From the IMG/VR virus record IMGVR_UViG_3300034161_000008, positions 154,437 to 218,436 of that record: DNA of 64,000 nt. One strand, given 5' to 3'. The notes beneath the pieces are model-generated. The model was not told the DNA's origin, searched no databases, and worked only from the letters and a program-made list of their open reading frames with translations. This DNA comes from a virus. Taxonomy: Duplodnaviria; Caudoviricetes. Made by a program: the position numbers and the translations under genes. Of this stretch, positions 1 through 64,000 are shown piece after piece (the stretch's first letter is position 1; each line of letters starts with the position of its first letter).

Positions 1-2
1 CT

Positions 3-692
3 CGCTCCCTCAACGACGGCCAGGGAACAGTTCGCTTGCCCACTGTTACGATGTTCGACAGTGAATACGAAGGTTACGCAACGTTCGAATACAAGCGTCT
101 CAACCTGAACAAGCTTTATTCCGGCCTCAAGCCTAAAATCGCATCGCTGGGTCAGCCTACGCTGCATCGTCTGCTGCCTTCACTGAACAAAGCTTTGGGG
201 TTGAACTTGACCCCTCGTGATGTGAATGACACTCAGTTGAACTGGGTGGGTGGTAACGAGCAGGTAAACATCCAGATCACAGCAACTGCTGCGTCTCTGG
301 GTTACGAAGGCGTGCTGGTGGTTCAATACACCCGAGTACGACCTACGCTGGCACTGGTGGTCAAAGACAAACAGCTGTTGCAACTTCGCCATCCTCAAGA
401 TAACCCAGTCAAACGTTCTGTCGACATGATGACCTGGGGTATGGACTTCACGGATGATCGTCCAAACATGCAAGTCCAGTACACCTACTGGTGGAAAGAC
501 CAAGCGGCTGTGAACGCAATTATGGCTGAGCGTGGGTTTGCCAACTGGCCTAACCCTATCCTTCGCCGCATCTTTACACTGGCTACCAAAGACGTACCGC
601 TCGCCAACCAGGCTTTCAAGTACGTGATCATCCAAGAGGCTGTCGTGGGTCCTGACTACGCCGGGACTGCGTACATTCACTTTAACCAGTAA
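3..692 (+). CDS. Virion structural / tail-fibre-associated protein, family A (5'-truncated by window edge)
   Basis: Frame is open from position 3. Carries the family motif F-E-Y-K-R-L-N-L and a C-terminal Y-I-H-F-N like the downstream paralogs. Confidence 0.65.
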   Translation, partial: RSLNDGQGTVRLPTVTMFDSEYEGYATFEYKRLNLNKLYSGLKPKIASLGQPTLHRLLPSLNKALGLNLTPRDVNDTQLNWVGGNEQVNIQITATAASLGYEGVLVVQYTRVRPTLALVVKDKQLLQLRHPQDNPVKRSVDMMTWGMDFTDDRPNMQVQYTYWWKDQAAVNAIMAERGFANWPNPILRRIFTLATKDVPLANQAFKYVIIQEAVVGPDYAGTAYIHFNQ

Positions 693-703
693 GAGGCTTC
701 GAT

Positions 704-1543
704 ATGTCTTTGTACAAAGACCCGCTATCGGTCATCCTCGCAGCGATCACCGAACAGAACCCTGGTGTGGTGCTGGTTGCTGCGGAATACGTGTTCGGAC
801 AGCCTGTTGCTGTTGCTGAAGACGCGAAACTGACCAACACCACGTTGCTGATCACTGCCAAGGACATCACCACTCCTTACGACGGCTTTGTCACCATTCG
901 TTACCGCCGTCTGCCTTTGTCTGATCTGGTTCAGTTGGTTCCTCTGACCCTTCGTGCAAATGCTTTGGCTACGACTCTGGATGTAGCGTTGCTGCTCAAC
1001 CAAGTCTATGGCATCAACTTCACTGCCGATGACATCGAGTCCACACCACTGGCTTTGGTCAATGGTGCTGGTACGGTGACGCTGACCGCTAAGGCCAACT
1101 CGTTGGGCTGGATCGGTACGGTAGACGCAACGATTGAGGCTGGTCGCTTCGATCTGAATGACTACGTGACGGTGACTGCTCTTGCAGGTTTGCCTTATCC
1201 AGACAACGATCTCACCAAGCCGTTTGCTTGGGGTTATTCGTACTGGCGTGATTGCTCCTCGATCTACCAGACGCTGCAAGCGGCGTTCACGGGCGACACC
1301 AACACCCAAACAGATCTTGCTGCTGCACTGGCAACTCTGACGGGCGATACGTGGACTGCAACTGCGGCTGGTCGTTACTCGCTATTGGGTGCCTCGATCG
1401 ATTATGCCGGTATCACTACTGGCCGTACCGATGTCAACACCGACTATAGTCACGTTGTGATTGTACAGTTGCTGGCTGCTAACTCGCTGGGACTCTCCGG
1501 CAAGCTCACCCTGCATTACCACCTGCCTGAAGATGAGGTCTAA
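704..1543 (+). CDS. Virion structural / tail-fibre-associated protein, family A
   Basis: 279 aa; RBS GAGG; motifs IRYRRLPL, YGINFTADDI, LTAKANSLGWIG; C-terminal LHYH. Confidence 0.7.
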   Translation: MSLYKDPLSVILAAITEQNPGVVLVAAEYVFGQPVAVAEDAKLTNTTLLITAKDITTPYDGFVTIRYRRLPLSDLVQLVPLTLRANALATTLDVALLLNQVYGINFTADDIESTPLALVNGAGTVTLTAKANSLGWIGTVDATIEAGRFDLNDYVTVTALAGLPYPDNDLTKPFAWGYSYWRDCSSIYQTLQAAFTGDTNTQTDLAAALATLTGDTWTATAAGRYSLLGASIDYAGITTGRTDVNTDYSHVVIVQLLAANSLGLSGKLTLHYHLPEDEV

Positions 1544-1560
1544 GCCTCAAGGAGTGCAAC

Positions 1561-2337
1561 ATGGCTAGCGCCAACTCTAAGCTTCTTGACCTTGTCAACG
1601 CTGAGAACTTGCCTGCTAAACTGCTGACTGATATCAACGTCACCTTTTCAGCACCTGCTCCAACCACAGAGGGTGGTGACACTGTCGTCACTATCACAGG
1701 GGTTCCAGGACGCGGCTACAGAGGTTCTGTTGACGTCACCTACCAACGAGTGCCCTTGACGCTCGTCGCTCCTACAGCGAGCTTGCGCAGCACCAATCAG
1801 TTTACCCAGGCAACTGTGGTAAGCATGCTTAACGCCATGTTTGGATTGTTCCTGACAGTGGACGACTTCGAAGACTTCACACCTCCGACGTTGGAGCTGG
1901 AAGAAAGCGAGACACTCACTTTGGTGGCTAAGGCTGAGTCGAAGAACTTCACAGGTTCGATCGAAGCTACGTTCTTCTTTGGACGGACGTTGCTGGACTC
2001 AGCGATTGGTGCTCGTATCCTGGGGGTACTTAAACACCCGATTCTCCCGACTGCGCGTTCAGCTCGAATGCAAACGTGGAACATTGACTTCACGTGCATC
2101 CGTGACGCTATCCTGCCCGTCAAAGGCAAGTACGGTGATTTCGAGATTGTTCAAGCGTGCTGTGCTTACTACGACATTCCTGCATGGGTAGAGGGTGGCA
2201 TTACCGATCAGGCAACATCTGCGGTAGCGGACAGCAATCAGGCGTTTGATCGCGTGGTCATCCAACGAAACGTTAACGGTGGTGGTGCAATCGTGGGCGA
2301 CATCTACCTGCACTACAACAATCTCGACGAGGTTTAA
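1561..2337 (+). CDS. Virion structural / tail-fibre-associated protein, family A
   Basis: 258 aa; RBS AGGAG; VTYQRVPL, FGLFLTVDDF, C-terminal LHYN. Confidence 0.7.
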   Translation: MASANSKLLDLVNAENLPAKLLTDINVTFSAPAPTTEGGDTVVTITGVPGRGYRGSVDVTYQRVPLTLVAPTASLRSTNQFTQATVVSMLNAMFGLFLTVDDFEDFTPPTLELEESETLTLVAKAESKNFTGSIEATFFFGRTLLDSAIGARILGVLKHPILPTARSARMQTWNIDFTCIRDAILPVKGKYGDFEIVQACCAYYDIPAWVEGGITDQATSAVADSNQAFDRVVIQRNVNGGGAIVGDIYLHYNNLDEV

Positions 2338-2339
2338 CC

Positions 2340-3257
2340 ATGCCTATTTTCAACAAGCCCTCGGCTGATTTGGTATACGACCTCATCAACCAGGCTAACC
2401 CACAGTTGGTGAAACCGGCAACGACCGTCAACACCAAGCTAGGGGTTCCTGCTGTTATTGCTACACCGGGCTTGAACAAGCTCAACACCAGCATCGTTCT
2501 GGCTGCCGTACCGGGTGGAGATTACATCGGTCGCAAGACTGTAAACTATCGCCGCATCGATCTGGCTGCGCTGACCCGTGGTGTGACGATTGCAATCGAT
2601 CGTTATTCCGCTACTCAAGCCTCTGCGGGGACGGTGGTGTTTACCATCTACCAGCTGCTGCCATTCATCAACCAGCGCTACGGTCTGAACCTGACCACCG
2701 ACGACATCAACGACGGTAACATCCTGCGTGGGTCGACTCTGGTTAATGGTCAGTACACCACCACCGTGACCGTAACCGCGAAGCCTGGTAGTCTGGGCTA
2801 TATCGGTTCGTTCGCTCTGAAGTGGACGGGCGCTGCTCAGGACATCGGGTTGATGCTGGCTGTCTCTGAACTCCCGGCTCGCCAGTTCCCAGGCGGCAAC
2901 GACTTCAGCAACGGTCACACGGTGCTGAACGCCCTGACCTACGGCTACGACTGGACTACGATCTTCACGGCGAACCCGTGGTATCAGTACCCAGCCGGAA
3001 ACCCGAACGCAAACATTGCGGTCAACACTACCATGGGTGCGGTGTTCCAGTACATCAACTCCACGTACGGTACGAACTTTGCACCGTCCTTCCGTTTCGA
3101 CAACGAATACAACTTCGAAGTCCTGACGCTGCCGTCGGCTAAGTACCCAGAGCTCAACTCTGATTACTACAACCGTTGCCTGGTGTTCACACCAACCTCG
3201 GACACGGCCAAAGCGCAACTGGGTGCTGGCGTCATGCAGATGCACTACAACGTCTAA
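2340..3257 (+). CDS. Virion structural / tail-fibre-associated protein, family A
   Basis: 305 aa; VNYRRIDL, YGLNLTTDDI, AKPGSLGYIG, ends MHYNV. Confidence 0.7.
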   Translation: MPIFNKPSADLVYDLINQANPQLVKPATTVNTKLGVPAVIATPGLNKLNTSIVLAAVPGGDYIGRKTVNYRRIDLAALTRGVTIAIDRYSATQASAGTVVFTIYQLLPFINQRYGLNLTTDDINDGNILRGSTLVNGQYTTTVTVTAKPGSLGYIGSFALKWTGAAQDIGLMLAVSELPARQFPGGNDFSNGHTVLNALTYGYDWTTIFTANPWYQYPAGNPNANIAVNTTMGAVFQYINSTYGTNFAPSFRFDNEYNFEVLTLPSAKYPELNSDYYNRCLVFTPTSDTAKAQLGAGVMQMHYNV

Positions 3258-3267
3258 GGAGTGAGTC

Positions 3268-4146
3268 ATGTCTTATCAAGCGATTTCCCTTCCTGACTTG
3301 CTCGTCGAACTGAACAAAGCAAACGGCACTACGTTCACCACGAACGACGTTGCCTTTGCTAACCCTCAGGTTGTTGCAGGTACGTGGAAGGCTAAAACCA
3401 CACTCAAGAACACGGGTGTGGTCGTGACTGCCAAAGCTGGTAGCGCGTATCAAGGTCGTGCAAACATTCTGTACGATCGTCTGCCGTTGTCGGCACTGGA
3501 CCCGGCGAAGTTGAAGGGTTTCCAATTGGCTGCGTACCAACCAGCAAAGATCTACGACTTGTTGCCGTGGCTCAAATACTGGAACGGTTTGCAGCTGACC
3601 AGCGACGACATCAATGATGGCGATCTGGTAGACAACGGTGACGGCACTAAAACTGCTGTGATCTCTGCCAAGCCTGGATCGTACGGTTGGGTTGGGTCTG
3701 TATCGATTCTGGTCAAGCCAGGCGGTGCTTCACTCAACAACGTGTTGACGGCTCCTGATCTGATGGGTCTGAACTACCCAACAGCTTCGGATACTGACAC
3801 GTACTCGCAGATCTACATGTACGGCTACGATTTCACCACGTACTTCAACGACATCGTTGGGTTGAACGTTGGTGCAATCCCTGCTGCTTCCATCACTAAG
3901 TTGGTGGCTGCGTTTACGGCAGTGGACGTTTCCAGCGGTAAAGCACTGTGGAACGAACAAGCCAGTTCGACTGCGTGGTCGTTGGCCGGAGCTACTGTGG
4001 TTTCCAACGGGCTGAACAACCCTGTGACGATGCCGACCAACCCGGCGTACAAATACGTTCTGGCAATCAATTTGCGCAGCGATGTGTTGACGCCTGCTGG
4101 TACGCTGTACCTGCACTACAACGATCCGTTCGATCCGAACGCCTAA
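3268..4146 (+). CDS. Virion structural / tail-fibre-associated protein, family A
   Basis: 292 aa; RBS AGGAG; LYDRLPL, GLQLTSDDI, AKPGSYGWVG, ends LHYNDPFDPNA. Confidence 0.7.
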   Translation: MSYQAISLPDLLVELNKANGTTFTTNDVAFANPQVVAGTWKAKTTLKNTGVVVTAKAGSAYQGRANILYDRLPLSALDPAKLKGFQLAAYQPAKIYDLLPWLKYWNGLQLTSDDINDGDLVDNGDGTKTAVISAKPGSYGWVGSVSILVKPGGASLNNVLTAPDLMGLNYPTASDTDTYSQIYMYGYDFTTYFNDIVGLNVGAIPAASITKLVAAFTAVDVSSGKALWNEQASSTAWSLAGATVVSNGLNNPVTMPTNPAYKYVLAINLRSDVLTPAGTLYLHYNDPFDPNA

Positions 4147-4153
4147 CTGGGCT

Positions 4154-4177
4154 GGGTGGGTTCGCCCACCCTTTTTT
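4154..4177 (+). terminator. Intrinsic terminator
   Basis: GGGTGGG-TTCG-CCCACCC followed by T6, just after the stop at 4146. Confidence 0.85.
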
Positions 4178-4197
4178 ACTGATTTAGGAGACTACCC

Positions 4198-5223
4198 ATG
4201 TTACGTTGCGTCTGGGGCTTCGACCACGTTTTGAAGAACGTGCAGGAATCATGGTTGGCTAACAGCGGCTACTCGTTGTTTCGCAAGAACGCCGTCGCCA
4301 ACAAAGGACTCATCATCAACGACGATGGAGCCATCACTACACTACCGGGTGTTTCTACCGGGAACAACACGCAGCTTTATATCGACTGCACACCCGTAGC
4401 CGTCGCTGGTGTTACAAGTCTTGTATTCGGCCTTCGTCTCAAGACTCTTGCGCTTGGTAACAGCGGCGCAATGCTCTACTTTACTGGTGACAGTGCCGGG
4501 TCGTCATACGTCCAGCTATTGACGTTTGCTCAGCTGACCAAAGCAAACGTGGGTGATGAAGTTTACATCGAGGTTGTTGCGGATTTGGTTGCAGCTACGT
4601 TCACTGTCTTTATGGATGGGGTTCTGATTGTATCTCCTACCGCGATCGGTGCAACGCTCAATGGTCAGCTGAAAGCGGGCTTGGTGTGGGTGGCGGTCAA
4701 CCTCACTGGCTCCGGTCAGTCTGGTTTGATTTCTCTGCGCGACATGTACTTCTTGGATAACGTGGGTGGCGACGGCTTTGTTGGTCGTCAGGGTCCGCGC
4801 CGTGTTCAGAAAGTTGACTTCGATTTGGCCACCGGTACGGGCTGGACTACTACCGACGGCTCCGATCTGCTGACCACTCTCAAAGTGGCTCCAGATACTG
4901 CTAACCCAGCATTTGGTGTGGCTCCTTCCACTAAAGCACCGCTGGCCCTGTCGATGAAGTCTACCTTCTCTGATTCGTTCATCGTAGACGCCGTCTATGT
5001 ACAGCTGGCGGGTAAAGTGGACGCAGCAGGGGGCATCACAAAGACTCAGGTTAAGGATGGCGCTAACAGCACCACAGCGTCCAGCTTGAAATCTGACTTC
5101 ACCACCACCCTCAAATACGGCGTACCGGCTGGTGTCTTTGCGCGTCACCCATCGGGTGTTCGCTGGAACAGCGCCAACCTCGATACTGCTTCCTTTGTGG
5201 TATTGCCTGACCAGGTGAGCTAA
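4198..5223 (+). CDS. Family B GFDH-domain beta-rich protein (putative lectin-like fibre head)
   Basis: 341 aa; RBS AGGAG; N-terminal WGFDH, boundary motif DMYFLD..GDGFVGRQGP, C-terminal P.G.RW...LD; paralog of 7131, 8201, 9414, 11025. Confidence 0.6.
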   Translation: MLRCVWGFDHVLKNVQESWLANSGYSLFRKNAVANKGLIINDDGAITTLPGVSTGNNTQLYIDCTPVAVAGVTSLVFGLRLKTLALGNSGAMLYFTGDSAGSSYVQLLTFAQLTKANVGDEVYIEVVADLVAATFTVFMDGVLIVSPTAIGATLNGQLKAGLVWVAVNLTGSGQSGLISLRDMYFLDNVGGDGFVGRQGPRRVQKVDFDLATGTGWTTTDGSDLLTTLKVAPDTANPAFGVAPSTKAPLALSMKSTFSDSFIVDAVYVQLAGKVDAAGGITKTQVKDGANSTTASSLKSDFTTTLKYGVPAGVFARHPSGVRWNSANLDTASFVVLPDQVS

Positions 5224-5225
5224 CC

Positions 5226-6248
5226 ATGACCACTTCGCTAAGAAATGCTGTGGCTTACGCATTGACGATTCCGCCTCATTCCACTTCTGTGCGAAGTGCT
5301 GTGGCGTATGCGTTGACTCGTGACCCAGGTGTCGCACCAGCACCGTCGTATGTTTCGTCGGATCTGCGTAAGGCGCAAGATCGTTTGCTCTACGATTTGA
5401 TCGAGGACAGCAACCCTGGCTTTCAGGCAGCATTCCCTCTGAATAAAATCCAGTTTGGTGCGCCTGCTGTCAAGACCATTGATCCGGCAGATCCTTACAA
5501 GCGAGACACTACTTGTATTGTTTCTCCAAAACAGGGCAGTGGCTTAGTTGGCAGTAAGACGATCTCGTATCGTCGGATTGACGTTGGGTCGTTGTTTCGC
5601 AACATGGTTGTGCAGATCCAAACCTACTACGCAAGCACTACATTGCCCAAAACTATTTGGCAGGCAGAAGTTAACAGTCGCTTTGGGATTGTGACGTTGC
5701 CTGCTGACTGGAACAACATCTCCAGTGGTATTGCCGCCAATACAGTTTACACAGGGACCACTCTGAGTGGCCTTTGTTACAAAGGCACCCTGACGTTGCA
5801 GTGGGTTCCTGGCAAACGCCCCGCCAGTGATTTGATTCCAGATGCCAAGGTGGCTTTGGTTGGGCGGACATACCCTGCGGGTAATGACTTCACTACACCG
5901 GGCCGCAAGCCCGTTGGTGAGTGGCAGGTCTACGGTGTTGATTTCTCGCCACAGGGCGCAGCAAACCTTGAGCCTAACTCAGCAGTTACTGCATTCGCAG
6001 CTGGTTTTACTTCGGCAGGCATGACGTCACTGTTGAACTTCCTCAATGCAAACACTGGTCGAACCAACTGGTCGAACAAAGATTCTACCATTGATGGCGG
6101 GATCTGCGGGCTGACGTGGTACAAATACACCATTCCATCTGCCTCTGTGCCTGAAGCAAACTCTGCACGCTTTAACCGCGTGATGGTAATTCAGGGGGTG
6201 GCCGGTAGCTGGTTCTCCGGCAAAATCCTTCTCCACTACAACGTGTAG
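5226..6248 (+). CDS. Family A protein with tandem N-terminal motif
   Basis: 340 aa; N-terminal SLRNAVAYALT / SVRSAVAYALT; ISYRRIDV; ends LHYNV like 2340. Confidence 0.7.
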   Translation: MTTSLRNAVAYALTIPPHSTSVRSAVAYALTRDPGVAPAPSYVSSDLRKAQDRLLYDLIEDSNPGFQAAFPLNKIQFGAPAVKTIDPADPYKRDTTCIVSPKQGSGLVGSKTISYRRIDVGSLFRNMVVQIQTYYASTTLPKTIWQAEVNSRFGIVTLPADWNNISSGIAANTVYTGTTLSGLCYKGTLTLQWVPGKRPASDLIPDAKVALVGRTYPAGNDFTTPGRKPVGEWQVYGVDFSPQGAANLEPNSAVTAFAAGFTSAGMTSLLNFLNANTGRTNWSNKDSTIDGGICGLTWYKYTIPSASVPEANSARFNRVMVIQGVAGSWFSGKILLHYNV

Positions 6249-6256
6249 GAAACGCC

Positions 6257-6757
6257 ATGTCTATTTACGTAAGCAGCCAGGCTGATCTGGCAGCGATGGT
6301 CAGCGTGGCGGCGGGAGTAGTGGTTGCGGTGTCGGACCTTGTGTTCGGGACTCCACACCCAACCACGACTGCTGAGAAAGCACAGTACGGTCGCAACACC
6401 AAGATCGCTGTGAACTTTGCCCCTGCCTCTACGGTGGGTACAGGATCGCGCACGCTTTATTACGATCGTCTGGATCTTGCTCCGTTGCAATTGGCTGTTC
6501 TGTTTGGGGCTAAGGCCTCGGGTGGTGCGAACCTTGCTGCGATGATTCCGGTGATCAAGAACTATACGGGTGCTGTTGTTAGTGCAAGCGACTTGGTTGA
6601 AACATCCAGCACAGTGAACCCAGACACTGGGGGAGTTGAGTTTGTGATGACAGCTCAGACAAACAGCTTGGGCTGGCTTGGTACAGGCACGCTTAAGTTT
6701 GATCCGCCTGCGCCTATCGCCACTGCGTTTACTGACGATAAACTCCCAGGTTTCTAA
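6257..6757 (+). CDS. Family A protein, N-terminal domain only
   Basis: 166 aa; LYYDRLDL, AQTNSLGWLG, ends DKLPGF. Confidence 0.7.
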   Translation: MSIYVSSQADLAAMVSVAAGVVVAVSDLVFGTPHPTTTAEKAQYGRNTKIAVNFAPASTVGTGSRTLYYDRLDLAPLQLAVLFGAKASGGANLAAMIPVIKNYTGAVVSASDLVETSSTVNPDTGGVEFVMTAQTNSLGWLGTGTLKFDPPAPIATAFTDDKLPGF

Positions 6758-6779
6758 CCTTTTTCAAAGAGATTAAAAA

Positions 6780-7127
6780 ATGGACATCGATTGGCGCAAT
6801 TTCATGCTTAGATGTGACTTCACCGAATACGCCGATCAGTTGTCGGTTATTCCTGTAGGTCCTCTGGACGAAGGCAGTCAGCGCACTGTTGCTGCTGCCT
6901 TGGACGCAACCGGTCCTTACGATGCTCGCGGTAAGTGGTCGTTCGGCCAGATGACTTCTGAGTGGTCTCTGTACGGCGCTGAGGTGACGTACGTCGGTGA
7001 TAACCATCGCGACTACCCAACCATCAGCATCTTTAAGCACTGTCTTGCCTTGAGCTTCCCAGAGTGGTCTACCGCTCCTGTGGGTGTGTTGTACATGTGC
7101 TGGAACGACCCGGTGGTCGAGGAGTAA
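6780..7127 (+). CDS. Stand-alone C-terminal module of family A
   Basis: 115 aa; DFTEY..., WSLYGAEV, FKHCLAL, GVLYMCWNDP align with the C-terminal half of 3268..4146 (DFTTY, WSLAGATV, YKYVLAI, GTLYLHYNDP). Confidence 0.65.
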   Translation: MDIDWRNFMLRCDFTEYADQLSVIPVGPLDEGSQRTVAAALDATGPYDARGKWSFGQMTSEWSLYGAEVTYVGDNHRDYPTISIFKHCLALSFPEWSTAPVGVLYMCWNDPVVEE

Positions 7128-7130
7128 GTC

Positions 7131-8189
7131 ATGCTTCGTAAAACCTATGCCTTTGATCACTGCATCAAAGTAGATGCTCTGGCCGCCTCTGTAATCGCCG
7201 CTTACAACTGGGTTAGCAGTAGTGGCTTTAACATCACGCAAAGCGCCAATGCCAGTAATGGTTCTAACTCCGTGATCTCTTTGGACGGCTGGTTGGCTTT
7301 TGGGCTGACCAGCTCCTGGTACGGCAGTGCGACACTGGTCACTACCCTGCTCCCTGGTGCTCCGGCTTCCGCAGCCACCAAGGTTTTCTTTGGTGTTCGC
7401 ATCCGCGCATTCAGTACGTATGCAACGAACGATGAAGTGGTTTGGTTCGGGCCGTCGTCAGGAGCTCAAGCCATCCTCACCTTTGCCGATTTGGCTCCTT
7501 TGCGCGGTAGTACACCTGCCGGTACAGGTATCGATCTTTACTTGGAGTTCGCTATCGATGCGGCCACCGGCAACGTCGATATCTACAACAACGGCACGTT
7601 CTACAAAACCAAAGCTGCTCTGCTTACGGCTGGTAACAAAGCCCTGATTGCTAGCGGCTACTACACCTTTTCGCTGCGTCAGACTATCTGGGCAGGTCCA
7701 GTTACTACCAACTGGTTCCGTGACATCTACGTGATTGATGACGTTCCTGGTGATGGTTTCGTAGGTCGTCAGGGTCCTCAGCGCATGTTTCCAGTTTACT
7801 TGGATAGCGCAGTGGGTCCGTGGGTTGGTGATGATGGGGCTACCGACATCAAGGCCACGCTTAATGCTCCGTACCCGGCTTCTGCACAAGTGGTCTCTCC
7901 AACGGATAAAACGCCGTTGGTGCTGAGTTTGGCTGCCGCAATCCCTGACGGTTACAAAGTCAATGCGCTGACGCTGACGCTGGATGGCAAATCGCTGGGT
8001 GACGTGCCAACCCTCAGCAAAGTCGAAATCAAGCAAGGTGGTGTGACTGTGCCTGCTGTGAACTTGACCACGCCCCGGACATTGACGTATTCGCAACCTC
8101 TTGGGGTGTTTCCGCTAGCCCCCGATGGTGGTGTGTGGGATATCAACAAAATTGATGCCACCACAGTTACCATCACTCCCGATCAATAA
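7131..8189 (+). CDS. Family B GFDH-domain protein (putative lectin-like fibre head)
   Basis: 352 aa; YAFDH, DIYVIDD.PGDGFVGRQGP, C-terminal PDGGVWDINKID. Confidence 0.6.
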   Translation: MLRKTYAFDHCIKVDALAASVIAAYNWVSSSGFNITQSANASNGSNSVISLDGWLAFGLTSSWYGSATLVTTLLPGAPASAATKVFFGVRIRAFSTYATNDEVVWFGPSSGAQAILTFADLAPLRGSTPAGTGIDLYLEFAIDAATGNVDIYNNGTFYKTKAALLTAGNKALIASGYYTFSLRQTIWAGPVTTNWFRDIYVIDDVPGDGFVGRQGPQRMFPVYLDSAVGPWVGDDGATDIKATLNAPYPASAQVVSPTDKTPLVLSLAAAIPDGYKVNALTLTLDGKSLGDVPTLSKVEIKQGGVTVPAVNLTTPRTLTYSQPLGVFPLAPDGGVWDINKIDATTVTITPDQ

Positions 8190-8200
8190 GGGGTTAACCA

Positions 8201-9397
8201 ATGGCTATTAAGGCGCTTTATGGCTTTGACCATTACGCACAGAACGACCCCACTTGGGTTACCAAAGCCCCAGCGGGACTTACGCGATATGAGGTTGCAA
8301 GCACTGGGTACATCGATACTGTAGTTAGTGGCTGGGTGCGTACTCTGGCCGCTGGCAGCGTCAGCACATTCGACCGCATTCAGTTTGCCTTGGCTAGCTT
8401 TTTCACTGCACCTGCGGATACCATCAGCTTCGGTATGCGGATTCGTTGTGACGTTCCTGCTGGTACGACTCGTGTGATTTACACGAACTGGGGCAGTAAC
8501 GTCGACTTCACGACAGCCGATATTCCAGGCGGGGCAGTCGCTGGTAAAGTTTCATACGTCGAGTTCATCTACAAGTTCAGCACAAACACGTACACATGGA
8601 AGTGTGACGGGGTGGTTATCCGTAGTGCTGTTGCTCCTACGGGAGCAACTCGAGCGGTAGTCCTTGGTGTTCGAACAATCGCCGCCACTGCGGAGCGTTG
8701 GGCGTTTAAAGACGTCGTCGTTAGTGATGACCAAGATAGTCCAGTTGGTCCGATGGGTCCAGGCGTATTGGTTTTGCAAGATGCTGCGACGGGTACTTAT
8801 ACGTTTCAGAAATCGCCTAGCCAGCTGAGCTTGCGTCGACTGGGTGGCTACGCAATGGCCAAGCAACCTGCGCAGTTAAGCGCCCGGCAGATTCGTGGTT
8901 ATGCAATGTGCACACCATTCACTCCGCTTCCGGCTGGGTTGACTGGACAGCAAGCTGTTCTTGCGATGATCGTAGCAAAGTCTAAAACCATCCGACCGAC
9001 TACGGATTTCACCATCGACGCCTCCACCGTGTTGACTGGCGATCCATTGTTTAACAGTCGTGTCAAAGCAACCGCTACGTCGGCATCGGGACTGTTTGGG
9101 AGTTACACGTTCCGTTACAACCGTGTGGCGTTGTCGCGCATGGGGTTGACCTCGTCGTCGTTTGATCTGGGTACAGCTACAACGATCTATGGCTTGCTGC
9201 CTGCGATCAGTGCTGCGGCTGGGATTACTTTGACCACAGACGATGTCGAAGATGGCGTCATCGGTGCTGGTGACCTCACGGTTACGCTGAAAGCAAAAGC
9301 ATCCAGCTGGTGGTTCATCCCCGGCAACACACTGGTGATCGGTAAAACGCTCCCGTCTATCAATGTTCCTATCTCGTCCGATACCATCGACTGGTAG
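8201..9397 (+). CDS. Chimeric family B N-domain / tandem motif / family A domain protein
   Basis: 398 aa; YGFDH to DDQDSPVGPMGP, then SLRRLGGYAM / SARQIRGYAM, then FRYNRVAL, GITLTTDDV, KAKASSWWFIPG. Confidence 0.7.
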   Translation: MAIKALYGFDHYAQNDPTWVTKAPAGLTRYEVASTGYIDTVVSGWVRTLAAGSVSTFDRIQFALASFFTAPADTISFGMRIRCDVPAGTTRVIYTNWGSNVDFTTADIPGGAVAGKVSYVEFIYKFSTNTYTWKCDGVVIRSAVAPTGATRAVVLGVRTIAATAERWAFKDVVVSDDQDSPVGPMGPGVLVLQDAATGTYTFQKSPSQLSLRRLGGYAMAKQPAQLSARQIRGYAMCTPFTPLPAGLTGQQAVLAMIVAKSKTIRPTTDFTIDASTVLTGDPLFNSRVKATATSASGLFGSYTFRYNRVALSRMGLTSSSFDLGTATTIYGLLPAISAAAGITLTTDDVEDGVIGAGDLTVTLKAKASSWWFIPGNTLVIGKTLPSINVPISSDTIDW

Positions 9398-9413
9398 GGC
9401 GTGGAGTTAAAGA

Positions 9414-10397
9414 ATGGCTATTAAAGCAGTTATTGGTTTTGAGCACTTGCCTCAGAACGACGTCACCTGGGCTAACTTTGCAACGCATGGTCTGACGCGA
9501 GCAGCGGACAGTTCGCTCAAGAGCGTAATTGTTAATGGTTGGATCGTTGACAAGGATACTGGTGGCTCGGCGTGCCGTTACAGCATCCCCCTGACCCAGT
9601 ACATTCAAGCACCAGTTAACAAAATCTGGTTCAGCGTGCGCCTGCGTGTCAACCAGAACCCTAACGGAGCGGCAGGTATTATCTACCTGAACAATTCGTA
9701 TTTGGTGATCATCAACGAACTCCTCCCATTTGCACTGGGTACGGCGTATCACTTGGAGTTCAGTTACGATGTGACTACTGGTGTGATTGAGCGCTGGCTG
9801 AATGGCACCAAGATGTCGAACTCGACGTACAGTCCAGGCCCTGGCATTCGCGCCCTGACCTTTGGGTTGGAAGGGAAAGGCAGTGTGGCGGCCATGATCG
9901 ACTGGCGCGATATCAACGTCGTCGATGACCAAGGTGTCTCGCTGGGCTTCCCAGTTGGTCCACTGGGGCCTCGTGAAGTTGTTCCAGTGACGTTTGATAC
10001 CGTAGATGGTAGCGATTGGACCACCACCCCAAATGGCACTTCGTTGTTGACTGCGGTGAGCGAACCCGGTAGTGACCCTACTGCCAAGTACGCAACATCC
10101 AACATCAATAGCAAAGGTCCTCTGACGGCCAGCATGATCGCTACTATCCCGGCTGGCAAGAACGTCGCAGCAATCGAAATGATTGCCACCGTTCAATCCA
10201 ACGGCTCCGCTGCGGTCAACAACGCCACCAAGCTGAAGAAAGGTACAGATGAAGTGGCTGGCAGCTTTCTCAGTGCGCCATCGGGGTCGTGGAACTTCAA
10301 CGCATCATTGGGTGTTTTCCATAAAGCACCCGGTGGTCAGAACTGGACCAACGCAACAATCGACGCTACTAGCGTTGTATTGACGCCTGACGTCTAA
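9414..10397 (+). CDS. Family B GFEH-domain protein (putative lectin-like fibre head)
   Basis: 327 aa; IGFEH, DINVVDD...PVGPLGP, C-terminal PGGQNWTNATID. Confidence 0.6.
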   Translation: MAIKAVIGFEHLPQNDVTWANFATHGLTRAADSSLKSVIVNGWIVDKDTGGSACRYSIPLTQYIQAPVNKIWFSVRLRVNQNPNGAAGIIYLNNSYLVIINELLPFALGTAYHLEFSYDVTTGVIERWLNGTKMSNSTYSPGPGIRALTFGLEGKGSVAAMIDWRDINVVDDQGVSLGFPVGPLGPREVVPVTFDTVDGSDWTTTPNGTSLLTAVSEPGSDPTAKYATSNINSKGPLTASMIATIPAGKNVAAIEMIATVQSNGSAAVNNATKLKKGTDEVAGSFLSAPSGSWNFNASLGVFHKAPGGQNWTNATIDATSVVLTPDV

Positions 10398-10408
10398 GGA
10401 GTAAAAGC

Positions 10409-10999
10409 ATGCCTACTCCAGTTAAATTAGGGTCGATTCAAGGTTACGCCTTGACTTCGTCTGCTGTTGCAATGCGGGTAGGAGCTATACAGGGGTACGC
10501 CTTGGTGCGTACTCCTAACCTCCCCAACTTCGCGCTGACTCTGTCTGCTGCGTTGCTTGCTGCGTTGAATAAACAATATCTGACAAGCTTTACAGCCACT
10601 CAGATTTCGTTTGGTCCACCAGTTGCATTGGTTAATGACCCGGACTACAACACCACCAGCTTGCTGACCACCAATCGTACGTCTGGCTACACTGGCAACA
10701 AGACCATGCGTTACAATCGCGTGGACTTCTCGCTGGCGTTGCAAGGTAAAGACCCTGCACTACCCACCACCGGTATGGGGTCTACGATTTGGACTTCGTT
10801 GGCAGCTATCAATACCAAATTTGGCTGGAGTCTGACGACGGCTGATGTTGTGGACAAACCCATCACTGGGTTGACAGGTTTCAGTCTCGTTGCGACCGAT
10901 ACCAATCCGTTCATGATCCCTGGTTCGTTTGTGCGTATCGGCAATCAGATCCCAACCATGGCAACGGCTTTCCCACAGGTCGAGATCTTCGCCTTCTAA
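10409..10999 (+). CDS. Family A protein with tandem N-terminal motif
   Basis: 196 aa; VKLGSIQGYAL / MRVGAIQGYAL; MRYNRVDF, FGWSLTTADV. Confidence 0.7.
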   Translation: MPTPVKLGSIQGYALTSSAVAMRVGAIQGYALVRTPNLPNFALTLSAALLAALNKQYLTSFTATQISFGPPVALVNDPDYNTTSLLTTNRTSGYTGNKTMRYNRVDFSLALQGKDPALPTTGMGSTIWTSLAAINTKFGWSLTTADVVDKPITGLTGFSLVATDTNPFMIPGSFVRIGNQIPTMATAFPQVEIFAF

Positions 11000-11024
11000 G
11001 TGCCGCGTGCACGGAGACATCACA

Positions 11025-11996
11025 ATGAGTATGCGCCACATTTTTGGCTTTGATCACATCCCGTTGGGGGCTGTCGATCTCTCCCAGTATTTCGATACAC
11101 GTTTGGTTAACTACCTAGGTAACGGTGCCACTGCTGGCAGCACGGCATTGGCTGGTGGTTGGGTGTCCGGTGCAGGGACTTCTACCTTTCAATCCCTTGT
11201 GTTGCCAGTCTACAACGACACACCCACCCACATCGTGATTGGGTTTCGCGCTCGTTTGGCAAACGCATTCAGCGCTACGTTGTCGACCCCGATGCAAATG
11301 GTGAATGGTTCCACGTTTACCTCCGTCGGTACGCAAGCTGAATTGGATGCCAGTCAGGTTAAAACCTCGGCAGGGGATTACTTCAGTTACGATATCAACC
11401 TAGTCAGTGGCGTGATGCGCCGCTGGATTGGTAAATTGGAACTGCCGTCGATCACCTACACCCCGGCTAACTTGAAGGCTGCGATTTACCTCCTTTCAAG
11501 TCAAGCCTACAATAGCACCTACGCGGCCTATCAATTCCGCGACATCTACATCGGCGATAACTTCGACGGTATTGATGTCAACGTACTGGGTGATCGTGTG
11601 GTTAACTCGCTGCCGGTTAAATCTGCGGTCGGTGCTAACTGGGCTGCAACTGATGCAGGTCCGTTGGTCACTGCGCTGAACAAGGCATGGGTTACTGGTG
11701 CGACTGATGTTACTGCCAGTAACCTGGTGGATAATGGCGGGATTCGCGTTCAGTTCAACCAGCTCGGCGCTACCAGCGATATCGATGCCGTTCAAGTCGA
11801 AGCTGCTGGTGCTGTTGGTACGCCTACTACGGGCATCAAGATCGCTCGTGAGAACGACGCTACCGGCAAAACCTTTACGGCGGCGGCTGCTGTGAAGTGG
11901 GGTGCTCGCAGTCCTATCTACCAATTGAAATCTGATGGTTCGAAGATCACTGCTGTGGACTTCGCGTCGATGAATTTCGATATCTCTGGCGTTTAA
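11025..11996 (+). CDS. Family B GFDH-domain protein (putative lectin-like fibre head)
   Basis: Start moved to the ATG at 11025 (GGAG upstream), giving MSMRHIFGFDH; FRDIYIGD...LGDRVV boundary motif. Confidence 0.6.
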   Translation: MSMRHIFGFDHIPLGAVDLSQYFDTRLVNYLGNGATAGSTALAGGWVSGAGTSTFQSLVLPVYNDTPTHIVIGFRARLANAFSATLSTPMQMVNGSTFTSVGTQAELDASQVKTSAGDYFSYDINLVSGVMRRWIGKLELPSITYTPANLKAAIYLLSSQAYNSTYAAYQFRDIYIGDNFDGIDVNVLGDRVVNSLPVKSAVGANWAATDAGPLVTALNKAWVTGATDVTASNLVDNGGIRVQFNQLGATSDIDAVQVEAAGAVGTPTTGIKIARENDATGKTFTAAAAVKWGARSPIYQLKSDGSKITAVDFASMNFDISGV

Positions 11997-12006
11997 GGGG
12001 TAGACC

Positions 12007-12618
12007 ATGTCCCAAAAACTCAGGCAAGTCCATGCCCTAGTGTTGCGAGCACCACCACCGGGTGTCAGGTTGCGTCAAGTACATGCTCTGACTTTGGCAG
12101 GTCCTAACTCGTTGGGGATTGCTGCGGGTAAGAAAGCATCTGACGCATTGAAGGCTGCGATCATGGCGACAGCGTCGACTGCCGGTAAGGCTATCCTCGC
12201 TACTGACTTCACAATGGAAGACCCGGTAGCTATTACCGGCGTCAAGAACACCAGCGTGAAGATCAACACCGCTAACATTGATGCAGTCACTGGTTCTCAG
12301 ACGCTGCGTTACAACCGGAAGTCGTTAACGTCTGCTGCTTATCTCTTCACTACTGCTATTGAAGTGGGCACCACTGCCACCTCGGTACTGGCTGTGCTGA
12401 GTCAGATCAATGCCCTCACAGGCGTTGTGTTTGAAGCACGCGACTTTGAGGATACTGCGATTGGGGTTGGTGCTACTCAGGTCGCTCTGAAGGCAGCCAC
12501 AACCTCGTACATCTTTATCCCAGGCACCACGCTTGTTATTCAGACTCACGCAACTTTCCCATCGCTGTCCGATCTGATTACACAACCACACCTCAGTGGT
12601 TTTACTCCTGCATCCTAA
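12007..12618 (+). CDS. Family A protein with tandem N-terminal motif
   Basis: 203 aa; KLRQVHALVL / RLRQVHALTL; LRYNRKSL; ends HLSGFTPAS. Confidence 0.7.
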   Translation: MSQKLRQVHALVLRAPPPGVRLRQVHALTLAGPNSLGIAAGKKASDALKAAIMATASTAGKAILATDFTMEDPVAITGVKNTSVKINTANIDAVTGSQTLRYNRKSLTSAAYLFTTAIEVGTTATSVLAVLSQINALTGVVFEARDFEDTAIGVGATQVALKAATTSYIFIPGTTLVIQTHATFPSLSDLITQPHLSGFTPAS

Positions 12619-12623
12619 AGATG

Positions 12624-12660
12624 CGGCATAAAGCCGGGCCCGAAGCCCGGCCTTATGCTG
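12624..12660. terminator. Bidirectional hairpin between convergent genes (TATGCCG family)
   Basis: CGGCATAAAGCCGGG ... CCCGGCCTTATGCTG inverted repeat between stops at 12618 (+) and 12668 (-). Confidence 0.8.
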
Positions 12661-12667
12661 TCAACGA

Positions 12668-13192
12668 TTACTGAGCTGGGGTGAAGCCAGTCAGTTGGTC
12701 GTTGGCCACTGCGGTTTCCAACGGAACGTCGGTGTCAGCCAAGGTCAGAACGACCGAGTCATTGCCCACGTACAGCAGGGAGCCAGCAACGGCAGCCAGA
12801 GTGATCGAACCAGGGGTGGCTTCGTCAGCTGGCAGAACCAGATCAGAAACTTCCACGTCCGAAGCAACCAGGCCGAACAGTGCAACCAGCTGTGCTTTAA
12901 CTTCAGCAGCGGTTGCAGCAGGATCAACAACAACACCAGCAGCGGCAGCAGCGGCGGCCGAAGCAGTACCGGTCAACACGCCCAGACGGGTGTAGTCAAC
13001 GGTTTTGGTGCCGCTGAAGCCAGCGTTGGCAACAGCAGTGATCACGACTTGGGTGTTACGGCCGTTGGCGCCCGCGAAGACGCTTGGCACGCCAAAGGTA
13101 ACTTTGGCAGGGGTCAGCGCGAGACCGTTGTTGTCGGCAATGATCTGGTCGACAAGGTTTTGGACGGCGCTGTTTGCGGCATTGATAAGCAT
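12668..13192 (-). CDS. Minimal single-domain family A virion protein
   Basis: Start moved to the ATG at 13192 (GGAG 6 nt upstream); VDYTRLGV, FGLVASDV, AGSLLYVG, ends QLTGFTPAQ. Confidence 0.7.
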   Translation of the reverse strand: MLINAANSAVQNLVDQIIADNNGLALTPAKVTFGVPSVFAGANGRNTQVVITAVANAGFSGTKTVDYTRLGVLTGTASAAAAAAAGVVVDPAATAAEVKAQLVALFGLVASDVEVSDLVLPADEATPGSITLAAVAGSLLYVGNDSVVLTLADTDVPLETAVANDQLTGFTPAQ

Positions 13193-13230
13193 GATAAGCT
13201 CCATGGGCCATATAGACTTGCGACGGCAAG

Positions 13231-13237
13231 CCTCATA
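13231..13237 (-). promoter_or_regulatory. Putative late (nvRNAP) promoter, TATG
   Basis: Minus strand TTTCTATGAGG about 40 nt upstream of the 13192 start; TATG is the known phiKZ late consensus. Confidence 0.5.
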
Positions 13238-13274
13238 GAAATAGTAAAAACTTACTACTCTACCCCATAGAACC

Positions 13275-13300
13275 AAAAAAAAAAAGAGTGGGGACTCTTT
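13275..13300 (-). terminator. Intrinsic terminator
   Basis: Minus strand AAAGAGT-CCCC-ACTCTTT running into T11, downstream of the 13325 ORF. Confidence 0.7.
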
Positions 13301-13324
13301 CAAGCCCCCGTACCACCAAGATCG

Positions 13325-13999
13325 TTAGATCTTAGTAGTCTTTGATTCTTCATGCTCGCTGCGATGCAATGCCAGACGGAATTCGATACCAGCCTTCCAG
13401 GTTAGTGTCGCACGAGCGCCGACCAAGAACGTAGTACCCAGCCAAGCCAGATACAGATCTTGTTCTTTGTCCGAGCCGTCTTTGGCTTTGGATTCTTCAC
13501 GACCGGTGTTCACCCAGCTCCAGGTGCCACCAACCAATTCCAGCAGGTGCATGCGCTTGGCATGGTCTGCTCCGTTGCGACCGGCCAATACAAACAGGGC
13601 CAGCTCCAGGGACATCGACGAGTGGTCGACGGTCATTGCTTTGTAGCCTTCGGACTTCTTGATCAGACGTTCGTAAGCTTCGAGGTTGTATTCGTGGGCC
13701 AGGTCAGTCAGGCGCAGTGGTTGGCCTTCGTGCTGGGTTGCCAATGCTGGCGGGATGTCGACAGGTGTGTTGATCACGAGGTTAGGCTCCACTGGAAGGT
13801 AATGTTTAGTGGAAGAATCTACAACGTGTTCGCTGTGCTGGTATTCGTTGTCGTGTGCCAGCTTATCGAGGGAGCCTTCTGCAAAGACTTTCGGTTGATC
13901 AGCATGGACGTGGTGAACGCCACCGGCTGCTGCTGCATCAAGTGCTTTAGCATTGTCGACGATAGTGCGTTTCTTGCGTTTGTACGATACAGCTACCAT
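13325..13999 (-). CDS. Hypothetical early protein with basic N-terminus (YKRKKR)
   Basis: 224 aa; RBS GAGG; early-type promoter about 60 nt upstream; no family recognised. Confidence 0.65.
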   Translation of the reverse strand: MVAVSYKRKKRTIVDNAKALDAAAAGGVHHVHADQPKVFAEGSLDKLAHDNEYQHSEHVVDSSTKHYLPVEPNLVINTPVDIPPALATQHEGQPLRLTDLAHEYNLEAYERLIKKSEGYKAMTVDHSSMSLELALFVLAGRNGADHAKRMHLLELVGGTWSWVNTGREESKAKDGSDKEQDLYLAWLGTTFLVGARATLTWKAGIEFRLALHRSEHEESKTTKI

Positions 14000-14057
14000 T
14001 CTTGAATTCCTCTAAGAGCGCAATTTAATCATGGTCTTAAATAACAAGGACCACCTT

Positions 14058-14067
14058 GGTGATATGT
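14058..14067 (-). promoter_or_regulatory. Putative early (vRNAP) promoter
   Basis: ACATATCACC on the minus strand, a variant of the phiKZ early TATATTAC; related motifs at 18283, 54663, 59456. Confidence 0.5.
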
Positions 14068-14186
14068 GGCTATAGGATTTTTTGATCCGATACAAAACGT
14101 ATACTATGAACTTACCTTACCGTCGGTTCTCCTTCTTGCAACAGACGACTGACGACTGCTCTGGCCAGTGGTTGAATGTCATTTAT

Positions 14187-14260
14187 AGAGAGTCCATTGG
14201 GCTCTCTTTTTTATGCCGCAAAATAAAAGAGGCTGCCTTTTTAGGGGCAGCCTCTATGCC
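14187..14260. terminator. Twin hairpins, each followed by TATGCC
   Basis: AGAGAGTCC-ATT-GGGCTCTCT-T5-ATGCCGC and AGAGGCTGCC...GGCAGCCTCT-ATGCC; the second can terminate the minus-strand 14262 ORF. Confidence 0.7.
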
Positions 14261-14261
14261 A

Positions 14262-15641
14262 TTAGGCCTGTGCGGTTTTGTGAGCCATGTCCACATGAAC
14301 TGCTTGACCAGAAGTCCCGGACTCGCGCTGTTCTTCAGCAGGAGCTGGGGTTTCTTTCGGCAGGCCGTATTCGTTGTTGAACGATACGAACACCCACTTG
14401 TCGTCTTGCAGTTCGCTCAGCGGGATTTCCGCCGTGGTGGTTGCAAAGCCCAGATCGACATCAACGATCACGGACTCATCACCCACTTCGCTGACGATAA
14501 CCTGAGTACCGATGTGTTCCAGTTGCAGGCGAACGCCTTTAGTGACTTTCGGAAGACGACGGAACAACGTTTCGAACAGACTGACAGAAATCACAGCCAG
14601 CTCGCTTTCACCGGTAGGTACGAAGCCACCGTACACCAGACCGCCTTTGCACTCGTTGGCTTCGAAGTAGCGCGAGTCAGCACCCAGGAGACGATAAGTA
14701 CCCAGCTGAACCGACAGATCAGGAAGACCGCTGATACGCAGTTCAGGATCGAAGGTTGAACGCAGCTCTACATCAGCACGAGCAACGTTGCTGTGGTGGT
14801 CAGCAATGTCGCTATCGGCCAGTTGCTGGTCGTCACCGGCCGGTGCACCCAGTTGACCAGTAACCATGAAGTTCGGTACGGCAATAGCCGACAGAGGTTT
14901 GGCTTCGCGTTGACTGATTGGTCCTGCAATCAGGCGCTGGTTGATGCTGAACTCGGCGTTGTCCAGTTCTTTGCCATCGACGTGTACGAACAGACGGATG
15001 TCTTCACGATTGATGCTGATCAGCAGGGAGGCGTCCTCGCCATCTACTTGAAAGCCAGCATCGGCGATCGGGATTTCGATACGTACGAAATTGTCGTTCG
15101 CACGCAGACGTTCTTGCAGCGGGGAACACAGCTTGATGATTTCTTCTTGGTTCGTGATGTTCATGTCGGGCTCGTCCGTCGTTGGTGGAGTCAGTTCCGC
15201 CGCAGGTGCATGCTCATTAACCCATTCAGCCATCTGCATCAGGGTAATGGTCGGTTCGCTGGCCATCACATTTCCGCGTTCGTCGCGGAATTGGAAGGTC
15301 AACTTTTGGGTGCCGGTGTCAAAGAACGCCAGATCAACTGCTTCGATCTGATTGTAGTGCGTGAGCACCGTGCCGAGAGGCAGGCCTTCCAGCTTGCGCA
15401 GGAGACCAGCCACCTTTGCCGCTGGCGTCGGGCCGGGGGCAGAGATAGCATCAACAGCAACCCAGTCAGGACTGTAAGCCAGCTCGTAAGTTGGCACCCA
15501 TTCCTTGTCGACCAGGTTTTCGTTGGTGTAGTAGTGCAGGGTATCGTTTTCACCCTTCTTGATGTACGTGCCTTCAGGCCAGCTTTCCAGCCGATAGGAG
15601 TGTCCACGTTCCAGGCCGTGCAGCGCTTGATTAAGATTCAT
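14262..15641 (-). CDS. Multidomain protein with N-terminal DUF2829/Tad2-like domain
   Basis: 459 aa; MNLNQALHGLERGHSYRLESW...YI...WVPT......DW matches the DUF2829 pattern by eye; the remaining ~400 aa are unrecognised. Confidence 0.55.
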   Translation of the reverse strand: MNLNQALHGLERGHSYRLESWPEGTYIKKGENDTLHYYTNENLVDKEWVPTYELAYSPDWVAVDAISAPGPTPAAKVAGLLRKLEGLPLGTVLTHYNQIEAVDLAFFDTGTQKLTFQFRDERGNVMASEPTITLMQMAEWVNEHAPAAELTPPTTDEPDMNITNQEEIIKLCSPLQERLRANDNFVRIEIPIADAGFQVDGEDASLLISINREDIRLFVHVDGKELDNAEFSINQRLIAGPISQREAKPLSAIAVPNFMVTGQLGAPAGDDQQLADSDIADHHSNVARADVELRSTFDPELRISGLPDLSVQLGTYRLLGADSRYFEANECKGGLVYGGFVPTGESELAVISVSLFETLFRRLPKVTKGVRLQLEHIGTQVIVSEVGDESVIVDVDLGFATTTAEIPLSELQDDKWVFVSFNNEYGLPKETPAPAEEQRESGTSGQAVHVDMAHKTAQA

Positions 15642-16390
15642 TATTGCTCTCCATGTACTTGAGTGGCTTTAACTTTAGCTTGCGCAGTGAATTGTTTGTC
15701 AGCAGGCGCCAGTTCGTAACGCACGCTGTTGACGCGGGAGAAGGTAACTTCGCCATCGCGAGGGTCAATAACCATTACGGTCAGGTCGGTGAGTTCGCCG
15801 CCTTCGGTGTAGTCATCGCCTGGATTATCGGTAGCCACAATTGCCCAGTCATCGCCATGGCTCATTGCGCTCGCCGAGTAGAAGCCTTTGCGGACTTGCA
15901 ATACTTCACCTGGGAAGAACGCACGTTGCTGCGATTGCAGTGGACCGAAGAAAGCTTTGAAGGCTTTCTCTGGAGTCAGTTGCTCGCTATCGTCGCCATG
16001 ACCTTGGCCTTCTTTCTCAGGTAGCGACTGGCGGTAAAGCTCCAGTTGTTCGTCGCTGATGTAGAACTGGTTAGGCTTGTCTTGCGTCGGGGATTGCTTT
16101 TTGCTACGACCCAACACTCCGACGAAACGAACGCCTTCGTCATCAACGGTGCACCACGACTCGCCGCCTTGCTGGCCGGTGAGTACGTAGTCTTTGTCTT
16201 CGGTCAGGGTGCCGGGAATGGATGCAACAGCCTTGGCGGTGATTTCGCCGTCACGTACAATGATCTGGCGAATCACGCAGCCTGGGTTATCACAGCGGTG
16301 CAACGATGCAAGTACATCCTCGCGGGTACGTGGCTTACCCACACCCATCAGACCGTCGAGGAGTTCCATGATACGTGGTTGGTTAGTCAT
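15641..16390 (-). CDS. Hypothetical protein
   Basis: 249 aa; RBS AAGGA; stop overlaps the next start; C-terminal FPGEVLQVRKG resembles an SH3/KOW-like barrel. Confidence 0.65.
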   Translation of the reverse strand: MTNQPRIMELLDGLMGVGKPRTREDVLASLHRCDNPGCVIRQIIVRDGEITAKAVASIPGTLTEDKDYVLTGQQGGESWCTVDDEGVRFVGVLGRSKKQSPTQDKPNQFYISDEQLELYRQSLPEKEGQGHGDDSEQLTPEKAFKAFFGPLQSQQRAFFPGEVLQVRKGFYSASAMSHGDDWAIVATDNPGDDYTEGGELTDLTVMVIDPRDGEVTFSRVNSVRYELAPADKQFTAQAKVKATQVHGEQ

Positions 16391-16413
16391 TCTACTGCTT
16401 CCTTCTATCGGTA

Positions 16414-16449
16414 GGGCATAGGAAGAGAGGCCATCCAGCCTCTCTCCTA
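16414..16449 (-). terminator. Hairpin followed by TATGCCC
   Basis: GGAAGAGAGGC...GCCTCTCTCC; on the minus strand it is followed by CTATGCCC. Confidence 0.55.
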
Positions 16450-16456
16450 AGTTTGA

Positions 16457-16753
16457 TTATTGGTTGTCTTGATCGATTTTTGTTTCTTGAACGATGCGCG
16501 CTGCTTCATCCAGAAGCTTAAACGAATCATCCGCAGGGTTTTCGTACTCGATGTAGATACCATCTTTCCCGCCTTCGTAATCAGGGCGCTTGATGGTGGG
16601 GTTGAAACGGTCGAAGCACAAATTGTTGGCGCACTCAATGATCGTAGCACCATCCTTGTGGGCCTGGTAAATCACGTCATAGAGATTTGAAGGTGCTGCA
16701 TTAGCTGCCGAAGAAACGAGAGCCATTGCAACGAACAACGATTTGATTTTCAT
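16457..16753 (-). CDS. Small secreted/periplasmic protein
   Basis: 98 aa; Sec-type signal MKIKSLFVAMALVSSAANA. Confidence 0.65.
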   Translation of the reverse strand: MKIKSLFVAMALVSSAANAAPSNLYDVIYQAHKDGATIIECANNLCFDRFNPTIKRPDYEGGKDGIYIEYENPADDSFKLLDEAARIVQETKIDQDNQ

Positions 16754-16771
16754 GAAGCAGGTCCTTAGCCA

Positions 16772-17416
16772 TCAGGGCTTGGGAGGTATGTTAAAGTAGG
16801 CGTCCGCCCACTCCTTGAGTTGTTTCCGTACACTCTCCACATCACCGGTAGCGTCAATACGCACCATGCGGTGAGGATTCTTTCTGAATCGTTCTTCGTA
16901 ACCACGCTGTACGCGTCTGAAGAAATCCAACGATTCTTGGTCAAGTCTGTCAGCCTTACCACTACGACCCGCTAAACGTTTCATGCGAAGCTTTAGCGGA
17001 GCAGCAAAGTACAACGTGACGTCAGGTTCGAACCCGTTCAACACGATGCGCTCTAACAGTCTTACTTCCTTACGAAACCCACGACCCACGGCTTGATACG
17101 CCCACGACGAATCGGAGAAGCGATCGCACAAGACAGTGTTGCCTTGTTGCATGTGTGGTTCGATCACGCCTTTTACATGTTGCGAGCGAGCTGCCCACAT
17201 CAGTAAGAGTTCAGTGTGTTCTGTAAGTTGTTCTTGCGTACTTGGACGTGGCATCAACAGCTGCTCTCGAAACTGCTCAGCGATTGGTGTACCGCCAGGC
17301 TCACGAGTTCGGATACACGGCACCCCATTTTCCTTGAGGTAGTCAAATAGCCAATACAAGCCAGTGGTTTTGCCAGCCCCGTCGGGACCTTCAACTGTAA
17401 TGAATTTACCCGACAT
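16772..17416 (-). CDS. tmk: Thymidylate kinase
   Basis: ITVEGPDGAGKTT P-loop, TREPGGT, LCDRFSDSSWAYQ, DRLDQESLDFF. Confidence 0.95.
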   Translation of the reverse strand: MSGKFITVEGPDGAGKTTGLYWLFDYLKENGVPCIRTREPGGTPIAEQFREQLLMPRPSTQEQLTEHTELLLMWAARSQHVKGVIEPHMQQGNTVLCDRFSDSSWAYQAVGRGFRKEVRLLERIVLNGFEPDVTLYFAAPLKLRMKRLAGRSGKADRLDQESLDFFRRVQRGYEERFRKNPHRMVRIDATGDVESVRKQLKEWADAYFNIPPKP

Positions 17417-17427
17417 GACGCTTTACC

Positions 17428-17841
17428 TTAGTACGATTGGTACTCGGTACTAAAGCCCGAGTCTCTGTCAAAGAACATGCCTTCGATACGAAAGTAATCA
17501 ATCAAACCTTCGCACTTCGATTGCATGAAGACTGGATACAGACAACGCATCAGTCTGGAACTGAATGCTCGTATCCCGAGACACTTCAGTGCCTCTTGTG
17601 ACCAGCTGGTGACTAACTTGAAAGCTATCTTGCACAAGTTACCACCGATCTGCATTGAGATCCAACCCCAGCGATGCTCAGGACGAATCACAAAGTTTTT
17701 AGCTTCGAGCACAATCCCAACTCCGGGGACTACCTCGATTCTGCGAAGGAAGGGCGCGTATCCGAATCGCGCTTCTATCGCATTATGACGACGGTTGGCG
17801 GCAGTGGTCCTCACTTTTCGCCGTTCCTTTATCTCGTCCAT
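17428..17841 (-). CDS. Hypothetical protein
   Basis: 137 aa ORF in operon, 10 nt after the upstream stop. Confidence 0.6.
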   Translation of the reverse strand: MDEIKERRKVRTTAANRRHNAIEARFGYAPFLRRIEVVPGVGIVLEAKNFVIRPEHRWGWISMQIGGNLCKIAFKLVTSWSQEALKCLGIRAFSSRLMRCLYPVFMQSKCEGLIDYFRIEGMFFDRDSGFSTEYQSY

Positions 17842-17851
17842 TGCTTATTCC

Positions 17852-18217
17852 CTACAGCTCGTCTGGTTTTATGTTCAATGGCTGACGAGGCAACCACATC
17901 ACACGCCCATTTTCTTCAATGTGTTTGTACAGCTTCCCGTTAGAGCGTTCACGGATGATCAAGAACGTTGGTGTCTCTGGTAGCGTCACCTCCTCGCTGC
18001 TGATACCGTCAGGACGACCTACTGGTGCGCAGATGCGCGTCAGATCAGGATCATCCAGCTTAGGCAAAGCGTTAGCTCGCCAGCCTTCGACGTTATACAG
18101 TGTTCGGCTATTGTCTAGTCCCAAGAAGCAGACCATAGGTTGCTTTGGATCAAACCAGTCAGTGACTAGTTTCTTGGGCTTGAGTGGAGCCCGACCCGGC
18201 AACGTTAGTGTAGACAT
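17852..18217 (-). CDS. Hypothetical protein
   Basis: 121 aa; RBS AAGGA; first gene after the early-type promoter. Confidence 0.6.
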   Translation of the reverse strand: MSTLTLPGRAPLKPKKLVTDWFDPKQPMVCFLGLDNSRTLYNVEGWRANALPKLDDPDLTRICAPVGRPDGISSEEVTLPETPTFLIIRERSNGKLYKHIEENGRVMWLPRQPLNIKPDEL

Positions 18218-18282
18218 TGTTACGTCCTTATTTCAAAGCAGAATAAAACCCCCGAACACTAGATTAGTCTAATGCTCGGGTT

Positions 18283-18292
18283 GGTAATATGT
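18283..18292 (-). promoter_or_regulatory. Putative early (vRNAP) promoter
   Basis: ACATATTACC on the minus strand, one mismatch to TATATTAC; a CCCGA...TCGGG hairpin lies in the leader. Confidence 0.6.
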
Positions 18293-18299
18293 GCTCAAA

Positions 18300-19643
18300 T
18301 TAATTTAGTTTACGCTCTACGAGCAGCGTAAGCTTGGTGTTTGTGCGGTGCCGGGTACTGAGCAAGCCAGGCCCAACTGTCTCCACGAAGGAGTTAGCCA
18401 GCGAACCCACCCCATCCAACTGCTTGATCTCGTCCCCATCCAGATACAACACGCGAGTAGGGATACCAGGATACAGCAGAGATGGATCAGAGTTCTCCCA
18501 CACAACTTCAACGTGTGAAACCAAACGACGAGCCACTACAGACGACAGCGCGTAACTGTTTGCTGTAATCGGAGTGTCTGCCATTTGCACGTTGTTGTTC
18601 CCGTTGTCACGAAGCTGTCCAACAAACTCGTTGTTGTTAGCCCCACGAGCTGCGACTGCTTTGTTCCCAGATACCGTCGCCCAGTCTCCCATGAACTTGG
18701 AAGCATCGGCAGCACGGATACCATTACCCTCGTTCAGCTGCATCGCCTCAGAGTCGTCACGGAACTTAACGTCTCCTGTAGCCAGGATCACAAGGTTGCG
18801 ACCATTCTGACGGTAGGTACGTTCACCACCCGGCAGCTTGTTCTTCGGGATGTTGATAATGGTCAGCGTACGGTCAGCCTTATCAAAACGGGTGACATCG
18901 AACGCAGGCCAAAGATACCAACCTTCCTTCCTCAAGTAATAACCCAACCCAGTAGAATAAATACCGCCGAGTTCGTTCTGAACATAGTGAGGCACATCCA
19001 CAAGCTTCATGGGTGGGATCACGTAGTGTTCACGCTCAGAGGTATTCGACGCTTCTACCATCTGGACAGCACTAGGCATGGCCAGATCATCCACCACGAT
19101 CTCCTGAGTTTTAACTTTCAGGAACGGGCGAATGAAATCAGTCACCGTAGACTTACGGAAGTTACCACCCACCGTACGCATGCGAATCTGTTCGATGGCT
19201 TTGGACACGATCTGGAAGTCCAGTGTTTCAATGTTCACCAGATCCATCGTCTCCTCATCCGCAACGTTACGCATACCGCCGTCAACGATCGGAGAGCCAC
19301 GGTCAAACAGAGTCGCAGTGTAGCGTTCAGACTGACGGACTTCGTTCTCCAGCGTCCCTGAGGAAACTTCACCGATAGGGTTCTTGTACAGAGTGATCTC
19401 AAGCTGTGACTTCTTTGGATAAACACGCTTGGCGTACTTACCCATCGACATTGTCACACGCAGAACGATCATGTCCGCATAGTTACCCAACCAGTCCTCA
19501 AGGATGTCCACAGACAACACTTTCAACGTGGGGAGAGTTTCATCCGGTGTGTGAATCTCAGCACTCCAATAGAAGTGCACCGGATTAGGCGTGGCAATAA
19601 TCGCCTCGACTTCTCGCCACAGAGAACTCTTTTCGATTTCCAT
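18300..19643 (-). CDS. Virion structural protein, probable baseplate hub (phiKZ gp101 position)
   Basis: Start MEIEKSSLW at 19643; last gene of the structural run; hub-like C-terminus (VVWENSDPSLLYPGIPTRV); assigned by synteny. Confidence 0.55.
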   Translation of the reverse strand: MEIEKSSLWREVEAIIATPNPVHFYWSAEIHTPDETLPTLKVLSVDILEDWLGNYADMIVLRVTMSMGKYAKRVYPKKSQLEITLYKNPIGEVSSGTLENEVRQSERYTATLFDRGSPIVDGGMRNVADEETMDLVNIETLDFQIVSKAIEQIRMRTVGGNFRKSTVTDFIRPFLKVKTQEIVVDDLAMPSAVQMVEASNTSEREHYVIPPMKLVDVPHYVQNELGGIYSTGLGYYLRKEGWYLWPAFDVTRFDKADRTLTIINIPKNKLPGGERTYRQNGRNLVILATGDVKFRDDSEAMQLNEGNGIRAADASKFMGDWATVSGNKAVAARGANNNEFVGQLRDNGNNNVQMADTPITANSYALSSVVARRLVSHVEVVWENSDPSLLYPGIPTRVLYLDGDEIKQLDGVGSLANSFVETVGPGLLSTRHRTNTKLTLLVERKLN

Positions 19644-19645
19644 TA

Positions 19646-20233
19646 CTACCACCGTTTACGGTTGGAGAACATCTTCTCTGCAACAGTCGCACGAGGCTGC
19701 ACAGGACCTTGCGAATCATCCTGGTACACAACGCCAGTTGGAGGAGGATCGCCACGCAGAGTGAGCGTACGGCTGCCGAGTGTAGTGATACGCTTGCTGA
19801 GCCACGACTCAACGTTCGCTGTACTGAGCTGATCGACTGCGTGTGGATAAATGACTTGTACAAAGGCATTCATCGCAATCAAATCGTCGTAGGGGGCGAT
19901 AGGGTTGTGGACCAGTGTGGTTTCCAGAAAGCGTTTCCACTGACTGAGATACTCACACACCATCTCGTAGATGGTTTTAGCGTCACGAATCTTCAACAGA
20001 CGTACAGACACACCCTCGTGGTGATAGATCACCATCTGAGCAATCGAGAGGTACGTATCCAACAGTTCGTTGGCAGTTTGACGATCCTTAAACGAATCGC
20101 CACACGTAGGGCTCCCAAAGAGCTTGATGTGATCTTTGGAACGAGTCTGGATGTTTGGAACTTGTGCAAGGAACTTCTGATTCCAGATCTTCCATTTCAA
20201 GTCTTGCTTTTCTTCAGGAACCCACGTGGCCAT
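19646..20233 (-). CDS. Conserved jumbo-phage protein (phiKZ gp100 position)
   Basis: Start MATWVPEE with RBS GGAGGA; coupled to neighbours. Confidence 0.6.
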   Translation of the reverse strand: MATWVPEEKQDLKWKIWNQKFLAQVPNIQTRSKDHIKLFGSPTCGDSFKDRQTANELLDTYLSIAQMVIYHHEGVSVRLLKIRDAKTIYEMVCEYLSQWKRFLETTLVHNPIAPYDDLIAMNAFVQVIYPHAVDQLSTANVESWLSKRITTLGSRTLTLRGDPPPTGVVYQDDSQGPVQPRATVAEKMFSNRKRW

Positions 20234-20235
20234 TG

Positions 20236-21597
20236 TTAAATCCTCCGAATGCTGGCACGCATCAGTATCAGCAGAATAGGAACGTAGTAGAACAGCTCCA
20301 GTCCTCCCCACGACTTGTACGCCTCACAGAACTCCATGAGCAGTCGATTACTCAACGGTTTGTTCTTCAGGTAGTCACTCACCGCAAGTTCCAGTTGGGA
20401 CTGGCCCTCGCTCTCTTGATAGAAGGCTTCACTGAAAACGTAATAGCTATCCACTAAGACTGGATGGATGAGGGATGTGGATGTGTGGGGTGTTGGGAGA
20501 CCTGGAAGGTTGGTGTTTGGGATGGTATCTCGCAATCTGCGGGTTCGACCGGGGGCCGACAGTATTTCTACTGGGGCCAAAGCTTTCGTCGGTGGACGCA
20601 GCTCATAATCTACAGTGAGTACAGGATTTTTTGGATAGACAACGTAATCCACACCCGAGTGGTACACACCTTCGAGCATTGGGTCACGGATAAACTGTTT
20701 AGCCAACACCAAACCCATCTCATCAGACACCAGAGGCATCTGATCGTAGTCGCAGTTGAAGATCATCGAGAACAGGTTACGACACTTCATGTTGTCATCA
20801 CCGTCCACGTTGAGCATTCGCATCTGACGCAGCTCAGGAGCATCCCACGTTGTGAACGAACGCACCAACATCTCTTGCAGGAACGGATCATAGATGCGCT
20901 TTCCTTGGCCTGGCATCATGATGATCTTGAACTCGTTGCTGAAGAAGCTTTTGAAGTAATCTTTGGTGATCACCTCAACACGCTCGCTCAGTTTCGCGAA
21001 CAGGTCGTACTCTTCCTCATGCAGTAGAGGATTCTGACCGTGTTGCAGGAAGTTGCCGATGAAGACAACAGTCTCTACAACTTTGGACAGCAGATCCTGC
21101 CAGCGTTCCTTGGTGTCGTAGTCGTTGAGTTGATACTCGATCTCGAAGCACGCTTCTTTGTAGATCGACTTCATCTCCGAACGAGTTACTTGGAAGATAC
21201 CCAAGCGACCATCACCAATGTTCGCACGGAACATGTCACCAACGTTTGGTTTCAGGAACGGATAAACGTTCGCAGTACCAACGACGGTGAAACCTTTGTT
21301 CTCATCATCCTGAGTCTGAACCAAAGGCGAAATCACTTTCAACTCCATGCCCTTGATCATCACGTACTGCTGATAGATGCCGGAGGAGTTTACACGTTGA
21401 CCGGCTACGGCGTTGTCTACGTCCAGTTTCTGACTGAAGTAGTCTACCGCCCACGCAGCGCCTTCGATGTGCGTCAGCAACGCGCTGGAGGGCACGTAGC
21501 GTGTGTCAACCGTCACACCGCGATACTGAGGTGCTGTGATCTTCACCGCAATCGGTGCTGGCGTCACCGGAGCATCCGGGGAGTCTGTAACAATCAT
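20236..21597 (-). CDS. Virion structural protein (phiKZ gp99 position)
   Basis: 453 aa; ATGA overlap with the upstream gene; synteny. Confidence 0.6.
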   Translation of the reverse strand: MIVTDSPDAPVTPAPIAVKITAPQYRGVTVDTRYVPSSALLTHIEGAAWAVDYFSQKLDVDNAVAGQRVNSSGIYQQYVMIKGMELKVISPLVQTQDDENKGFTVVGTANVYPFLKPNVGDMFRANIGDGRLGIFQVTRSEMKSIYKEACFEIEYQLNDYDTKERWQDLLSKVVETVVFIGNFLQHGQNPLLHEEEYDLFAKLSERVEVITKDYFKSFFSNEFKIIMMPGQGKRIYDPFLQEMLVRSFTTWDAPELRQMRMLNVDGDDNMKCRNLFSMIFNCDYDQMPLVSDEMGLVLAKQFIRDPMLEGVYHSGVDYVVYPKNPVLTVDYELRPPTKALAPVEILSAPGRTRRLRDTIPNTNLPGLPTPHTSTSLIHPVLVDSYYVFSEAFYQESEGQSQLELAVSDYLKNKPLSNRLLMEFCEAYKSWGGLELFYYVPILLILMRASIRRI

Positions 21598-23147
21598 TTC
21601 TGCACCGCCTTGTGTGCTTCGATAAAGAAGGTCTGTTGGAAGTTGAACTGAACTGTCTGCGATTGAGTCAGTGGATCACTTGGGTTGCCCTTGGTGACTT
21701 CATCAACCGCTTCATCCAACTCGTCCTTGGGAATGTAGTCCGTACCCGGCAGAGGCACTGGCAGCAAGCCTTTGTCCGCCAACGTACAGTCAGTAGACTT
21801 CAGAATCTCGATGCAAGCCTTTGCATGCTCACGCAAGCGTGTCCTAGCAGCCTCTGTGAGCGTCTTCCAGTCGATTGTGAAGCCAAGCCTCACGTGATAT
21901 CCCTGACGGAGGTCTAACGGCTCTACGGAGCGCACAGTGAGGTCTGCGTCCATTACCACAGCGCCTTGAGGCATGGGAATCATCCCACGGTACAAAGTCA
22001 GCACGAAAACGGACTGACCGACCTTGTGCATGAAGGGAGCTTCACCTGGAAGGAACTTCAGAATCTCAGGGTGGAGCATCTTCTGGCCGAGCTGTGTCAT
22101 CTTGAACAGAGTTTGCAGGTCTGAGTCAGGCTGTAAGGCCACCATAGCCGTGAACGCACGATACGTACCCCATGGGATAGTAGCAGGCAAGAACTCGTCC
22201 CACGATGGAATAGCGATGCCTGAGTGACGGCAAGCATTCTTGGTCAACTGATCACGCTCAAACACCGCAAAGTGTTTGCGCGAGTTACCGTACGAACGTT
22301 GGATGTTCTCTGGACGGTAAATTGGTTCCGTCGGGCGCCAGCGACTGGACAGCACTTGGTTGTGGATCAACAACGGATACGTCATCACACACTCAAGCGG
22401 CTTGTCGTACGAGAACTTGTACGAGAACGCAATCTCCCACGTCTCAGCCTCACCGACTTTGTCACCCTTCTCAGGACCACCCTCGAAGTCGAACCACCCA
22501 ACGATCTCCTGTTGAGTCTCACCGACTACCCACGTTTCGTAACGACCAGCCATGTTAGTGGCGATGGACGCTTTCTCAGTCAGGTGTTTGGTGAAGTACG
22601 TGTTCCAGTCCTCACCGTAGCCTGCAACGTTCTCACGCAGGCGATGGATCTCCTTCAGGATGGCAAGGAAGGCCTCTGGGATGATGTAGTGGTAGGTTGC
22701 CGACAGCAACTTAACCTCACGGTTCATCGACACGCGCGTGCGAATCTCGTCACGCCACCGGCCCGCTGAGACTTTGTCTTCAAAGCGTGCGCGGAAGTTA
22801 ATGCTGACCTTCGTAGACGAGTAGACAGGCTTGATGCCTACCTCCAATGCATCGTCACGAAAGATATTCAAGTTCTCTGCTGTGAACACAGCAGTGGCCA
22901 ACACGGCCTCAGGATCAAAGTCTTCTTCGACATCGATGAAGATCTTATCGCCTTGGTTGAAGTTCACACCGGTCTGTTGACCGATGGTGGAGTTGGGTTG
23001 ATAACTAACAGCAGACTGGTCCGGATAGAAGATCGGAGTTTCTTCCGGCAAGCCTGTGTATTTGAACAACTGTCGTGTGATATCAAAGATAACGGGGCGG
23101 GTAACGCTCTCGTTTGTCTCTGGAATCGTGCGTAGGACTTTAGGCAT
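21594..23147 (-). CDS. Virion structural protein (phiKZ gp98 position)
   Basis: 517 aa; TTTTATGA late-type motif upstream (~23171); synteny. Confidence 0.6.
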   Translation of the reverse strand: MPKVLRTIPETNESVTRPVIFDITRQLFKYTGLPEETPIFYPDQSAVSYQPNSTIGQQTGVNFNQGDKIFIDVEEDFDPEAVLATAVFTAENLNIFRDDALEVGIKPVYSSTKVSINFRARFEDKVSAGRWRDEIRTRVSMNREVKLLSATYHYIIPEAFLAILKEIHRLRENVAGYGEDWNTYFTKHLTEKASIATNMAGRYETWVVGETQQEIVGWFDFEGGPEKGDKVGEAETWEIAFSYKFSYDKPLECVMTYPLLIHNQVLSSRWRPTEPIYRPENIQRSYGNSRKHFAVFERDQLTKNACRHSGIAIPSWDEFLPATIPWGTYRAFTAMVALQPDSDLQTLFKMTQLGQKMLHPEILKFLPGEAPFMHKVGQSVFVLTLYRGMIPMPQGAVVMDADLTVRSVEPLDLRQGYHVRLGFTIDWKTLTEAARTRLREHAKACIEILKSTDCTLADKGLLPVPLPGTDYIPKDELDEAVDEVTKGNPSDPLTQSQTVQFNFQQTFFIEAHKAVQK

Positions 23148-23188
23148 AGCAGGAAGTTCCAGTAAGGTTAGTCATAAAATTCAACTGA

Positions 23189-23222
23189 CGGCATAAAAAG
23201 CCCGACCGAAGCCGGGCTTTTT
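23189..23222 (-). terminator. Intrinsic terminator followed by TATGCCG
   Basis: AAAAAGCCCG...CGGGCTTTTT; on the minus strand it is followed by ATGCCGTC. Confidence 0.8.
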
Positions 23223-23241
23223 ACTCACGCCGCAGAGAACG

Positions 23242-24564
23242 TTAGGCCTTGTAAGCGCCCAGCGATTTCTGGATGACGTTCATGGTCGAACGAATGGTCG
23301 TCAGAGCATTCGAAGCCAATGGCATTGCTGGCGACTGAGCCCAACGCGCGTAGCTGGCGTTGAAGTTCAGGACGGCGCGGTAGTACGGAACGCAATGTTT
23401 CGCGTCTTCGTCGTTGGCAGCCTTTTCGACAGCGCTGGTGGCTTTCTTCGAAGCGTTCTCGACTTTGGTCTTGGCCGCTTTCACGTCCGTCGACTTCTTG
23501 CCGCGCTGGAAGTCTTCCATGTGGTCCAGGATCTTCTCGCAGATCTTGATCGCTTCTTCCATGGAGCTGTTGCTCATGGTCTGGAAGTCGCTCGACGCAG
23601 GGGCGTCTTTATGCTTCTCACCAGTAGCGGCCAGTTCAACGCCGGAACGACGCTGACGATCCAGAGTAGCCAGGGTGCCGGTTTCAGTCGAGCTGTTGAA
23701 TTCTTTCTTCAACAGGCTGACGTTACCGAGCAGAGCCGAGCCCTGAGTAACTTTGAAGCCAGGGAAGCGCGAACCGCCCGAAGCTTTGGAACCAGGCAGA
23801 GCACCAGGGCTGTGCTTGGAAACGGCGCTTTGAACTTTCTTGGCGCTTTCTTCGGCCTTTTCAGGATCGAAGTCGCTGATGGCGTCAGCAATGGAGTTAC
23901 CCATCTTGGCCAGTTCAGCTTGGTTGTCGCCGTAGACCCAGGCGGTAGCCTTTTCCAGATCGCCCAGAGCAGATTTCAGCTCAGCTTCGTTCTTGACGAC
24001 TTTGTAGTCGACGGACAGAGCGCCGAGGCCGCTGTTCAGGGTGACTTTCTTGTCTTCGATGGCCGAACCGGATTTCGCTTCAACGCGACCTTTCAGCTCT
24101 TTCAGGCGCTTACGCAGGGCCGGAATGGTGCCGAAGATTTTGTAGAAGAAGCCTTCGATTTTCTTCCAGATGTTCTTCAGGAAGTCCTGGATGGCGCGCC
24201 AGATCTGCTGAGCAGTCTCGCGGATGCCTTCAGTGGCGATACGCTTGCCACGATACGATTCCATTGCTGGAACCAGATCAGCAGGCTCAACGTCGGAACC
24301 GGCAACAGCCATGTCACCAGCGTTTTCGATCAGAGCGATTTCAGCCGGGGTGGCTTCTTCGATGCCGTCAGCGATGACAGCGAGGTCTTCGAGAGCGTCG
24401 GAGACTTCGATGATGCGCTCAGCTTCGCCCAGGTCGGTGTCGACGCTGGCAGAATCCTGCGCAGCTTCGTCGAGCAGGATCTGCTCTTCTTCCATGGAGA
24501 TGTTTTCGCCGAAGGCTTGTGCTTCGAGGGCCATAGATTGGCCGTGTTCCAGAAATTTACGCAT
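23242..24564 (-). CDS. phiKZ-like internal head protein
   Basis: 440 aa; acidic propeptide with ALE/AME/ATE protease sites followed by the amphipathic IWRAIQDFLKNIWKKIEGFF helix; strongly biased codons. Confidence 0.75.
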   Translation of the reverse strand: MRKFLEHGQSMALEAQAFGENISMEEEQILLDEAAQDSASVDTDLGEAERIIEVSDALEDLAVIADGIEEATPAEIALIENAGDMAVAGSDVEPADLVPAMESYRGKRIATEGIRETAQQIWRAIQDFLKNIWKKIEGFFYKIFGTIPALRKRLKELKGRVEAKSGSAIEDKKVTLNSGLGALSVDYKVVKNEAELKSALGDLEKATAWVYGDNQAELAKMGNSIADAISDFDPEKAEESAKKVQSAVSKHSPGALPGSKASGGSRFPGFKVTQGSALLGNVSLLKKEFNSSTETGTLATLDRQRRSGVELAATGEKHKDAPASSDFQTMSNSSMEEAIKICEKILDHMEDFQRGKKSTDVKAAKTKVENASKKATSAVEKAANDEDAKHCVPYYRAVLNFNASYARWAQSPAMPLASNALTTIRSTMNVIQKSLGAYKA

Positions 24565-24603
24565 GTCGGTGTTACCCTTACAAATAGGGGAAGAGAGTGG
24601 TGA

Positions 24604-24639
24604 AATCAGAACGCCTCATATAAATGGGGCGCTCTGATT
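24604..24639 (-). promoter_or_regulatory. Hairpin with late-promoter TATG at its apex
   Basis: AATCAGAACGCC-TCATATAAATGG-GGCGCTCTGATT; minus strand reads TTTATATGAGG, ~50 nt upstream of 24564. Confidence 0.55.
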
Positions 24640-24655
24640 GCGTAAGGGCGTGACC

Positions 24656-25975
24656 TTACTTGCTGCCGTACTGCTTCAGCGACAGCTCAACGTAGTCGAG
24701 CAGTGCTTTACCGGTGTTCAGAGCGTAAGCGCTGAAGCCGGTGGCCGGTTGGTCGATCAACTTCGGAACGGACATGCCCAGTTTGGCCAGAGCCTTACCG
24801 TTGGTGCGCGCGCCTTTGTCTTCGTCCGACGCGTTGTCGGCGTCTTTACCAGCTTTCTCGGCAGCCTTGACAATCTTGTCTTTGGTGGCCGACAGCTTTT
24901 CCAGGTTGCGCTTGTAGCTCTGCACTTCCTGGGCCAGGGACTCAACAGCACCGGCAACTTTCTCGGCTTCCGAAGGAGCCAGAGTGGTCAGGGTGTTCTT
25001 GGTCGGTTCCTTGGCTTTCGGGTTGAACTTGCCGATGTTGTAGCCCGAACGGGAAACAGCATCAACAGCAGCAGCGCCTTTCAGGCCGCCGTCAGCAGGG
25101 AAGCGAGCGATGATCGCTTGGCCGCCTGGCAGTTCGTGGGAGATCATGAAGACCATGCCGTTGCCAGCGTCACCGTGATCAGCGCCACCTTTGGTCAGAG
25201 CCAGGGTGCCGTCGGTACGAGCAGGCAGGCTGAAGCTGTCCAGCTTGGACGGATCGCCCAGCAGTTCAACGATAGCGTCGCCGACTTCGCCGTTCCAGGT
25301 GGTAACGCCACCGAAGATACCGTTGGCCAGCTTGTTCAGCTCTTGGGCTTGGGTGCCGATGGAAGCAGGAACAGCGCCGCTGATTTCCAGGGCTTTAACC
25401 AGACGATCGGATTCGAAGGTCTTTTCTTTCGGAGTGCCGGTAGTGGCACCAGCGCGCTCGACCAGGGCTTTCGCACGGGCTTCGAGTTTGTTGGCAGCGC
25501 CGAACACTTTGACGAAGCGCTCTTTGACCCAGGCGATGGCGTCTTTGATTGCTTTGACGATGCGTTCCCAGATCTTCTTGATCGAGTCCTTGATGTCTTC
25601 CAGAGCCACGGTGGTGGACTTCTGGCGAGTGCTGGTGCCGCCGAAGGATTCCAGGGCAGGAACCGATTGACGCTTCAGGCCAACACGGCCATACAGGGAC
25701 TTGACGTGCAGGTCGAGGATGTGGGCACCGTGGGTGTCCAGACCGCCAGCCTGTACAGCGCTTTCCAGAGCCAGTACGGCCTGTTCCAGAGCTTCGACGG
25801 TTTCAACAGCGTCGTCGGTTGCGGCTTCTTCGACATCAGCTTCTTCGGCTTCGTCGTTTACTTCCAGCAAGTCGGTCTCGAGGGACTCGGGCGCGTCACC
25901 GAGTTCCAGATCGCCGTCTTGTGGTTCCAGGTTTTCGTTTTCAAGGGCCATGAGGCCGGTACGGTTGCGACGCAT
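24656..25975 (-). CDS. phiKZ-like internal head protein (paralog)
   Basis: 439 aa; ALE, SLE, ALE, ALE, ALE, ALE sites, then IKKIWERIVKAIKDAIAWVKERF. Confidence 0.75.
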   Translation of the reverse strand: MRRNRTGLMALENENLEPQDGDLELGDAPESLETDLLEVNDEAEEADVEEAATDDAVETVEALEQAVLALESAVQAGGLDTHGAHILDLHVKSLYGRVGLKRQSVPALESFGGTSTRQKSTTVALEDIKDSIKKIWERIVKAIKDAIAWVKERFVKVFGAANKLEARAKALVERAGATTGTPKEKTFESDRLVKALEISGAVPASIGTQAQELNKLANGIFGGVTTWNGEVGDAIVELLGDPSKLDSFSLPARTDGTLALTKGGADHGDAGNGMVFMISHELPGGQAIIARFPADGGLKGAAAVDAVSRSGYNIGKFNPKAKEPTKNTLTTLAPSEAEKVAGAVESLAQEVQSYKRNLEKLSATKDKIVKAAEKAGKDADNASDEDKGARTNGKALAKLGMSVPKLIDQPATGFSAYALNTGKALLDYVELSLKQYGSK

Positions 25976-26559
25976 TATGATGTTGCTCCCATTGCAATGG
26001 TTTTAGGTGCGATGTTGCCGAAAAGTACATGCATTGTACATAACATGTCTTCGATGCCGCTGCTATGGCTGCACCAGGACTGTATTACGTCAACCATGTT
26101 CCGATTTTGTGGCTGTCGATAATGAAAGCCAGGCTCTTGAATACCGAAGAACTCACGGGCTCGCGGAGTGTGTTCATGCATCCGCTCACCTTGGTCAGCC
26201 AACTCAATGAGTGGCAGCCAGTTCTCGATAGCAAGATCTCGCTTCCCCTCCATAATAAACTGGAGGGTATCGTCGATGAAGCCGTTGTGGTTGTCGCCAG
26301 CCACAGGGGACTGACGTTGGCTCGAGATCCAAACTTCAAAATCTCGAGTGCCGAAAGCTTTGAGGGCTACGGTCAAGACCTTGCGACGAAACTCAACTGT
26401 GGTCGTGTTGCACGCACGGTTGATGTACTGCACGTAGAGCGCTTCCACGGATGGATTAGCCACGCTACGGAACTGGCCTTGACCCATACGGGACGCAGCA
26501 GCACCAGTGATCACCTCGCCCAAGAACCCACGAGGGTACAGTTGGAGGAGGTTACTCAT
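25975..26559 (-). CDS. Conserved virion-associated protein (phiKZ gp91 position)
   Basis: 194 aa; overlaps both neighbours; synteny. Confidence 0.55.
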   Translation of the reverse strand: MSNLLQLYPRGFLGEVITGAAASRMGQGQFRSVANPSVEALYVQYINRACNTTTVEFRRKVLTVALKAFGTRDFEVWISSQRQSPVAGDNHNGFIDDTLQFIMEGKRDLAIENWLPLIELADQGERMHEHTPRAREFFGIQEPGFHYRQPQNRNMVDVIQSWCSHSSGIEDMLCTMHVLFGNIAPKTIAMGATS

Positions 26560-27449
26560 TGCGTTTTCTCCATCTTCTGGAGTTTGTAGTTGATCTTGGA
26601 CAGGCGGGACTCGCTGTACTCGATCTCCTTTTGCGTTGCAGCATCGGGCTTGCCGTTCTGCACGCGCTTGAGGTTGAGCACACGAAGCTCAATCAGCTTC
26701 TTCTCTTCCTTCGACGCGACATAACGTTCTGCCTGCCACTCGGAGATGATCATCCGAACGTGGTAGATCGGGTTCAGCCAGATGGGAATCAACCCAACGG
26801 CAAACGGATCGATCTTGGACTCACCCATGGTAGCTTTCAGGGTGCCGATGTTTTCCTTGGTGATCGCGATGTCCGGGATCAACGAGACAGCAGCCTTCAG
26901 TTTCTCTTTAGGCTGGCCTACCACGTTGACGGCCGTGCAGAAGTGAACAAAGTTAACTTTGATCCACTCGATCTCAGCAGGTTCCAGCGATTCACTGATC
27001 GTGGTGCCCGAGTCAGGGTACATCGAAGTCTCGAGGATCAAAATATAGATCAGGAGTTTTCGGCTGTAACGCGATTCGAAGCTGGTCCACTCAGTGAACT
27101 GGAGCAGGTTGGCTTTCAGGTACGACAGCCCAGCACCCGCCACGTCGTCGTTGTAGACCTGATCGATCAACCCAACGATCTCGTCGAGGTTCTCAACAGT
27201 ATCTTGCAACGCCGACTGGATGCCTTCGAGCAAACCACCTTTGTGACCTTTGACCATACGGCCGAAGATCTCTTGGTAGTTCTGCAACTCTTCGTTCTTG
27301 AACTTGTAGCCCTTGAACGCATTGAGCGCAGTTTTGTACAGAGGCAACGAAACGTCAACAATCTCTGCACGCGTCAAACGGCAATCTTCCAACACCCGCT
27401 CCTTGGAGAAGGTCGGCAGAAGACTGGCCAAGTAATGGTCATTTTTCAT
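26556..27449 (-). CDS. Head/inner-body protein (phiKZ gp90 position)
   Basis: 297 aa; C-terminal coiled coil; synteny. Confidence 0.6.
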   Translation of the reverse strand: MKNDHYLASLLPTFSKERVLEDCRLTRAEIVDVSLPLYKTALNAFKGYKFKNEELQNYQEIFGRMVKGHKGGLLEGIQSALQDTVENLDEIVGLIDQVYNDDVAGAGLSYLKANLLQFTEWTSFESRYSRKLLIYILILETSMYPDSGTTISESLEPAEIEWIKVNFVHFCTAVNVVGQPKEKLKAAVSLIPDIAITKENIGTLKATMGESKIDPFAVGLIPIWLNPIYHVRMIISEWQAERYVASKEEKKLIELRVLNLKRVQNGKPDAATQKEIEYSESRLSKINYKLQKMEKTQ

Positions 27450-27466
27450 GTTGTAAGCCTTTTGAC

Positions 27467-28570
27467 TCAGAGTGACGGAGCGTTACCAAGACGGTAGGCC
27501 TTGAGGATTTCACCAACGTCAGGACCGGAGCCCTTGTTGGCGGACTTCAGATCACGCACGCTCAGCTGCGAAGGCTGAGGAATGCCGCGATGGTAGAACG
27601 TAACCATGCCCCACTCTTTGTCGACGACCGCCATGATCATCAGGTAGGTGGCTTCGAAGATCTTCTGGCGAGTTTTGAAGTTCGACAGCTTGCCGTTCAC
27701 TTTCAGTTCCAGCGCTTCAGCCGAACCAGAGGAGATCACAGCGATGTTCGATGCAGTGGCTACCGACGGGTTGCCCGACACCAGAGTCGACAGGCGGTTG
27801 CCCTTACGACGCTTGAGCATGTTGGCGTAAACCTGGTCAGCAGACATCAGGTTGCTGGTGTGAGCATCGATCAGATCTTGGCACAACACCAAGTCACGGA
27901 TGAACTCCAGACGACCAGCACGCCATGCGTGATAGCGCTCTTTCATCGAAGTATCTTGGTTGCCCACAGATAAAATATGAACGAGGCTCTCACTCGCCAG
28001 TGCTGTGGCGATCAGACGAATCGATACCGGAATGCTGGCGCTGTTCTTGCCGTCAGTGATTTCGACAGACAGCATTTTGCCGACGCTGAGGTTGCTCAGC
28101 TCTTTGGTAGTGGAGATCGCATCACGACCCAGACCAACGCTGTGATCAGCTTTGTCTTTGTCAGTGTCGACGCCCAACACCATTGCTTCCAGAGCCGGAG
28201 TGATCTGGCTATAAGAAGGCAGCTTGTGTTTGTACGCTTCGGTTGCCATTACCCAGCCGAGGCTGTTGGTGGCAGAGTCGATCACGCTACGCGACGGGTT
28301 GAGCTTGTCGAGATGACGCATGGTCTCGATGTTGCCAACGTTAGCCGAGATAGCAATGGCTTGCAGGTAGTAGCCCGAGAAGATCGCGAGCAATGACTGC
28401 GAGACTTCAGACAGCTCTTCGTAGAACATCAAATCGTTGTCGACCAGCATGATGGGCTCGACGCGAGCTGCTCGAGTGTAATCGATCAACGAGTCGGAAC
28501 GTGCGCCGTTCCACAGGTCCGTAATTTTACGGAATACAGATAGGCCCGCGTCAGCGGCATCTTTAAACAT
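27467..28570 (-). CDS. Head/inner-body protein (phiKZ gp89 position)
   Basis: 367 aa; internal ATE/ALE sites; divergent from the baseplate pair; synteny. Confidence 0.6.
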   Translation of the reverse strand: MFKDAADAGLSVFRKITDLWNGARSDSLIDYTRAARVEPIMLVDNDLMFYEELSEVSQSLLAIFSGYYLQAIAISANVGNIETMRHLDKLNPSRSVIDSATNSLGWVMATEAYKHKLPSYSQITPALEAMVLGVDTDKDKADHSVGLGRDAISTTKELSNLSVGKMLSVEITDGKNSASIPVSIRLIATALASESLVHILSVGNQDTSMKERYHAWRAGRLEFIRDLVLCQDLIDAHTSNLMSADQVYANMLKRRKGNRLSTLVSGNPSVATASNIAVISSGSAEALELKVNGKLSNFKTRQKIFEATYLMIMAVVDKEWGMVTFYHRGIPQPSQLSVRDLKSANKGSGPDVGEILKAYRLGNAPSL

Positions 28571-28600
28571 GGTGAGATCCTTTACAGGTAGAGGTTATAA

Positions 28601-29707
28601 ATGGCTGACAACAAGTCACCGACCGTTGAGGAAATCCTAGCGGCTAAGTCGCTGGGTACTCCGGGAGACAACATCGACAAGGCCGGACAACCCGAAGTAG
28701 GGCTGGATGCCAACGGGCCATACAAGTCAGGCAGCGGGAACGGCGTAGGCAATATCTCTACCGCGATCGGTGATAACTTTTTCGGCATAAACCATCGCCA
28801 ACAACCCAACCCGATCTCCATCAACAGAGACCTGTTCGGGTTAACGTTCTTCACTCGACCAGCACTGAACTTGCAAGCGGAAAACATCCGTAACCACCGC
28901 AAGCTCAACCCACTGTTGTCCACACAGCCTGACAGTATTCCAAGGATCATTCGCTGCCTACTAGACAGACGTTTGGATGGCGCTGGAATCACCAGTCCTT
29001 TCGTGGATAACTCACAAGCGTTCATACCTGTACTGACAAACAACCTGCTCTCAATGAGTGGTTGGCCTGATATGAACACTCCGGTTTTCCAATCCCCCGA
29101 CGGTGTCTATAAAGAAACCTTCGGCATGGTCGATGGCATTGTCGATAATTACTCGTCATACGATATATCCGCCAACTTCCGGAACATGCCCGGCGACCCC
29201 ATCACAGCGATGATGATGTACTGGTTGCGTTATATGTCCGCAGTGTTCGAAGGCATCCTCGTACCGTACCCTGAGTTCATCATTGAGAACGAAATCGACT
29301 ACCAAACTCGGATCTACCGACTGGTGCTCGACTACACTCGAACCAAGGTGCAAAAGATCGGTGCATGTGGTGCAGCCATCCCAATGGTAGCGCCTACTGG
29401 TGCAGCACTGAACTTCGAAGCAGACCGTCCAATCAACAACTCAGCTGACCAGATCAGTCTGAGCTTTCGTTGCTATGGCGCGATGTACGGGGACGACGTA
29501 CTGATCGAGGAGTTCAACGACACCGTAGTCCTCTTCAACGACCTGATGAGTGATGCGAACCGTAAGTCCGAGATGCAACAAGTCCCGATGGCTTACCTCG
29601 AAATCTTCAACCACAAAGGTTATCCTCGCATCAACCCAGCCAACTACAACTTGGAATGGTACGTGATGAAAGACGAGTATAAACTCATGGCTCCGAAACT
29701 TACCTAA
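28601..29707 (+). CDS. Tube-fold baseplate protein (phiKZ gp88 position; T4 gp48/54-like)
   Basis: 368 aa; FGLTFFTRP, NEIDYQTRIYRLVLD, ISLSFRC; synteny. Confidence 0.55.
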   Translation: MADNKSPTVEEILAAKSLGTPGDNIDKAGQPEVGLDANGPYKSGSGNGVGNISTAIGDNFFGINHRQQPNPISINRDLFGLTFFTRPALNLQAENIRNHRKLNPLLSTQPDSIPRIIRCLLDRRLDGAGITSPFVDNSQAFIPVLTNNLLSMSGWPDMNTPVFQSPDGVYKETFGMVDGIVDNYSSYDISANFRNMPGDPITAMMMYWLRYMSAVFEGILVPYPEFIIENEIDYQTRIYRLVLDYTRTKVQKIGACGAAIPMVAPTGAALNFEADRPINNSADQISLSFRCYGAMYGDDVLIEEFNDTVVLFNDLMSDANRKSEMQQVPMAYLEIFNHKGYPRINPANYNLEWYVMKDEYKLMAPKLT

Positions 29708-29720
29708 GGCGACCTTTACA

Positions 29721-32636
29721 ATGGCTACCACAGTTGCCCAGCTGCTCCAGAACCTTGATGCAGTACGCTACAACCCCTCCAGCATTCAGCGCGGCGTTTA
29801 CGCGACTCTGGACAGCATCAACGACGGTTCTAAAGTCGTAGTCGATGCCACCAACCCACTGGCATTCGGATTGGACGCAGCAGCGTGCATGACCGCAGCA
29901 TTCTGCATCGAGAACGCCACCAACAACCGTGCACAATATCCATCAGTCGCACAGACGTGGGACGATCTCTATCGTCACGCTTCCGACAAAGATTACCTCA
30001 ACCGTTTCTCTGGCCCATCACGCACCACAATGTCTTTGCTCCTCAGCAAGGACGAAGTGATCTCCCGTGCCATCCAGACAGACAACCCAAACATCAAGAA
30101 GCTGGTGATCCCACGCAACACGGTATTCACCGTAGCGGACACAGACTTCTCGATGCAGTATCCAATCGAGCTGCGAGTGATGTCACACGGAGGCCTACAG
30201 ATCGTTTACGACGGTGACGTAACCTCCCCACTCCAAGCACTGGTCAGCAACGTAGTGCCCGTCACGGAAGTCTCCAACTCCGGGATGCAATGGCTCAAGC
30301 TCGACATCGCCGTCAACCAGTTCAACGTCCTCTCCCGCCAAGGAGCACTGAACGCTGCAACCGGTTACAAAGCCACGATCGTATTGCAAGATCTCTACTA
30401 CTACACACGAGTCTATATCGAGGATTCCAAAGGCAACTGGAACGAGATCCGAACCACCCATTCCGACCAGATATACGACATCCTAACCCCCACCGCAGTC
30501 CTCAAAGTAGTAGACCAAACACTCACCGTTGAGATCCCGCAAATCTACACCACCACCCTCAGTCTTAATGCAGGCATTCGTATCGATGCTTACCAGACTA
30601 AGGGACCGTTAGACATGATCCTCAACGACTATGACTTCGATCGCTTCAAGGCAACGTTCCTTGCCATAGACTCAGCCGATGACAACCAGTACGTCGCTCC
30701 ACTCAAAACGTTCCACAACATCGCAGTGTTCTCTCGTGATGTAGTAACGGGTGGTAACCTCGGTCTGACCTTTGAACAGTTCCGCGATCGCATCATGAAG
30801 AACGCAACTGGTTCAGTCACCATTCCAATCACCAACGCACAGATCGAAGCTGAGTTAGTAGACGCTGGTTACAGTGTGGTTAAGAACATCGACAACATTA
30901 CTAACCGCGTGTTCCTCGCCACTCGCTCACTCCCTCCACCCACCGTAGTAGATACAAACGTGGTGACAGGAGCTGCATGCTCAATCGAAACTCTGTCACT
31001 TAACTTCAACGACGTAACACTCCTAGACTCGGTGATTGACAACGGGGAGCGGATCACGATCACTCCTGACACGTTGTACCGAAACCAAGGAGGCGTGATC
31101 AAATTCCTCTCTAACCAAGAGACGGATCAGATCCTCGCACAACCGATTGACACACGTGCACAGACGGTGACTAACGGATCGTTTTTGTACACTCCCCTCC
31201 ACTATGTGCTTGATACTACAGGAGATACCTTCGACTCCCGGCCGTACTACCTTGATTCGCCCGTAGTAGACGCCAAGAGTTTCGTAGGTGAGAACGATAC
31301 TACCCTCCTGCAAGTCGGCACAGACTCCTACAGCCTCGATCGTGTTCCAACCGGATACCGCCTAAGGGTTGTCACTGTGTCCAACACAGACTTCCAGGCG
31401 CTGTCTGACAGCGAGGTGTTTGCACAAATGTCTTTCATCCCACCAGGAGAAAAAGACTACGCTTACCTGTTGGGTTCCTACTACGGGAAGACTGACAGTG
31501 GTGAACGAGTGTTCGACTTTATGTTGGACACACGCTTCGATGTGGATTCGTTGGATCAGTTGGTGTTCAACTCTTTCCTGATGTACGGGGACGAACCGAA
31601 GAAGACTCCGACGCAACTCTCGACAACCTTCAACATCCTTTGGGCAACCTCTGCTGTGATGCCTGATGGTTACGTTGCAGGTCAAGGTGGTGTGGATGAA
31701 TTGCTCGGTGCTTTCCAATTGCCTGCTCGTATCGCTGGGGTGACGCATGAGACAATGTCTGTTACTTTTGGTAGTGCTCTGGATACTCTGTGGGCCCGTA
31801 GTCGTTCGGTGATTGACTCCGTTCCTTACAAGCGTTGGGAAGTGGATGTTCCATGGACGTACGACGCTGACGTGTATCTGCCATTCCCTGATGGCAGTAC
31901 GGTACAGATTGTTGATGGGGTTGCTACCTACAACAAGGTTCACTCTGCTGGTGACTTTGTGTTGGACGACAATGGTGACAAGACGTACCAGTATCGTATC
32001 GGCGACACCATGACAGATGCCAGTGGTCAACCGATCCCTGCCTCTACTCGTGGCATGACTCGTCAGTGCGATATGTTGTTCATCGAAGGCGCTTACTGGT
32101 TTGCAACTGAGGCCAGTACACTCACTTACCGTAAAGCGATTACCACTCTGTTGGTGTCGTGGTTGGTGAATGACTTTGAGACAATGAACGAGAAACTCCT
32201 AGAGCAGACTCGACTGTATTTCTACCCTAACTCGACTATGGGCAACATTGATGTCATGATCTTGGATGGGCTGGTAACTACCATTGAGGCTGGTCAGCGT
32301 TTCACTCTGACTCTCTCTGTCTCTGAGACGGTTGACCGTAACGATGAGCTTAAAGCCAAGCTTGAGCGCACTGCTATTAAAACCATTCAGGAACAACTGA
32401 GCCAACCTCTCGTTGCTCACTCTCTGATCGTAGATGCCCTCCAGGACATTCTGGGGAGTGACATCAAAGGGCTGACTCTGACGATGCTGGGTGACGCTCA
32501 GAACATCGCTGTGGCCACCGTAATGGACGACACTACTCGTCTGGGTATCCGCAAGCGTCTGGCAGCATTGCCTGACGATACACTCGTCGTGCAAGACGAC
32601 GTGACTGTTGATTTCATCCGACACGAAATCAAGTAA
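29721..32636 (+). CDS. Baseplate wedge protein (phiKZ gp87 position; T4 gp6-like)
   Basis: 971 aa; GG...TFEQFRDRI...PITN resembles the gp6/gpJ signature; synteny. Confidence 0.6.
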   Translation: MATTVAQLLQNLDAVRYNPSSIQRGVYATLDSINDGSKVVVDATNPLAFGLDAAACMTAAFCIENATNNRAQYPSVAQTWDDLYRHASDKDYLNRFSGPSRTTMSLLLSKDEVISRAIQTDNPNIKKLVIPRNTVFTVADTDFSMQYPIELRVMSHGGLQIVYDGDVTSPLQALVSNVVPVTEVSNSGMQWLKLDIAVNQFNVLSRQGALNAATGYKATIVLQDLYYYTRVYIEDSKGNWNEIRTTHSDQIYDILTPTAVLKVVDQTLTVEIPQIYTTTLSLNAGIRIDAYQTKGPLDMILNDYDFDRFKATFLAIDSADDNQYVAPLKTFHNIAVFSRDVVTGGNLGLTFEQFRDRIMKNATGSVTIPITNAQIEAELVDAGYSVVKNIDNITNRVFLATRSLPPPTVVDTNVVTGAACSIETLSLNFNDVTLLDSVIDNGERITITPDTLYRNQGGVIKFLSNQETDQILAQPIDTRAQTVTNGSFLYTPLHYVLDTTGDTFDSRPYYLDSPVVDAKSFVGENDTTLLQVGTDSYSLDRVPTGYRLRVVTVSNTDFQALSDSEVFAQMSFIPPGEKDYAYLLGSYYGKTDSGERVFDFMLDTRFDVDSLDQLVFNSFLMYGDEPKKTPTQLSTTFNILWATSAVMPDGYVAGQGGVDELLGAFQLPARIAGVTHETMSVTFGSALDTLWARSRSVIDSVPYKRWEVDVPWTYDADVYLPFPDGSTVQIVDGVATYNKVHSAGDFVLDDNGDKTYQYRIGDTMTDASGQPIPASTRGMTRQCDMLFIEGAYWFATEASTLTYRKAITTLLVSWLVNDFETMNEKLLEQTRLYFYPNSTMGNIDVMILDGLVTTIEAGQRFTLTLSVSETVDRNDELKAKLERTAIKTIQEQLSQPLVAHSLIVDALQDILGSDIKGLTLTMLGDAQNIAVATVMDDTTRLGIRKRLAALPDDTLVVQDDVTVDFIRHEIK

Positions 32637-32697
32637 CAGCATAGAACCCTCCTACCCCTTGACTAACGTCTTGGAGTGGGAGGGTTCTTTATGCCGC
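32637..32697. terminator. Bidirectional hairpin (TATGCCG family)
   Basis: CAGCATAGAACCCTCC...GGAGGGTTCTTTATGCCGC between convergent stops. Confidence 0.8.
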
Positions 32698-32701
32698 AGT
32701 G

Positions 32702-34030
32702 TTACTTCTTCTTTTTGAGCTCTTTGAGTTTGTCTTTAAGCTTCTTGACAGACTCAGGCAACTCCGTCCCAGCGTTCTTGCAACGTGACTCCATCTCACG
32801 CACCAAGTCTTCCTGCACCAACACAGCTTCGGTGACCAGTTTCTGCATCATGGTAGAAGCCCCCATGATGATCTTGTACACACGAACCAACGCAGTGACC
32901 TCCTGCATCATGAACGCCATGCACTGACGGATCTCCTTACCACGCTCCAGAGACAAACCACCAATCTTGTCATCGTGGTCACCCGAGTACAGCTTCTCTT
33001 TGGCAGCCAAGGACGTATGCAGTGCGTCCATGTTGTCATCAAGCTCACTACGGTCTTTCAAGGTCTTCACCAAACCTTGGTTGTCCATAGCACGAGACAA
33101 CTCAGTCAGAGCACGGTCCCAGTTGTCACCCAGCTTGTGGGGTTGAGCAGCTTTGATCGTGAAGTGGTCATCCAACTCCTTAGCCACATCCACAATGTTG
33201 CCTTTAAGCTTCTCACTCCACACCACAGCAATAGGAATCATGATCTGGCGAGTGTTCATCGACGTACGGTTATCCGTAGTGATGTCATCCGACCCAGTAT
33301 CATTGCTGATGGTCTGGTTCAGCAGCATGACCTTGTTCTTGAACATGCCATTGGCCTTGTCAATACCACGACAGACCTTCTCAAGCTCACGAGCCAATGC
33401 CCCATGGTTGAGCAAGTCACTGACCAGCTCATTCTGGTTACGCAAGAAGTCGTAGATCTTGGTATCACGACGAATAGCCATGTCACGAGCCACGGTATCG
33501 AGCGTATCGCCATCACTGGTCTTGTCATGCTGCACGTCTTCCATGATGCGCTTGACTTGATCGATGGTCTCACTCGAAGACTCGTGCTTAGTAGCGATGT
33601 CACCACCACTGCCAGCACTGCCATCAGCATCATCACCACCACGACCACGGAACCAACTGATCAACTTCCACAGCAAAGCCAGTGCAGCAGCAATGCCCGC
33701 AGCAATCAGAGCCCACATGCCCTTAGAGACTTCCTCCAACGCTACCTTCAAGCGAGTAGCACTGATGTCCTTGGAGTAATAGCCCAATGGCACGCGATCA
33801 GTAATCAGATAGCCAGGCACAATCGCCTCAGCTTCCAATGCAAAGCGCTGACACATGCCCCCAGCACGTTCAATGTCCTCTGCTACACGAGTGAGGTCCA
33901 ACACCTGCTCTTCGAATGCCACGACAATCTTAATGTCGGCATCCAACTCAGGCAACTCACCAGCAATGATAGGCTCCTCGAAGACCTGTTCATTCTCCAG
34001 CTCGTACCCGTCATTCAGACTGACGTCCAT
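32702..34030 (-). CDS. Processed head/ejection protein with post-cleavage hydrophobic helix, paralog 1
   Basis: 442 aa; VALE-EVSKGMWALIAAGIAAALALLWKLISWF followed by a Gly/Ser linker. Confidence 0.65.
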   Translation of the reverse strand: MDVSLNDGYELENEQVFEEPIIAGELPELDADIKIVVAFEEQVLDLTRVAEDIERAGGMCQRFALEAEAIVPGYLITDRVPLGYYSKDISATRLKVALEEVSKGMWALIAAGIAAALALLWKLISWFRGRGGDDADGSAGSGGDIATKHESSSETIDQVKRIMEDVQHDKTSDGDTLDTVARDMAIRRDTKIYDFLRNQNELVSDLLNHGALARELEKVCRGIDKANGMFKNKVMLLNQTISNDTGSDDITTDNRTSMNTRQIMIPIAVVWSEKLKGNIVDVAKELDDHFTIKAAQPHKLGDNWDRALTELSRAMDNQGLVKTLKDRSELDDNMDALHTSLAAKEKLYSGDHDDKIGGLSLERGKEIRQCMAFMMQEVTALVRVYKIIMGASTMMQKLVTEAVLVQEDLVREMESRCKNAGTELPESVKKLKDKLKELKKKK

Positions 34031-34343
34031 AGATGTTCCTTAAGAAGTTTTTCCAGAGAGTTGAAATATCGAGTCTTGGGTTTTAGGTCTAAAAGGGTGT
34101 TTTAGCACCTCCCTCTTTTACCCCACCCCCCTTGTTGGCCGGGACCCAAAACAGGCTTTGACAACCTATGAGTTTTTTTCAGAAAAAGGTCTTTATCGCC
34201 CCACTAAGCAAAAGCTCTTGACTTATGCCCGCCCGTGCTTCGCGTCAGCATTAGGCCCCATTAAGAAACTGTTTAGAAAAAAACCCTTAAAAGCGTAGGG
34301 GAGCACGCTCCCCATCGCATTCGCTACAGTAGACAGTGCCCCC

Positions 34344-35729
34344 TTACTTACGACCCGGCTTGGTGTTGTCGATAGCCTTCTTCAAAGCTTCCGATACTTC
34401 CTTGCCATCCTTCTTCAAAGCAGCAGCAGAGGCACGCAGTACAGCGTGGGTGTGTACCACACCTTGCTGGAGCACTGTGGCCATCTCGTTGAAGTTGGAG
34501 ATGATCAAGGCGTTCAGTCGCAGGAACGAAGTCATCCACGCCAGATACTCTTTGTAAGCTGTACGGGTGGCAGTCTCTGCGTTGTGGCGTGCCGCCAGAT
34601 AGGCGCTGTCTGGGGCCTTACCGATGCCTAGGAGCGACTTAGCGCCTGCGGCTTTGCCAGCGTCAGACTTGTCGGTCAAATCGGCGTGTGGGCTCTTGGA
34701 GGCTTCACGGTCGATGAAGGGCTGGACTTTCTCACGCAGCATCTTGTCGGCAGACTTCGCTGCCTCCAACCCCTCAGACATGTCTCCGATCATTGCGAAC
34801 AAAGGTTCGATAGTCCCTTCGTTGGAATAGATTCGAGCGATGTTCTTGTGGTGGGTGCGCAGGTCAGACTTGCTGAAGGTGCGGTGTGAGTTTTTCCAGC
34901 CGTCGGTCTCGGCGTAGAAACGTTCGATGAACTGCTTGAGGGTGTAACTGTTGACTACGGCTTTAGTGCCTTTGAGTCCGCCAATCACCACCGAGAGTTT
35001 ACCGATTTCTTCAAAGCCTTCTTTGGAGATGAACTTGCCTTCGGCTTCCCCGGCGTCAATGGTTTCCCATGCCCCGACCAAACTCCCCACAGCTTCCGCT
35101 ACAGTGCCAGAGTTTTGGTGGACCATGCCCAAGTGATCCATGGCCTCTTCCATCAGCTTGCCGAATTCGGATTTCTCCATGCAGCACTGGAATTGGAATT
35201 CGGTCAGACCTTTGATTTGGGCTTCGACGACTTCTTTGACTTCTGCGGAGTTCTCAACGTCACGGATCTCGACGGAAGGATTGTTGATAGTCTCCTCCAC
35301 GGTATCGGCAGATTGAGCGATCGTAGCTTTTACAGCTTCGACCTTCTTCTCCACTTTCTCGATCGGACTACCACCTCCGCCACCACCGCCCCCGCCTCCG
35401 GAACCACCACCATCAAACCAACCGAGCATCTTGCCGATCAGTGCGATTGCAGCAGCCACTGCCAGTGCGAGCAAAGCCCAGAAGCCGTCAGAGACTTCTT
35501 CCAGTGCTACGCTTGCAGCAGCGGTTTCTACCGCACGGTGACGACGAGAGAATGGACGATGCGACTCCATTGCAGTCACGACGCGGGAGACTTGAAACTC
35601 GAAGCCGTCTTCAGCAGCCAGAGCCGCCGTTTCGATTTCTTCGAACGGATACTCGAGGTCGACTTCTTTTACGATGCCCTCCCCCCGGTACTCGTGATCA
35701 TGCTCCAATGCAAGTTGTAGGTTGATCAT
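34344..35729 (-). CDS. Processed head/ejection protein, paralog 2
   Basis: 461 aa; VALE-EVSDGFWALLALAVAAAIALIGKMLGWF followed by poly-Gly. Confidence 0.65.
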   Translation of the reverse strand: MINLQLALEHDHEYRGEGIVKEVDLEYPFEEIETAALAAEDGFEFQVSRVVTAMESHRPFSRRHRAVETAAASVALEEVSDGFWALLALAVAAAIALIGKMLGWFDGGGSGGGGGGGGGGSPIEKVEKKVEAVKATIAQSADTVEETINNPSVEIRDVENSAEVKEVVEAQIKGLTEFQFQCCMEKSEFGKLMEEAMDHLGMVHQNSGTVAEAVGSLVGAWETIDAGEAEGKFISKEGFEEIGKLSVVIGGLKGTKAVVNSYTLKQFIERFYAETDGWKNSHRTFSKSDLRTHHKNIARIYSNEGTIEPLFAMIGDMSEGLEAAKSADKMLREKVQPFIDREASKSPHADLTDKSDAGKAAGAKSLLGIGKAPDSAYLAARHNAETATRTAYKEYLAWMTSFLRLNALIISNFNEMATVLQQGVVHTHAVLRASAAALKKDGKEVSEALKKAIDNTKPGRK

Positions 35730-37021
35730 TTTTTCTTTTCCAGAGACTTGATAGCGTCATTGAAATACTCAGGTACTTCATGACCCTTCGACTTGAGGAG
35801 GGTGCGGGCTTCGATCAAGATCTGACGCAGAGACGTCGAGAGGAACATCACGAACTTCGCATGCCGTTGAGCGGACCAGATGGTCAGGTGTACGTAACTG
35901 CCCAGAGCACGCAGAGACTTACATGTCTGCATGATGAACTTCTGCGATTCCTGTACCAACGCTTTGGAGTCTTCTTCAGTGCCGGGACCACTCACGCCAT
36001 GACGTACGGTGTCGTGGCGTTTAGCCAGAGTCTTGGCATCGTGTGCCAAGTTCTCGAGGATGTCCCCGTTACGCTTGAGCAACTCTTTGAAGAAATCGCA
36101 AGACTTCTCGCCATGCTGCACGAACGCACGAGACATTGCTGTAAAGTCACTGAGACGTTTAATCTCCAGCGGCTTGTCAGCGTTGGCTTCGCGATGGTTC
36201 ACCAACATCTGCACGTATTCGGTAAACGGCAGACCCTCGTCCCAATCCTGACCCACTACGCGGTTCTCGCGCAGTCGAACGATTGCAGAAGCAACGCTCT
36301 TGTAGTCTGGAGTGGAGCGGTCAAACTCGTCGGCGATACGGTTGGAGTCAGCCAATGCAATCTTGAGCATTGTGTTGGCAGTTGGTGCAAGGTTCTCGTC
36401 AGACTTCAGGAAGGCATAAAGACCATGCTGGTTAAGCATGTCGACGTCGAGCTGGGAGAAGTGAGCCAAACCTGTGTGAGCGTGAGACGCCATGTCTTCT
36501 TGAGCAACGTGCGTGCCGGAGAAATGTGCGGTGAGAGCTTCTTCCAACGCCTTGAGTTCTTCACCCGAGGCCTTAGCGATTGCGTCGGTGCTCGACGAGG
36601 CAGCCACGTGCGCTTTAAGGGCGTCATCGTTCGCTTTGAGGGCTTTCTCTAGGCCAGGCAAATCTGCGCCTCCAGAGCGCCCTGAGGAGCTTGAGGAGTC
36701 ACCACCGACGAGGGCAAAGATCAAAGTAATCACTGCGGCAAAAGCAGCAGCAATAGCAACAGCGATCGCAGCCCACATCCCACGGGAGATCTCCTCCAGC
36801 GAAACGCGGTACTGTGATTTAGAAGGTGTAGCACTGAAGTAGCCGATTGGACGAGACGGTTTCAGAAAGCCGGGCATCAACTGCTCGGCTTCCAGTGCCA
36901 TACCTTGAGAAACCCCACGCACCGAAGTGATCCGGCGCGAGAGGCGATTCAAGTTGTCCAAACTCTCTTCGAGTGCGATAGCTACCGACTCAAGACCAAG
37001 GTCTTCTAAGAGAGTTCGCAT
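35726..37021 (-). CDS. Processed head/ejection protein, paralog 3 (phiKZ gp86 position)
   Basis: 431 aa; VSLE-EISRGMWAAIAVAIAAAFAAVITLIF followed by a Ser/Gly linker. Confidence 0.65.
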   Translation of the reverse strand: MRTLLEDLGLESVAIALEESLDNLNRLSRRITSVRGVSQGMALEAEQLMPGFLKPSRPIGYFSATPSKSQYRVSLEEISRGMWAAIAVAIAAAFAAVITLIFALVGGDSSSSSGRSGGADLPGLEKALKANDDALKAHVAASSSTDAIAKASGEELKALEEALTAHFSGTHVAQEDMASHAHTGLAHFSQLDVDMLNQHGLYAFLKSDENLAPTANTMLKIALADSNRIADEFDRSTPDYKSVASAIVRLRENRVVGQDWDEGLPFTEYVQMLVNHREANADKPLEIKRLSDFTAMSRAFVQHGEKSCDFFKELLKRNGDILENLAHDAKTLAKRHDTVRHGVSGPGTEEDSKALVQESQKFIMQTCKSLRALGSYVHLTIWSAQRHAKFVMFLSTSLRQILIEARTLLKSKGHEVPEYFNDAIKSLEKKK

Positions 37022-37024
37022 GAC

Positions 37025-37498
37025 TTAGTACCCCGGTGGTGTGTTGCGGGATACTTCGGCAGTCATCGAGGCAGTCACTTCCAGAGAAAGGATTGCCAGT
37101 GCCACGCGGTTGCCTTCGAGCAGTGCACGGCCGTCGCTGGAGATCAGCGTCGAGGCGTTGAAGTAGCTTTCGAAGAACGTACCGGTGTCGCCGCCGTAGT
37201 AGGCGTGTGGTTGTGGATGCGCAGCGTAGTAGCGAACCAGCCACAGGTTGCGAGTCCATTCCAGCGCGTCCTTGCAGTCCAGGACGATGTTCTCGTTGAT
37301 GTTGCCTACCGCGTCACGTACACCAGCAAGGTTCTGCATGTTGTAGAAGTTGGTAGGGTCTTCAACCACCGAGCTCGGCAGGGCGATTTCGCGGGACAAA
37401 GCAATGCCCACGGCAGCAGCCAATACACGGGCACGGGAGGTCACGTCAGGCAAGGCTTCCTGAATGCGGGCAGACAGCGAGAGGAACGAGGTATTCAT
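37025..37498 (-). CDS. Conserved virion protein (phiKZ gp85 position)
   Basis: 157 aa; coupled to neighbours; synteny. Confidence 0.55.
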   Translation of the reverse strand: MNTSFLSLSARIQEALPDVTSRARVLAAAVGIALSREIALPSSVVEDPTNFYNMQNLAGVRDAVGNINENIVLDCKDALEWTRNLWLVRYYAAHPQPHAYYGGDTGTFFESYFNASTLISSDGRALLEGNRVALAILSLEVTASMTAEVSRNTPPGY

Positions 37499-38766
37499 TT
37501 CAAGAAATCCTTGAGTTGGTTGGCTTTGTCGAAGAGCTCACTGGCTGCGATGGCTTCGAGGTCTTTTTGGAGCTGTTCCTGCTTCCACTGATTGCGGAAA
37601 CGCGGCGACATGGTGTGCCACAACAGCGTGAAGAAATCACGACGGTCGTTGACGTGGGTGGTGATGGCGTCGATGGTGCGCAAGTCAGCGGCCAGACGGT
37701 CGCGATCTTCCTGGCTGGTCAACTTGTCCTTCTGCGCTTCAACGATCTGGTTACGCACACGCAAGAAGCGAGCTTCTGGTTTGTCGTAGGTGTCGTTGCC
37801 TGGCATGGTAGCCAGCATGATGCCGATCAGTGGGAACGGGTTCAGCGTCATCAGGCTGGAGACAGTGGCGAGGATCTTGAAAGCTTCGATCGCCATGAAC
37901 ACTGGAGTGGAGCGGAACGACGGCGTAAACACCGAGTTCATCACTTTGTCCAGCGCAGTCACCAAATGACGACCAGCGCCGTGGCGAGTAGCAAATTGGT
38001 CAGACAGGTACTCCCACGACGTCATGTCGTAGATGTTCGAGCCCAGTTCCGATTCGGACTTGCGCATGATGTTGGACAACACCACCGCTTCGACCACTTT
38101 GGCATTGCTGGATTTGGCCAGCTCTTTAATGCCTTCGCTGCCCAGACCCACTGCTTTGTGTACAGACAGCAGGATGGTCTCACGCTCAGGCAGAGTCAGG
38201 TCTGCTTTATAAGCCTGCGACAAACCGGCCAGCGCTTGGTTGGTGGTCAGACTGCGAGTCATGTACTCGTAGTAGGTGAAGATATGGCCGTCTTCATGCA
38301 GAACGATAGAAGCCAGCTCTTCGTTGGTGAACTTCGAACCGATCACGTAAGCAATCGGGAACTCGATGATGTGGGGAATCTTGGTGAAGATCCCTGTCAG
38401 TCGCGAGGTCTTGAGGTTCACGCCACCACGGCAGACAGAGCTGGCCGAGTTGATCAGTGACAACCCATTACCGGAGGACACCATGTTGCGATGGATATCG
38501 ACTACCAGCGGGTGGTTTTTGTTGACGTTAGGGACCTGTACAGCCGGACCCTGCTCGCCAAACGACATCTGAACTTCCATGTCGCAATGGTTACGGAAGA
38601 TGGTGGTGAACATCCGCGCTTCGTCGGAATCTGGCAGGGTCTTTTTCGAGACTTTGCGCAGTTGTTCAAAAGCCATGGTCAGTTCTTGAAACAAGACCTG
38701 CCCTGCTTGGAAATCGATCGACTCTAGAGAGAGCACGTTACCGCTGTTATCAAATAGGGCGCGCAT
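37495..38766 (-). CDS. Virion head protein with zincin-like HExxH motif (phiKZ gp83/84 position)
   Basis: 423 aa; N-terminal SLE site; IVLHEDGH, EYLSDQFA, hydrophobic segment near residues 290-315. Confidence 0.6.
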   Translation of the reverse strand: MRALFDNSGNVLSLESIDFQAGQVLFQELTMAFEQLRKVSKKTLPDSDEARMFTTIFRNHCDMEVQMSFGEQGPAVQVPNVNKNHPLVVDIHRNMVSSGNGLSLINSASSVCRGGVNLKTSRLTGIFTKIPHIIEFPIAYVIGSKFTNEELASIVLHEDGHIFTYYEYMTRSLTTNQALAGLSQAYKADLTLPERETILLSVHKAVGLGSEGIKELAKSSNAKVVEAVVLSNIMRKSESELGSNIYDMTSWEYLSDQFATRHGAGRHLVTALDKVMNSVFTPSFRSTPVFMAIEAFKILATVSSLMTLNPFPLIGIMLATMPGNDTYDKPEARFLRVRNQIVEAQKDKLTSQEDRDRLAADLRTIDAITTHVNDRRDFFTLLWHTMSPRFRNQWKQEQLQKDLEAIAASELFDKANQLKDFLK

Positions 38767-38795
38767 CAGAAATGACCTTTTGTGTGGAATTTACA

Positions 38796-38802
38796 CCTCA
38801 TA
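38796..38802 (-). promoter_or_regulatory. Putative late promoter TATGAGG
   Basis: 30 nt upstream of the 38766 start; same TATGAGG as at 13231 and 24614. Confidence 0.5.
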
Positions 38803-38841
38803 CTGATAGTATAGACTCCCGGAAACAACGCAGGAAAGACC

Positions 38842-40578
38842 ATGTCCAAGCCGTACCGTAAGGACCAAATCATCGGTTTTGAATGCCGACATGCAGTGCA
38901 TATGCCAGCCTTGGAACCAGGCGGGACAGATTTGCACTTCGTAAAAGAAGCTGTCCACATTCGTAACGATGATGGCACCACTTCGATCGTTCCAAACAAG
39001 CGCTTCATTAAGGACTATAAGCGCCCGTACTACGTCACCAAGAAAGGTCGTCAGAACCACAAAGACAAAAAAGAATGGGAGAAGGTCGACAGTCTCGATC
39101 GCTTCGAGTGTACGCAGTCTGAGTTGACTGACCGTATCGCTCAAACCCTGCAAGACTACAAATCTCGTGGACAGTTACGCAAGTTAGCATTGTCCCCCTA
39201 TTTATACGGTGCTGACATTCTTTCAACGGCATGCATCAAGCGTGCTTACCAAGACAAGTATCCAGACCTGATCTCCAAGTCCTCGGTAGCGGCATTCGAT
39301 ACTGAGACCGACGTACTGCACGGTACTGGTGAGATCATCATTGCTTCGCTGACCTTTCGGGACAAGGCTATCGTTGCAGTCAAGCGTTCTTTCTTGCAAG
39401 GTCTGGCCGATGTAGAAGCGACCTTTGATCGCCTCTCCAAGAAGTACCTGGGTGATGTGTACGCTGAGCGCAAGATTCAGATGGAGTTCGTGATCGTTGA
39501 AAACGAGATCGACATCATCCGTCGTGTGTTCGAACGTGCTCACCAGTGGCAGCCTGACTTCATCACCATCTGGAACATCGAGTTCGACATGGGTAAGATC
39601 TTGGCTGCGTGCAAACGCGCTAACGTCGACCCTAAAGACATCTTCTCCGATCCGTCGATTCCAAAACACGCACGCTTCTTCAACTATGTTCCGGGCAGCA
39701 AGAAAAAGAAAACAGCGTCCGGTAAAGAAACTGCTATTCCGCCTCCGATGCAGTGGCACACGGCATTCTGCCCTGCCTCGTTTTATTTCATCGACGGCAT
39801 GTGTGCGTACAAGCAAATCCGAATGGGTGAAGCTGAAGAGCCGAACTACAAGCTGGACACTATGCTTGACAAGCATTTGAAGAAACGCAAGCTGTCTTTT
39901 GAAGCACAGGGCAACCTGTCCGGCATCGACTTGCACATCTTCATGCAGTCCACGCACCCGATCGAATACATCATCTACAACTGTTGGGACTCGATCTCAA
40001 TGGAGTGTCTGGATGAGGCTACTCAAGACCTTGCACTTACGTTGGGCATGTTCTCGGGTTGTTCTGACTATACCTCGTTCCGATCACAACCACGACGGCG
40101 TGTAGATGACCTGCACTTCTTCTGCTTGCAGAATGGTTACGTGATTGCAACAACGTCCTCGGACATGGTGCATGAGTTTGATGCAATGACTCTGGGCCTT
40201 GAAGGCTGGATCATTACGTTGCCTGCGCATCTGGTGATGGACAACGGCTTACGAGTCATTAAGGAGATTCCTTCTTTACGTACAAACATTCGAGCACACG
40301 TAGGAGACTTAGACGTTTCTGCATCGTATCCGAATGGCGGGGCTGTGTTTAACATCTCCAAAGCTACGACACTGCGCGAAATCCACAAGATCGTAAACGT
40401 GGAAGAAGAAGTTGCGAAGATGGCAGGTATCAACTTGTCTGGCGGCGCATCCAACGCAGTAGAGTTCTGCACGACTATGTTTGCATTGCCTACCCTGCAA
40501 GAACTGACCCTCGAGTTCAAACAAGAAATCGGTTACGTAGAACCACTCTTGATCGAAGAGTACCGTCACGCAGCTTAA
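38842..40578 (+). CDS. Split family-B DNA polymerase, N-terminal 3'-5' exonuclease plus motif-A part (phiKZ gp82-like)
   Basis: ExoI AFDTETD, ExoII WNIEFD, ExoIII YNCWD, polymerase motif A DLDVSASYP; ends before motifs B and C. Confidence 0.8.
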   Translation: MSKPYRKDQIIGFECRHAVHMPALEPGGTDLHFVKEAVHIRNDDGTTSIVPNKRFIKDYKRPYYVTKKGRQNHKDKKEWEKVDSLDRFECTQSELTDRIAQTLQDYKSRGQLRKLALSPYLYGADILSTACIKRAYQDKYPDLISKSSVAAFDTETDVLHGTGEIIIASLTFRDKAIVAVKRSFLQGLADVEATFDRLSKKYLGDVYAERKIQMEFVIVENEIDIIRRVFERAHQWQPDFITIWNIEFDMGKILAACKRANVDPKDIFSDPSIPKHARFFNYVPGSKKKKTASGKETAIPPPMQWHTAFCPASFYFIDGMCAYKQIRMGEAEEPNYKLDTMLDKHLKKRKLSFEAQGNLSGIDLHIFMQSTHPIEYIIYNCWDSISMECLDEATQDLALTLGMFSGCSDYTSFRSQPRRRVDDLHFFCLQNGYVIATTSSDMVHEFDAMTLGLEGWIITLPAHLVMDNGLRVIKEIPSLRTNIRAHVGDLDVSASYPNGGAVFNISKATTLREIHKIVNVEEEVAKMAGINLSGGASNAVEFCTTMFALPTLQELTLEFKQEIGYVEPLLIEEYRHAA

Positions 40579-40587
40579 GGCTCATGA

Positions 40588-40653
40588 CGGCATAAACCCC
40601 ACAACCGCTTCCGGGCGTTAACCTCGGTCGACGGTTGTGGGGGACTTATGCCG
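40588..40653. terminator. Bidirectional hairpin (TATGCCG family)
   Basis: CGGCATAAACCCCACAACCG...CGGTTGTGGGGGACTTATGCCG. Confidence 0.8.
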
Positions 40654-40658
40654 CAGTG

Positions 40659-41756
40659 TTATACGTTGAAGTACGAGAACACTTTCTGACGACCGGCTTC
40701 AGTGATGTTGCCACTGAGGGTTTTGTGCAGGTCAACTTGCTTGAACGCGTTCGAACGGCCATCAGGATCAGCCAGCAGGCCGAACATGTTGACCAGGCGC
40801 TGGAACAGACGGCGATCTTCAGGAACCAGTGCAATCAGGTCGGCACCGCGATTCACTTTGACAGGGTGGAACACACCGTCTTTGTGTTCGTGGAACTTGG
40901 CCAGGATGTGGCTGAACACTGCCTGGAAGTCGTCGCCGTCGAGGTTGTTGATCACGCCGGTGAAGGTACGAGCCAACACTGCTTGGTTGCGAGCAACGTC
41001 GTCGTCAGTCACAGGCAGGCGCGGACGCATGTTGTGCATGTAGTCGTCGAACGTTTGCTTGAGGGCTTGGCCGGTAGGAGTCAAGGTGTAGAACCACTCT
41101 GGTTGGGTGTAGCCGGTTTCAGGATCGCTGTACAGCGAAGTGGTAGGACGAACCAGACCTTTCGGAACTGGAGCGGTGGCCAGCGGAACTTCAGCAGCAG
41201 GCGCAGGAGCATCGCCTTCGGCAGGAGTCGGTTCAACGAACTCGGCAGGAGCGTCAGCAGTGTCGTTCACGTTGGTGCCAGCAACACCGGCGTCAGCGAT
41301 AGCGGCAGGGGTTTCTGGCGCTTCGTTGTTCGGGTTGTTGTCGATCGCTTCTTGCAGCGCAGGGTCCAATGGCTGACCGCCGTTGATTTTGACCGAGGAG
41401 GCTTCAGGCGATTGTTGGACGTTGGCAGGTGCGGCTGGAGCATCGGCCGCAGGGGTTGCTGGAGCGGCAGGAGCAGGAGCAGCAACCTTGGCCAGGGTAG
41501 CGGCGTTAGAAGCGCGCTGTGCGTCAGTCAGGCCGTCGTCGCCTACAGCAGGCTTGCTGGCAGTCGAATCGTCTTTCACGTCGACAGCTTTGTCAGCATC
41601 AGTAGGCTCACGATCAACATCATCAGCAGGTGGTTCGATGGCGGCAGCGGCAATCTGGCTGGTAAGAGCCGAATCCGGGGCACTGGCGGCAGCGGCTTGC
41701 AGAGCCTGAGCGAGAGCGCCTTGTTGTGGGGCGTCGCTGTTGGTTTTGTCCGACAT
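40659..41756 (-). CDS. Conserved protein with long Ala/Pro/Asp-rich N-terminus (phiKZ gp81 position)
   Basis: 365 aa; RBS GGAG; TTTTATG at ~41797; helical C-terminal domain. Confidence 0.65.
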   Translation of the reverse strand: MSDKTNSDAPQQGALAQALQAAAASAPDSALTSQIAAAAIEPPADDVDREPTDADKAVDVKDDSTASKPAVGDDGLTDAQRASNAATLAKVAAPAPAAPATPAADAPAAPANVQQSPEASSVKINGGQPLDPALQEAIDNNPNNEAPETPAAIADAGVAGTNVNDTADAPAEFVEPTPAEGDAPAPAAEVPLATAPVPKGLVRPTTSLYSDPETGYTQPEWFYTLTPTGQALKQTFDDYMHNMRPRLPVTDDDVARNQAVLARTFTGVINNLDGDDFQAVFSHILAKFHEHKDGVFHPVKVNRGADLIALVPEDRRLFQRLVNMFGLLADPDGRSNAFKQVDLHKTLSGNITEAGRQKVFSYFNV

Positions 41757-41808
41757 GGGGATAACTCTCCGAGCTTAATGTTTGGGAAGAAACTTACATA
41801 AAATAGCT

Positions 41809-43143
41809 TCAGGTAATACATTTTCGCCAATCCATCTTAGCGAGCAGCAATGCCTTACCGTGAGCCAACGCCAAGAACATACCGAGGAACGCAGAGCCGT
41901 ATTCAGCAATTGCAATCGACAGACCGTTAGGGTTAGTCGCCAAGAGCTTACCAACGCAGTGCGCACAGAAGTCGGTCTTCTCGAACTTGCAGTACATGGG
42001 GCTACGGATCAAAACGTGCTTATTGGCAAACGACATGGCGTTCTCTTCGGTAACTTCTACAGAGCCTTTGCCCTGTACCACCCAGTAGCCAATAAGCTTC
42101 GTGTAGTTTGCACCATCTGCCTCGAAAGGCATGCCCAGCACAGAACCACAGTCTTCTCCAGTCACCGACATGTTGACCGAAGCACGCAACAACCACTTAA
42201 CGGACTCCCCTCCGAGCATGGTTTGGTGACCCCGGTTAAACGAACCCGCACGAAGCGAGTCGTTCATCTCAGGGAATTTGGAAATGTCCCAGCCTTCTAC
42301 TAAGGCGTTCTGGATCAGAGATACTTCAACGTTCTCCTCCAGACCGACTTCAGCACCGTGCATCAAGTACATCTTAGCACGAGCGATGTTGTAAAGCTTA
42401 CCAGGCTTCACTGCGTAGAAGTCCGCACCCATGTCGCCCTTGAGCCACTCTTTATCCATCGCTACAAGTTCCGCCATGATCTTGGCCACAACAGCCGGGT
42501 CATGCAGACGGTCTTTGTTTTCTTCGAGGAGTTTGGCTTTCAGAGCAGGGATGCGTGGATCGCTGGTCATTGTTTTGGCTGTAGCCGACGGCACGCAGAG
42601 CTGAGTAAAGCCCGGCAGGAAGAATGCGGCATCGCAAAACTTCAGGTACTCATCGACGTACAGGAAAGATGGATCGCGACCGACCCCAGAAGGTGCCAGA
42701 CCGGTGAGCTCTTCAACTGGCGTGTCCTGTAGCAGTGGACGAACAATGTTCTCCAGAAGCTTCGGTGTGATCTTGCCAGTCAGGAACTCAACCTTGTCAC
42801 CGAAAGGCCACACCAGACACAGCCAGTTTACGATCACGTTACCGAGCGGACAGTTCACTGGCTTTTTCAAGTTAGCGATTTGTCCCGGCAGCAGATCGAT
42901 GCGGTCTTTCATCGTGTACAGTGGTTCACCTACTTTGCCATCGCTGACTTGGGTGAGTTCCAGTCCTTTCTCTGGATCGACAAAGAAGTGACCGGTGTTG
43001 GTTTGGACGATGCGATAAGCGTAGGGGTCTTTACGCCATTCGTTCTCGTCTTCCTTAATAAGCGCAAAGCCTGAGACTACCCAGGCCGTACGACGGAACT
43101 CCCCTGCCTCCATGGCCTTGAGGAACAGTTCAAGCTTTTTCAT
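41809..43143 (-). CDS. rpoC: Virion RNA polymerase beta' subunit, C-terminal part (phiKZ gp80-like)
   Basis: RAGSFNRG.QT..GG...K, DCGS, RSPMYC...CAHCVG zinc site, IAEYGS...A.H. Confidence 0.85.
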   Translation of the reverse strand: MKKLELFLKAMEAGEFRRTAWVVSGFALIKEDENEWRKDPYAYRIVQTNTGHFFVDPEKGLELTQVSDGKVGEPLYTMKDRIDLLPGQIANLKKPVNCPLGNVIVNWLCLVWPFGDKVEFLTGKITPKLLENIVRPLLQDTPVEELTGLAPSGVGRDPSFLYVDEYLKFCDAAFFLPGFTQLCVPSATAKTMTSDPRIPALKAKLLEENKDRLHDPAVVAKIMAELVAMDKEWLKGDMGADFYAVKPGKLYNIARAKMYLMHGAEVGLEENVEVSLIQNALVEGWDISKFPEMNDSLRAGSFNRGHQTMLGGESVKWLLRASVNMSVTGEDCGSVLGMPFEADGANYTKLIGYWVVQGKGSVEVTEENAMSFANKHVLIRSPMYCKFEKTDFCAHCVGKLLATNPNGLSIAIAEYGSAFLGMFLALAHGKALLLAKMDWRKCIT

Positions 43144-43978
43144 AGCGAGAGAACCTTAGCAAGATGTCTTTGATAGCTGCGTCAATCAGCGTGATGCGAT
43201 CCAACGAAGCCACGAAGTCATCAACGATCTCGCGAATGGATTCACGAGGGTTGGATTGAGAGTCGCCGGAGATCAGGCACATCGCGATGAGTTCTTCCGC
43301 CGCACGCTTGGGGTCGAGGGAGTCGAGATCATCGCCGTAGGTACGAAGGTACACTTGCAGCGGATAACCCACACGCAAACCACCTTCAACCAACTCCATC
43401 ACGATCAGTTGTTTGTTTTCCAAGAACCCAACGAAGTTACGCAGGTTCACCACAGCGTCACGCACTTGAGTAGGTGGTTCCTGTTCCATGGCTACACCGT
43501 TGCGGTCACGTTCGTTGAAGAAGTCACGGATGCGATCAATGCAGCTGGAAGCCACAGTGTCGAACATCTCGAGGTAGCGCTCAGCAAACCACGGAGACAC
43601 CAACTCCAACATCTCGGCCAACTGTTCTTCTGGCTGTACGCCGTCTTGAATGCAGTCGAGGATGTCAGTTGGAATTTCGTACTCCTGAATGTCCATGATT
43701 GCGTTGACCAGCATCACCAACTCTTCAAGAAGTACGTCGAACTGAGGGATGATCCCGTGCTCAGTGACGATGTCAATCAGGAAGCCCCGTGTGAGCTCGA
43801 CTATCGCTCCCAGCGTAGCTCCATGCTCAACCGTATCGTCGAGATTAAGCAGCTCTGTAAAGCGTGCTTCAGTGCCTTGTAGCCCGATTCGCTCCATGGC
43901 CTTGTGTGCGTCTTCCAACACATCAAAAAGCTCTGAAGTAGTCGCGCCGACCAAGTAATCTCTGAGTTCTGGTAGCAT
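43130..43978 (-). CDS. Conserved acidic helical protein (phiKZ gp79 position)
   Basis: Likely start MLPELRDYL at 43978; overlaps the RNAP gene; synteny. Confidence 0.55.
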   Translation of the reverse strand: MLPELRDYLVGATTSELFDVLEDAHKAMERIGLQGTEARFTELLNLDDTVEHGATLGAIVELTRGFLIDIVTEHGIIPQFDVLLEELVMLVNAIMDIQEYEIPTDILDCIQDGVQPEEQLAEMLELVSPWFAERYLEMFDTVASSCIDRIRDFFNERDRNGVAMEQEPPTQVRDAVVNLRNFVGFLENKQLIVMELVEGGLRVGYPLQVYLRTYGDDLDSLDPKRAAEELIAMCLISGDSQSNPRESIREIVDDFVASLDRITLIDAAIKDILLRFSRYEKA

Positions 43979-44013
43979 TGCGATGATCCCCAAAAGTTAT
44001 TAAATACGACAAG

Positions 44014-44037
44014 GTGCCCTTTATATGAATTGGGCAC
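44014..44037 (+). promoter_or_regulatory. Hairpin with late-promoter TATG in its loop
   Basis: GTGCCC-TTTATATGAATT-GGGCAC, 40 nt upstream of 44078. Confidence 0.55.
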
Positions 44038-44077
44038 AATCCGCCACCTTTATTTCTAAGTCACAAGGAACACAGTA

Positions 44078-44671
44078 ATGACTCGCATGAGCGCCAATCG
44101 TTTCGAACGTAAGATCCGCGAAAAGAAAGCCCAAGAGGCACTCAAGAGCAACACCTGCTGGGACGATCTTAACCAGATCTCCGGTGCTGCTAACGAACTG
44201 ATGCAGCGTCACCTCGTGATTGCCGGGATGATGCGCAACAAAGAACTGTGCGCGTTCTTGGTGGATGCCAAGTCCGTAGCATCCAACGGCAAGCTGTTGG
44301 CCAAAGACATCACCACTCTGGCGCACGAACTGGCTGCGTTGCAATCTCTGCACGTTGAGAAAAGCGGCGGCACCGATGACCCGGACGTCGTGATGCACAC
44401 CATCAGCATCTACGAACAGTACCAGCTGTTCCTGGAGCGTCACGAAGCTGTCGTGATGCCAACCATCGGCGCACTGCTGGAACAATTCCACATCGCCGAA
44501 GAACGCCTGAACGTCGCCTACAAGGCCGGTCTGGAACAAGCTGCCGAAATGGCTGCTGACCAAGAAGCCGGTATCGAAGAAGGCGTCTTCACCGAAGTCG
44601 TTGAACCTGCTCGTGGCCAAACCGCCGAGCTGGTACACATCGACGAAAGCCCACTTCAGGAAGTCAAGTAA
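44078..44671 (+). CDS. Conserved hypothetical protein
   Basis: 197 aa; RBS AAGGA; TAATG overlap with the next gene. Confidence 0.65.
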   Translation: MTRMSANRFERKIREKKAQEALKSNTCWDDLNQISGAANELMQRHLVIAGMMRNKELCAFLVDAKSVASNGKLLAKDITTLAHELAALQSLHVEKSGGTDDPDVVMHTISIYEQYQLFLERHEAVVMPTIGALLEQFHIAEERLNVAYKAGLEQAAEMAADQEAGIEEGVFTEVVEPARGQTAELVHIDESPLQEVK

Positions 44672-46266
44672 TGACCGATGAAAAGAATCCTATCGACAGC
44701 GAAGCCAATGACCTGTCGCCGGAACCAGTTGCCCCTGCTGCCACACCCTCCGGTATCGTCGACGACGAAGACGCCGGTCAGCTCTACCTTGACGAGCCTG
44801 ACGACGAGCCGCAGGGCGTTCCTGTCCCAGCACCTAAAGCAGCAGACGAAGAAGAGGCTCCTAAACCTCCTCGACCTGATGCTCTGAACGTCAAGCAACA
44901 GCACGAAGTTTACCGTGCGATCCTGCCGACTGATGACGTTGACGAACTGATCATGTTGCCTGCGGGCACCAACGACGAAATCAACGTTGCTCTGGCCGCC
45001 ACGCCAAACGTGCGCCTGGACGACACCGAACAAACTCGTGAATGGGCATTCGTGTTGAACGAAGGCACCAAGATCACGCAGATCGGTTCGGCGTTCGAAG
45101 CGTCGGTACGTCGTGAAGATTCGATGTGGGTTCAAGAAATCCCATCTGAACTCGGTGTGCTGGCTGGTGCTGCTCCACAGTTCAAAGACAAACCGGGCGT
45201 GTTGCTGACTGGTGAGCGCGCTGTGTTGCGTCTGCGTCACCTGACTGGCCAAGGTTCGGTTTACCAAGTGCCGCTGTGGCACTCTGGTTTCTGGGTCACG
45301 TTCAAAGCGCCGTCCGACGGGGCGATCCTCGAACTGCAACGTCGCATCATGCAGGAAAAGATCGACCTCGGTCGTCACGTCCACGGCCTGGCTTTCTCCA
45401 ACCACTCGGTGTATACCGCTGGCTGGATGACCGACTTTGCCCTGAACCACATCTACGACACCAACATCAAGGACATCGCTCCTGAGCAGTTGCGTGAACT
45501 GATCGTGTCTCTGGACTTGCCGTCCGTGTTCTGGGGCATCGCCTGCGTCCAATGGCCGAACGGCTTCAAGTACGCTCAGGCGTGTGCGAACGATCCGTCC
45601 AAGTGCCAAGAAGTGGTGCGTGAGCTGATCGACGTCACCAAGCTTCAGTGGTGCGACCAACGCGTGCTGACTCCTTGGCAGGTTTCGCACATGGCCTCCC
45701 GTAACAAGAAGGTCACGCTGGATCAGATCGAGAAATACCGTTCCGAGTTCGTGGTCGGTAAACCTCGCGTCGTTGAATTGGCTCCAGGCGTTAAAGCAAC
45801 GCTGAAGGTGCCTACTGTTGCTGATTACCTGACCTCCGGTAACAAGTGGGTCGGTGCAATCGTACAGATGATCGACAAGGCATTCTCGCTGTCTCCTGAA
45901 GACGGCCAGCGTAACCAGTTCATTACCGAGCAAGGTCAAGCTTCGACCATGCGTCAGTTCGGTCACTGGTTGCAAGAACTGGAACTGCCGGGCGATCAGA
46001 AGATCACCGATCAGGAAACTCTCGAGATGTCGCTGGACTCCCTGTCCGGTAAAGAGAAGATCGTTGATAACTTCCTCAACGCCGTTGGCAAGTTCATGGA
46101 CGAAGCAACTTCGTGCGTGATTGCGATCCCAACCCACGACTGCCCGAAGTGCGGCCACAAGCGCGGTTCCAACCTGCCTCGCTACCCGCACCTGTTGCCG
46201 CTTGATGTGATGGCAACTTTTTTTATCCTTCTCGGGCAGAAGGCAACGTCAATCCGCAATCGTTAG
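44671..46266 (+). CDS. Conserved core protein, putative tail/baseplate assembly chaperone, short form
   Basis: 531 aa; acidic disordered N-terminus; LKVPT and CPKCG motifs reminiscent of T4 gp26-type chaperones; slippery heptamer 13 codons before the stop. Confidence 0.55.
   Translation: MTDEKNPIDSEANDLSPEPVAPAATPSGIVDDEDAGQLYLDEPDDEPQGVPVPAPKAADEEEAPKPPRPDALNVKQQHEVYRAILPTDDVDELIMLPAGTNDEINVALAATPNVRLDDTEQTREWAFVLNEGTKITQIGSAFEASVRREDSMWVQEIPSELGVLAGAAPQFKDKPGVLLTGERAVLRLRHLTGQGSVYQVPLWHSGFWVTFKAPSDGAILELQRRIMQEKIDLGRHVHGLAFSNHSVYTAGWMTDFALNHIYDTNIKDIAPEQLRELIVSLDLPSVFWGIACVQWPNGFKYAQACANDPSKCQEVVRELIDVTKLQWCDQRVLTPWQVSHMASRNKKVTLDQIEKYRSEFVVGKPRVVELAPGVKATLKVPTVADYLTSGNKWVGAIVQMIDKAFSLSPEDGQRNQFITEQGQASTMRQFGHWLQELELPGDQKITDQETLEMSLDSLSGKEKIVDNFLNAVGKFMDEATSCVIAIPTHDCPKCGHKRGSNLPRYPHLLPLDVMATFFILLGQKATSIRNR
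46218..46224 (+). promoter_or_regulatory. Putative -1 programmed ribosomal frameshift site T TTT TTT
   Basis: ACT TTT TTT ATC is in X XXY YYZ phase; the -1 frame is open 46206-46724; hairpin CCTTCT-CGGGC-AGAAGG at 46227-46243. Confidence 0.7.
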
Positions 46267-46724
46267 AACGTGGCAGGCAGCAGGTCCACTTGACTGCTTC
46301 CGGCTTCGGTGAAGGGATGGTTCGCCATAACTACATTAACGAGCTGATTGAGAAGGCTCCGCCAGTGGTGTCAACCGACGCCCAGCTTATGTTGCTCGAT
46401 GCCTACGAAACAACGTTTGGCATCGAGAACCATGAACAACCGCAGAAGGCTCGTCCTTTATTGTTGGTTGCTCAACAGTGGTCAGAAGACACTGGCAAAG
46501 GGAGCCATCTGTTCGAGCGGCAACAGCAATACTACGATTGTGGGATTCTCAAGTTCTTTGGGATACCTTACGACCGTTGGCTGGAACAGCCTACTGAAAT
46601 TGTTGAGGAGCAGATGCGCCGAGGCAAGGTCTGGGGTACGGCTGAGAATGCTCAGGCTGAAGCTTTAAAGCTCAGGCTTGAAGCACTGAAGAACGGTAAC
46701 GGCCAAGGCAAACTGGGGGTATAG
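46224..46724 (+). CDS. -1 frame extension of the upstream protein (fusion ~684 aa)
   Basis: Open from the slip site (YPSRAEG...); the called start is a TTG with no clear RBS; FFGIPYDRWLEQP resembles the C-terminal part of G/GT or gp51-type chaperones. Confidence 0.6.
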   Translation, partial: YPSRAEGNVNPQSLERGRQQVHLTASGFGEGMVRHNYINELIEKAPPVVSTDAQLMLLDAYETTFGIENHEQPQKARPLLLVAQQWSEDTGKGSHLFERQQQYYDCGILKFFGIPYDRWLEQPTEIVEEQMRRGKVWGTAENAQAEALKLRLEALKNGNGQGKLGV

Positions 46725-47167
46725 TGACGATCGTATTCGAAGGTGATGGTGACTTGTTCACCTCGAGTTGTGAGACACTAGTTTGTCCTGTCAATACCGT
46801 GGGTACTTTGGGGAACGGGTTAGCTGCTGCTTTTAAGTGGCGCTTTCCCGGTTTGCTGGAGGCGTATAAGGGAGCGTGTCAACGCAGTGTCTTCTCCGGA
46901 CGGGGGTTGTATTTGTGGGAATACCTGCCCGACAGGAAGATCTTATGTCTACCAACAAAAAGGCACTTCGCTAATCCTTCCAAGTTAATCTGGATCGAGA
47001 AGGCCTTAGAGATCCTGGCGGAAGACTGGGAAGAGCTTGGCATAACCTCACTGGGTATACCGATGATTGGCTGCGGAAAGGGGCAGTTAATGTGGGCCGA
47101 TGTGAGACCATTGATTTGGCAATACCTCGATCCCATTGACTTAGAGGTCAGCATCTTCCTGAAATAA
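46724..47167 (+). CDS. Macro domain protein (DarG/Appr-1''-p processing type)
   Basis: GDLF, CPVNTVGTLGNGLAAAFK, LPTK, IPMIGCGKGQL.W..V. Confidence 0.85.
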   Translation: MTIVFEGDGDLFTSSCETLVCPVNTVGTLGNGLAAAFKWRFPGLLEAYKGACQRSVFSGRGLYLWEYLPDRKILCLPTKRHFANPSKLIWIEKALEILAEDWEELGITSLGIPMIGCGKGQLMWADVRPLIWQYLDPIDLEVSIFLK

Positions 47168-47246
47168 CCGGCGGAGACAAAAAATGAAGAACAAGTCCTG
47201 TGGTACGACCACCTCACCCAAAGCTCGAGAGCTTTGAGGAGGTCTA

Positions 47247-47798
47247 ATGTTACTCGGTCTACGTGCATTCGGAATGAATGCCAGTCCAACAAGCCTGGTC
47301 GATGAAATTCTCAAAGCGATAAACCGCAAGTCAGGGTCATCTCTGAACCGGGATACGCTCAGCGATATTCAGAAGGATGTGGTCGAGATCTTCGATCGCT
47401 CTTTAAACGACCGGGGCGAGCGCTGGATACTGTTTGATGGTCTCGAAGTTACTGGGGCCACCATTCAAGTCATCGACGGAGTGGTTTCCTTTAAGTGGGA
47501 AACTCGGTTTTCACCGAGACAACGCCACGATAATCAATACGGTCGAGCCCAACCTCTTGGATACTACGACCGATATGACCTTTGGGTTGTTCGCTACGGC
47601 ACAATCCCACCGGTGTTGTTAGCGCGTTACGGTGAGGAGATCCAGGACTACTACGCAAGCGTTCCCGGACAGGAATTGGTAGATAGTACCGGAGATCCGT
47701 TAGAGCCTCTCCTGGAGGCTTACAAGCGCGCTCAGGCATTAGGGCTGTACGGTCCGGAACTTCCAGAAGAACCGGTCAAGACTCAGCTGCCTGAATAA
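47247..47798 (+). CDS. Hypothetical protein
   Basis: 183 aa; strong RBS GAGGAGG. Confidence 0.65.
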   Translation: MLLGLRAFGMNASPTSLVDEILKAINRKSGSSLNRDTLSDIQKDVVEIFDRSLNDRGERWILFDGLEVTGATIQVIDGVVSFKWETRFSPRQRHDNQYGRAQPLGYYDRYDLWVVRYGTIPPVLLARYGEEIQDYYASVPGQELVDSTGDPLEPLLEAYKRAQALGLYGPELPEEPVKTQLPE

Positions 47799-47818
47799 AG
47801 AAAAAAAGAAAGAGGATG

Positions 47819-47860
47819 CGGTCATAGCCCCCTGCCCCGAAGGGCAGGGGGTATATGCCG
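47819..47860. terminator. Bidirectional hairpin (TATGCCG family)
   Basis: CATAGCCCCCTGCCC-CGAA-GGGCAGGGGGTATATGCCG between convergent stops. Confidence 0.8.
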
Positions 47861-47862
47861 TC

Positions 47863-48429
47863 TTACGCTACAGCGCTGTTGTAACCGGGTGGACTTTTCA
47901 AGCGCTCCGCAAAGATCTGAGCAGCGTGTGCTTCGAGCAAAGACTCAAGCTCTGGCAACACTACCATACCTTCTGGAGACGTTTTGTAGGTATCACCCAA
48001 GTAGGTGTTGGTCATGATGAAGTTCATGGCCTCGCCCTGTACCGCCTTTTCGATTGCGTGTTCGTCAGCATCAACGATCGTAGCAATGGTCAGGAGGATT
48101 GGGCGACCGTAGTACCAGCCTGCGGTGTTAGTGACGTCCGCCTGGATACCGCGAGTCGAGAGGTGGTTTCGGGTGGAGAGAGTCGACTTAAACAAACGGT
48201 CGCTGATCTCCTCACCTTTATTTGGCCTGCCTACGAGTTCGCTGAATGGACGGGTCTGGCGATGTTCAATCACCATCGTGTTCGGGTACTTCTCCACCAG
48301 TGGGCCTGAAAGAACGCGCGACAGGATTATGTCCTTCGGACTCAGGGGCGCGTTCTTGGGTAACGACTGGCGAATCAGATAGTCCAAATAGATGGCTACT
48401 GGGTCAAGCTGTATCAGCTCTGGTTTCAT
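47863..48429 (-). CDS. Hypothetical protein
   Basis: 188 aa ORF overlapping the upstream gene. Confidence 0.6.
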   Translation of the reverse strand: MKPELIQLDPVAIYLDYLIRQSLPKNAPLSPKDIILSRVLSGPLVEKYPNTMVIEHRQTRPFSELVGRPNKGEEISDRLFKSTLSTRNHLSTRGIQADVTNTAGWYYGRPILLTIATIVDADEHAIEKAVQGEAMNFIMTNTYLGDTYKTSPEGMVVLPELESLLEAHAAQIFAERLKSPPGYNSAVA

Positions 48430-48847
48430 AACTCGGTTCCGACGTCAAACGGTAGTCGTCGAAGCCTCCGGGTGTCAGTGACTTCAGGATGATCCTGGGA
48501 GGGGAGGACGATTTATCTACCGCGATCGTTAGTTTAAACGTCATGTACGGCCTCAGAGGTACGCTGAAGATTCGCTGTCGCAAATCCTCTAGCTTCTTGT
48601 CACGGCACTCAAGCCACAGAATGGCTTCGACGTCTGTTAAAGGTATTTCGATTTTGCTACGCGCCACACTGGTGTTTTCAGCCCGAAGGTAGAAAGACAG
48701 GCGATACGTGTCCTTTGTTTCCTGCTCAAGTAAGGTCCAATACTGCGAGAAGGAATTAAGCTGCTCATAACGCTCGAACAGCTTTGACGTAGCCCCATTG
48801 AGAAACGCTAGCAGTGATGCATCCGTTGATCGAATTTTTTTAGTCAT
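48404..48847 (-). CDS. Hypothetical protein
   Basis: 147 aa ORF downstream of the helicase. Confidence 0.55.
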   Translation of the reverse strand: MTKKIRSTDASLLAFLNGATSKLFERYEQLNSFSQYWTLLEQETKDTYRLSFYLRAENTSVARSKIEIPLTDVEAILWLECRDKKLEDLRQRIFSVPLRPYMTFKLTIAVDKSSSPPRIILKSLTPGGFDDYRLTSEPSYETRADTA

Positions 48848-48858
48848 ATGGCCAGAAA

Positions 48859-48886
48859 CGCGGACTCCCCCCTCCGAGAGTCCGCG
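48859..48886 (-). terminator. Hairpin after helicase
   Basis: CGCGGACTC...GAGTCCGCG, followed by TTTCT on the minus strand. Confidence 0.55.
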
Positions 48887-48900
48887 AATGCTCCTGTTGG

Positions 48901-50424
48901 TTAGATCGGGTCTGGGATGTGAATGCTGCCGTATTCCAGCGCACGCTCGTCCAAGATGCCTGATTTCTGCTGATGGTATTCCATCTGCTTGGGACTGTCT
49001 TGACAGACCAAATAGCCGAAGCGTGTGGTTCTGCCTGGGATGTCTCGAAGCCGACCGAAACCTTGAATGTTACCGGAGGATGTCTTCAGACTGATTTCCA
49101 TAATTACGGTAGTCAGCATGGAGATATCGTGACCAGTTCCGCCTGAGCCCATGGTCGTGACACAGATGTCACTTTCCATTAGGTTCTCATACGGATCATC
49201 CTCAACGAAGCGACCTACCTTCAGCGTGGGATACTTCTTACGAAGGAAATCCGTCAGCGTCGAGCAGAAGTCGATCGAGGCGCAGAGTATCAAACAGCGA
49301 TCCCCTGGTTGGTAGTCGACCTTATACAGATCTTCCACCACCTTGTGCATCATGTTTAAATAATTGGAGCCAAGGATGTCTTGCTTCAGGAGGGCACGCT
49401 CGTAGTAATTGTGCGAGTATCGTCCTGTAGCCGGGTCCGTCATTCGCACCCGATCTGGGTAACGCAACGAATAGAACACCGCGTACGCTTTGATGTACTT
49501 GTGGTACGCCAAGCCCGAGAACCGAGTGTTTGGAGGATACGTCATCTCGTACATCTTAGCGAGGAACGGATCATCCGCGATCAGGGTTGCGGACAGCGAC
49601 AAAGACTTCCTGAGATGGGTGTAGAGGTCCATCTTGAAGTTCAGGTGGAAATCCATGTGTACTTCGTCGATCAGCCTGAAGCCCGCTTCCAGAGTCTCGT
49701 ACATATCCCCTGGTACACAGTCGTAGCCCATCCCCAACGTATCGCCACGAAAGCGCTCGTAGAGCTTGAGCCAGTTCTGTATGGTCTTGTTGCTGATCAA
49801 CACGATCTTGGATTCGAGCTCACCTGCCTTGGCCATCATCAGCAGTGCTTGGAGCTGGGAAGAACCCCGGATGACCATCAAGTCTTCGACGGCTAAGCCT
49901 TCGTAAGTCTTGTGGACATCATCTACCCATTTGTCCATGAACTGAGCTTTTACGACAATTACCATCCGGACACCAAGGATCGAAGCAATGCGCATCGCGC
50001 AGTAGCTCTTACCTTTGCCGGTCTGGATCTCCACTAACTTCTGGAAATAGTCGTCAACGCCGTACTCAATAACCGGCTCCTGATAGTCCCGCGTTTGCCA
50101 CTTCTCTTTTACGACAAGTTCAACTTCGCGGGGCGTCGGGATTGGGTTGTGAACAGTTTTAACCAAGTCCTCCTTTAGATAGTTGAGTTCAAGATGCTCC
50201 TGAAATTCTTTATATTGGTGGATGTGGAACCGGAACTCCTGCCGGTCTTGTGTCGCCGTGGCAAAGACTTTAAGGGCAGCGCGCACGTAACGCCCGCCAC
50301 TGCCCTTATTAAAGCCGTACTGCACAAAGCGCCTAGCGAAACTTTCGACCACCGCACGACCACGTGGAGTCATTCGTGTGACGACGAAGTTGTGGGAGTT
50401 GATCCCCACGCTAAGCTCTGCCAT
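48901..50424 (-). CDS. Superfamily 2 DExH helicase (phiKZ gp75-like)
   Basis: IQTGKGKS (motif I), LIDEVH (II), SAT (III), QGFGRLR (VI). Confidence 0.9.
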   Translation of the reverse strand: MAELSVGINSHNFVVTRMTPRGRAVVESFARRFVQYGFNKGSGGRYVRAALKVFATATQDRQEFRFHIHQYKEFQEHLELNYLKEDLVKTVHNPIPTPREVELVVKEKWQTRDYQEPVIEYGVDDYFQKLVEIQTGKGKSYCAMRIASILGVRMVIVVKAQFMDKWVDDVHKTYEGLAVEDLMVIRGSSQLQALLMMAKAGELESKIVLISNKTIQNWLKLYERFRGDTLGMGYDCVPGDMYETLEAGFRLIDEVHMDFHLNFKMDLYTHLRKSLSLSATLIADDPFLAKMYEMTYPPNTRFSGLAYHKYIKAYAVFYSLRYPDRVRMTDPATGRYSHNYYERALLKQDILGSNYLNMMHKVVEDLYKVDYQPGDRCLILCASIDFCSTLTDFLRKKYPTLKVGRFVEDDPYENLMESDICVTTMGSGGTGHDISMLTTVIMEISLKTSSGNIQGFGRLRDIPGRTTRFGYLVCQDSPKQMEYHQQKSGILDERALEYGSIHIPDPI

Positions 50425-50425
50425 G

Positions 50426-52468
50426 TTAAGCCCTCATTAAGGTCCGCTCTCCTCCAAACAGCGCTTCGGGTAGAAGGATGCCGTCCATCGGGTGATCGGG
50501 TCTGTTGCGCAGAATGTAGCTCATTGGACTCACGATCAAATCGCGATGCCCCTCATAAGCCATAGCGGCAGCCAGACTGCGGTTTGCCATCGAAAGCGAC
50601 ATGACGCCGACGCCTTGTTTGGTCCACGGCTTAGGAAGCCCGTAGTCGCGATCGTCTGCACTGCGAATCATCGCAGCGTATAGAACCACTTCGAGGACCG
50701 CGATGTTCACCGACAACTTACTGTTCACAAGATCATTCAACTCAGCCAAAAGTGCCTGAGGCGATACAACCTTGTCCCGCTCGTGCATCTGCGAAACCGA
50801 AGACTCCAACATTGTCGAGATGTCCTTCGAGTGATCCGACATGTTGATGTGTTTCAGTGGCAGGGTTAGGAACGGTTGTGCCCAGTCGTAACCTTCGAGA
50901 TCGATCAAGTAGTCACCCTTCGCGTCGACTGCCCAGGATTTCGCCCGGATGTGTCGCAGCATTGGGTAGGTCATGGAAGCTTGGCGTCGGCCGATGTTTA
51001 CTTCGATCGACAGGTCTTCAATGAGGTCGCCGTTGTCAATACGGATGCCGATTGTATCTAGCTCGGACACACGCATGATGTTCAGGTCTTCTACATTCTT
51101 CACTCGCAGGATGTCAGTGATGTTCTGCGCAAAGTCAGCAGGGATTACCAGCTTGACGTTCTTGCCTCGTAGTGCTTCCCCAAGCATGTACGAGTTATTG
51201 TCAGGCGCTACTTTCAGATAACGCCGTTCGAACGTATCCAGCACAATGCCTTCTACCACCGAAGAGCCGTCGATGTGTTTAACCGACAGTACGGATTGAG
51301 AGGACTTCTGAGTCATCGAAGTACCGGTCATGTGACCGATGTTCGTTTCCGCTGGCACCGACAGGCTCAGCTCGCCGAAGCAAGTTGTGCAGATGCCGTA
51401 CGGATCTGGATGACCGCAACCGAGTACCGAACGCATTTTCAGCGTACGACCGATCAGATGCTTGTCGCCCTTCTTGATGACTTTCAGCTTGCTATCGGTA
51501 TCGAGGAAGTATTTGCCCTCGATCGTTTTCAGATCGCCGTCGAAGATCACGTTGCCGCGTTCGTCTTTGCGTGGGCCACGTACGTGCCAATGCGTGTACT
51601 CGGTCGTGCCGCAATCGCCTTCGTGCAGATTCTTTACAATCTGACACATCAGCTGCAAACGACGACTGAAGTATTCGGCATCTTGCAACGGCGCCTTCGA
51701 GAAGATCAGCGACTTGGCCGCAGAACGAGACTCGATGATGCTGTCGTGGAACGAACGGATACCACGGGCGTAGCCAGTCAACACAGGCTTGTCGAAGATG
51801 TGGGAGTCGATGTCGGTCAAGAAGCCCCGCGGACCCACACACTGGTTGACTTGGTTCATGTCGACCAGCTTACTACGGACAGCCAATGCGATCGGGTTCA
51901 GACTCAACGCCGGATCTTCCATCAGCGCTGATTTGATCTCACGATACGTTGTATCGATTGCTGTCTGGACTTCCTCACGCGTCGAGTTATCGTTGGTGCC
52001 GATCTCGATTACGTCAGCGTTAGCTTTCGCCACACGCTTGTTCTTGAGGATTGCCATGAAGTCAGTGATGTCGATAGACACCACGTATTCTTCCAGCTTG
52101 TACGTGAGCTCGTTGTAGATCAGGTTGGTCAGCTCGTAGGTTTGCTTACGCAGCAAGTCCATCGAAACGCCAATACCCATTTCCTTGTACGCATCGTACA
52201 CCGAGAACATACAGTTCCCGAGCAGCTGCAAATGCGTGTTGCTGCTAAGTCGACCATCACCAATGATGCTGTCGATGTGGTGACTCATCAGCATTGGCGT
52301 ATGCGGATACTTGCGGTGGAAGTCCCACGCGTAAGCACTGTACAGAGTCGCACGCCAGTTGGTTTCTATTTCCCCGTCGTCAAAGATCAGTGTGAATTTA
52401 CCTTGCAGGATTTCCCACAAGGTATCCATGGATAGTCGCGCTAGATCGCGCGCCATGATCCGACTCAT
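50426..52468 (-). CDS. rpoC: Non-virion RNA polymerase beta' subunit, C-terminal part (phiKZ gp74-like)
   Basis: Start MSRIMARD at 52468 (ATGA overlap); GPRGF, GYARG...ESRSAAK, YFSRRL, DCGT, RSVLGC...CTTCFG, TQ...SVKH. Confidence 0.85.
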   Translation of the reverse strand: MSRIMARDLARLSMDTLWEILQGKFTLIFDDGEIETNWRATLYSAYAWDFHRKYPHTPMLMSHHIDSIIGDGRLSSNTHLQLLGNCMFSVYDAYKEMGIGVSMDLLRKQTYELTNLIYNELTYKLEEYVVSIDITDFMAILKNKRVAKANADVIEIGTNDNSTREEVQTAIDTTYREIKSALMEDPALSLNPIALAVRSKLVDMNQVNQCVGPRGFLTDIDSHIFDKPVLTGYARGIRSFHDSIIESRSAAKSLIFSKAPLQDAEYFSRRLQLMCQIVKNLHEGDCGTTEYTHWHVRGPRKDERGNVIFDGDLKTIEGKYFLDTDSKLKVIKKGDKHLIGRTLKMRSVLGCGHPDPYGICTTCFGELSLSVPAETNIGHMTGTSMTQKSSQSVLSVKHIDGSSVVEGIVLDTFERRYLKVAPDNNSYMLGEALRGKNVKLVIPADFAQNITDILRVKNVEDLNIMRVSELDTIGIRIDNGDLIEDLSIEVNIGRRQASMTYPMLRHIRAKSWAVDAKGDYLIDLEGYDWAQPFLTLPLKHINMSDHSKDISTMLESSVSQMHERDKVVSPQALLAELNDLVNSKLSVNIAVLEVVLYAAMIRSADDRDYGLPKPWTKQGVGVMSLSMANRSLAAAMAYEGHRDLIVSPMSYILRNRPDHPMDGILLPEALFGGERTLMRA

Positions 52469-54633
52469 TGCAAAGTCCCCAGATGTGTCATTGGGCCCGG
52501 ATCGTACGGTTCGTAGTGGAACTCCCACCCCGCACATTCCGCAATGTGCTTGACCAGCTGCTGTGGTTTGGCACCGCCGAAAGGAATCTCGTCTCGGTCC
52601 ACTGCGCACTGGATATCAGTTGGCTTCTCAGCCCGCATGATGTTGTAGCAAATGTGCTCGTGAGTTTTGGGGTTGTTGTTTCGGTCCATCTGCTCGGCAG
52701 TAATCCACGTACCGGCGTAAGACGTGTAGATGCGCAGCTCCGCTTCACCCAAGGCACGAATGGCCTGCTGGCGAGTTGGTTGGCTGTACTTATCGGAGTT
52801 GGTGACCTGAGCCAACACACCGAAGTGTTGCGTTTTACCGGAAGACACTGCTGTCCAATCGTCGCCGATTTTCTCAAGCAGCATGAAGTAGCATTCAGCG
52901 ATACGCACCGAAGAGCGAGTTGTAACTGTGCGACCACTGCGACCGACGTACGTAACCGGGCCGTAGCAGGATGGGTAGTGTTCATTAACGAACTCAACCA
53001 TCTCTTCAGCTTCAGCAGGGTTGTCCGGCGGAGTGTACAGGTAGATGCCTTCGCGACAGATTGCATCGACGTGCTGAGCCCGTGTAAGCGTGTAACGACC
53101 CGAGGTGAACATCGCATGCATCTTCGGCGTAACGGCCTTGTAGTAGCCCATCAGGTAATCCCACGCCTGATCGACTTTGGCTAGATCGAAGTCCTTGGTG
53201 TTAGGATTCCAACCCACCATTTGACGTACACGTTTGCTGGTGTCGCGAGACGAACCATTGATGAACATCTCTAGTGGACCGCCCAAGTTCATCCGGGAGA
53301 TACGAGAGTTCGGGTCCATGATCAGATCCGCGCGATTGCCTTCTGCGTCCACCGGCATTTGCCATGGTTCCCAGATTTCGCAGATAACACCTTTACCGCC
53401 GTGGAAGTCAGTGAGCTTAAAGCCGTCCGTAGGAACGAAGTCGTACTCGATGGTGAACTCCAGACGGAAGTCGTCCAGAGGAGCCTGACGATAAAGCATG
53501 AAGACTTTCTGACCGTCATCCTTACCAACGACAGAGATAGCTTCACGAACCAACTGGTGGAACTGTGGGCTGAGTTTCAGCTCACGGCCTGATTGTTTGT
53601 GCTCACGACGCAGGCGATCGTGCTCGTCCAAGATCTCCTTGTAGAAGTGACGACGTGCATTGTCGTAACGCAACGATTGGGTTTCCATGCCGACCGGGGT
53701 AGGCGATGGGTTGACGGTGTTGTCGTGATGGATTTTGATGTCCACTACGCGACCACCTGCTCCGACGTAGACTGGCTTGTCGTACGTGAAGTCGATCTGT
53801 TGCAGGCCTCGTACCGATTGTTCCACAACGGCGAGGTTCTTATCGTAAGTACGCAGGTTCATCAGCATGCCGCGACCATCACCATCGTCGAGGATTCGCT
53901 CGCCGATATCTGGATAGCCTTTGAACTTCTCAGCGTTCCCGTACAGGTTGGTTGGGAACATTCTGGAACCAAACTCCACCACGCGGGTTTCGTAGGTCTT
54001 AAAGCTCAGACGTGGTAGCACGTCTCGGCAGATGATAATCCCGTCCTCAGACGCCGCTGGACACGACATAAGTGCCATGTTCAGGTTGATCCCCAGCTTA
54101 TACGCCCCAGTCTTTGGGTCGACTGCCGGAGAGTCTGCGAACACTGTGTCCTTCTTGAAATACTTGGCGGCCCGAAGGTCGTGTATCACAGGACGGAACA
54201 CGTACTTGTAACCGAAGTATTGGTGCTGGGATTGATGTCCTTCAATCCGCATGATATCGAAACGGCCGTTATCCAAGTCCTCGATGATAACGATTGTTTC
54301 AGGGTTCATCTCGATGGCATCTGCACCGTGCGTCTTGCGATAACGCTCGATCACTTTAACGACCTGCCCCGTACATGGGAATCGGACCGCTGTGGTGTAT
54401 TTGCCAAACTCATCTTCCATACCCGTCTGGGTACGGCGTTCATCTGCTCCCGAAATTGTCAGTCGCTGGCCAAGGTGAGAGGACATCATTTGTTTACGAC
54501 CACTGGAATCGTGACCATCCCATGGGTTGAGCCCACAGATACTCAACAAACGCAAGTCCAACTCGTTAGGTTGTACAACTCTTTGTATAGCGGCTGCTAT
54601 AGGTTGCTTTTGATAGTTTGCTTCTTGCGACAT
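52465..54633 (-). CDS. rpoB: Non-virion RNA polymerase beta subunit, C-terminal part (phiKZ gp71-73-like), uninterrupted
   Basis: GINLNMA...SEDGII, GFKLTDFHGGKGV, DLIMDPNSRISRMNLG, LEKIGD, RALGEAE. Confidence 0.9.
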   Translation of the reverse strand: MSQEANYQKQPIAAAIQRVVQPNELDLRLLSICGLNPWDGHDSSGRKQMMSSHLGQRLTISGADERRTQTGMEDEFGKYTTAVRFPCTGQVVKVIERYRKTHGADAIEMNPETIVIIEDLDNGRFDIMRIEGHQSQHQYFGYKYVFRPVIHDLRAAKYFKKDTVFADSPAVDPKTGAYKLGINLNMALMSCPAASEDGIIICRDVLPRLSFKTYETRVVEFGSRMFPTNLYGNAEKFKGYPDIGERILDDGDGRGMLMNLRTYDKNLAVVEQSVRGLQQIDFTYDKPVYVGAGGRVVDIKIHHDNTVNPSPTPVGMETQSLRYDNARRHFYKEILDEHDRLRREHKQSGRELKLSPQFHQLVREAISVVGKDDGQKVFMLYRQAPLDDFRLEFTIEYDFVPTDGFKLTDFHGGKGVICEIWEPWQMPVDAEGNRADLIMDPNSRISRMNLGGPLEMFINGSSRDTSKRVRQMVGWNPNTKDFDLAKVDQAWDYLMGYYKAVTPKMHAMFTSGRYTLTRAQHVDAICREGIYLYTPPDNPAEAEEMVEFVNEHYPSCYGPVTYVGRSGRTVTTRSSVRIAECYFMLLEKIGDDWTAVSSGKTQHFGVLAQVTNSDKYSQPTRQQAIRALGEAELRIYTSYAGTWITAEQMDRNNNPKTHEHICYNIMRAEKPTDIQCAVDRDEIPFGGAKPQQLVKHIAECAGWEFHYEPYDPGPMTHLGTLQ

Positions 54634-54662
54634 TGCGGCTACCTTCTTTTACAACTCAACCT

Positions 54663-54672
54663 GATGATATGT
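54663..54672 (-). promoter_or_regulatory. Putative early-type promoter
   Basis: ACATATCATC on the minus strand, 30 nt upstream of the beta gene. Confidence 0.45.
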
Positions 54673-54700
54673 AACTGAAGCTTTCTATAGGACTTTTCCG

Positions 54701-55045
54701 ATGGTAATGCCAATTGTCAACCTGCTTCAAGACGCAGGCCCGTCTGTGGATTACGATGCGTCGTTTCGTGCGGTATTGGAAGACCACATGACGTACTTAC
54801 GTAACCACCCAGGCACTGAGACTATCCAGATCGTTGCAGGTGACGCCTACAAATACGAGTTCGACTTGTTCGGTCTACTCGCGGCTTACCAGATCCCGCC
54901 TAACCTGCACTTTGTCACGATGCGGATGAATGGGTTCACCTCACCCCAACAAGCCACGGCTGAAATCGAAACATTGATTGTCCCTTCTGGCGACGTGATC
55001 GGTCAAATCCGACAAACCCACCAGACTGTACACAAGCTCAGCTAA
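54701..55045 (+). CDS. Small LysM/T4 gp53-like baseplate protein
   Basis: 114 aa; YKYEFDLFGLL..YQIPPNLHFVTMRMNG resembles the gp53/gpX core. Confidence 0.5.
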   Translation: MVMPIVNLLQDAGPSVDYDASFRAVLEDHMTYLRNHPGTETIQIVAGDAYKYEFDLFGLLAAYQIPPNLHFVTMRMNGFTSPQQATAEIETLIVPSGDVIGQIRQTHQTVHKLS

Positions 55046-55070
55046 CAAACAAAAAAGAAAGTTCAGTAAG

Positions 55071-55106
55071 CCAGAGGGGTCCGAAGACCCCTCTGGTTTT
55101 ATGCCG
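55071..55106 (+). terminator. Hairpin followed by TATGCCG
   Basis: CCAGAGGGGTC-CGAA-GACCCCTCTGG-TTTT-ATGCCG. Confidence 0.85.
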
Positions 55107-56453
55107 TCAGATGCGACCGAAGCCATTTGGCTGTTGGTAGCTGTTCTGCGGGAAGCCATTGTTGACGAAGCTGGTGCCACCTACAGCCACACCCGAACCT
55201 GGCATTACACCCGGTGGCGAGTTAGGAACCATGCCGTAGTTGTTCTGTGGGAACATTGACTGCTGCTGGTGTTGTGGGTGGTAGCCTGCGTTGTAGCCGC
55301 CCATGTTGGTTTGTGGCATTGCCATGAGACCGCCGCCAACAGTTGGGTTCACACGTGCGATGTCAGCGAAACTGATCCCACCCCCTTTGTTGGCACCCAC
55401 GACAGGAGCATGCATTGGTGCCTGATTGATTTGCGGCCATTGGTTCTGCAATCCATTGACCGGCGCCAGTTGCTGCTGTTGGGCTTTGTTGATGTCGGCC
55501 ATAGTCAGGTTGCCTGTTGGGGCTGGCGCCTGACCAGGAGCCTTCGGGGCTTCAGGAGCGGCAGTTTCAGAGCCGTCCTTGATCACCGCACCTTCGTTGC
55601 CCTTGAGCTTGACAGAAAGCATGCTGAGTTTGTCCAGATCGTCAATCGCATCCACGAAATCCGATTCCAGTAGCAGCGCATCAGGATCTTCCAGCACGTC
55701 GCGGAATAACTCAATGATGTCGTTCAGGGGTTGCGCTACTGCGATATACGCACGCATCAGCGAATCCAAGAACGGCGCCACACGGGAGTCCGAGCCACGG
55801 TTGTACGCTTCGGCCACGCCTTGATTCGGGATGATGTAATCCAACAGCGCGATTACGTTCTCACGAACCTTGACGCTCGATGGCTTGACGCCAAAGACCT
55901 TAGGCGTACCGGCAGTCAGCTCGGCGTACAGCGGGAAGCTTACGACACCTACACGAGCGTGACGCTTGCCACCAACCGAACCACCGCGTTTCAGATAGAA
56001 CGAACAGATGGACTGCGACGGCTTGTCGAACGGCATCTCTTTAAGCAACGCCTTAAAGAATGCTACGTCCTTCTCACCGGGCTCGTTCATCTTGGTCAGG
56101 AACTCAGCCTGATCTGGAGACAGCGACGCATGCTTCGATTGCGACGCAGCCAGAACCAACAGCTCGAACGCAAGCGCCGATGCTTTCAGGTTGACCGTGA
56201 TGTTCATTGCTTTACGCAAAGCCTCCAATACTGGAGACTCCGCACGCAGGATGTTCTCACCCAATGGACCGAACGCAACGCGCTCGCTCCAATCCGGATT
56301 GGCAAGTTGTTCCTTGTTAGGGAACACCAGACGTTTACCGTCGATCAACTTGGGCTTACGCTGCTCGCCCTGTACTGCGTCGACCATGCCTTCTGCATCG
56401 GGTGCCATCGAGCCTGCACGAAGCAGACTCAAGTGGAAATTATCAATGTCCAT
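55107..56453 (-). CDS. Conserved core protein with Q/N/G/P-rich C-terminal tail (phiKZ gp70 position)
   Basis: 448 aa; lies between the PicA-position gene and beta. Confidence 0.65.
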   Translation of the reverse strand: MDIDNFHLSLLRAGSMAPDAEGMVDAVQGEQRKPKLIDGKRLVFPNKEQLANPDWSERVAFGPLGENILRAESPVLEALRKAMNITVNLKASALAFELLVLAASQSKHASLSPDQAEFLTKMNEPGEKDVAFFKALLKEMPFDKPSQSICSFYLKRGGSVGGKRHARVGVVSFPLYAELTAGTPKVFGVKPSSVKVRENVIALLDYIIPNQGVAEAYNRGSDSRVAPFLDSLMRAYIAVAQPLNDIIELFRDVLEDPDALLLESDFVDAIDDLDKLSMLSVKLKGNEGAVIKDGSETAAPEAPKAPGQAPAPTGNLTMADINKAQQQQLAPVNGLQNQWPQINQAPMHAPVVGANKGGGISFADIARVNPTVGGGLMAMPQTNMGGYNAGYHPQHQQQSMFPQNNYGMVPNSPPGVMPGSGVAVGGTSFVNNGFPQNSYQQPNGFGRI

Positions 56454-56462
56454 CAGTATTCC

Positions 56463-57893
56463 TTAAATCGAGCCGAAGATCGTGCCGCTGGTTTCAGTGC
56501 CGGAGCAATCGATGTGCAATGCCGACAACAGCGAATCGAAGTCTTCAGCGATGGTCAGCGCATTCTGCGCCTGGTTAGTGACGACCGGTACAGTCAATGC
56601 ATCCGCAAAGCTTGGCACGCAGTAGTCAGTGAAAGGTGCATTGTTCAGCGAGATCTTGATCCACGACTCGCCGTACAAATCCATCTTCATTTCCAGATCG
56701 AAGGCAATCTGGTTGTTGTAGGTCAGGTCCATCAGAATCTCGTGCTTGAGACGAATCTCAAACTGATCCACGATCGGCTGAACTGGCAGCGATGTGAAGC
56801 TACGCGCATGGAACGGCACGAATGCCAGACCAGAGCCCATCACGTTGTTCGTAACCTTGAACACCAGCTCAGTCAGGTCCATGTCCATCATCAGGCTAGG
56901 AACAGACTGACTCAGAATGGTGGATGCCAGAGTGGTTGGGTCAGCGGAACCCCAGTCAGCAGTTTGACCAGCCCAGTGAGTTTCTGCTTTCTCAGCGATA
57001 CCCATTTGGATGAAGGTGGTTACGTGCGTGGTGTTTGGGTCCAGACGCTCGAGATCGCCCCAACGGAAAGTGTTACCCAGTGGAGTACCGCGGATCTGCG
57101 AGATCGCTGCCAAGAACGGGTCTTTACCGACTTGGTTGTCTGCCGCGTAGCCACGAGCCTGACTCAGGATTTGTTGCTCACCCTGACCGAACTCTTCAGA
57201 CTCTTTAGCATTGCGGTAGTTTTCCAACACGTTGGCCATGAACACTGGAGCCAGGTTGTTGGAGCGCGCCGACTTCACAGCCACGTTGGACATGGTGCTA
57301 CGGCCGTCGATTACCGTGGTGCCTGCTGGCAGGTGTGTACGAGACATCGCTGCGAACACGTCCTCTGGACGCATGCGTTGTTCGTTCATCCCGTTGCCGA
57401 TACCGCCCCAGTTGTTGTCAACCAGGATGTGCGAGTTGTCCGCTACGTTGAACATCGGCATGATGCCCATCGGAGTCATTTCTTGCGATTCGCGAACCAT
57501 CAACGTGGAGTTGACGTAGAACTCCATGTCTGGAGCGAACCCGCCGTTGTGACCAATCCCAGGGAAGTTGGTGTAGCCACTGATGTGCTCAGTGATCCAG
57601 CCACCCATGCGGAAGTTGTGACGCACTTTCGCGTGGAAGCGATAGCGCTGAGTGCCCCAGCCTTCTGGGATAAACAGTTGGGTTTCAGGTTGACTGCTCG
57701 GCATGATGAACTGGTTGGCGATACCGTTCAACATAGCAGGGGCGTAAGCACCGGCACCTTGCAGCTTGTCCTTGAACATGATCAACCCGTTGCCGTCGAG
57801 GTGGGTTTCGAATGGTCGGCGGAACTGATTGTTGTGTGTGCCGATTTCGAGGATGGTCATCTCGGTGACTTGGGTGCTGGCAACTGCGTGCAT
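56463..57893 (-). CDS. picA: Phage-nucleus protein import factor PicA/Imp1 (phiKZ gp69 position)
   Basis: 476 aa; directly follows the sigma-like subunit in the conserved block; GW..QRYRF...ISGYTN..G...DMEFYVN. Called mainly from synteny. Confidence 0.65.
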   Translation of the reverse strand: MHAVASTQVTEMTILEIGTHNNQFRRPFETHLDGNGLIMFKDKLQGAGAYAPAMLNGIANQFIMPSSQPETQLFIPEGWGTQRYRFHAKVRHNFRMGGWITEHISGYTNFPGIGHNGGFAPDMEFYVNSTLMVRESQEMTPMGIMPMFNVADNSHILVDNNWGGIGNGMNEQRMRPEDVFAAMSRTHLPAGTTVIDGRSTMSNVAVKSARSNNLAPVFMANVLENYRNAKESEEFGQGEQQILSQARGYAADNQVGKDPFLAAISQIRGTPLGNTFRWGDLERLDPNTTHVTTFIQMGIAEKAETHWAGQTADWGSADPTTLASTILSQSVPSLMMDMDLTELVFKVTNNVMGSGLAFVPFHARSFTSLPVQPIVDQFEIRLKHEILMDLTYNNQIAFDLEMKMDLYGESWIKISLNNAPFTDYCVPSFADALTVPVVTNQAQNALTIAEDFDSLLSALHIDCSGTETSGTIFGSI

Positions 57894-59413
57894 TAAATTG
57901 GTTCCTTCGATGCAATGGCTATAATGAGTTCAGCAAGCTTCTGCTTCATGTCGTACGGAGTAGCGTATCGACGATCGCGACGACCAGTAACGCGCTCCAA
58001 CCACTCTATCGGTAGTGTAAGCTTCCAGTCGAACTCGCTGAACAAATCGTTTACGTTTTCCAATGCTGTGATCGCCGCATTAGGTTGGCGTGTAGTCTTG
58101 CTCCGACCACCAGTACGTCTGTGGTGCGGATACAGCCGGTTCAGCACTTCGACCTGATCCTTAGTCAGTCGAGCTTTGGATTCGCCTCCAGAGACGAATT
58201 GCTCACCGTCGTTATCTTGAGCGATTGCACTCACCAGCGCAGCCAACTCCAGATAACCTTGATGCCACAGGATGGCCTGAGTCGCAGCCATGACCCGCAG
58301 GATCGCTTCTTTATTAAGCCGCAACAGTCCGCGAGGAGAAAGGGCGTCCGCCATAACCCACTGCATCAATGTTGTTTGGCATTCGTGGATCTGTGCATTT
58401 GCCAGCAGTTTTGTGGACTGAATGGATTTGTTCAGAATCCGTAGGTCCAGACTCGGATCTACTTTGAGTGCCATGCGCTCGATGTCTTCGGTGTACCAGC
58501 TTTGTACGACAATGTCGCCAGCGGCCGTTTGCTCTTTGATCTTGTAGCCTTCTGCAACCGAGATATTGTTTTCGCCTTCCGAGCGATCATCTACCGTTGG
58601 TTTGTCTTTAACCACCCCTTCGAAGTTGGAGTCATGTCCTTTGACTTTCTGCTGGATGTACTTGAACGTGAAGGTCACCAGATGCGATACGGGATCGAGA
58701 CCCCGGACGTCACCTACCGACAAACGACGAACCAACACCAAGCCCATTAACCACTCAGGGAATTTCTGACTGCCGATACCGCCGAGAATAGCCGAGGAGA
58801 TCGACTTGTCTTGAGGGATCGAGAACTCAACAAACTTCTTCAAACGACCGTACGCTTCGGAGTGCACGATGTTCGACAACCGCAGCAGTTGTGCTGCGTA
58901 CAACTCCTTGAAGACAGAGCCGTGTTCTTTACGAGTCATGAAAATGAACTCGCCCCAGATCGGCAGCATTGGACGCAGGCTGATTGCCAGGGTCACCAAC
59001 TGACGATAATCGTTTTGCAGATACGTGCGTTCCGGTGGCAGATCCGGAGAACTTTCGTTTTTGATTGACGACGGGATTCGAAGGTCAGCGTGGAAGCTGG
59101 CCCAATGATGCAGATCATCCTGATTGTGGAACCGATACAGCTCCGCGATAGGTCCACGAAGTTGCGCTGTCAGGGACTCGGAATCACCAGCTTCATCGAA
59201 CACAGAACGGATGCGTTGATAAATGCTGAAGATCATGTCTTGAGTAGCTTCGGGCAGATACGCCCAGTAGCCATTGATCTGTTCGAAGATGTCGTAGTCG
59301 CCAGAGAAACTGGTCTTATCGAACTGCGAGGTGTTCCAGTAGATGTCAATTCCTTTGTGGGAAGTGATCGCTACAGACCCGGAGTTAAGACTATCACTCA
59401 TCTTTATTTGCAC
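57893..59413 (-). CDS. nvRNAP sigma-like promoter-specificity subunit (phiKZ gp68 position)
   Basis: 506 aa; GTG start with RBS GGAGG; TATATTAC upstream; synteny. Confidence 0.7.
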   Translation of the reverse strand: MQIKMSDSLNSGSVAITSHKGIDIYWNTSQFDKTSFSGDYDIFEQINGYWAYLPEATQDMIFSIYQRIRSVFDEAGDSESLTAQLRGPIAELYRFHNQDDLHHWASFHADLRIPSSIKNESSPDLPPERTYLQNDYRQLVTLAISLRPMLPIWGEFIFMTRKEHGSVFKELYAAQLLRLSNIVHSEAYGRLKKFVEFSIPQDKSISSAILGGIGSQKFPEWLMGLVLVRRLSVGDVRGLDPVSHLVTFTFKYIQQKVKGHDSNFEGVVKDKPTVDDRSEGENNISVAEGYKIKEQTAAGDIVVQSWYTEDIERMALKVDPSLDLRILNKSIQSTKLLANAQIHECQTTLMQWVMADALSPRGLLRLNKEAILRVMAATQAILWHQGYLELAALVSAIAQDNDGEQFVSGGESKARLTKDQVEVLNRLYPHHRRTGGRSKTTRQPNAAITALENVNDLFSEFDWKLTLPIEWLERVTGRRDRRYATPYDMKQKLAELIIAIASKEPI

Positions 59414-59455
59414 GATACCTCCTGTTGAACATTACTACTACACTAGACCAATAGT

Positions 59456-59463
59456 GTAATATA
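59456..59463 (-). promoter_or_regulatory. Early (vRNAP) promoter TATATTAC
   Basis: Exact match to the phiKZ early consensus, 43 nt upstream of the gp68-like start. Confidence 0.75.
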
Positions 59464-59470
59464 TGGGCAA

Positions 59471-59524
59471 AAAAGATTAGACCCCGCTATCAAAGCCGGA
59501 GTCTAATCTTAGATGCTTTTATGC
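59471..59524. terminator. Hairpin AAGATTAGAC...GTCTAATCTT
   Basis: Perfect 10-bp stem; TTTTATGC lies 3' on the plus strand. Confidence 0.55.
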
Positions 59525-59612
59525 TTTTGTTACTCCCCCTTTGATTTAGCAATGGCTATGCCAAGTAACCCACGCAAACAGCCGTCTGCATGAGGTTCTT
59601 TATTTAAATCTT

Positions 59613-59652
59613 TTCTACAGCCCGGCTGGTGACAAACGTCGGGTTTGTAGAA
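59613..59652 (-). terminator. Imperfect hairpin after the lipoprotein gene
   Basis: TTCTACAGCCCG...CGGGTTTGTAGAA. Confidence 0.45.
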
Positions 59653-59688
59653 GAATGACTTAAGCCACTTAATCATCGGAGTTACCCC

Positions 59689-60009
59689 TTAACAGACGGT
59701 GTGGCCAATCTCGCCATTTTCAAGGACGCGATGGTATTTGAAAGACTCGCCTTGGTAGGTGCGTTCGATCAGCCAGAAGTGCGTGCCGATCTTGAGCGAC
59801 TCCCAACCACTGCAACGTTTGGACACGCTAACATCTTTAAAGAGTTCGCCAGTCTTTACGTCACGCAGATCAACGCGCATGTGCTTCGGCGGCTTGATAC
59901 CAACCACCTCGTATTCGCGTTGCTCGCTGTGGATCTCTTTATCACACCCCGACAGCATTACTGCTGCCAGGGCTACACCTACCAAAAGCGTCTTGCTCAG
60001 TTTCATCAC
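59689..60009 (-). CDS. Small lipoprotein
   Basis: MMKLSKTLLVGVALAAVMLSG-C lipobox; RBS AAGGA. Confidence 0.75.
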   Translation of the reverse strand: MMKLSKTLLVGVALAAVMLSGCDKEIHSEQREYEVVGIKPPKHMRVDLRDVKTGELFKDVSVSKRCSGWESLKIGTHFWLIERTYQGESFKYHRVLENGEIGHTVC

Positions 60010-60015
60010 TCGTCC

Positions 60016-60690
60016 TTAGAAAGGAATGTCGTCGTCGAAGGTATCGCCAGCCGGAGCCTGTTGAGGGCGCGGAGCTTGCTGTTGTTGTGGGCGACCGTTG
60101 CCGTCTTTCGGCTCAGGCTCTTTGTACTCGGTGACGATGATCTGTTCCATAACGGCCTGGATCAGAGTCATGTAGCCTTTGGCGTAGATCTTGGAGATCT
60201 CGCCTTTGCTGTATTCGGTGCCGTCTTCCTTGAACCAGTTGGCGAAGTCGCCAGGACCGATTGGGAATTTGATCTTCGGACGTTCGGCTTGTGGGGAGCA
60301 CAGGCTCAGCCAGATCACGCCTTCGTCGTCTTGACCGATCCAGAGCTCAGCAACAATCACTGGCTTCTCGGAACGACGGCCACCAGGGAAGATGAAGTTC
60401 TTCAGCTGGACTTTGTTACGGCACTTGCCCGGTGCGTCGATCGCAACTTGCAGGAAGTGCATGATGGCGAACAGGTCAGGCGAACCCATTGGGCCAGTGA
60501 TACGACCGTTGTCGTTCTTGCTGTCGTTCGGGTCGTTGGTGTAAACGGTGATGCGCGGGTTGTTGCCGGTGATGCCCCAACCGAACGTAGACCACTTGCC
60601 TTGGGCCGAAGGGCATGGCGTGGAGAGTTTCAGCTTTGCATGATCCAAAGCATTCTTTTTACGTTGTGGGAACTGCTGGTTGCCTGCCAT
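60016..60690 (-). CDS. chmC: Nucleic-acid-binding protein ChmC/Imp6 (phiKZ gp67 position) with SSB-like tail
   Basis: 224 aa beta-rich core, Q/P linker, ends DTFDDDIPF; position upstream of the gp68-like gene. Name inferred from synteny. Confidence 0.55.
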   Translation of the reverse strand: MAGNQQFPQRKKNALDHAKLKLSTPCPSAQGKWSTFGWGITGNNPRITVYTNDPNDSKNDNGRITGPMGSPDLFAIMHFLQVAIDAPGKCRNKVQLKNFIFPGGRRSEKPVIVAELWIGQDDEGVIWLSLCSPQAERPKIKFPIGPGDFANWFKEDGTEYSKGEISKIYAKGYMTLIQAVMEQIIVTEYKEPEPKDGNGRPQQQQAPRPQQAPAGDTFDDDIPF

Positions 60691-60741
60691 GTTTCAAGTC
60701 CTTCAAAGGTGCTGTTCAAATGATGGAGGAGGTGAGTATTT

Positions 60742-61581
60742 TTAGTTGATAATCTTGCGCAACACCTCTTTGTAGTACGGGTTCTGAAGCTGCCCAATAC
60801 CGTACATCATCTTGTCATGTGTTGTGACCGCCGACCATTTGTACTTCTCCGCGATCTCAAGGATTGCCCTTCGAAAGCGAATGTCCATTGGACGAAACGT
60901 TTCAGAATCCCCGAAGACTTGCAAGAAGCCCTCGTTAAAAGGAATCTGTACCAAATCCTTTCCGTTAAGGTATTTGGTGTACCACTGAGCACGTTCCTTG
61001 ATTTTGCCGGTGTGGGACTCCAGGAGTACCAACTCGGAGAATTGCTTAGCCGAGCATAGATCAAACGCGTAATGCGTCAGGATCATAGCTTTAGGCTGGT
61101 GGTCCAGTTTGAGTTTCAGATCAAAGATCTTCACTCGCCCGTTCTTACCCTCAGACGTCAACAAGTGCTCGATTGTCTGTTTCTGTAGCAGGGTGTACTC
61201 TTTCTGCTTTGTCGTGTTGTCTGGTCGGATCACGGCCATCTTGTAGCGACTGTCAATGTCCTTATAGTTGCTGACATAATAAATGATAGCGGTGGTCGGT
61301 GAAGCTTGTTTGACCGTAGACTCCAACTGATCCATTTCCTGCTGGATCGTTGCGGCAGCAGCTTGGGGCGAGATGCTGTTGGCATCCTGGTTATCCAACG
61401 CCCCATGAAAGTTGCGAAACAGAGTGCGGATATTAACCCACAACTCAGCGTACTCCAGGATCGGGGCGGTCTTCACCTCGATCTCTGGGTGTATGCCCAA
61501 CGCCGACTCAATAGCCAGCGAGGTTGCAATGGACAGTGGGAGTTGGCCCACCGCCCGGTCTGAGAAGTATTGGTCGCTCAT
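60742..61581 (-). CDS. Conserved core protein (phiKZ gp66 position)
   Basis: 279 aa; ATGA overlap with the SbcD-like gene. Confidence 0.6.
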   Translation of the reverse strand: MSDQYFSDRAVGQLPLSIATSLAIESALGIHPEIEVKTAPILEYAELWVNIRTLFRNFHGALDNQDANSISPQAAAATIQQEMDQLESTVKQASPTTAIIYYVSNYKDIDSRYKMAVIRPDNTTKQKEYTLLQKQTIEHLLTSEGKNGRVKIFDLKLKLDHQPKAMILTHYAFDLCSAKQFSELVLLESHTGKIKERAQWYTKYLNGKDLVQIPFNEGFLQVFGDSETFRPMDIRFRRAILEIAEKYKWSAVTTHDKMMYGIGQLQNPYYKEVLRKIIN

Positions 61582-62789
61582 TGCTGGATGATCCTTTGGA
61601 GGATTCTTTCAGAGCGCGAGAACAAAGCATCCGTAGCCCCATTACTGGCCAAACGCTCCATCAACAACGGAACGATGTTGTCGCGGGTGATGGTGATTGG
61701 CACGAACAGGGTTTGATCCTCAATCAAAGCCTTCTCTGACTCGGCGTCTTCACGACTGAGTTTTGAGAACTGGATAAACGGATAGTTTCGTATCAGCAGA
61801 TCCATGTTGGCAAAGATTGGGTTAGTGGACTCGCTCTCAACACGTACAAAGGATTCGTCAGGCAGAGTTAAAACTACCTTGTCAACCTCCTCCAGTGTCT
61901 GCTCCAAATCCATCCCCAAACACTTGATGGTGATGAACCGCATCGCATTGAAGTTTTCGTGGAACTGAACCTGCATGTCACCATTGGTTTGTTTGAAGAA
62001 CCGTAGGTGGCCTTTAGGTGCTTCCTCTCCATGTGCCAAGCGATCGAAACTGCCCTGAGCCAGAATCCGTTTGTAACGGGAGTACGTGTGGACGTGACCG
62101 ATAAAGATCAGTTCCTTCACGATACTCAAGTACGCTTCGGAGTCATGGCTCTGAGCTTTAACGTGGTCTGGTAACTGATGGGCAAACTGGCCATGCATAA
62201 TCGCATAGTCAACCTTATCCAATCCCTTCGCACGCAAAAGCTCATGGACCTGTCCCAGCGTCTTCTCAGTTGTGAGTTCCCACTCGTCCGGCACGTAAAG
62301 CACGTTGATACCCAAGTGCTCGATGTACTCGATCGAAAGAGTTGTCACATACTTCAGATCAGCCCCGATCTGCGCTGCTTCATTCATTGTCACAAACCGC
62401 TGTGACTGTTTCCAGTCATGCGATGGCGTGCCTTCCAGCACTCGCACCGAGATATTCCACTTCTTGCAAATACGCAGGAAGTCAGCAATCCAGAAGTCGA
62501 TGTCAGCAAGGTCTTCATCAGACAGTTGCAGCAGGTCATCGAACACGTCACCAGCCAACCAGATAATATCCAGTTCGCCAGTTTGAGCGTTGTCAGGGAA
62601 AGCATCGCGCAGGTTGATAACAATCCCGCGCGTGCCGTTACGGCGGTGGCCCAGATGGATATCTGAAACCACAGCTCCAGCCAAAGGCTTTTGAGTAGGC
62701 CCTAGCTGGAAATCTTTCCCTGCTGAAATCGCTCGCGCCAACGGGGCTAGTTGGAAGTTAGGCGAAGGAGAAGTCGTCGTCATCGTCAT
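61578..62789 (-). CDS. SbcD/Mre11-like metallophosphoesterase nuclease
   Basis: VSDIHLG, AGDVFD, EGTPSHD, HGQF, IGHVH; start uncertain (62789 or 62783). Confidence 0.85.
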   Translation of the reverse strand: MTMTTTSPSPNFQLAPLARAISAGKDFQLGPTQKPLAGAVVSDIHLGHRRNGTRGIVINLRDAFPDNAQTGELDIIWLAGDVFDDLLQLSDEDLADIDFWIADFLRICKKWNISVRVLEGTPSHDWKQSQRFVTMNEAAQIGADLKYVTTLSIEYIEHLGINVLYVPDEWELTTEKTLGQVHELLRAKGLDKVDYAIMHGQFAHQLPDHVKAQSHDSEAYLSIVKELIFIGHVHTYSRYKRILAQGSFDRLAHGEEAPKGHLRFFKQTNGDMQVQFHENFNAMRFITIKCLGMDLEQTLEEVDKVVLTLPDESFVRVESESTNPIFANMDLLIRNYPFIQFSKLSREDAESEKALIEDQTLFVPITITRDNIVPLLMERLASNGATDALFSRSERILQRIIQQ

Positions 62790-63339
62790 CGGTAGCGCCT
62801 TGTGCCGTAGCAGCAGGAGCTGCCGCTTTGAGCTTCTCGCGACCGTAACGTACCAGGATTTCATTCCAGCGTTGCAGGAATGCCGCGCGGTGTTCGCTTT
62901 CCTTATCGGTCAGCTTGAACGCCTCGAAGTGATCCATCATGAAGTTCATCCCAGCGATGGGAGACTGCATGGCGTACTGTTCAGCCGAACGCATGATGTG
63001 GCCCAAAGGCACACGGCGCTCACCCTTGTACATCACGGAGCGGTCCCAGATGGCCGGGACTTTGAACAGAGGTTGGCGGGTAGTGTCATTGAAAATGATC
63101 ACTTCGTGGAACGAGTTGCCAGCAACAGACAACCACTTTTCCAACCGCAGACGGCGATCGGACTCTTCCTTCAACTCGTTGTTGAAGAACGGCAAGAAGT
63201 AATCGCGGAAGATGCTTTCAGGCAGCCTCGGCAAGTCTTCGTCAGCCACTACCTGCAAGGCTTCTTGCACGGCAGTAATGGTTTTGTGCGAGCGCTCGTG
63301 ATACGCCTTCGTCAGGCGGTCGTTAGGAGCATCAGCCAT
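62758..63339 (-). CDS. Conserved core protein with acidic tail DDDDDDFSFA
   Basis: 193 aa; overlaps both neighbours. Confidence 0.6.
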   Translation of the reverse strand: MADAPNDRLTKAYHERSHKTITAVQEALQVVADEDLPRLPESIFRDYFLPFFNNELKEESDRRLRLEKWLSVAGNSFHEVIIFNDTTRQPLFKVPAIWDRSVMYKGERRVPLGHIMRSAEQYAMQSPIAGMNFMMDHFEAFKLTDKESEHRAAFLQRWNEILVRYGREKLKAAAPAATAQGATDDDDDDFSFA

Positions 63340-63916
63340 CTTTGAGCACCAACTTGGTCAGGTAGTACCACTTAACGCCGCGAACGCCCAGAGTGTTGAG
63401 CTGACGCAGCACTTCTTCTTGCTCGTCTTCGTGCATCGTGACGATGTGGTTATCGGTGGCCACGCCCGGATGATCCTTGTAAGTGATCGTCGAGTAGTTC
63501 TGCCATTGAGCCATGTGCGGGTCGTGCGCAGGCGCGTCGACGTCAGTTGGACCACCCACTTCGGTAGGGCCGTTACGCAGACCTACTGGGTGTTCGTGTT
63601 CTTCTTGCTGCTGTTCTGCGTCTGGCAGCACCATCAGCGTGTAGCTGGTAGGTACGTCGATCGGGAACATGGAGAGGATCACCACCGAACCGTCAGCCAA
63701 AGGCAGTGGCGGGACCAGGAAATCGGTAGTGGTCAACAGCGATACTGGACGGCGACTGAAACCACCAGGGTTGGTTGCAGCCTCACGGATCAACGAACGA
63801 GCCAGCGCTTCCATGTACTGTGGCGATTGCACCGCAGCTTGAGCGGCAGCACCCGCAGCTTCCACGACCTTGCTCAGAAGACGCGGGTCGATATTTGGCT
63901 GATGTTTATTACCCAT
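63332..63916 (-). CDS. Hypothetical protein
   Basis: 194 aa; overlaps the next gene by 8 nt. Confidence 0.6.
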   Translation of the reverse strand: MGNKHQPNIDPRLLSKVVEAAGAAAQAAVQSPQYMEALARSLIREAATNPGGFSRRPVSLLTTTDFLVPPLPLADGSVVILSMFPIDVPTSYTLMVLPDAEQQQEEHEHPVGLRNGPTEVGGPTDVDAPAHDPHMAQWQNYSTITYKDHPGVATDNHIVTMHEDEQEEVLRQLNTLGVRGVKWYYLTKLVLKDG

Positions 63917-64000
63917 TGTTAAGCACCGTTGTTAATGGACATGATGTTTTTGACCTTGGAACCGGCCGTTTCAATTAATGAGGCGAGTGAGTATTCTTTT

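Follow-up and report, generated by a model that had tools for sequence, protein, structure and literature searches.

In PhiKZ-like phages, DNA replication takes place within a protein shell, yet no SSB turned up in comparative genomics; the absence was explicitly flagged as surprising, and non-orthologous displacement was suggested (Kazlauskas et al. 2016, PMC4889955). The C-terminal peptide of bacterial SSB (SSB-Ct, DDDIPF) is well established as a hub for protein interactions (PMC5872125, PMC3632105).

One nucleic-acid binder of these phages is ChmC (Imp6). The PhiPA3 protein forms a homotetramer and binds ssRNA with a Kd of 58 nM and ssDNA with a Kd of 184 nM, a preference for RNA of about three-fold, and it cross-links to phage mRNAs. 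The protein is abundant, expressed early and partly cytoplasmic; it localises to the shell and the cytoplasm, is not spread through the whole nucleus, and was detected through proximity labelling from nuclear UvsX. ChmC is essential in PhiKZ. Knockdown of ChmC leads to smaller nuclei with less DNA.

In the tail of PhiPA3 ChmC, an N/G-rich region precedes an S/D/E-rich one (Enustun et al. 2024). When the C-terminal region is deleted, condensates are lost and titre is not rescued, while nuclei still grow. PhiPA3 ChmC lacking residues 204-251 no longer forms condensates and retains tetramer formation and RNA binding (Enustun et al. 2024). Since the published deletion mutants lose the linker and the tip together, their phenotype is not assignable to the tip.

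A chmC/imp6 ortholog with a predicted Whirly core

The window analysed here is a stretch of 64,000 nucleotides (positions 154,437 to 218,436 of IMG/VR record IMGVR_UViG_3300034161_000008); the complete genome has 218,436 bp. Its source is an uncultured, chimallin-encoding (nucleus-forming) jumbo phage: a ChmA (chimallin) homolog is present in the genome, where PhiPA3 gp53 matches 2846-4480 (E 3.5e-19). A megablast search of 57000-63000 against the GenBank phage collection returned no match, and a close cultured relative was not found. The nearest cultured relative is Burkholderia phage FLC9 (39% identity in ChmC, 52% in nvRNAP beta). Burkholderia and Ralstonia phages are the closest named relatives, a hint that the host is proteobacterial. 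The features of the locus are as follows.

61578..62864, minus strand: SbcD-like nuclease (PhiKZ gp65-like); phrog_100, E 1.7e-49, and gene order
60742..61581, minus strand: gp66-like conserved neighbour, 279 aa; phrog_3229, E 7e-87; order as in PhiPA3 and KTN4
60016..60690, minus strand: chmC/imp6 ortholog, 224 aa; ORF translation, phrog_3284, tblastn and BLASTP
60130..60654, minus strand: predicted Whirly/PUR-like nucleic-acid-binding core, residues 13-187; AF2 model, structural matches, basic
60046..60129, minus strand: disordered linker, residues 188-215; low pLDDT; Q/P-rich, EPEPKDGNGRPQQQQAPRPQQAPAG
60019..60045, minus strand: acidic tip DTFDDDIPF, residues 216-224; SSB-Ct short linear motif match with a free C-terminal Phe
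57893..59413, minus strand: gp68-like non-virion RNA polymerase subunit; phrog_3209, E 1.7e-117, and KTN4 annotation
56463..57893, minus strand: Imp1/PicA (PhiKZ gp69) homolog, 476 aa; phrog_3141, E 3.9e-83, and KTN4 gp69

The minus-strand ORF 60016..60690 encodes 224 aa, with the stop codon (60016-60018) included in the coordinates. Its ATG lies at 60690, an AAGGA ribosome-binding site is found 9-14 nt upstream, and homologs are alignable from residue 1. The product ends in ...QQQQAPRPQQAPAGDTFDDDIPF; the fuller translated end reads ...KDGNGRPQQQQAPRPQQAPAGDTFDDDIPF. The order SbcD-like nuclease, gp66, gp67, gp68 nvRNAP subunit and gp69 Imp1/PicA is kept between 62864 and 56463 on the minus strand and matches the order around chmC in PhiPA3 and KTN4; two small additional ORFs sit after chmC within this otherwise conserved arrangement. 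The Imp1/PicA homolog matches KTN4 gp69 by BLASTP (E 6e-18).

The product matches phrog_3284, the PhiKZ gp67 family, with an E of 6.6e-41. With the product as query, tblastn recovered 98 jumbo-phage records, including PhiKZ ORF067 (E 9e-19) and PhiPA3 gp61 (E 6e-17), and BLASTP aligned it with PhiPA3 ChmC at 32% identity (E 4e-24). Because sequence homology, conserved gene order, the predicted Whirly fold and the chimallin gene in the genome all agree, the ORF is a true ChmC/Imp6 ortholog (PhiKZ gp67, PhiPA3 gp61). The preliminary description had called it a ChmC/Imp6-position protein, and the same four lines of evidence bear this out. It had also named the opposite case, a protein other than ChmC that is simply a phage SSB; on checking, the ORF proved to be a ChmC homolog that lacks PF00436 and is predicted to adopt a Whirly fold.

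The AF2 model (mean pLDDT 90.5) shows an ordered core over residues 13-187 and a tail of low confidence. In an exhaustive structural alignment against 48,161 chains, the best four PDB matches were StWhy2 (Z 8.5), PBF-2 (7.9), MRP1/MRP2 (7.5) and Pur-alpha (6.1). Z values of 6.1-8.5 are middling, yet four Whirly/PUR proteins head the list and span the whole core. Foldseek of the model against the PDB gave weak Whirly/PUR matches only (E 0.01-0.09); a sequence search against PDB chains gave none at E <= 1, and a Pfam search gave no hit at E <= 0.1. The core is predicted to have a Whirly/PUR-like fold. Residues 1-190 have a pI of 9.08. Of the six basic residues changed in the PhiPA3 Kmut/Rmut mutants, only three have a basic counterpart in this protein (K32, R46 and R63).

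The alternative that the ORF is a phage copy of bacterial SSB, unrelated to ChmC, has a negligible probability. The likeness to SSB is confined to the linker and tip, and a weak match to phrog_18187 (residues 190-224, E 2.8e-4) covers the tail alone; against this reading, the core is homologous to PhiKZ gp67 and PhiPA3 gp61, the gene order is the same, and neither the product nor the complete genome has a Pfam SSB match. The fold predicted for the product is Whirly rather than OB. Identity as an ordinary OB-fold phage SSB was ruled out on the absence of PF00436 and on the predicted fold.

The SSB-like tail in this phage and across the ChmC family

Residues 188-224 have a pLDDT of about 61-77 and lack secondary structure in the AF2 model. 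The preliminary description had reported a Q/P-rich linker followed by DTFDDDIPF and had likened this tail to the C-terminal tip of bacterial SSB. Minus-strand translation confirms the first point, and comparison with E. coli K-12 SSB (NC_000913.3), which ends ...PPMDFDDDIPF after a G/Q/P-rich linker, supports the second: the final seven residues (FDDDIPF) are identical, in a species that may not be the host, and 14 of the 25 terminal residues align. The tip carries four acidic residues.

The motif is unique in this genome. DDDIPF occurs once in the six-frame translation of the complete genome, immediately before a stop codon; the chance expectation of such C-termini from the genome's amino-acid composition is 8e-6. 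Among all ORFs of the genome with 50 aa or more, an acidic tail with an aromatic end was found, besides ChmC, in only two weak and dissimilar cases. The tail-coding DNA had no blastn match in 5,426 E. coli genomes, so nothing indicates that the tail was recently captured from an ssb gene of the E. coli type.

Like ChmC/Imp6 of Chimalliviridae (PhiPA3 gp61, PhiKZ gp67, Goslar gp176), this protein has the same homologous core with a predicted Whirly fold in a chimallin-encoding genome, is encoded between a gp66-like gene and the gp68 nvRNAP subunit beside Imp1/PicA, and ends in a disordered region with an acidic stretch and a terminal aromatic residue. It differs in its linker, which is shorter (about 28 residues vs 50-70) and Q/P-rich rather than N/G-rich. 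Its tip is the exact SSB heptapeptide FDDDIPF, unlike those of PhiPA3 (IPNF), PhiKZ (MPSF) and Goslar (degenerate).

The family has roughly 780 members. Right alignment of 151 representatives that share no more than 50% identity gives the consensus D-D-D-[I/L]-P-F, preceded by a disordered linker rich in G, N and Q; endings were counted over 198 family members. Among the representatives, the last six positions carry D (49%), D (61%), D (76%), I/L (77%), P (88%) and F (76%), and the final residue is F, W or Y in 89%. Conservation climbs sharply over these six positions, and the G/N-rich linker before them (G 30%, N 13%) holds little positional information. A hydrophobic-Pro-aromatic ending is present in 151/198 members and an aromatic final residue in 181/198; Lys or Arg falls within the last 8 residues in only seven of the 198. 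The tip has a net charge of -3 to -4. Canonical tips are spread across the whole core-domain tree, and in a control set of Imp1 homologs the hydrophobic-Pro-aromatic ending was found in 0/66.

The SSB-like tail is an ancestral, family-wide ending of ChmC, not a peculiarity of this phage. Tail conservation among ChmC orthologs, which had been proposed as a check, is borne out by the family counts. The preliminary description had spoken of a host-SSB mimic; the match of the tip to SSB stands, but with a family-wide ending the words "host mimic" may be too narrow.

The tips of the model phages depart from the consensus. PhiKZ (FDEDMPSF) and PhiPA3 (FDDEIPNF) have one extra residue that separates Pro from the final Phe, and the tips of Goslar (...AFDGLAF) and 201phi2-1 (...ELASFDW) are degenerate. 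Judged from these sequences, the insertion and the degenerate Goslar tip argue that, at least in the PhiKZ, PhiPA3 and Goslar lineages, the partner is phage-encoded or the ChmC core itself, not a host SSB-binding pocket. Relaxed tips in the best-studied phages also indicate that strict SSB-Ct geometry is not universally required. Atypical tips in three model phages suggest why the motif was overlooked: in the searchable literature the region is described as an S/D/E-rich cluster, and SSB is unmentioned.

Possible roles of the tip

The favoured reading, to which a probability of roughly 0.6 is given, is that the tip acts as an SSB-Ct-type peptide that serves both partner docking and self-regulation. 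In free ChmC, the acidic tip would fold back on the basic face that binds nucleic acid, either in its own tetramer or in an adjacent one, tuning nucleic-acid binding and driving condensates. Coating of single-stranded nucleic acid by ChmC would release the tip, and the released Ile/Leu-Pro-Phe with its free carboxylate could dock in a basic-rimmed hydrophobic pocket of partner enzymes. Docked enzymes would then be concentrated on ChmC-coated RNA or ssDNA in or around the phage nucleus. Candidate partners are phage DNA/RNA enzymes, host SSB-interacting proteins, or both. A docking motif is expected to keep specific hydrophobic residues at a free C-terminus, as is the case here; a cluster of charge alone could do without them.

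The RNase H-clamp protein Rhc, nvRNAP and DNA polymerase subunits copurify with ChmC. Rhc was considered as a tip partner because E. coli RNase HI binds SSB-Ct and Goslar Rhc pulls down ChmC; against this, gp67 was not flagged in a published AF2 all-against-Rhc screen in PhiKZ.

It is fairly unlikely that the tail only combines a self-regulating electronegative cluster with a low-complexity region that forms condensates, and recruits no partner. Such a cluster, shielding the basic RNA-binding face and tuning phase separation, was proposed for PhiPA3 ChmC, and the loss of condensates with tetramer and RNA binding kept in the 204-251 deletion agrees with it, as does the pairing of an acidic tip with a core that is basic family-wide (pI about 9). 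The tip of bacterial SSB also contacts its own DNA-binding core. A charge cluster, however, needs composition and not position, whereas conservation of the tail peaks at the uncharged I/L-P-F at the exact C-terminus, and an electronegative cluster alone is at odds with the prevalence of an aromatic final residue. The SSB hexapeptide is moreover a proven docking motif, and self-binding and partner docking are compatible.

A further alternative is host takeover. Each ChmC tetramer would present four SSB-Ct copies as a decoy for the SSB partners of the host (chi, PriA, RecQ, ExoI, RecO, Ung and others). With these titrated off host SSB, host replication and repair would be shut down, or nucleases would be kept off phage nucleic acid. 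This is the sequestration that the preliminary description had suggested, and a low probability is assigned to it. The seven-residue identity with the enterobacterial SSB tip speaks for it, together with the abundance, early expression and partly cytoplasmic location of PhiPA3 ChmC; FDDDIPF is the exact ending in 10/198 family members, Proteus phage 10 among them. The Pro-Phe insertions of PhiKZ and PhiPA3 and the degenerate Goslar and 201phi2-1 tips oppose it, given that the SSB of the hosts of these phages (Pseudomonas, E. coli) is expected to end in a canonical tip. A simple decoy would also have no need of a long linker on a tetramer that binds nucleic acid.

The tip could also be a handle through which the Imp1/PicA import machinery at the shell recognises ChmC or its bound cargo. 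This role takes up the import side of the preliminary description and is considered very improbable. PhiKZ gp67 binds Imp1 directly in a 2:1 complex (bioRxiv 10.1101/2024.03.27.586873), and the chmC and Imp1 genes are near neighbours in all genomes examined, this window included. Wild-type Goslar ChmC also forms puncta inside the nucleus, whereas the protein without its C-terminal region is found at the perimeter. On the other side, the Goslar and PhiPA3 proteins lacking this region still reach the shell, the 2:1 stoichiometry points to the folded core as the part engaged by Imp1, and the complex was obtained with "gp67-FLAG", in which the free C-terminus would be blocked if the tag is C-terminal, as the construct name may suggest. 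Complex prediction for the Imp1/PicA homolog with full-length ChmC of this phage gave scores of 0.57, 0.00 and 0.00, which count neither for nor against binding.

A broader proposal, tentative and somewhat unlikely in our estimate, is that ChmC is the missing SSB of these phages. A Whirly tetramer would have displaced the OB-fold SSB and kept, or converged on, the SSB linker and DDDIPF tip, coating replication-fork ssDNA and nascent mRNA with the tip as a hub. The complete genome gave no match to PF00436, gp32 (PF08804) or gp2.5-like (PF10991) profiles, and PF00436, the sole SSB profile tried there, is absent in PhiPA3, KTN4, Goslar, Proteus phage 10 and FLC9. ChmC would act in a compartment expected to exclude host SSB, and its tip would organise phage DNA polymerase/Rhc, UvsX-like recombination, nuclease and transcription machinery, possibly with imported host SSB partners as well. 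If this is true, the "condensate" phenotype of the C-terminal deletions would be at least partly a loss of hub function. The RNA preference, mRNA cross-links and localisation of PhiPA3 ChmC fit mRNA handling better than a replication-fork role.

Parallels with other single-strand binders and significance

ChmC reproduces the three-part architecture of bacterial SSB on an unrelated fold: an oligomeric single-stranded nucleic-acid-binding core, a G/Q/P/N-rich disordered linker and an acidic (F)DDDIPF tip with a free terminal Phe. The tail of bacterial SSB is required for condensate formation, as is that of ChmC. The two differ in the core (OB in SSB, predicted Whirly/PUR in ChmC, which PF00436 does not match) and in substrate, since ChmC binds RNA in preference to ssDNA and in vivo is bound to phage mRNAs. 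ChmC is at most a functional analogue of bacterial SSB, not a family member.

The best structural matches, StWhy2, PBF-2/p24 and trypanosome MRP1/MRP2 (Z 7.5-8.5), are tetrameric ssDNA/RNA binders, and the organellar Whirly proteins of plants have roles in protecting ssDNA and in its repair. Whirly proteins and MRP1/MRP2 have no detectable sequence similarity to ChmC, with 6-7% identity in the structural alignment; to our knowledge, no SSB-type DDDIPF tip is known on plant/organellar Whirly proteins or MRP1/MRP2. T7 gp2.5 and DUF669 proteins are OB-fold DNA binders. They provide a precedent for phage single-stranded nucleic-acid binders that are non-orthologous to host SSB and use an acidic tail with a terminal Phe for partner contacts; prophage DUF669 ssDNA binders carry DDDIPF itself (PMC13687109). 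Unlike them, ChmC is Whirly-fold (as predicted), mainly RNA-binding and tied to the phage nucleus.

ChmC is an essential, abundant and early tetrameric binder of single-stranded nucleic acid whose C-terminal region is required for progeny production. The family-wide SSB-Ct motif yields a cheap and concrete hypothesis, namely that the last six residues are a protein-recruitment handle, and this hypothesis separates the function of the tip from condensate formation. The tip is a potential bait with which to find proteins brought by ChmC to phage RNA, to ssDNA or to the import/export machinery. If it also engages host SSB partners, it would offer a route for selecting host enzymes for the phage nucleus, or for keeping them from it.

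Identity of P0001 and its surroundings

P0001 is encoded by the following open reading frame (ORF):

60016..60690, minus strand: ChmC ORF of 224 residues with the C-terminus ...EPEPKDGNGRPQQQQAPRPQQAPAGDTFDDDIPF, then a stop codon

The SSB-type tail on this protein is confirmed and solid. A Q/P-rich linker followed by DTFDDDIPF had been noted in the preliminary description, and it is borne out by translation of the ORF and by comparison with E. coli K-12 SSB, whose C-terminus is ...SAPAAPSNEPPMDFDDDIPF (taken from its genome record). The two proteins share their final seven residues exactly, and 14 of the 25 terminal residues align. Positions 60016-60110 span the stop codon and the tip, along with most of the Q/P-rich linker. 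An AAGGA ribosome-binding site 9-14 nt 5' of the start and homologs whose alignments begin at residue 1 support the start codon call. Translated in six frames, the complete 218,436 bp genome contains DDDIPF exactly once, immediately 5' of a stop; about 8e-6 such C-termini are expected there by chance. The tail-coding DNA has no match among E. coli genomes.

The assignment of P0001 to ChmC, also proposed at the outset, is solid. The protein has no match in Pfam; it matches phrog_3284 (E 6.6e-41), and tblastn finds about 100 jumbo-phage genomes, including PhiKZ ORF067 and PhiPA3 gp61, to which the name ChmC was given (BLASTP E 4e-24, 32% identity across residues 25-196). A common gene order is found in the window, PhiPA3 and the PhiKZ-like KTN4: SbcD-like nuclease, gp66-like, gp67/ChmC, gp68 non-virion RNA polymerase (nvRNAP) subunit, gp69 Imp1/PicA and nvRNAP beta subunits. 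An AF2 model built from an alignment of 62 sequences (mean pLDDT 90.5) shows residues 13-187 as an ordered core, followed by a tail of low confidence without structure. Its best four structural matches among 48,161 PDB representatives are StWhy2 (Z 8.5), PBF-2 (7.9), MRP1/MRP2 (7.5) and Pur-alpha (6.1); the predicted Whirly/PUR fold is the one reported for PhiPA3 ChmC (PMC11077065). Homology, gene order and fold therefore rule out the alternative that P0001 is not a ChmC homolog and simply a phage SSB.

The complete virus record, of which the window is the right end, has direct terminal repeats and also encodes a chimallin homolog. Its closest cultured relative, Burkholderia phage FLC9, is only 39% identical in ChmC and 52% in nvRNAP beta. 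The gene adds a new and divergent member to a family already known. Other features around it are:

59689-60009, minus strand: small ORF, 106 aa; its signal peptide is of lipoprotein type (…AAVMLSGC), and it weakly matches phrog_19964 'membrane protein, moron' (E 2.8e-6)
59530-59676, minus strand: small ORF, 48 aa, Cys/His-containing protein
59480-59497, minus strand: terminator-like hairpin, then a T-run, 3' of the two small ORFs and 5' of the gp68-like gene
61578-62864, minus strand: SbcD-like ORF, 428 aa from the first ATG, overlapping the upstream ORF (62758-63339) by ~100 nt

The two small ORFs (59530-60009) stand between chmC and the gp68-like gene, the first starting only 6 nt from the chmC stop. 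They are absent in PhiPA3, KTN4 and the closest metagenomic relative, whose ChmC is 77% identical to P0001 and which has only a 277 nt gap at this position; they look like a lineage-specific moron insertion. The hairpin and T-run suggest that gp68 is transcribed separately from a unit made up of chmC and the inserted ORFs; with 2 terminator-like sites found against 1.7 expected by chance, this is weak on its own. The counterpart of the SbcD-like ORF in that relative (L015:968-2110) is 380 aa long, which makes an internal codon the probable true start.

Conservation of the tip across the ChmC family

Conservation of the tail across ChmC orthologs, a check proposed in the preliminary description, was found. 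A word-indexed search with P0001 gave 38 homologs, and an exhaustive HMMER scan of 1.84 billion cluster representatives gave 779 relatives at E <= 1e-3, the best 150 of which were examined. When the C-termini of 151 representatives (<= ~50% identical to one another) were right-aligned, positions within the linker were only weakly informative (G 24%, N 10%). The final six columns showed a consensus: D 49%, D 61%, D 76%, I/L 77%, P 88% and F 76% (F/W/Y 89%).

In a 198-member set with ten named phages added, 151 members end in hydrophobic-Pro-aromatic, 181 in an aromatic residue of any kind, and 10, Proteus phage 10 among them, in exact FDDDIPF. Lys or Arg falls within the last eight residues in only 7/198, and the last ten carry a median net charge of -3. 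None of 66 Imp1 homologs has the hydrophobic-Pro-aromatic ending. On a core-domain-only tree of 196 leaves, canonical and relaxed tips are intermixed (52 changes); the motif is thus old and has been maintained, rather than being one lineage's recent acquisition. What these alignments add to the family assignment is that the SSB-type tip is the conserved ending of ChmC proteins family-wide. A metagenomic member, P0159 (466 aa), has its ChmC core at residues 190-377 after an N-terminal extension of ~190 residues and still ends ...FDTDIPF, either as a fusion or because its start was called wrongly.

The model phages carry atypical tips. A residue is inserted between Pro and Phe in PhiPA3 (...SGFDDEIPNF, L001:2932-3690) and PhiKZ (...SAFDEDMPSF, KTN4 L002:2938-3678); among the 198 sequences, no others than PhiPA3 and the PhiKZ-like phage have this insertion. 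The tails of Goslar (...DDDDPSVAFDGLAF, ending AFDGLAF, L005:472-1260) and 201phi2-1 (...ELASFDW, L008:601-1344) are degenerate. The ChmC paper displays the tails of PhiPA3, PhiKZ and Goslar and describes an N/G-rich segment, then an S/D/E-rich 'electronegative cluster'. 'SSB' is not mentioned in that paper, in reviews or in the Rhc (RNase H-clamp protein) preprint; a search of the Imp6 preprint for C-terminal terms gave nothing on the gp67 tail, and full-text searches of the accessible literature for nucleus-forming phages and SSB gave nothing relevant. The tip was probably overlooked since the displayed tails are atypical. Against the 151/198 with the common ending, model-phage results may therefore under-represent tip function.

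SSB-like architecture and the missing SSB

ChmC consists of a basic core (pI 9.08 in P0001, family median 9.06), a low-complexity disordered linker and an acidic tip. The core is a single-stranded nucleic acid binder. PhiPA3 ChmC forms a homotetramer with Kd 58 nM for ssRNA and 184 nM for ssDNA (PMC11077065). Bacterial SSB has the same three-part plan, including a G/Q/P-rich linker in E. coli, but a non-homologous fold. The ChmC tail could stem from long-ago capture from an ssb gene or from convergence.

Even at E <= 1, none of PF00436 (bacterial SSB), PF08804 (T4 gp32) and PF10991 (gp2.5-like) finds a match in the complete genome, and PF00436 has none in PhiPA3, KTN4, Goslar, Proteus phage 10 or FLC9. 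This agrees with the absence of SSB from phiKZ-like phages, called surprising by Kazlauskas, Krupovic and Venclovas (2016), who suggested undetected OB folds or non-orthologous displacement (PMC4889955). ChmC is a candidate for such displacement in nucleus-forming phages. It is abundant and early, and antisense and transposon screens show it to be essential in PhiKZ. Proximity labelling around nuclear UvsX identified it; after its knockdown, nuclei are smaller and hold less DNA, and Rhc, DNA polymerase and nvRNAP subunits co-purify with it (Rhc preprint). However, ChmC has a preference for RNA, its in vivo ligands include phage mRNAs, and it is concentrated at the shell, and the knockdown DNA deficit could be secondary to global phage-protein loss. 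Goslar Rhc pulls down ChmC. Elsewhere in the genome, beyond the window, lies an ORF of 531 aa (G000:C1:69502-71097, L013:595-2190, minus strand) that carries an RNase H domain (PF00075, E 9e-20) and is probably the homolog of Rhc (PhiKZ gp155).

Candidate mechanism and partners of the tip

The bacterial SSB C-terminal peptide is an established interaction hub (PMC5872125, PMC3632105), and prophage DUF669 proteins show that ssDNA binders of phages have borrowed this host tip before (PMC13687109). By analogy, the ChmC tip may act as an SSB-type docking peptide. In free ChmC, it would fold onto the basic side of the Whirly core; nucleic acid would displace it, and the terminal I/L-P-F and carboxylate might then dock onto partner proteins. 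Position-by-position conservation of uncharged terminal residues speaks for a docking motif rather than a cluster of charge alone. Published delta-C mutants, which lack residues 204-251 in PhiPA3 or the equivalent stretch in Goslar, lose condensates and do not rescue titre, with nuclei still growing. Since linker and tip are both removed, the late, essential function ascribed to condensates could belong partly to the tip.

In PhiKZ and PhiPA3 the inserted residue, and in Goslar the degenerate tip, speak for self-binding or for a partner that is encoded by the phage and co-evolves with the tip; exact FDDDIPF, as in P0001 and Proteus phage 10, would suit the SSB-binding pockets of host proteins as well. 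For Imp1 a role as tip partner is unlikely, judging from a construct name only: the PhiKZ Imp1 complex was obtained with a construct written 'gp67-FLAG' (bioRxiv 10.1101/2024.03.27.586873), a tag that, if C-terminal, blocks the free terminus. The hook for host enzymes or import first proposed is a candidate reading, one of several possibilities. With an SSB-type tip family-wide, ChmC would be recast as a hub that resembles SSB but is built on a Whirly scaffold, and the search for the missing SSB in nucleus-forming phages gains a lead that is direct and testable.
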